A stretch of DNA of 25,506 nucleotides, from the NCBI GenBank assembly GCA_048941265.1, contig JBHLNT010000053.1:1-25506 (forward strand), read 5' to 3'. Source of the stretch: Promethearchaeota archaeon. GTDB lineage: Archaea; Asgardarchaeota; Lokiarchaeia; Sigyniarchaeales; SOKP01. Every line of letters begins with the position of its first letter. Positions within the stretch are counted from its first letter, which is position 1. Made by a program: the position numbers and the translations under genes. The notes under the pieces were generated by a model. The model did not search any database. It saw only the letters and a list, made by a program, of their open reading frames with translations, and was not told where the DNA came from. Of this stretch, positions 1 through 25,506 are shown piece after piece.

Positions 1-154
1 CATAGTAAAGTTTATTGAATTTTCTTTCTGCTATGATAATGAAATATTTTCTTATTAAGAATAAATCGTATTATACCTTTTTTAAAGTATTTCTATAATT
101 AAAAAGATAAATATTAAAATTAAACATGAATCCATATAAACAAAAATAAAAGAA

Positions 155-733
155 ATGATAATTATGGTTAAAAATAAAATAAGACCAGGGGTTTATTTGT
201 ATCCTATGCCAGTTACCTTAATAGGTGCAAAGGTAAATAATAAACCTAATTTTATGCCTATTGCGTGGGTTAGTATCGTAGAACATAGACCTCCTATGAT
301 TTCCATTTCTGCTAATCAGAGTCATTATACTAACAGGGGTATAAAAGAAAATCAAACGTTTAGTGTAAATACTCCAACTGTTGATATGGTGGAAATTACA
401 GACTATTGTGGATTGAAGACTGGAAAAGAACTTGATAAATCTGAGCTATTCGAAGTATTCTATGGAGATTTGGAAACAGCACCTATGATTAAACAATGTC
501 CATTAAATTTGGAGTGTAAGGTTGTAGAGGTAATTGACAATAAGCATGGGCATGATATAATAATTGGAGAAATTATAAATGCTTATGCAGAAGATAACAT
601 TATGAAAGGTGCAATTCCCGATATAACCAAACTGAAACCATTAATATTCTCTATGAATGATAATAATTATTGGAAACTAGGAGAATTAATAGGGAGGGCA
701 TGGAGTATAGGAAAAGATTTTAAAAAAGATTAA
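155..733 (+). CDS. Flavin reductase-like / flavoredoxin family FMN-binding protein
   Basis: YPMPVTLIG, NFMPIAW, HYTNRGIKENQTFSVN, DYCG, APMIKQCPLNLECKV and HDIIIGEI are characteristic of split-barrel flavin reductases. Alternative ATG at 164. Confidence 0.88.
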   Translation: MIIMVKNKIRPGVYLYPMPVTLIGAKVNNKPNFMPIAWVSIVEHRPPMISISANQSHYTNRGIKENQTFSVNTPTVDMVEITDYCGLKTGKELDKSELFEVFYGDLETAPMIKQCPLNLECKVVEVIDNKHGHDIIIGEIINAYAEDNIMKGAIPDITKLKPLIFSMNDNNYWKLGELIGRAWSIGKDFKKD

Positions 734-901
734 TTAATAACCTTTCTTTTTAGAGTGAATTTTTTATTCATACTAATTTTATTCAAAATTTCAGTACTCA
801 TTACAAAAATTTTTAATTATATCAAATAACCTTTTTATTAAAGTTCGTCTATTTGTTTTTCTTTATTTTTGAAATAAGATCTAATATTAATGTGATAAAC
901 T

Positions 902-1435
902 GTGATTAAAGGCATGGAATATCGTTTTAAAATTATTTTGATTGGACCGGGTGCTGTAGGGAAAACTAGCATTCTCATGAGATTTGTACATGACACATTC
1001 TCAAAATCTTATAAAATGACGATTGGTGTTGATTTTTTAAACAAAGAAATTGATATTGATGATACGAATGTTAAGCTTACTATTTGGGATGTAGCTGGAC
1101 AAAAACGATTCAAGTTTATGAGAAAGAATTTTTATAGTGGTGCTGCAGGGGCGTTATTAGTATTTGATTTAACAAGAGAGACTACCTTTCAAGAAGTCAT
1201 AAGACGTTGGTATCCTGAAATGATTCAATTCATAGAAAAGGAAGTACCTTTTATTTTAATAGGAAACAAGGTAGATCTAATTGAAGAAATAGGAACAGTT
1301 ATTGATACAAAAAATGCGAAAAAATTCGCAGAGGGTAAGAGAAGTATTTATATCGAAACTTCTGCTAAAACTGGCCAAAATGTTGATGATGCGTTTAATA
1401 AATTAACTCGAAGAATGATTGATCAAGCTTCATAA
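902..1435 (+). CDS. Rab-like small GTPase (eukaryotic signature protein) with no prenylation motif
   Basis: G1 GPGAVGKT, G2 TIGVDF, G3 WDVAGQ, G4 NKVD, G5 ETSAK. Ends ...MIDQAS with no C-terminal Cys. The GTG start lies 6 nt after GTGA; alternative ATG at 914. Confidence 0.95.
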   Translation: MIKGMEYRFKIILIGPGAVGKTSILMRFVHDTFSKSYKMTIGVDFLNKEIDIDDTNVKLTIWDVAGQKRFKFMRKNFYSGAAGALLVFDLTRETTFQEVIRRWYPEMIQFIEKEVPFILIGNKVDLIEEIGTVIDTKNAKKFAEGKRSIYIETSAKTGQNVDDAFNKLTRRMIDQAS

Positions 1436-1518
1436 TAAGCATATTTGATTCTTTCCATGTTCTAGTGTTTTGATTAAAGTAAGAAAAAATATAAAATTTA
1501 ACATACTAAAAATTAAAT

Positions 1519-2289
1519 ATGACAGTTGATAATAAGGAACTTGCTCAAAAATTTAAGAGTGTTTTCAAATTAAATTACCCACCAATCGCTTTTTTTTACA
1601 CGAATAATCCGCCTATCGAAGTATACAATCCAAAAAGAACATCAGGCATAAATTTTCCTTGTATAATCCAATTATTGAATGGAGTAAAAAGCGGTAGTAC
1701 TCTCGTTTTAGGAAAACGCAGCCGAAATTTATGTCCTGGAGGATTAACCTATTTGGGATTCAAAAAACCGATGAAAGGACTTGAAAACTTTTTATCAACG
1801 GGAATTCCAGGCCCTAAAGAAGGTGAAATTATCATGGAAGGAGAAAGATTTGCAAAAACTCCAGAACTGGCTAAAAAATTTTTGGATAAAATACCTTTCA
1901 GAAAAAGTTCTGCTGAATATGCAGTTTTCATGCCCCTCGATCAAGTAAATCCGAAGCAATATGAACCTCAACTTGTTATTTTTTATGTAAAAAACGATCA
2001 ATTAGCAGGATTAAATCAATTAGCTAATTTTGATACACTTAATAGAACGATTTTAGGGATTGGATCTGCTTGTAGCACAATTATAACCGAATCTCTTGCT
2101 GAAATTGAGAATAATGATGAGCCCAGACCAGTTTTAGGGTTGTTATCAGACATTCTAGCTCGAAGACATGTAAAACCTGATGAAGTCTCGTTTACAGTAG
2201 GTTATAAAAAGCTAATTCAGATGTACAATAACATTGAAGAAAGTTTTCTTAAATTGGAAGCTTGGAATACAATTTATAATCGAATATAG
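1519..2289 (+). CDS. DUF169 family protein
   Basis: LKLxxxPIAF-like N-terminus, CIIQ, CPGG..YLGF, GERFAKTPELA, DQLAGL..LANF and SACS match the DUF169 pattern as I recall it. Confidence 0.75.
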   Translation: MTVDNKELAQKFKSVFKLNYPPIAFFYTNNPPIEVYNPKRTSGINFPCIIQLLNGVKSGSTLVLGKRSRNLCPGGLTYLGFKKPMKGLENFLSTGIPGPKEGEIIMEGERFAKTPELAKKFLDKIPFRKSSAEYAVFMPLDQVNPKQYEPQLVIFYVKNDQLAGLNQLANFDTLNRTILGIGSACSTIITESLAEIENNDEPRPVLGLLSDILARRHVKPDEVSFTVGYKKLIQMYNNIEESFLKLEAWNTIYNRI

Positions 2290-2354
2290 CCATTAACACT
2301 AAGAATTCTATATATCGTATAAACATCAAAAATTTATAAAAAAAATGAATTGAC

Positions 2355-2832
2355 CTCATTCCCCTTTATATTTTATTTTATGGACGGCTGCAAGAGTGGA
2401 TAATATGTATGAAAAGTAGTTTAAGTTGAGCATATCAATTATGCTCCTCTATGGAATAATTTTTCAGATAATATTCAAGCCTTTATTTTTTATTGATCTA
2501 GCTTATATTCTCTTTTTAAATAGCTATTTGATTTTACATTTGTAGGAGTTATACAGCTCTTAATCTTTGGAGAACCAATTGCTTTTGTATTAAGTGCCAT
2601 AATGTTATTCATTGAAGGGCGTATATCATTAGACATAACAAATAGAGTAAAAAGATTGTTATTTTTTCTACACTCTTTAACCTTATTTATAGGAATTATG
2701 TTAGATGTAGTATTTTCGGATATTGTGACTATCATACTCTCAAGAATCATAATGAAGGTAGCTCTATTATGCTTCTTTCTCTCAGAATCTTACTCCAAAG
2801 GAATGGAAAGATTATTATTTAGGAATCAATGA
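2355..2832 (+). pseudogene. Degenerate 7TM membrane-protein gene, paralogue of 14565..15290
   Basis: The frame from TGG 2381 reads WTAARVDNMYEK*FKLSISIMLLYGIIFQIIFKPLFFIDLAYILFLN (TAG 2417-2419). It shifts near 2520-2545 into LFDFTFVGVIQLLIF...ISLDITNRVKRLLFF...GIMLDVVFSDIVTIILSRII...CFFLS. The order of helices and loops matches TM3-TM7 of the intact 7TM gene. Confidence 0.6.
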
Positions 2833-2931
2833 ATAACATAATAATTTTTAATTGATTATGAAAAGGAAAAAAGAATTAGTTTTAAAAGTAAGAAAAAAAA
2901 TTGGCAATAAAATATTAATTTGAATTGTAGA

Positions 2932-4329
2932 TTAACGGTAGATACCTAAATCCTTGAGTTTTTTCACTAAAGCTTCTTTTTCTGCTCCTTCAAGTGTATA
3001 GTATTTTTTAAATATAAATCCCATAACAATCATAAGAATTCCCGGAATTAATGCCGCATGGATTCGTATACCCCATATTGCTAAGGGAGTTTGGATTGCA
3101 TAAGGATCGGTATTATATGCCGTCATAAAATGAATTAACGGAATGACGATCCCAACTACCAGAAAGGCCACTCTGAAGAAAAAGGTTCTTATCCCCACCA
3201 ATAGTGCATCAACCCGCTTTTCCATCTTACTAGCGACCTCGTCATATGTATCTGAAGCCACAGGCATGAGCATCGTAACATTACCGATAGCGACCATTGA
3301 GTAAATTGCCCAAAAAATGGTATGGAAAATAATTTCTGTCGTGAATAGAAAGGGTAGTAAGCAGAAACCACTGAGTATATAGGTTATAGCGTAGCATTTT
3401 TTGAATCCATATTTACGGGCATAATTTGACCAAAAGGGTATCATTAATAGCCCAGCTATAGTACCTACTAGTGTGGGGATCAATCCATATACGTAAGGGA
3501 CTCTATACACATCTTTATAAAGATATATAGTTGAAACAGCCATTAAGGTGCTTGCTGTTATTGCAATTGTGTATCCACTTAAAGATATAGCAAAATTTCT
3601 TGTTGTAAGTGCTTCTTTCGCTGCTTTAAAAAAGCCTACTTTTTCGGCTTTCTCATAAGATCTAATAAACATTTGTTTCATCTCTGGTGATTCCCTTATG
3701 CCAGTAAAGACAATAATCCCGCAAATACCTAGAATTATTATCATAAGGAGAGCCCATCTCACAAAACTACTTGGATCTCCGTATACGATAGTTATACTCC
3801 CGATAACCGCCATGATGGTGATAAGCACATACATTAAAATAGTTGCAATCGCAAAAGCTCTTCTCCGCTCATATTCGGAAGGGAATTGGTTAGTAAAGCC
3901 CCCATACACGTGATCGTTATAGATAGAGAAAAAAGTATCGAATAGACAAGTTATGATGATAAACCATAAAAATATGATCATTGCCCCCATACCTTGAGGG
4001 GGAATCCATATTATATAGAATAAAATTAACACCGGGAACGTGGTGATAACTACCCAAGGAGCGCGCAATCCATATTTTTTAGTCCATTTTAAGGGCTTAT
4101 CCGTAAGATAGCCTAAGAGCGGATCATTGACCATGTTCCAAATAGCAAATATGATAAATGCTATGCTAAGATAGAGGGCAGGGAGCCCAATTTCGACCTC
4201 ATAAAAATAAAAAAGATTTGCCAAGCCAAAACCGAGTAAATAATTTATAAATACATAGCCAATACCATAAGCTGCCATTTTCCATGTTGATGCAATTTCC
4301 CATTGACTCAGATCTTCTTCAATTGCCAT
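2932..4329 (-). CDS. MFS transporter, glycoside-pentoside-hexuronide (GPH/MelB-like) family
   Basis: WNMVNDPLLGYLTD, G.RAPW and D..DE...R motifs, with about 12 hydrophobic segments. SD GGAGA 6 nt before the ATG. Confidence 0.93.
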   Translation of the reverse strand: MAIEEDLSQWEIASTWKMAAYGIGYVFINYLLGFGLANLFYFYEVEIGLPALYLSIAFIIFAIWNMVNDPLLGYLTDKPLKWTKKYGLRAPWVVITTFPVLILFYIIWIPPQGMGAMIIFLWFIIITCLFDTFFSIYNDHVYGGFTNQFPSEYERRRAFAIATILMYVLITIMAVIGSITIVYGDPSSFVRWALLMIIILGICGIIVFTGIRESPEMKQMFIRSYEKAEKVGFFKAAKEALTTRNFAISLSGYTIAITASTLMAVSTIYLYKDVYRVPYVYGLIPTLVGTIAGLLMIPFWSNYARKYGFKKCYAITYILSGFCLLPFLFTTEIIFHTIFWAIYSMVAIGNVTMLMPVASDTYDEVASKMEKRVDALLVGIRTFFFRVAFLVVGIVIPLIHFMTAYNTDPYAIQTPLAIWGIRIHAALIPGILMIVMGFIFKKYYTLEGAEKEALVKKLKDLGIYR

Positions 4330-4757
4330 TTTAAATCTCCTTTATTTTGTTTTATTTTTTTTTAAATTTTAAATAAATTACATAAATTATTTACCATTCA
4401 ATTTTTTGGAATTTAAATTTTATTTTTCAGTAAAATGTGTAAATATAAAAGATAAAAATATAAAAATTAGAAAAATAAAAAATTAGTGTCTTTTTTTGAT
4501 CAGTAAGCTGCCATTATAAGCGGAGTTCAGTCTGAATGTAGACCAACAAAACTTAAAGAGTGATTTAATATAATTAACTGACAAAAGAATATGAAATAAC
4601 TGCCAGATTACATACTCAGAATTTTTTAAAAGAATGATTTATTTATATGCAAAATTTTAAGAATTATTCCTATAACATTTTCAGCTTAATTCTGACTTTG
4701 AATAACCATAATTTTAAATATTTTACAACAGAAGTCTACTTAATTATAATTTAAATT

Positions 4758-6182
4758 ATGTTAAAAAAGAGTAAAAAAATGAGCGAAGAATCAATAAGTT
4801 CAAAAAAAAGATTTCTATTCGGACTAAGTGCTTTTCCGGATCAGTTGACTTATCAAAGTTTTACTATACTTGTATTCACCTATTATTTTGCAGTAGTAGG
4901 AATTCCGATATTTCAAATGTGGATAGCTTTTGTACTTTGGGGGCTCTGGAATGCAATTAATGATCCTCTTTTAGGATCCCTGTCAGACCGAACAAAACAA
5001 AAAGGAAAATTTGGAAAAAGACGTTTTTATATGCTTATCGCTGTAATTCCTCTTAGTTTTATAATGATTATATTATTTGCGGTGCCTATTGGAAATTTAA
5101 CGGTTTCATTTATTTATTTTATTATTACTATAATGACGTTTGAATTAATATATACGATGTTTTCTGTAAATGTGAATGCAATTTTCCCTGAAATGTTCCC
5201 TACGGAAGAAGAAAGAGCGAAAACGAATATTTTTATTAAAGGACTTACCATTATGGCGGTTATATGTGCCTCTTTGATTCCTACTTTAATAATTTCTCCG
5301 ATCGTACCTTTAGAAAAAAATCCCCCAAGAGCAACTACTCTACACTTTCAGATGATGTATATAACGGCAGGAGCAGTTTTGTGTATTATAATTTTGATAA
5401 CAGGACTGATATTTATAGTAAAAGGAGTAGAGGAAAAAGAAGAAGTATTAGCTGATTTTGAAAAAAGACCTTCATTCTCCCAATCCTTAAAAATTTCGTT
5501 TAAAAATAAAACTTTTCTAAAATTTACTTTTGCTAATATGTGTATCTGGTACTGTTTTACAACATTATTAACTATATTTCCATTATATTGGGTGTTTGTT
5601 CTTGGAATCCAAAGAGAGTCGTTCCTAATTGGTATTTCATTAATGTTAGCTCTTATAGTTGCAGCAATTTCGCTTGGTTTGCATATTAAATTAAGGAAGA
5701 AAATAGGTACTCGAAATGCTTTAATGGCGACTTTGGGATTATGGATTGTGTTGTTGTTTCCTTATGTATTACTATCTGACAGTCCTGAAATGCGAATTCT
5801 TGCTATATTTATTACGGCAATTCAAGGGATTGCATTAGGAGGGGCATTGTTTTACGTAGATATTATTATTGGTGATGTTATTGATGCTGATGAAGTTGAA
5901 TTTGGAGTTAAAAGATCTGCGAGTTATTATGGAGTGAATGCATTTATACATAGATTTTCTCAAATTTTATCCATAACTACAATAGCAATTGTGTTTACTG
6001 GGAGCGGATGGAGTTCTTATGAACCTGCAAGGGGGGTTGATATTATCCTAGGATTAAAATTGATAATCTTCCTATTTCCTGCAATATTTTTATTCATCGC
6101 GATTTTGTTCTTGAAATCATTTGAATTACATGGCGCAAAATTAGAAGAAATGCGAGAGAAACTAGCAAAATTACATGCTTAA
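4758..6182 (+). CDS. MFS transporter, GPH/MelB-like family
   Basis: WNAINDPLLGSLSDRT..GKFGKRR, FPEMF..EERA and GDVIDADEVEFGVKR. The true start may be the ATG at 4779. Confidence 0.93.
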   Translation: MLKKSKKMSEESISSKKRFLFGLSAFPDQLTYQSFTILVFTYYFAVVGIPIFQMWIAFVLWGLWNAINDPLLGSLSDRTKQKGKFGKRRFYMLIAVIPLSFIMIILFAVPIGNLTVSFIYFIITIMTFELIYTMFSVNVNAIFPEMFPTEEERAKTNIFIKGLTIMAVICASLIPTLIISPIVPLEKNPPRATTLHFQMMYITAGAVLCIIILITGLIFIVKGVEEKEEVLADFEKRPSFSQSLKISFKNKTFLKFTFANMCIWYCFTTLLTIFPLYWVFVLGIQRESFLIGISLMLALIVAAISLGLHIKLRKKIGTRNALMATLGLWIVLLFPYVLLSDSPEMRILAIFITAIQGIALGGALFYVDIIIGDVIDADEVEFGVKRSASYYGVNAFIHRFSQILSITTIAIVFTGSGWSSYEPARGVDIILGLKLIIFLFPAIFLFIAILFLKSFELHGAKLEEMREKLAKLHA

Positions 6183-6358
6183 TCTACTCCAAATAAAATT
6201 TAAATATATTTTAATTCATTTTTTTGGAGAAGTTAAGCTTTTTTTTTAATTTGTTTATTTTAATGAACTTTTAATTATCATGCTAAATGTTTTTAAACCT
6301 ATTATATTATAATTCATTATGGAAATTAGGACCTTAATTCTAATTTAAGGAGAACTTT

Positions 6359-8134
6359 ATGAGAGCAATTTTGATATGGTTTGATACACTAAATAGGCGA
6401 TTTTTACCGCCTTATAGTAATGATTGGGTTCATGCTCCTAATTTTAAGAGACTTGCCGAGAAATCTGTTATTTTTGATAATCACTATGCGGGCAGTCTTC
6501 CATGTATGCCAGCGAGAAGAGAACTCCATACGGGTAGATATAATTTCTTACATAGAAGTTGGGGACCAATTGAACCGTTTGATGATTCTATGCCAGAAAT
6601 TTTAAAAAATAAAGGAATTTATACTCATTTAGTAAGCGACCACTATCATTACTGGGAAGATGGTGGATGTACTTATCATCCGCGATATAGCACATGGGAA
6701 ATCATTCGTGGGCATGAAGGGGACTTGTGGAAAGGTGAAGTTAAAGATCCAAAAATTCCTGAGCATATAGAAAATATGAGAGAAAATACATCTATTTGGC
6801 GACAAGATTGGGTCAATCGGAAATACATGCAAAAAGAGGAGGATCAACCTCAAGCCATAACGTTCAGAAAAGGCTTAGAATTTATTAACACTAATTATAT
6901 GGAAGATAATTGGTTCCTACAGATTGAAACATTTGATCCCCATGAACCTTTTTACACCCAACAAAAATACAAGGATTTCTATAAGCACGATTATAACGGC
7001 CCCCATTTTGATTGGCCAAATTATTCATTAGTCAGTGAAACTCCTGATCAAGTAAATCATTGTCGTATGGAATACGCAGCATCAGTAAGTATGTGTGATG
7101 AGTATTTAGGCAAAATTTTGGATATAATGGATGAAAAAGATATGTGGAAAAATACAATGTTGATTGTTTCTACTGATCATGGTTTTCTTTTGAGCGAAAA
7201 GGATTTATGGGGCAAAGCAATATTCCCGCTCTATAATGAAATTGCACATATACCCTTATTTATCTGGGATCCACGATCAGGAAAGAAGAATGTAAGAAGA
7301 AACGCTCTTACACAAACTATTGATTTAGCACCAACTTTACTTGAATATTTTGGCATTAAACGTCCAAAAATTATGCAAGGTAAAGTTTTAAAGGAGACAA
7401 TTAATTCAGATAGCGGAGTTAGGAAAACAGCTCTTTTTGGCTACCATGGAGCTGCTGTGAATATAACGGATGGGAGATATATATATATGAGAGGTCCTGG
7501 AAATCCTATGAATCAACCATGTTATAATTATACTCTTATGCCAACACATATGAATAGGTTATTTACAATAAATGAATTAAAAACTCTGGAGCTAGCAGAA
7601 CCCTTTACTTTTACTAAAGGTTGTAAAACTATGAAGATTAAGGCAAGAGAATATTCAGGTAACACATATATTTATGGGACTATGCTTTTTGATCTTCAGA
7701 ATGATCCTAATCAAGAAAACCCTATCACAGACCAAGAAGTTGAAAAACGAATGATTGAACTTCTAAGAGATGAATTGAAGAAAAGTGATGCTCCTCTTGA
7801 GCAGTATGAACGTCTTGGCATACTTATTGATGGAGATATTTTAGACGAGCATCTAAGATTAGAAGAGGTTTATACTGGTATTAGGGAAAAAATTGGCAAT
7901 ACCGAGATATCGTGGCGAAATAAAGGAAGAAGTATGTATTATTTCATTTTAAGATTTACTCCTGAACATTTACGTAACCAGGTCATTCAATTATTTGAAA
8001 GAACTATTAATCAAAAAAATCTTAAAGAATTAGATGAAGATTTCATATTAGAGACAATTAGGAATTTTATACCAGAAGGTCTAAGAAGTCCTTTAGAATA
8101 TATTGTTCCACTTGTGAAAAACAAGGCAAAATAA
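6359..8134 (+). CDS. Cys-type formylglycine-dependent sulfatase with a ~100 aa C-terminal extension
   Basis: N-terminal metal-binding FD, CMPARRELHTGR (CxPxR), FDPHEPF, STDHG, HIPLFI and LFDLQNDP. SD GGAGA upstream. No signal peptide. Confidence 0.93.
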   Translation: MRAILIWFDTLNRRFLPPYSNDWVHAPNFKRLAEKSVIFDNHYAGSLPCMPARRELHTGRYNFLHRSWGPIEPFDDSMPEILKNKGIYTHLVSDHYHYWEDGGCTYHPRYSTWEIIRGHEGDLWKGEVKDPKIPEHIENMRENTSIWRQDWVNRKYMQKEEDQPQAITFRKGLEFINTNYMEDNWFLQIETFDPHEPFYTQQKYKDFYKHDYNGPHFDWPNYSLVSETPDQVNHCRMEYAASVSMCDEYLGKILDIMDEKDMWKNTMLIVSTDHGFLLSEKDLWGKAIFPLYNEIAHIPLFIWDPRSGKKNVRRNALTQTIDLAPTLLEYFGIKRPKIMQGKVLKETINSDSGVRKTALFGYHGAAVNITDGRYIYMRGPGNPMNQPCYNYTLMPTHMNRLFTINELKTLELAEPFTFTKGCKTMKIKAREYSGNTYIYGTMLFDLQNDPNQENPITDQEVEKRMIELLRDELKKSDAPLEQYERLGILIDGDILDEHLRLEEVYTGIREKIGNTEISWRNKGRSMYYFILRFTPEHLRNQVIQLFERTINQKNLKELDEDFILETIRNFIPEGLRSPLEYIVPLVKNKAK

Positions 8135-8202
8135 GAAATTATTTCTTATCTTCTTTATTATTAATGAAAATAAAAAAAAGAATTATCCTATTTAAAGGAT
8201 AA
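8131..8202. terminator. Two inverted repeats between convergent genes, possibly terminators
   Basis: Perfect palindrome ATAAGAAAT-T-ATTTCTTAT (8131-8149) overlapping the sulfatase stop, and hairpin TTATCCT-N6-AGGATAA (8183-8202), with A/T tracts. Confidence 0.35.
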
Positions 8203-8212
8203 AAATACTTTA

Positions 8213-9310
8213 TTATTTAATATACCCTGCGGCTTTTTTTAATAATTTTTCAGCATCTGAGACAATTTGGTTGACTATGTCTGATGCCTTCTCAATACTA
8301 TTAATTATTCCAATACTTTGTCCTAAAAGAACTGCCCCAGACTTTATATCTCCCCTGTAAGCAGCTAGGTAAGCATCAGCTACTTTCAAAAGCTCTTCTG
8401 TATATTTTTCAGGAGGCAATTTTCGGAGAGCTTCTTCTTGAGCCATAAGTTCTTCTTTGGATCCCACAGCTGCATGGTGAAGGCTATATTCATTTTTCCA
8501 GAGTCTAATCGGACCTAAAACACCTGCTGTATAGATAGTATCTTGAGCTTTAGCAGGAGGTATTACGGATTTATACCCTTCATGAAACTCACTATCTTTA
8601 CTGGCAATAAACCGAGAACCCATGGCAATAGCTCCAGCTCCCATAGTTAATGCAGCAGCTAGACCAGCTCCGGTTGCAAAGCCACCACAGGCAATTACAG
8701 GATAATCCGGATATTTTTGCTGGATTTGTTGTAACAAAACCAGAGTACTTACTTTCTCAAAAGATTGGTGACCTCCACCCTCTCCACCTGTGATTACTAA
8801 TCCGTCAACTTTAGTTGCAATGCATTTATCTGCGAGCCATAACGCAGGAGCGACATGAAAATGCTTAATCTCTGAGACTTCTTTCAATTCTTGGAATCTC
8901 TTACTTTCTGGTAATGTTCTAGAAGACCCCGCACTGGTAAGTGCATATACACATTGCTCCCTGATCCTCTGATTATCCTTTATGAATCGTGGTATTTTCG
9001 TACAAAGCTCCTTAGCTTGTAATTCATTTCTAGAGGTTCGTATATTAAAGCCGAACGGCTTATCAGTATGTTCCACAACATACTCCATGTTCTGTTTCAT
9101 TGATTTTACCGCATTAACTCCTATTCGTGCAGCTACTGTTTTATCCCCTATATCCTCACCTCGGGAAATAGTTGTATGTGATAAAACACCCAATCCACCA
9201 GCTTCACTTACAGCGACACATAGGTCGGTAGTGTAAAAAGGGCCCATGGGTGCAGTAACAATAGGATGTTTAATGCCTAACATTTTGGTAATATTGGTTT
9301 CTATCGTCAT
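8213..9310 (-). CDS. Nitronate monooxygenase / FabK-like FMN-dependent oxidoreductase
   Basis: LGIKHPIVTAPM, AVSEAGGLG, TDKPFGFN, GGEGGGH, PVIACGG, AMGSRF and GQSIG. Confidence 0.88.
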   Translation of the reverse strand: MTIETNITKMLGIKHPIVTAPMGPFYTTDLCVAVSEAGGLGVLSHTTISRGEDIGDKTVAARIGVNAVKSMKQNMEYVVEHTDKPFGFNIRTSRNELQAKELCTKIPRFIKDNQRIREQCVYALTSAGSSRTLPESKRFQELKEVSEIKHFHVAPALWLADKCIATKVDGLVITGGEGGGHQSFEKVSTLVLLQQIQQKYPDYPVIACGGFATGAGLAAALTMGAGAIAMGSRFIASKDSEFHEGYKSVIPPAKAQDTIYTAGVLGPIRLWKNEYSLHHAAVGSKEELMAQEEALRKLPPEKYTEELLKVADAYLAAYRGDIKSGAVLLGQSIGIINSIEKASDIVNQIVSDAEKLLKKAAGYIK

Positions 9311-9402
9311 AACATCACTTTTTATTTTCCTTATAAATATTATTTATTTCATATTTATGGTTTAACTTTTGTTCTTTAAATTACTTATCATTTTTCCAAC
9401 AC

Positions 9403-9421
9403 TAGAAATCCTTTTATAGAA
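9403..9421 (+). promoter_or_regulatory. Putative BRE/TATA promoter or operator, TAGAAATCCTTTTATAGAA
   Basis: Purine-rich box followed by TTTTATA about 100 nt upstream of the 9520 gene. A near-identical copy lies at 10996-11013. Confidence 0.4.
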
Positions 9422-9519
9422 TATGGGAAATATTATTTTTAATTAATAATCTCAATTCCAGAAATTTGAAATTCACCAAAAAATCTATATAATATTCTAA
9501 TTGTTTAGGTGTAATACAA

Positions 9520-10929
9520 ATGAAAGAAGAGAATGAAATTGATTTATCAGAATGGGAGCAAGCATCTACAAAAAAAATGATTCACTATTCTTTTGGCTTC
9601 CTTCTTATTTATTTTATGGGTGCTCAATTTAATACTTATGTTTTTTACTATTATGAGGTAGAGGTTGGTTTACCTGTTGCATTATTAGGACTTGCTTTTG
9701 TAATATTTGCGTTATGGAATATGATCAATGATCCACTCGTTGGGTATCTTACTGATAGACCTTTTCATTGGACTAAAAAATGGGGATGGAGGTTTCCATG
9801 GATTATAATAGCAATCATACCATATCTTTTATGTTGGTTTTTTCTTTTTGCAGTCCCTGAGGTTATAATCGATCAAACAGACCCATGGCCTCTTTTTTGG
9901 TATTTTGTAATTATAGCATGCTTATTTGACACTTTTTATTCCCTTTATTCTACGCATGTTAATGCGGGATATACGATTCATTTTCGTACAGATGCAGAAC
10001 GCAGGAAAGCAAGTGCGATAACACTTGCAGTTCCTCGTATCTTTATGGTTATGATGGGTTTTACAGTACCCTATTTTTATGTATACGGAGATAGGAGTTC
10101 TATGATTTTCGCACAAAGTTTGATAATTTTTATATTAATAATCTGTATCCTCATTTTCATACCTGGTATACGTGAATCTGAGGTTATTAAAGAACGTTTC
10201 CTTCGAGGTTATGCGTCTACAGGAAAACTATCATTCTTTAATACAATGGAAACTGCCTTTAAACAGAGGAATTTTGTTTCTGCACTTTTGGTGTTTATGC
10301 TATTGAGTTTAGCGGGGATTTTAAATACAGCATCAGGAGTCTATTTCATGAAAGATGTTTTAAGATTACCTCTATATAACGCTATTTTTGTCGGATTAGC
10401 AACATTTATAGGTTTTATGCTGTTTATCCCATTTTGGGCGAATACAGTTAGGAGAATTGGGCATGTAAAAACAATGAAATTAAGTCTAATATTAATTGCT
10501 TTTGCATATCTCCCTGCATTGTGGATAACAACCTTACTTGAAGCCATAATATATGCATTTTTAGCCGGTTTTATTGCTGGTGCCTTTTGGATTACATTAG
10601 GACCAATTACTGCTGATGTTAATGATGAGAATACTGTTACTATAGGGAAGCATCAAGAAGGTGCACTTGCTGGAATTAGGACATTTTTCTTTAGATTTGC
10701 CCTCATCTTCCAAGCCGTCATTTTTACTGTAGTGCACATTAATACAGGATACAATCCTAACCCTAAAGCCATACAAACACCTCTAGCTGTATGGGGTATA
10801 AGAATTCACATGGGATTGATTCCAGCTATTTTAGCTATTTTAGCATTCATTATTATGATGCGGTGGTACGATCTAGAAGGAGAAAAAAAAATTTTAATTA
10901 AACAGAAGTTAAAAGATATGGGTCTTTAA
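9520..10929 (+). CDS. MFS transporter, GPH/MelB-like family, close paralogue of 2932..4329
   Basis: WNMINDPLVGYLTD. Shares DLS.WE.AST.KM, YEVE.GLP, GIRTFFFR.A, AIQTPLA.WGIRIH and KLKD.G with the 2932 gene. Confidence 0.93.
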   Translation: MKEENEIDLSEWEQASTKKMIHYSFGFLLIYFMGAQFNTYVFYYYEVEVGLPVALLGLAFVIFALWNMINDPLVGYLTDRPFHWTKKWGWRFPWIIIAIIPYLLCWFFLFAVPEVIIDQTDPWPLFWYFVIIACLFDTFYSLYSTHVNAGYTIHFRTDAERRKASAITLAVPRIFMVMMGFTVPYFYVYGDRSSMIFAQSLIIFILIICILIFIPGIRESEVIKERFLRGYASTGKLSFFNTMETAFKQRNFVSALLVFMLLSLAGILNTASGVYFMKDVLRLPLYNAIFVGLATFIGFMLFIPFWANTVRRIGHVKTMKLSLILIAFAYLPALWITTLLEAIIYAFLAGFIAGAFWITLGPITADVNDENTVTIGKHQEGALAGIRTFFFRFALIFQAVIFTVVHINTGYNPNPKAIQTPLAVWGIRIHMGLIPAILAILAFIIMMRWYDLEGEKKILIKQKLKDMGL

Positions 10930-10995
10930 GCAAATTTTAGCCACATATTCAAGTTTCTTCTTTTTAAACTTTTTTATTTAATGCAATATTAACTA

Positions 10996-11013
10996 TAGAA
11001 ATCTTTTTTAGAA
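10996..11013 (+). promoter_or_regulatory. Second copy of the promoter/operator-like motif, TAGAAATCTTTTTTAGAA
   Basis: Matches 9403-9421 and lies about 77 nt upstream of the corrected SDR start. Confidence 0.35.
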
Positions 11014-11089
11014 GAATAAATCCTATTTATTATTGAAAGTGCGATAAATCTTAATGAAATTTCATATATAATTTAATCGGTGATTAATT

Positions 11090-12412
11090 ATAAAAGAGTT
11101 TAAAGATAAGGTTGCAGTTATAACCGGTGGAGGCAGTGGTATAGGACGTGCTTTAGCCCATGCATTCGCTAAACGGGGTATGAAAATTGTAATAGTAGAT
11201 ATAAATCAGGAAGCTCTAAAAAAGGTATCAGATGAAGTAGAAGAAATAGGAACCGAAGTGATATCTTTAGTGGTTGATGTGAGTGATCCTGATCAAGTTA
11301 TTCGTCTCGCAGATGCTGCTTATGAGCGCTTTGGGAAAGTTAACATACTCTGTAATAATGCTGGTGTATCATCAGCCGGTCCAATACAATTTTTAACTCT
11401 AAAAGATTGGGACTGGGTGCTAAGTGTTAATTTATTTGGTGTTATTCATGGTGTAAAGGCATTTTTAGCGCGTATGTTAAAAAGTAAAGAAAACTGTCAC
11501 ATTGTAAATACGGCCTCTTTGGCAGGACTTATATCCGTAGAATCAGGACCATATACCGCTTCAAAATTTGCAGTAGTGGCAATTAGTGAACTATTGAAAC
11601 AGCAATGTTTTAATACTAATGTAAGTGTCTCTGTTCTCTGCCCTGGTTTTGTTGTAACCGAAATTTTAAAAAATATGGAGAAATTCAGGGAGGAAAAACC
11701 TGATTTATTTAAATTAACACCAGATATGCAAGAAATGGCAAAACCTTTTATGGACATTGTTGAAAAATTGTTCTACTCTGGAATGCATCCTGATGTTTTA
11801 GCAGAATTGGTAATTAAAGCAATAGAAAAAGACATTTTCTATATAGTTACTCATCCAGAATTTATCCCAAATATTAAAGCTCGCTTTGAGAATATCTACT
11901 CGGATACGTTAGAGTTACATGGACGAGTTGATAAATATACTGAAAAATTCCAATTATCCAATGAAACTGATTTAATAACCTTTGAACACAAAGTACCTAA
12001 TTTTTCTATTTCCTATCCGAATGATTGGACTCAAGTAAATCTTGTGCCAACTCCTCTCTTACGCCCTATTTTTCTGGCCCTAGGACCTGGTACTGGATTA
12101 TCTTTATTTATTAGCATTTCAAAAAAATCTCAAGATATGCAATTAGAAGATACGCCAAAAAAAATAATCCGTTTTTTAAAATCGGGTGGTAATGAGATTA
12201 AAATAATATCAAGTCAACAATCGAATCTGAAAGATGGTACTCCAGCTAATGAGACTGTAATTGAGTATATGAGATTAGGCTTTACTAAATCCAAGGCTCT
12301 ATGTGTTTCTGTATTTAAAGATAATAAAGTGATTCGTATAATTCTATCATCAATTGCTAACTTTTATAGCGAAGAACTTAAAAAAATTGCCTACTCCATG
12401 GAATTCAAATAA
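11090..12412 (+). CDS. SDR oxidoreductase fused to a C-terminal PsbP/Mog1-like domain; start extended to ATA 11090
   Basis: Upstream of ATG 11180 the frame reads IKEFKDKVAVITGGGSGIGRALAHAFAKRG (Rossmann TGxxxGIG at 11123-11146), bounded by TGA 11081-11083. NNAG and catalytic YTASK are present. The C-terminal region has FSISYPNDW and LKDGTPA. Confidence 0.85.
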   Translation: MKEFKDKVAVITGGGSGIGRALAHAFAKRGMKIVIVDINQEALKKVSDEVEEIGTEVISLVVDVSDPDQVIRLADAAYERFGKVNILCNNAGVSSAGPIQFLTLKDWDWVLSVNLFGVIHGVKAFLARMLKSKENCHIVNTASLAGLISVESGPYTASKFAVVAISELLKQQCFNTNVSVSVLCPGFVVTEILKNMEKFREEKPDLFKLTPDMQEMAKPFMDIVEKLFYSGMHPDVLAELVIKAIEKDIFYIVTHPEFIPNIKARFENIYSDTLELHGRVDKYTEKFQLSNETDLITFEHKVPNFSISYPNDWTQVNLVPTPLLRPIFLALGPGTGLSLFISISKKSQDMQLEDTPKKIIRFLKSGGNEIKIISSQQSNLKDGTPANETVIEYMRLGFTKSKALCVSVFKDNKVIRIILSSIANFYSEELKKIAYSMEFK

Positions 12413-12538
12413 TAGGCATTTCCTGTCTTTATAAATTCTCCTCAATTATAATCTTTTTATTAAAATTATTAAGTTTGATGAATTATATTATGTACAATTG
12501 CTTTTTCAAAAAATCAACTTTTTCAGGAAACTAAGATT

Positions 12539-13744
12539 TTGAAACCTTTTTCGCTACTGATAAAACCAGCTTCAGCAGATTGTAATTTGAGATGTGAATA
12601 TTGTTTCTATATTGACCATTTAGAGGAAGGAATAAAAGCTCCTCGCATGTCTGATGAAATCTTGGAACTTATGATAAAAAGCTATATGAGCACAAACCAA
12701 AATAACAATTATTCTTTTGGTTGGCAGGGAGGAGAGCCGACAATAATGGGGCTTAAATTTTTTAAACGGGTTGTAGAACTTCAACAAAAATATGGGTCCC
12801 CTGGTGCCGTTGTAAGTAATGGTCTTCAGACTAATGGAACGCTCATCACCGAAGAGATGGCAAAATTTTTTGCTGAATATAAATTTTTACTTGGAGTGAG
12901 CCTTGATGGTCCTGCGTATCTCCATGATTATTATAGGAAAACTATTGGCCAGAAACCGACACATCAATTAGTTCTACAGGGAATTGAAAATTTAAAGAAA
13001 TTTAACGTGGAATTTAATATTTTGATATTAATAAATAATAAAACAGTGAAGAAAGCAACGGAAATTTATCAATATCTCAAAGAGAAAGGTTTTTATTATC
13101 ATCAATATATACCCTGTGTCGAATATGATGAAAATAATAAACCCCATCCTTATTCAATTACCGGAGCAGAATGGGGTGCCTTCCTATGTGAGATTTTTGA
13201 TCAATGGATAAAAGAAGATGTTTATAGAGTATCAATTCGATTATTTGATTCGGTTTTAGAATATTTAATATATGGGAGATATAACGTTTGTGTTATGAAC
13301 AAGGATTGTTGTCAATATTTTGTGGTTGAGTATGATGGTAGTGTGTATCCCTGTGATTTCTTTGTAAGGGAGGATTTATTTCTCGGAAATTTGAAAACCG
13401 GAACATGGGAAGACTTTATGAACTCTCCAATTTATCATCGTTTTGGACAGCAAAAAGCCATTTGGAATAAAGAATGTAATCTATGTCCATTCTTAGATTT
13501 TTGTCATGGAGACTGTCAAAAAATACGTGTGGGTGGTACAGGATCACCAAAAACTCTAAGCGTATTATGCAACGGTTGGAAAAAATTTTATGCTCATACA
13601 CTACCTCACTTTGAGAATCTGGCAAATAAAATCAAATTTGAAAGGAATATTAGATCGCCAATGCCAGTTAAAGTTAAAAAATATGGACGTAACGATCCTT
13701 GTCCCTGTGGAAGTGGCAAAAAATACAAAAATTGTTGTATTTAG
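12539..13744 (+). CDS. Anaerobic sulfatase-maturating enzyme (radical SAM/SPASM) with C-terminal SEC-C motif
   Basis: IKPASADCNLRCEYCFY, WQGGEP, LQTNG, GVSLDG, SPASM cysteines (CVMNKDCC, YPCD, CNLCPFLDFCHGDC) and GRNDPCPCGSGKKYKNCC. TTG start. Confidence 0.93.
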   Translation: MKPFSLLIKPASADCNLRCEYCFYIDHLEEGIKAPRMSDEILELMIKSYMSTNQNNNYSFGWQGGEPTIMGLKFFKRVVELQQKYGSPGAVVSNGLQTNGTLITEEMAKFFAEYKFLLGVSLDGPAYLHDYYRKTIGQKPTHQLVLQGIENLKKFNVEFNILILINNKTVKKATEIYQYLKEKGFYYHQYIPCVEYDENNKPHPYSITGAEWGAFLCEIFDQWIKEDVYRVSIRLFDSVLEYLIYGRYNVCVMNKDCCQYFVVEYDGSVYPCDFFVREDLFLGNLKTGTWEDFMNSPIYHRFGQQKAIWNKECNLCPFLDFCHGDCQKIRVGGTGSPKTLSVLCNGWKKFYAHTLPHFENLANKIKFERNIRSPMPVKVKKYGRNDPCPCGSGKKYKNCCI

Positions 13745-13799
13745 TACTATTATATATATTATTATTGCGAACCCTGAAAATTGATATCCGCAAATAGAA

Positions 13800-14048
13800 T
13801 ACACTAAAGACTTTTTTTAAATTGTGGCTTTACCGAAACGAGGTAATGGATTCGTATTGACTAATTCGCAAGGAGATCCTTTGGAGTATAATAATCTTAT
13901 CGTTGATGAGGAGCATATAGATATTGAAAGTGAATTGAAAGAAGCACTTTTTAAATGGTTATTAGACAGGTATTATATTATTCCAAAAAGCCATACCCTT
14001 AGTAAGAAATTTATTGAAAACCAAGAAACACCATCTCTTAATTTTTAA
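13800..14048 (+). pseudogene. C-terminal relic of a sulfatase gene
   Basis: TKDF/KLWLY followed, after frame disruption, by GDPLEYNNLIVDEEHIDIESELKEALFKWLL. This resembles the DPxExxNL...L..WL terminus of sulfatases. Confidence 0.55.
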
Positions 14049-14308
14049 ATTTTTAAATTCTCACTCATTAAATCAATATGTTAATGAGGTGCCAAATTAT
14101 TGCAATAAGCCCCGTTTAATTGGGGATAAAGTCCACATAATATCGCTCCACATGCAGGTGTGCACAATGGACTTGCATTTTATGCTCATTCAAATCTAAC
14201 TCCTTCGCTTGCTAATCTGTCTAGGTTTGTTGTATCAACTTTAGGATTTCCATAAGCTCCTACCATGGATTTATTTTGGGTAACTGTCATAATGATTACA
14301 AAATTCAT
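14045..14308 (-). pseudogene. N-terminal relic of a YidJ-like Cys-type sulfatase
   Basis: GGAGA SD, then ATG 14308: MNFVIIMTVTQNKSMVGAYGNPKVDTTNLDRLASEGVRFE*A*NASPLCTPACGAILCGLYPQLNGAYCNNLAPH*HIDLM. Stops at 14186-14188, 14180-14182 and 14081-14083. CxPxR has decayed to CTPAC. Confidence 0.88.
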
Positions 14309-14564
14309 TTAATCTTCTCCCCCTTACTTTCAATATTTCTTTAAGTCATTATTATCAATTTTATGAGTTTTAAATCAATCATTTTTAATGAATTTACTGA
14401 AAGGTTATTAATAAAAATCTCTAGTTTAGAAGCTCGATAGCTAGAGAATAGGACATCTAATTAAATTTATAGGTTTTTTGATATCCTTAGCATGAGGTAA
14501 ATGAACTTAATAAGGATTATATTTATTATAAATAAAAAAAAGATTAAAGATTTTATTTTAGAAT

Positions 14565-15290
14565 TTATTTTTTCACCCATTTTGGCAAGAAGAATCCATA
14601 ATAATATGTAAAAACACTAAGAATTAGAAACAATTTTGCAATTATGCCGAAAATGGGATATATGGTTTCAAGCATGGCATCAGAAATTCCACCAAAAAAG
14701 AGCATTATAAAAGCTACGAATAAAAATTTTCCCTTTAATTTTATATCGTGATCATTGCTTTTTATCCCAGTAATAGATAAATGTATGCCCGTAATTAACG
14801 TTATTATGAAAAGAATTGAAATAAAGATCATTATTGGTAACCCATATTGAAATTCAAATTGGGACTGCATTGTTCCAATAAGATTTGGGAAATAGAAATA
14901 AATGTAGAGGGCTAATATTTCAAAGAAAATACATATTGCTATGCTTATCCACTTCACTTTATTCTTATACCTTGGATAATTAATGCATGCAACCGCGTAA
15001 AACCAACACAAAGCAACGAGAGGAGATAAATATACATTGCATATCAAGAACAATATCAAAAATTCACCAGAGTAACCAAATACCATTAAGGAAAGAAATA
15101 CAACAACACCTGGGATATAGCCTGTTGTAAAAGAAAGCCACGATAAACCCACCCATAAAAACTCTTCCTTTTTAAAAGAAACATATTTCATGAAAAATTT
15201 AACGCTTAATATATATCCTACGATTACTAAACCTAATCTAAAAATTTCTGTAAAAAATACAATGGTATCTAACGAATCCAATTTTCTCAC
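14565..15290 (-). CDS. Seven-TM hypothetical membrane protein (Lokiarchaeia-type family)
   Basis: Seven hydrophobic segments by eye, a KS.D..IKLKGKFL loop before TM6 and a YYGFFLPKWVKK terminus. GTG start. Confidence 0.75.
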   Translation of the reverse strand: MRKLDSLDTIVFFTEIFRLGLVIVGYILSVKFFMKYVSFKKEEFLWVGLSWLSFTTGYIPGVVVFLSLMVFGYSGEFLILFLICNVYLSPLVALCWFYAVACINYPRYKNKVKWISIAICIFFEILALYIYFYFPNLIGTMQSQFEFQYGLPIMIFISILFIITLITGIHLSITGIKSNDHDIKLKGKFLFVAFIMLFFGGISDAMLETIYPIFGIIAKLFLILSVFTYYYGFFLPKWVKK

Positions 15291-15329
15291 ATCCTTTTAT
15301 TTTTTATTTTCATATTTTCTAACATAAAT

Positions 15330-16469
15330 TTAATAATTCTTTTTAAAATACTCAATTACTTCTTTAATACAATCATGTGAAGTATTAATCTTAGTTAAAT
15401 CGCTAAAAAATGTAAGATTAAAGAGAACTATGTGTCTTAGACCAACATTAATGTAATTCTCTAATTCTTGAATAATGTCTTCAGGGGTACCATGTACAAT
15501 GATTTTTTCACATATTTCGAGCGGAATTTTATCGAAGGCATCTAATACGGAATCCCTGCTATGTCTCGTTGGAATGAAATCAATGAGTCCTCTAAAATCT
15601 TTCCCTAAAGGATGTTTAAAACCAAAAGTCTCATAAATTTTACTTGGAAGTACTAAGCTTTGTAATTTACCTATGGGACTATTTATTAATTTATGGCATT
15701 CTTCGTGGTCATTCTCTATTATTAGAGGAATAAAAAGTGATGGAGTGATACTTTCTGGGTTTCTTTTTGCTTTTTTTGCAGAATTTAACACATTATTGAG
15801 CTTTTCTTTATAGATTTGAATATTAAAACAGTTAGGAAACAATGGAATCCATCCATCGGCAACCCTACCCGTAAGATCCAACATTTTAGGACCATGGGCA
15901 GCAATCCAAATTGGTGGCGGCTTACGTTTCTTAATAGGTGACAAACCTATCACCGCATCATCTAATTTAAAAATATCTCCTTTAAAACTAACTTTTTCAT
16001 CATTATCAAAAAATAATTTAATGATCTGTATTGCTTCTTCAAGTCTTTTAAAGGGTTTATCCCATTTGATCCCATAAGGAATTATATTCTCTTGCTCTCC
16101 CGCACCCAATCCAAGAATGGTACGACCTTTTGATAAATGATCAATAGAAAGAATGCTTTGAGCAATTAGAGCAGGGTGACGCCTGAAAGCTTCTGTCACG
16201 CACGTTCCCAGAATTGGTTTTTTCGTATTCAAGGCAGCTACTGCCATCATTGTAAAAGTTTCTAGATGACAATGTGCATTATCCATATATTTAGCAAGCG
16301 TAAAGACATCGGGAGTCCAGATTGATTCGGGCATGATTCCCATGAGATGATCTTCAAACCAAATAGAATCATATCCAATTTTCTCGAATGTTTTAATTAG
16401 CTCGATTCCTGTTTTGATTGGAGGATATAACGTGCAATCGCCTCCGATTTTTATATTCGTAATATCCAT
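15330..16469 (-). CDS. LLM-class (luciferase-like) flavin/F420-dependent oxidoreductase
   Basis: GYDSIWFEDHL, GTCVTEAFRRHPALIAQ, DHLSKGRTILGLGAGE, PPPIWIAAHGPKML..GRVADGW and GTPED. Resembles the Rv2951c-like ketoreductase subgroup. Confidence 0.88.
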   Translation of the reverse strand: MDITNIKIGGDCTLYPPIKTGIELIKTFEKIGYDSIWFEDHLMGIMPESIWTPDVFTLAKYMDNAHCHLETFTMMAVAALNTKKPILGTCVTEAFRRHPALIAQSILSIDHLSKGRTILGLGAGEQENIIPYGIKWDKPFKRLEEAIQIIKLFFDNDEKVSFKGDIFKLDDAVIGLSPIKKRKPPPIWIAAHGPKMLDLTGRVADGWIPLFPNCFNIQIYKEKLNNVLNSAKKAKRNPESITPSLFIPLIIENDHEECHKLINSPIGKLQSLVLPSKIYETFGFKHPLGKDFRGLIDFIPTRHSRDSVLDAFDKIPLEICEKIIVHGTPEDIIQELENYINVGLRHIVLFNLTFFSDLTKINTSHDCIKEVIEYFKKNY

Positions 16470-16580
16470 TTTTTATCAGATCTCGAGTTGATTTGATAAT
16501 TTTAGACTATAATGTTTAAGAAAAATATTAGATATTATTTAATTTAAAACTAATTCTTCATTTTTTCCTATTTTGTCTAA

Positions 16581-16630
16581 AAGTTGGATGGTAAATAAAA
16601 TCAAGTTTATCATCCATATTTTTCCAACTT
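16581..16630. repeat. Nested inverted repeats upstream of the LLM gene
   Basis: AAGTTGGA (16581-16588) pairs with TCCAACTT (16623-16630). GGATGGTAAA (16586-16595) pairs with TTTATCATCC (16606-16615). Confidence 0.55.
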
Positions 16631-16699
16631 CAAGGGAAGCCGATTTATTAAAAACAAATTTAAAATTTCATGATTTTTATTAATAAATTCAAACTCTTT

Positions 16700-17863
16700 C
16701 TAATTGGCTAATTCGATAGCTAGCTGAACCAGACTTCTAATAATTTTTACGGTTTTATTAATATCTACTGCTTTAGGCCAGCGATCCTCAGGGTGATGAA
16801 AATAATTATTAGTCCCTATTAAAGAAAAGTAGCGTCCTCCCTTCTCATGGATATTTCGAGCTTCGCTTCTAGGAGGTAATTCGCCTATTTTCATGCAAAA
16901 ATCAGGTTTCACACCTTCATTTGCAATACATTTCAGAGCTAATTCTTGGATTTCCATATCTGAGGCTTGAGTAATGATTAAAGGAGGAGATTTTATGCCA
17001 AAATGGGTTAAATCTGCAGCAGCAAAATTAGCGCCCAAGTGTATCCAAGCGATGGTATTTTTTACTAATCCTGGATGGGTGGTTATATAATGTTCCATTC
17101 CAATATTCCCCAATTTATGACCAGTATTAGCAAGAAATATTATAGTTCTTTTCGAAGATATAGAAGATAATTTGCGCATTATTTCTAAAAATCCAGCGAT
17201 TCCTCCACCACGCTCTGAGGCACATTGCCACCAACCACTACGTGGTGTTGTAATTATTAAAGGAGGTAATTCGGATTGTTTACCTTCTAATTTTGCTACA
17301 ACATTAAAAACTTTTACCTTGGTCCGAATACTCTCGATAATCATTGTCGCTTCTGCATTTACTCTGGACTTTTGCTCAATCCAAGGTCAAGATTCATTAG
17401 AAATCTGTAAAACTGGTGGTCCAAAGGATTTTTTAAAATTATAAGCATTGATAAGAAAGAGTCCAGGAAAAGCGCCTTCCTTTGCAATAACTAAACCCCA
17501 ATGACGGTTACGAGATCGTTCCTTTTCAAGGTTTTGATCATGAGATATTAGAGAAGAACCTAAAGCTGTATTACTATTAAATTTACTGAGAGAGCCTGTA
17601 ATTACTTCATTATCATTAGTAATACTATCAAACATAGGAACGCCCTTTATTTTTTGTTCTCCAATTTTTAAATAAGCCTCTTTAATATCTAATCTATTTA
17701 TATTGAATCCATCCAATACTGGTTCTAGTCCTAATGATTTGATTTCATCAGCAAGCCATTCAGCATTCTTTATATCTCCCTCTGTTCCGGTACGATGAAT
17801 CCCTTGATTATCATAGATTTCAATAATTTCTGAAATTCGCTGCTTTTGCTTCTTAATTGACAT
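16700..17863 (-). pseudogene. M28-like Zn-exopeptidase-fold gene interrupted by one in-frame TGA
   Basis: ORFs 17387..17863 and 16700..17344 share a frame: ...GPPVLQISNES*PWIEQKSRVNAEATMIIES... (TGA 17387-17389). Motifs HRTGTEGD, NVVA, TPRSGWW..ASERGGG and FHHP.D. GHKLG stands where GHELG is expected. Confidence 0.75.
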
Positions 17864-17940
17864 TCTCTGTTGTTTAATTTCTTTTAATAATAATAAGAAA
17901 TAATATCTAAATAGCTAAAAAAAAATTACTTGATGAATTT

Positions 17941-19191
17941 ATGTCTGAAAAAACTAATAATGAGGATTTGAAAAAGGGAGATGATATTACTCCTGTAAAT
18001 GCACTTAGCACCAGAGGTATTCATTTCGCGAATCCAGTAAAAGATGTATATACCGCTAATTTACCTATCGCTGGATGTGCTTGGATTGAAACAACTGACG
18101 GTGTGGTTTTAATTGATACTTTATTGTCGGTTGGGGCCGGTAAGGAAGTATTTAAGAAAATTAAGGGAAAAATCAAATATATCATTTACTCACATGGTCA
18201 TGGTGATCACGTAGGTGGCGCGGCAGCTTTTCTCGCAGACAATCCAGAAATTATTGCCAGCAAATATCTTCCAGATCGGTTTGAGAAATATGAAATCTTA
18301 GCAACACATAGAGGTCGTATAACTGCTCAACAATTTAATGTGCCAGAAACTGTTCGATCTTTTGATTATGTTTATCCAACCAAGACATTTTTAGGAGAGA
18401 TGACAATTTCTCTTGGAGATAAAACGTTTCAGCTTCATACTGCCCGTGCTGAGACAGATGATGTGGTATGGGTATATGTCCCTGAAATTAAATCCGCTTT
18501 CATTGGCGACCTAATGATTGGACCTGGGCTATTCCCTAATGTAGGCAATCCTTGGAAGCCAACGCGTTTTGCTTTAGATTGGGCAAAAACTTTGGAAGAA
18601 ATTAGAGCTCTTAATCCAGAATATGTTTTTTGTAATGGGGGAAGTATAATGTATAAAGGCAAACGTGCTATAAAAGCCTTAAGTCATAATATAGAGGTTA
18701 TCCGTGATATGCACGATCAAGTGGTAGAGTTTATCAATCAAGATATGCATATTACGGAAATGATTCACGCTGTTAAAGTTCCAGAACATCTTAAGAAGAG
18801 CCCTTTTCTTAAACCCCTTTACTCGAGACCAGAGTTTTTCGTATTTAATGTTTACAGGTGGTATCATGGGTACTTTGACCATAATCCTGCTCATCTTTTA
18901 CCTCGACCTGAAAAGGAAGTATTGAAGGAAATTTATGGGCTAATTGGCAGTTCCGATAAAATTTTAAAGAGAGCAAAAGAACTTTTCAAAAAAAATCAAG
19001 CTCAATTAGCTTTAGAAGTCTTAGATGTTCTTATCCAATCCGAACCAGAAAATATTGATGCAAGAGAGCTGCGAATCGAACTTCTTAAAACGTTAGGAGC
19101 TAATGATGAGTGTCTTATGTCTCGAAATACGTGGTATTATTTTATAAATCAAGATAAAAAGTTTATTCGTTTAATAAAAAGGGGAAAATAA
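17941..19191 (+). CDS. MBL-fold alkyl/aryl-sulfatase-like hydrolase (SdsA1-like, no SCP-2 domain)
   Basis: VLIDT, YSHGHGDHVGG (HxHxDH), AETDD, GDL, FPNVGNP and a dimerisation-domain motif YHGYFDHNPAHL. Confidence 0.82.
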   Translation: MSEKTNNEDLKKGDDITPVNALSTRGIHFANPVKDVYTANLPIAGCAWIETTDGVVLIDTLLSVGAGKEVFKKIKGKIKYIIYSHGHGDHVGGAAAFLADNPEIIASKYLPDRFEKYEILATHRGRITAQQFNVPETVRSFDYVYPTKTFLGEMTISLGDKTFQLHTARAETDDVVWVYVPEIKSAFIGDLMIGPGLFPNVGNPWKPTRFALDWAKTLEEIRALNPEYVFCNGGSIMYKGKRAIKALSHNIEVIRDMHDQVVEFINQDMHITEMIHAVKVPEHLKKSPFLKPLYSRPEFFVFNVYRWYHGYFDHNPAHLLPRPEKEVLKEIYGLIGSSDKILKRAKELFKKNQAQLALEVLDVLIQSEPENIDARELRIELLKTLGANDECLMSRNTWYYFINQDKKFIRLIKRGK

Positions 19192-19253
19192 AATACTCAA
19201 ATATCATAGCTCGAAATTAAATTAAATTAGAAATAATCAATTAGAGAGATTTT

Positions 19254-20621
19254 ATGAAAAAAATAGAATTTCCAAAAGGATTTCTGTGGGGGACTGCAAC
19301 CTCTAGCTATCAAATAGAGGGTGCTTGGAACGAAGATGGAAAGGGAGAAAGTATTTGGGATGTCCTTTCCCACACCCCGGGATCAATAAAAAACGGTGAT
19401 ATCGGGGATGTTACCTGCGATCATTACCATCGGTATAAAGAAGATGTTCAATTAATGAAAGAACTAGGTCTTAAAGCGTATAGATTTTCTATCTCTTGGC
19501 CTCGTATTTTTCCTTCAGGGAAGGGAACCATCAATAATAAAGGGGTAGAATTCTATGATAATTTAGTTAACGAGTTAATCGCTAATGACATAGATCCATT
19601 TATCACGCTTTATCATTGGGATTTACCTTCAGATTTAAATAAAATTGGAGCTTGGGAAAGCCATGAAGTGGTAAATGCTTTTGTTGAATATGCAAAATTT
19701 ATGTTTAATCATTTTGGAGATCGTGTGAAATATTGGATTACCTTTAATGAACCATTGGTATTTGCTGTTTGGTTTAATATGCTCGGTGCTTATGGTAAAA
19801 GGGATTTAGCAGGTGGGATTCGTGCTACACATTTAGTCAATGTAGCACACGCGAAAACCATAGCAGCATATCGGTCATCCAAATATGCCGATGGTCAGAT
19901 TGGTACCACTCTTAATCTTAATTCGGTATACCCTAAAACTAATTCCGCCTTGGACGCTGAAGGTGTTAAAATCGTTGATGGTGTAATAAATCGATGGTTT
20001 TTAGATCCCGTTTTTAAAGCCGAATATCCCAGTGATATTATACCAATATTTGAAAAGCAATTTAACTTTCCTCCATTACCAGAAGAGGATCTGATTCTAT
20101 TAAAGGAAAATCCTATGGATTTTATTGGGATAAATAATTATTCGTGTACTCGGGTTGGGGTTAGAAAGCCAGAGGATCTAAATGATCTAGGTAAGTTATT
20201 ATTACCAAAAAGACCTGAAAAAGGAGTCGAAGTGTCAGAAATGGGCTGGGAGGTATATCCAGAGGGATTATATGATCTTTTGAAGAGAGTGTACAATGAT
20301 TATAATCACCCTCCAATCTACATTACGGAAAATGGGATGGCCGCTAAAGATAATATCATCACGAACAATATAGTACAAGATGATGATCGATTGAGTTATC
20401 TTAAAAGACATTTTGAATCAGCACAAAGAGCGATAAATGAGGGAGTTAACCTAAAGGGATATTTTGTTTGGTCTTTAATGGATAATTTTGAATGGATTGA
20501 AGGGTATTCTAAGCGATTCGGAATTATTAAGGTTGATTTTGAGACTCAAGAGAGGATATGGAAAAAGAGTGCTATATGGTATAAAGATGTGATTAAAGAA
20601 AATGGTTTTAGAATGGATTAA
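19254..20621 (+). CDS. Glycoside hydrolase family 1 (beta-glucosidase-like)
   Basis: FLWGTATSSYQIEG, YRFSISWPRI, TLYHWDLP, acid/base TFNEP, nucleophile YITENG and WSLMDNFEW. Confidence 0.96.
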   Translation: MKKIEFPKGFLWGTATSSYQIEGAWNEDGKGESIWDVLSHTPGSIKNGDIGDVTCDHYHRYKEDVQLMKELGLKAYRFSISWPRIFPSGKGTINNKGVEFYDNLVNELIANDIDPFITLYHWDLPSDLNKIGAWESHEVVNAFVEYAKFMFNHFGDRVKYWITFNEPLVFAVWFNMLGAYGKRDLAGGIRATHLVNVAHAKTIAAYRSSKYADGQIGTTLNLNSVYPKTNSALDAEGVKIVDGVINRWFLDPVFKAEYPSDIIPIFEKQFNFPPLPEEDLILLKENPMDFIGINNYSCTRVGVRKPEDLNDLGKLLLPKRPEKGVEVSEMGWEVYPEGLYDLLKRVYNDYNHPPIYITENGMAAKDNIITNNIVQDDDRLSYLKRHFESAQRAINEGVNLKGYFVWSLMDNFEWIEGYSKRFGIIKVDFETQERIWKKSAIWYKDVIKENGFRMD

Positions 20622-20629
20622 TAATTACA

Positions 20630-20817
20630 GCAGATTTAAATCGGCCCTTTCAGTTTCTCATACTTTTAAACTGAAAAAATTAAAACTTACGAAAGAGGGC
20701 TTTGATCTTGAAATTATTGACGATTCCTTATTCGTTTTGCTTCCAAATGAGTTAAAATACATCCCCTTAACAAAAGAGCTCTATCAGAATATTATGCACC
20801 AAAAATATAGTTTTTAA
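20630..20817 (+). pseudogene. C-terminal relic of a FATP/very-long-chain acyl-CoA synthetase
   Basis: SHTFKLKKLKLTKEGFDLEIIDDSLFVL...YIPLTKELYQNI matches the TFK.KK..L.KEGFD...I.DPL...Y.PLT..Y..I tail of SLC27/Fat1/FadD6-type enzymes. The AMP-binding core is absent. Confidence 0.72.
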
Positions 20818-20927
20818 ATTCTCTTTTTACTTTAAACTCTAATTATAGGTTCGAAAATCTTATCCTCTCAAAACTGAACATATTACTGAGCAATACTTAA
20901 AAATTATAAAAAATTTCGATATCTATT

Positions 20928-22430
20928 ATGAATAATACAGCTATTATTAAAACTAAGTCGGGTAAAATCCAAGGCTATACCGAAAACGGTTTGGAAATAT
21001 TTAAAGGCATTCCATATGCTGAACCTCCTGTAGGAGAGTTACGTTTTCGTCAACCAATAGCGAAAAAGGCATGGGATGGTGTGCTCGATGCCACCAAATA
21101 TGGACATTGTGCATTTCAAGCATATTCACAGCTAGAAGAATGGTTTGGCAAGCTTCAGCCTGAAAGTGAAGATTGCTTAAATCTAAATATATGGACTCCC
21201 GCAACTGATAATAAAAAACGCCCGGTAATGTTTTGGATACATGGAGGGGCGTTCGTAATTGGAAGTGGAATAGATCCCATATATGATGGTTCAGCATTAG
21301 CACAACGAGGTGATGTTGTGGTCGTTACTATAAATTATCGACTAGGTATGTTTGGATATTTATATGTACCTGGAAAAACCATCAATATAGGTCAGTTTGA
21401 TCAAATATTAGCACTAAAGTGGGTACATGATAATATTGAATTTTTTGGGGGTGATCCAAATAATGTGATCATTTTTGGTGAGTCTGCTGGTGGTTATTCG
21501 GTTGTGTCTCTTCCCGCAATGCCCGCTGCTAAAGGACTTTTTCATAAAGTTATAGCTCAGAGCGCCCCCATGATTGATCCTAGAATTAACGATATAATTA
21601 CCAAGAAATTGATGAGAAAATTCGGCTTAAAAAGGGGCGAACTAGATAGATTGCGTAAAATTCCAGCTGAAAACATTATTGAAGGACAGAATAAATATTT
21701 TGAGGAAAATCCGAGGGATATTCTCGCGTTAAGACCCTTAATTGATGGAGAAACCATACCTATACATCCCTTAAAAGCATTCCAAAATGGCGATTGCAAA
21801 CATCTTGATTTTATGATTGGCACTAATTTGGATGAGTTCAAATTATTCACTGCCCTTGATCCTAATGCATTCAATATGAGTGATGATCAATCGGAAAAAT
21901 TATTGCTTGGATACTTGGGAATGTTAGGTATAGACAATAAAAAAGGTAAGGAAATACTCGATACATATAAAGAAGCAAGGGAAGGAAAACTTTCTATAGA
22001 CCCTAAAGAAATAATGTCGGCTCTTATTACTGATGGGATATTTCGAATCTCCACAACACGCTTACTTGAGGCACAAAAACCTCACCAGCCAAATACTTAC
22101 AATTATATGTTTACATGGGCGACACCTGTTTTCGATGGAATATTAGGTTCATGCCATGCTCTTGAATTACCTTTCGTTTTTGGTAATCTTAATCTACCCA
22201 ATATGGAAAGATTTGTTGGCAAAAATCCGAATAAAGCTCTTAGTGAAAAAATGATGGATTCTTGGATCGCATTTGCCCGAACTGGAAATCCTAACCATAA
22301 CGGTATTCCTGAATGGGCTCCCTATGATAAGGAAAAGAGAACTACAATGTTTTTTGGTGATGAGTGTAAAGCCGTCAATGCTGCATTCGAAAAGGAAAGA
22401 GCTGCATGGGATGGACTATTAGAAATTTAA
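20928..22430 (+). CDS. Type-B carboxylesterase (PnbA-like)
   Basis: FKGIPYAEPPVG, SEDCLNLNIW, WIHGGAF, NYRLG, GESAG nucleophile, GTNLDE and catalytic-His motif CHALEL. Confidence 0.95.
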   Translation: MNNTAIIKTKSGKIQGYTENGLEIFKGIPYAEPPVGELRFRQPIAKKAWDGVLDATKYGHCAFQAYSQLEEWFGKLQPESEDCLNLNIWTPATDNKKRPVMFWIHGGAFVIGSGIDPIYDGSALAQRGDVVVVTINYRLGMFGYLYVPGKTINIGQFDQILALKWVHDNIEFFGGDPNNVIIFGESAGGYSVVSLPAMPAAKGLFHKVIAQSAPMIDPRINDIITKKLMRKFGLKRGELDRLRKIPAENIIEGQNKYFEENPRDILALRPLIDGETIPIHPLKAFQNGDCKHLDFMIGTNLDEFKLFTALDPNAFNMSDDQSEKLLLGYLGMLGIDNKKGKEILDTYKEAREGKLSIDPKEIMSALITDGIFRISTTRLLEAQKPHQPNTYNYMFTWATPVFDGILGSCHALELPFVFGNLNLPNMERFVGKNPNKALSEKMMDSWIAFARTGNPNHNGIPEWAPYDKEKRTTMFFGDECKAVNAAFEKERAAWDGLLEI

Positions 22431-22538
22431 TTTTTTTTAATTTTTATTTTTTCAATAGTAGATAATGAAGAATTTATTAATATGAAAAGAAGCTAAATGA
22501 ATTGAAGATTAATTAACAAATAATCTGTAAACGTCAAT

Positions 22539-23387
22539 ATGAATGTAATTAAAAAATCAGAAATCACGATTAAAGAATTTGAAGTTCGAAACCTCATATT
22601 TTTCGTTTTAATAGCTTTTGGTTGGACTTGGTTATTTTATTTGCCATCTATCCTCTCACCGACTGGGGGTGGCCGTACATCAACTGGCAATATTGAACTT
22701 CACATTCTAATATTAGAGATTATAGGGAATTTTGGACCTTTAGTTGGAGCAGTTTCATTAACCTTTATAAATGAAGGAAAAGAAGGCGTCAAACAGTTAT
22801 GGAAAAGATTCTGGAATTTTCATATAAAAAAGAAATGGGTAATCGTGATCTTTCTCTTATTTCCTATTATATCCGGAATTGCTTTTTCAACAGCTATATT
22901 TACAGAAGGACTGATTGTTGAATTAATCTGGTTATCTCAACCGTGGTTACTCATTTTATGGTTTATCATGCTTTTTACATTTGCCGGAGGGTTAGCCGAA
23001 GAATTCGGCTGGAGAGGTTATGCTCTTGATCGCTTACAGGCTAAATGCAATGCACTATATTCTAGCATCGCGCTTGGAGTAATATGGGCGTTTTGGCACC
23101 TACCTTTTTGGTTTGTTGCTGGAGGCACCCATCAAGAAGGCTCGTTTTTAGGGTTCTTAATTGTCGTTATTTTTCTTTCTATTTTATACACGTGGATATA
23201 TAATAATACTGAAGGAAATCTCTTAGCAGCGACAATCTTTCATGCCATGAGTAATTTAGCAATCATAATTATATTCCCTATTGGTCAGAATACAACTGCT
23301 GGCTTTTATTATGTATTGATACTTGGTATTTTTTCTACATTAATTGTAGTAATTTTTAAACCAAAAACACTAAAACGTAATCTCTGA
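22539..23387 (+). CDS. CPBP (Rce1/Abi, type II CAAX protease) family intramembrane glutamic endopeptidase
   Basis: AEEFGWRGY, WAFWHLP and FHAMSN motifs in a multi-TM protein. Confidence 0.92.
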   Translation: MNVIKKSEITIKEFEVRNLIFFVLIAFGWTWLFYLPSILSPTGGGRTSTGNIELHILILEIIGNFGPLVGAVSLTFINEGKEGVKQLWKRFWNFHIKKKWVIVIFLLFPIISGIAFSTAIFTEGLIVELIWLSQPWLLILWFIMLFTFAGGLAEEFGWRGYALDRLQAKCNALYSSIALGVIWAFWHLPFWFVAGGTHQEGSFLGFLIVVIFLSILYTWIYNNTEGNLLAATIFHAMSNLAIIIIFPIGQNTTAGFYYVLILGIFSTLIVVIFKPKTLKRNL

Positions 23388-23751
23388 AAGATAAGAGTAT
23401 ATCAAAACGATTATTAGAATAATGGTTTGTCTAAATTGTCAAAATAAAGTAAATTAATTAGAAATTATAATTCTAAATAATTAAAAAATCTCATATGAAA
23501 AAAGTTGGTTTCGATATTACAAAAACAAACGATCCTATTTATGTACTATTGCCGTAAAGCTCAGAATATGAGTTACTAAAAGAGGAAATTTACAATTCTA
23601 TCATAAATGGAAAATATCGGTCCTAAAGTTAAATTTCTTCCTTTATAGCCAATTTTCTTCTTAAAATATTAAACTATCTGAAAGAGTTAAAGTTATTAAC
23701 ATAAATTTCCTTAGTTTTACTATATTATATTTTGAAAACTGGAGAAATGCA

Positions 23752-24357
23752 ATGAAACTATATAGCTTGGGTGTGAGGGGGGGATTAACAAAAATCAATA
23801 AAATTGCTTTTAATGAAAATCAAGTTTACCTAATTGATGACTTTAAAACTCTTTATTTATGGATTGGGCAAAAAGTACCCGAGAAAAGAAAAGAGTTTTG
23901 CGTGAAAAAAGTCAATAGTCTAAATGAAAGAAGAAAACCTCCCTCCAATATACAAATACTAACTCAAAACAAAGAATATGGTTCATTTCTCGCGATTATG
24001 GATCTTTTGAAAAAAGGCTTAAAACAAAAGATCTCTGCCGAAAGAAGACCTGAATTAGAAATTCAATATGAAGATACAATTGAATTAATAGAGGCGGGAA
24101 TCGATCCAGATTTAGAAGGTGAAATTACTATTGCAGCTCATGATCTCTTAAAAGAAAAAAAATCCTATGAAGATTTATGTAGGCAACTTGCTGAGATACA
24201 ATTAAATCTTTTAAAAGAGAAGGGTAAAGCCACGAAAAAAGAACTGGAAAAAAAAGCAGAAGATATCCACAAATCCTCATCCACTTACGAAGAACTATGC
24301 TGGTTAATTGCTGAATTAAATCTTTTGGCAGAAAAGAAGTCTTTTAAAAAAGGTTAG
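23752..24357 (+). CDS. Single gelsolin domain plus helical C-terminal domain (Asgard 1DGelX-like)
   Basis: FNENQVYLIDD..TLYLWIGQK...EKRK and QNKE..F follow the gelsolin-fold pattern. The C-terminus has a duplicated YE(D/E)LC..(L/I)AE..L helix. SD GGAGA 6 nt upstream. Confidence 0.8.
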   Translation: MKLYSLGVRGGLTKINKIAFNENQVYLIDDFKTLYLWIGQKVPEKRKEFCVKKVNSLNERRKPPSNIQILTQNKEYGSFLAIMDLLKKGLKQKISAERRPELEIQYEDTIELIEAGIDPDLEGEITIAAHDLLKEKKSYEDLCRQLAEIQLNLLKEKGKATKKELEKKAEDIHKSSSTYEELCWLIAELNLLAEKKSFKKG

Positions 24358-24445
24358 GAATTTTTTAAAACTTAATTTAAACCTAATGGTATTAAATAAT
24401 ACCAAGGATATTTAAATCATAGAAATAAGAATGAGGTGAAAATCA

Positions 24446-25072
24446 ATTTCTCAAAGTAAAGTTAGGTTAAATTGGAATATGAAAGGAGTTTGGTATGAAG
24501 CATGTGCATCAGAAGGACATTGCTCCTTTTATTTTGGCAGAGATAGAGAAGAGCCTTGTAAGTCATTTCAATTATTTAAAATTGAAGAGGGTAAGATAGG
24601 TGAAGTTGATATTAGCGGCGTTTTAGCGATTAATGTAGTCGATATATATTCAAACAAGGCTGCTGAATTATTAGCAAAAGGGGGAGAAGGAGGCTTATAT
24701 ATAAGTGATACTACTACAGAAGAACAAAGAAAATATTTAGAACCATTTTTCTCCAATAATGTGCCGGGAGGATTGATATTGCGAAAAATATTAGGAACCA
24801 GATATGTGGACATAAAATTAACCCAAGAAGATAAGACTTATCATATCACGATGCCCTATGGAGAGATGAAATCAACACTGACAACGGGCGGCGATGGAAA
24901 GAATCCCCAGCGTTTGGAAAACTCTCTATTCGGTGTGTTTTTCAAGGATATAAAAATTTGTAATACACACTTCTGGAAGTACAACGACTTCGGTAAGAAT
25001 TGGGAATTTGTTAATAGAAGCGGAACCATTGCCGATTTTGATCTCCAGGGCAAAGCGAGAATGGCAATTTGA
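24446..25072 (+). CDS. DUF1326 family protein; start probably ATT 24446 (ORF track uses ATG 24479)
   Basis: W.MKGVWYEAC, FKIEEG..GEVDISG, LYISD..TEEQR and the terminal W.F..RSG..ADF resemble DUF1326. GAGGTGA SD at 24433-24439. Confidence 0.7.
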   Translation: MSQSKVRLNWNMKGVWYEACASEGHCSFYFGRDREEPCKSFQLFKIEEGKIGEVDISGVLAINVVDIYSNKAAELLAKGGEGGLYISDTTTEEQRKYLEPFFSNNVPGGLILRKILGTRYVDIKLTQEDKTYHITMPYGEMKSTLTTGGDGKNPQRLENSLFGVFFKDIKICNTHFWKYNDFGKNWEFVNRSGTIADFDLQGKARMAI

Positions 25073-25168
25073 GATATGAAATTAACAAAATAAAAAGAAA
25101 TTTAAATTTTTTCTAAAATATGGACACATCTAATATTCATTTTGATAGATGAGATTGTAGAATAAAGC

Positions 25169-25506
25169 ATGGAATTAAAAACACTATTCAGCCCGCAAAA
25201 AATTGGAAATGTGGAAATTAAGAACAGAATTGTCAGATCGGCGACTTTTGAGCATAGAGCTGAAAAATATGGATACGTTGGTCAAAAAATAATTGATTTT
25301 TATGATGAATTAGCACGTGGTGGAACAGGTTTAATTATCACCGGATTCACTGGAATAGATCCGAGTGCGACAGTGAGCCCATATCAACTTCGAATAGATA
25401 ATGACTCCTATATTTCAGGACACAAAAAATTAGTTAAAATAGTTCATGATCAACCAAATGTTAAGTTAGCTATACAAATTGTCCATGCGGGACGGCAGGG
25501 TGAGCA
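25169..25506 (+). CDS. NADH:flavin oxidoreductase (Old Yellow Enzyme family), truncated by the window end
   Basis: MELKTLFSPQKIGNVEIKNRIVRSAT...FYDELARGGTGLIITG...IQIVHAGRQ. Not in the ORF track because there is no stop in the window. Confidence 0.92.
   Translation, partial: MELKTLFSPQKIGNVEIKNRIVRSATFEHRAEKYGYVGQKIIDFYDELARGGTGLIITGFTGIDPSATVSPYQLRIDNDSYISGHKKLVKIVHDQPNVKLAIQIVHAGRQGE

Follow-up and report, generated by a model that had tools for sequence, protein, structure and literature searches.

Where does translation begin in an SDR oxidoreductase gene that has no normal start codon ahead of its dinucleotide-binding motif? The gene lies in the window (the whole stretch of DNA analysed, 25,506 nucleotides from a Promethearchaeota archaeon of the Lokiarchaeia), and a preliminary description, based on the sequence alone, had proposed that it starts at an ATA codon 6 nt behind a GGTGA Shine-Dalgarno (SD) motif; the other possibilities named there were a G-to-A mutation and an assembly error. 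Comparison with related sequences suggests that the gene most likely begins at this ATA behind the ribosome-binding site. Translation from ATA 11090, as one case of a lineage-wide near-cognate initiation, is considered quite probable.

Layout and conservation of the start region

The features of the locus are listed in Table 1. GGTGA, which we take to pair with UCACC of the 16S 3' end, includes a TGA in frame with the SDR ORF, followed by the codons TTA ATT ATA AAA GAG TTT AAA GAT AAG GTT GCA and then by GTT ATA ACC GGT GGA GGC AGT GGT ATA GGA. The ATA sits two codons past this stop and 30 codons before the first ATG, and between the stop and that ATG there is no in-frame ATG, GTG, or TTG. The ORF listing gives the SDR ORF from 11180 only; 11084-12412 translates stop-free. 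A further in-frame TAA is present at 11069, so readthrough of the TGA would give no help. The layout thus agrees with the preliminary description in the position of GGTGA, its distance from the ATA, the lack of canonical codons ahead of the TGGGSGIG motif, the position of this motif upstream of the first ATG, and the intactness of the rest of the ORF. The 6 nt spacing falls inside the canonical optimum of 5-7 nt. The three genes previously given for comparison (4329 on the minus strand, 6359, and 23752) do have such spacings (6, 5, and 6 nt), but their motif is GGAGA rather than GGTGA.

Table 1. Features of the SDR locus (positions in the window)
Feature	Position	Strand	Basis
Upstream box AATGAAATTT	11053..11062	+	alignment by eye
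Shine-Dalgarno-type motif GGTGA, 6 nt before ATA	11079..11083	+	sequence; GGTGA enrichment upstream of first ATGs
GTG within the SD, out of frame; first codon of a 7-codon ORF	11080..11082	+	at -10 in 6/6 sequences
In-frame TGA stop within the SD, closes the frame upstream	11081..11083	+	sequence, translation, orthologues
ATT, alternative near-cognate start, only 3 nt past the SD	11087..11089	+	position homologous to deeper-clade ATG
ATA, proposed near-cognate start codon	11090..11092	+	6/6 orthologues; contigs of four runs
CDS, SDR oxidoreductase with C-terminal PsbP-like extension, 440 codons + stop (start as proposed)	11090..12412	+	translation, Pfam
Gly-rich dinucleotide-binding motif TGGGSGIG	11123..11146	+	residues 14-21 of P0001; kept in orthologues
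Earliest canonical codon in frame, ATG (Met31 with ATA as codon 1)	11180..11182	+	ORF list; gene callers start orthologues here

The 7-codon ORF opened by the GTG is absent from the preliminary description. The upstream box AATGAAATTT is kept as AATATG(G)AAATTT in four orthologues in an upstream alignment made by eye, and may perhaps be a promoter or leader element.

Contigs assembled from four sequencing runs (X1-X4) of three studies cover 11071-11124 and show no difference at 11079-11092; all four were compared as contigs, and X1 may be the source. Among the runs listed as containing the stretch there is none of RNA. X3 represents a strain variant with seven differences. Six of them are listed: four are silent and lie at third codon positions, and one codon is changed from Ala to Ser. 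A contig of X3 (side 25, depth 5.9) connects 11190 with 11427 and is probably chimeric or derived from a paralogue.

Other assemblies supplied five orthologues, with identities of 66-71% (66-70% for L037-L040 and 71% for L021). All five read SD + 6 nt + ATA AAR GAR TTT and have no canonical start. The ATA at SD+6 is invariant in the six sequences, with no ATG in its place, and the SD is kept as GGTGA or GGGTGG in all six. The in-frame TGA within the SD is common to L021, L037, L038, and L039; in L040 the stop is a TAG, located three codons farther upstream. L001 and L037-L040 have an intact ORF, and L021 ends at a contig end. An order-wide genome search returned one orthologue (G104, 71%), and no orthologue of more than 53% identity was found among the 40 related genomes searched. 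Among the matches listed in a genome-contig search there are almost only bacterial SDRs (39-49%), together with one deep-clade Asgard locus (L117).

Over the 29 codons between the ATA and the first ATG (codons 2-30), the pairwise differences at the three codon positions number 10, 15, and 164, and in 19 of 31 codon columns all variation is synonymous. These substitutions show that purifying selection acts on the codons ahead of the first ATG.

The residues of the protein are numbered here on P0001, the translation of 11084-12412. Pfam adh_short (PF00106) matches residues 9-200 with an E-value of 5.6e-53 (179.8 bits against a cut-off of 26.6) and spans profile positions 1-192 of 195. Since residue 9 corresponds to profile position 1, a protein begun at 11180 would lack some 24 profile positions, the Gly-rich loop among them; the TGxxxGxG dinucleotide-binding loop is in the product only if translation begins upstream of that ATG. 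The catalytic Ser and YxxxK are the hallmark of SDRs, and the translation contains NTASLAG ... GPYTASKFAV, that is, Y-T-A-S-K. The protein shares with classical SDRs (adh_short) the TGxxxGxG loop, NNAG, and Ser...YxxxK, but differs from them in having some 170 additional residues at the C-terminus, in which a PsbP-like signal is weak (PsbP_2, residues 290-394, below the Pfam cut-off). The fusion of an SDR with such an extension is found mostly in Asgard records in the database protein search, and full-length relatives are 427-478 aa long.

Probable near-cognate starts in the genome and the family

The genome scan took in 11,204 codons from ORFs of 150 codons or more. All of them lie downstream of an in-frame stop and precede the first canonical start by 10 codons or more, and each was scored for an SD 5-mer at a spacing of 4-8. 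Genome-wide, GGAGGTGA-type 5-mers are 6-10 fold enriched at -18..-3 of first ATGs; GGTGA is 8.6-fold enriched upstream of them, and the spacing of GTGA peaks at 5-7. An SD at the required spacing precedes 33 of 858 ATT, 20 of 598 ATA, and 4 of 191 ATC codons, and CTG (5/47) and ACG (4/44) upstream of canonical starts are also enriched in it. The comparison codons give 2/1008 (AAA), 3/754 (AAT), 4/806 (TTT), and 5/710 (TTA). For ATT, ATA, and ATC together (AUH), the count is 57 of 1647 against 68 of 9466 other codons (odds ratio 5.0, p = 1.4e-16). The preliminary description would have been contradicted by such starts being no commoner than random losses of a start codon; what is seen is the opposite, a five-fold enrichment at SD distance. 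No AUH enrichment appears at the control spacing of 12-20 (29/1647 vs 222/9466). The design of the scan introduces a bias. When GGTGA stands at spacing 6, the in-frame TGA is part of the motif, and when it stands at spacing 5 or 8, its GTG is scored as a canonical start, so that the spacing profile should not be read at face value. With SD 5-mers free of GTG and TGA the AUH enrichment is weaker (21/1647 vs 41/9466, odds ratio 3.0, p = 2e-4).

Other properties of the candidates point the same way. The second residue is S, T, P, A, or G in 27 of 57 AUH codons with an SD and in 78 of 171 ATG codons with an SD, compared with 335 of 1590 AUH codons without one. In 25 of 61 candidate genes a Pfam domain begins upstream of the first canonical codon; of the 61 tests, 23 are uninformative and 13 proteins have no Pfam match. 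These domains include Ras (seven cases), the TFIIB zinc ribbon, ATP-synt_D, vATP-synt_AC39, ATP-grasp_2, ABC_tran, and CheR_N. False positives also occur, such as ATA 11141 within the SDR gene itself and an ATT internal to a polyprenyl synthase ORF. By a rough count, near-cognate starts would be used by 60-90 detectable genes, or about a tenth of the SD-led genes.

Orthologous genes across the family (f1) likewise use ATT, ATA, ATC, and ACG. The 21 V-ATPase D loci have ATT (10), ATA (4), ATC (3), ACG (1), and ATG (3); the gene for the beta subunit of succinyl-CoA synthetase has ATT in 7 of 11 loci; and in 16 of the 18 genomes of the family the aIF1 gene begins at ATT or ATC. Start codons thus interchange between orthologues, with turnover across the family; the genomes are kin, and counts across them are not independent. 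In the same-genus genome G001, AUH codons give 13/353 against 17/2126 for others (odds ratio 4.7, p = 1e-4). These values are from 1.2 Mb sampled from G001; 1.2 Mb was likewise sampled from G032, initial samples of 400 kb from each being too small to tell. The signal is not seen in the one sister-family genome sampled, and the trait is therefore probably derived in one family of this Asgard order.

A mechanism may be outlined from these data. The GGTGA motif would place the 30S subunit at ATA 11090, where the initiator Met-tRNA (anticodon CAU) would accept AUA despite the third-position mismatch, yielding (M)KEFKDKVAVITGGGSGIG... In the same manner AUU, AUA, AUC, CUG, and ACG, each with a well-spaced SD, would serve as regular starts in the genome, the genus, and most genera of the family. 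ATA 11090 is presumably read by the initiator tRNA, and near-cognate codons in general appear to be read by it with Met as the first residue. The efficiency is likely to be below that of AUG and to be offset by the strong SD. A motif search gives one initiator-like tRNA gene, which has the anticodon CAU and three G-C pairs, and no initiator tRNA with another anticodon is found in the tRNA set, which is incomplete. ARAGORN reports only 10-12 tRNAs in the MAG, none of them for Met or Ile, and 4 in the related loci searched, while Rfam gives 26 tRNA matches, many of about 100 nt with introns. Inside genes ATA is an ordinary Ile codon (e.g., in GIG and VAVI of the SDR ORF), which indicates the standard code.

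Alternative explanations of the start

Translation could instead begin at the neighbouring ATT 11087, at SD+3, giving MIKEF... and the same length as the MIKDF of a deeper clade. This clade reads ATG ATA AAA GAT TTT, and its ATG aligns with the ATT, which would thus occupy the ancestral start position; the ATT is kept in five of the six sequences, and ATT is the commonest non-canonical start in the scan, ahead of ATA. However, L040 has AAT there and keeps the ATA only. Moreover, ATG sites after GGTGA number 2, 0, 0, and 2 at spacings of 0-3 as against 7-11 at spacings of 4-7, and spacings of 3 nt or less are almost unused by ATT and ATA as well. A start at the ATT is accordingly considered unlikely. 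Another scheme has translation starting at GTG 11080 inside the SD and entering the SDR frame by a programmed +1 frameshift on TAT AAA AGA. All six sequences share the GTG at -10 and the run T-ATA-AAA-G, and one database relative (P0004, 78% identity) begins MINIIKEF, as if a GTG or ATG were in frame there. A GTG at -10 is, however, an automatic consequence of GGTG at such a spacing (including GGGTGG in L040), and GTG 11080 has no SD of its own before it. AUH starts are also found behind GTG-free SDs (GAGGT, GGAGG; 21 sites), whose spacers share no slippery motif, and, with a GC content of 30.5% in this genome, AGA is unlikely to be rare. The frameshift appears very improbable.

Equally improbable is a loss of the start, leaving either a pseudogene or a truncated protein made from ATG 11180 without the NAD-binding loop. 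That ATG is indeed the one picked by gene callers in relatives, but the substitution pattern of the 29 upstream codons, the intact ORFs of the orthologues, and the adh_short profile beginning at residue 9 argue against such a loss. The mutation or assembly error considered in the preliminary description, that is, a sequencing artefact or a very recent G-to-A change of an ATG, has next to no probability in view of the agreement between the contigs of the three studies and of the ATA in five independent assemblies.

Against the preferred start at ATA 11090 itself, two points of background may be raised. AUA is among the weakest near-cognate codons in the bacterial and eukaryotic systems studied. 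The aIF1 of S. solfataricus is reported to reject AUU in vitro (PMC4705826). The conserved ATA, the selection upstream of the ATG, the genome-wide AUH enrichment, and the starts of housekeeping genes nevertheless support the non-AUG initiation at SD+6 that had been proposed.

Comparison with known systems and consequences

AUA and AUU are routine starts in animal mitochondria, where AUA is reassigned to Met and mRNAs have no SD. The present system is alike in the use of AUA and AUU, but is SD-led and retains ATA as Ile. In eukaryotes, near-cognate initiation at CUG, GUG, UUG, ACG, AUU, AUA, and AUC is policed by eIF1 and eIF5. The one-mismatch codon set is the same here, the homologous factors aIF1 and aIF2 are present, and the host is an Asgard archaeon. 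In eukaryotes, however, sites are picked by scanning and Kozak context and mostly yield minor isoforms or uORFs, whereas here the SD fixes the site, which would be the sole start of the main ORF.

Start-codon stringency is among the clearest differences between bacterial-type and eukaryotic-type initiation; the factors that determine it are aIF1/eIF1 and aIF2/eIF2 in archaea and eukaryotes. Routine acceptance of AUU, AUA, AUC, CUG, and ACG by an Asgard clade would, if real, be a natural experiment on how these factors tune fidelity, the more so if the gene of aIF1 itself is wired to stringency, like infC and eIF1. The preliminary description had noted the relevance of non-AUG initiation to start-codon stringency (aIF1/aIF2) in the closest relatives of eukaryotes. 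The non-AUG start is supported, but the direct link to the ancestor of eukaryotes is weakened; the trait, unseen in the sampled sister-family genome and probably derived, says little directly about that ancestor.

Bacterial infC (IF3) has an AUU start and is autoregulated through start-codon stringency (PMC4705826). The likeness lies in an AUH codon behind an SD and in the gene of a fidelity factor, here aIF1, being among those with such a start (PMC4705826). The differences are that in E. coli this is a rare regulatory exception, while here dozens of ordinary and housekeeping genes are involved, and that the factor is aIF1, the eIF1 homologue, rather than IF3, its autoregulation being putative. 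A relaxation of start-codon selection in one clade of Lokiarchaeia-type Asgard archaea, at the level of a family, seems somewhat likely. In this clade the near-cognate codons behind an SD would be regular, evolutionarily stable, and interchangeable starts of roughly a tenth of the SD-led genes, including those for V-ATPase subunits, TFB, succinyl-CoA synthetase, and many small GTPases, and aIF1, started from AUU or AUC at a conserved and slightly long SD distance, would set stringency by an infC-like feedback loop.

An ATT start is likely for the tubulin gene AtubA of a Kariarchaeaceae (Heimdallarchaeia) MAG: the annotated N-terminus is too short, and its authors suggest that translation begins farther upstream at a 'rare ATT start codon', plausibly spaced from an RBS (PMC13394414). 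The remark, made in the methods, concerns a single gene of another class, with no genome-wide or comparative analysis and with ATA unmentioned (PMC13394414). In the main text of the open-access papers searched, AUH starts are nowhere described at genome scale for Asgard or other archaea.

Gene callers of the Prodigal type miss such starts, and GTPases, TFB, and ATPase subunits would be affected in the same way as the SDR. If the trait is real, each genome of the clade would have hundreds of proteins cut short by standard callers and public Asgard protein sets would be systematically deficient in N-termini, so that structure predictions, domain counts, and phylogenies of the clade's 'eukaryotic signature proteins' may rest on truncated sequences. 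For the SDR protein itself, 11 of the 13 closest database proteins (P0003-P0015) are called from the internal Met corresponding to ATG 11180, and P0014 from a later Met. P0004 alone is full length, and the NAD-binding loop is missing from all the other 12.

Start region of the SDR gene

The Shine-Dalgarno-type (SD) motif GGTGA in the leader of the SDR gene contains a TGA in frame with the long ORF downstream, and a second in-frame stop, TAA, rules out read-through from farther upstream. The codons after the TGA are TTA ATT ATA(11090) AAA GAG TTT AAA GAT AAG GTT GCA GTT ATA ACC GGT GGA GGC AGT GGT ATA GGA. Both the ORF listing and the translation of 11084-12412 (protein P0001) lack ATG, GTG and TTG in this frame ahead of ATG 11180. 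The Pfam adh_short match of P0001 (5.6e-53) begins at residue 9 with the first position of the profile; initiation at ATG 11180 would cost the protein its dinucleotide-binding loop together with the first beta strand. Thus the layout given in the preliminary description (GGTGA, in-frame TGA, no canonical start, Rossmann motif 5' of the first ATG) is confirmed from sequence, translation and Pfam; its comparison genes at 4329 (-), 6359 and 23752 carry GGAGA 6, 5 and 6 nt 5' of ATG. Throughout the genome (G000), first ATGs have a 6-10 fold excess of GGAGGTGA 5-mers at -18..-3, and the spacing of GTGA to the first ATG peaks at 5-7.

Features of the SDR gene and of other loci discussed (window coordinates unless a contig is named)
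Feature	Position	Strand	Remark
Conserved box AAT(AT)G(G)AAATTT	11053-11062
Second in-frame stop (TAA)	11069
GGTGA	11079-11083
In-frame TGA	11081-11083
Start of database entry P0002 (ATA)	11120-11122
Dinucleotide-binding loop TGGGSGIG	11123-11146	+	P0001 residues 14-21
PsbP_2 match	11951-12265		P0001 residues 290-394
Second candidate ORF, ATT start	24446-25072	+	first ATG 24479
aIF1 (SUI1) gene	contig C112, ~9700-9950	-	locus L455
Initiator-like tRNA gene	contig C212	-	intron after CAU anticodon loop

The database entry of the gene, P0002 (430 aa), begins MTGGGSG, a start that costs it the first beta strand; ATA was evidently allowed by the pipeline that annotated it, which nevertheless picked a site within conserved coding sequence. 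The conserved box, about 15-30 nt 5' of the ATA, is also found upstream of the orthologous loci L021 and L037-L039, and an additional CATATATAAT comes after it in the window; the box could be a promoter or leader element.

An assembly error or a G-to-A mutation had been named as the alternative to non-AUG initiation, and neither agrees with the data. Logan contigs from four sequencing runs (X1, possibly the source; X2, of the same study; X3 and X4, of two others) span 11071-11124 with zero differences at 11079-11092. X3 holds a strain variant with 7 differences within 10900-11195; among the 6 listed, those at 11125, 11143, 11164 and 11170 are synonymous third-position changes, and the two others jointly replace Ala by Ser. 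The closest database proteins (P0003-P0015, 64-89% identity) begin at the Met equivalent to 11180 in 11 cases and at a later Met in one, P0004 only being full length. In orthologue DNA (L021, 71% identity; L037-L040, 66-70%), four of the five loci read GGTGA ATA ATT ATA AAR GAA TTT, and L040 reads TAG GGG TGG AAA AAT ATA AAA GAA TTT. None of the five has a canonical start 5' of the Rossmann motif, and ATA 6 nt past GGTGA or GGTGG is the sole start candidate common to all six sequences. Comparing the six sequences with one another (15 pairs) over codons 2-30 gives 10, 15 and 164 differences at codon positions 1, 2 and 3, respectively, and 19 of 31 codon columns show synonymous variation only, which indicates that the region 5' of ATG 11180 is translated and under purifying selection.

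Non-AUG initiation at ATA, as proposed, is thus upheld by the orthologue layout, by this selection and by the genome-wide enrichment described below. Judged from these sequences, the gene most likely initiates at ATA 11090 through SD-guided near-cognate initiation. ATT 11087 occupies the position of the ancestral ATG, the deeper clade of the fusion protein (~50% identity; L022-L036, L041-L052, L117) having ATG (or TTG) ATA AAA GAT TTT, i.e. MIKDF; ATA 11090 is nevertheless favoured, because ATT 11087 lies just 3 nt past the SD, where canonical and non-canonical starts almost never occur, and is replaced by AAT in L040. In principle, the out-of-frame GTG 11080, an equivalent of which is found in all six sequences, could initiate, with ribosomes then shifting by +1 on TAT AAA AGA. 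The GTG, however, is conserved merely because GGTG stands at that spacing, and the genome-wide pattern of SD-led starts argues against a frameshift.

A single X3 contig, of depth 5.9 and with 25 letters on its shorter side, links 11190 to 11427, skipping 236 bases; it probably reflects a chimera, or else a paralogue within the metagenome.

Probable near-cognate starts across the genome

G000 (5.01 Mb, 361 contigs, 30.5% GC) was scanned by script for codons lying past the 5' stop and 10 or more codons ahead of the first ATG/GTG/TTG in stop-to-stop ORFs of at least 150 codons. Among the 11,204 codons so defined, 134 distinct sites have a GGAGGTGA 5-mer at a normalised spacing of 4-8.

Codons with an SD in the G000 scan
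Codon	With SD/total
ATT	33/858
ATA	20/598
ATC	4/191
CTG	5/47
ACG	4/44
AAA	2/1008
AAT	3/754
TTT	4/806
TTA	5/710
TAT	5/488

The genome-wide count of ATH codons suggested in the preliminary description bears out its expectation: ATT, ATA and ATC (AUH) are enriched at SD distance over the other 56 codons (57/1647 vs 68/9466, OR 5.0, p=1.4e-16), and so are CTG and ACG together (9/91, OR 15, p=4e-8). At a control spacing of 12-20, AUH is not enriched (29/1647 vs 222/9466). Under the same SD criterion the first canonical starts comprise 171 ATG, 46 TTG and 19 GTG, and with 4-mer SDs the excess above background is ~70-75 AUH and 13-16 CTG/ACG sites. Since GGTGA at spacing 6 itself brings an in-frame TGA, and at 5 or 8 its GTG ranks as canonical, the spacing profile is distorted by design, while the contrast between codons is unaffected. 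With GAGGT and GGAGG alone, the AUH enrichment remains but is weaker (21/1647 vs 41/9466, OR 3.0, p=2e-4).

The candidate list includes false positives, such as ATA 11141 inside the SDR gene, where GGTGGAGG of glycine codons mimics an SD. The window holds a second candidate non-canonical start, ATT 24446, 6 nt past GAGGTGA and with a stop 2 codons 5'; the DUF1326 match of its ORF begins at residue 19 and is compatible with either this ATT or the first ATG.

The candidates bear signs of genuine N-termini. The next residue is S, T, P, A or G in 27/57 AUH sites with SD and 78/171 ATG sites with SD, as against 335/1590 AUH sites without SD and 11/68 other codons with SD. Contigs other than that of the window hold 63 candidate sites; removal of two adjacent duplicates left 61 proteins, 25 of which have a Pfam domain beginning 5' of the first canonical codon, often at profile position 1-3 and a few residues past the proposed start. 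They include Ras (seven times), and matches from residue 3 (ATP-grasp_2), 6 (ATP_bind_1), 10 (CheR_N), 12 (ATP-synt_D), 21 (ABC_tran) and 25 (TFIIB zinc ribbon) of the proposed protein. One ATT is internal to a polyprenyl synthase ORF; if it is dropped, the count becomes 24. In 23/61 the first domain lies farther in and is hence uninformative, and 13/61 have no Pfam match at 1e-5.

In the available text, reviews name just AUG, GUG and UUG as archaeal starts and call SDs rare in Lokiarchaea (PMC4705826, PMC7531240, PMC12993045). In H. volcanii ribosome profiling, according to the passages available, ~30% of putative alternative sites were near-cognate and were set aside (PMC7261190). The only Asgard precedent found in the open-access literature, in the accessible part of its source, is a methods remark that AtubA of a Kariarchaeaceae MAG has a 'likely ... 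rare ATT start codon' (PMC13394414); no genome-wide account of such starts was found in the main text of that literature.

Conservation in the family and the start of aIF1

The family counts below come from kin, which are non-independent, and describe a pattern rather than a test. In V-ATPase subunit D, the codon aligned to the G000 start in 21 loci of its family (f1) is ATT in 10, ATA in 4, ATC in 3, ATG in 3 and ACG in 1, and 8/21 have a stop at most 3 codons 5' with no canonical codon in between; families f2 and f4, with three loci between them, have ATG throughout. The 11 SCS-beta loci have ATT in 7 (genera g1, g12, g13), TTG in 2, and ATG and GTG in the two f2 genomes.

In the congeneric species G001 (10 contigs; sample of 1.2 Mb), AUH is again enriched (13/353 vs 17/2126, OR 4.7, p=1e-4), and ATT and ATA replace each other at the starts of genes orthologous between G000 and G001; near-cognate start codons seem interchangeable. 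For example, ATT (ITEFDPKEKF...) on G000 contig C299 corresponds to ATA (ITEFEPKEKF...) at G001 locus L368. Other orthologues retain ATT in both, TFB and an ABC transporter being among the genes compared. In G032 of sister family f2 (single contig, 1.2 of 4.36 Mb sampled), AUH is not enriched (2/291 vs 11/1944), the density of SD-led ATG starts being the same (45 against 42). The trait thus seems to be a feature of family f1 rather than of the order as a whole.

The aIF1 gene was located in 33/41 genomes, and 30 loci (L428-L457) were inspected. In 16 of 18 f1 genomes, the frame-opening stop is followed 1-3 codons on by ATT or ATC, with no canonical codon between; this codon lies 9 nt past a conserved GTGA and precedes AAA GAN GAN GAN ATN TGT (zinc knuckle). 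The remaining two have an in-frame GTG, and the aligned codon in f2 and f4 is TTG, GTG, ATG or ATA. Pfam profile scores are 47-49 bits in G000, G001 and G003 vs 50-70 for the other 27 inspected loci, and lower still, 44-47, in G017, G011 and G008 (f1, without a locus). Near-cognate initiation, as read from these alignments, is lineage-wide, reaching housekeeping genes and the fidelity factor aIF1.

As stated in the portions available of the sources, aIF1 rejects non-AUG codons, and that of S. solfataricus discriminates against AUU (PMC4705826, PMC6237735). A candidate AUU start of the aIF1 gene itself, as in f1, therefore recalls infC/IF3 and weak-context eIF1, as far as the available text describes them (PMC4705826). 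The arrangement suggests a feedback loop, which would keep stringency where AUH starts function, and may represent infC-like autoregulation.

The initiator-like tRNA of G000 has a normal CAU anticodon and three G-C pairs in the anticodon stem, in a tRNA set that is incomplete (just 10-12 tRNAs by ARAGORN, genome 91% complete). The tRNA genes are often 100-137 nt with introns, one apparently with two; long ones lie on C70, C107, C222, C331, C212, C34, C247, C307, C138, C183, C343 and C154.

SDR extension and gene neighbourhood

The C-terminal extension of the SDR, ~170 residues long, matches PsbP_2 weakly (19 bits, E=0.0013, under cut-off). Records under the names Promethearchaeota, Lokiarchaeota, Thorarchaeota or Hodarchaeota commonly hold this fusion form, at 427-478 aa. 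A radical-SAM/SPASM protein (sulfatase-maturase type) directly follows the SDR, and the window (902-1435, 6359-8134, 12539-13744, 17941-19191 and 23752-24357 among its genes) encodes a Ras-family GTPase, a sulfatase, an alkyl sulfatase, three MFS_2 transporters, a GH1 glycosidase, a carboxylesterase and a gelsolin-repeat protein. The SDR may lie within a neighbourhood for the use of sulfated sugars or lipids.
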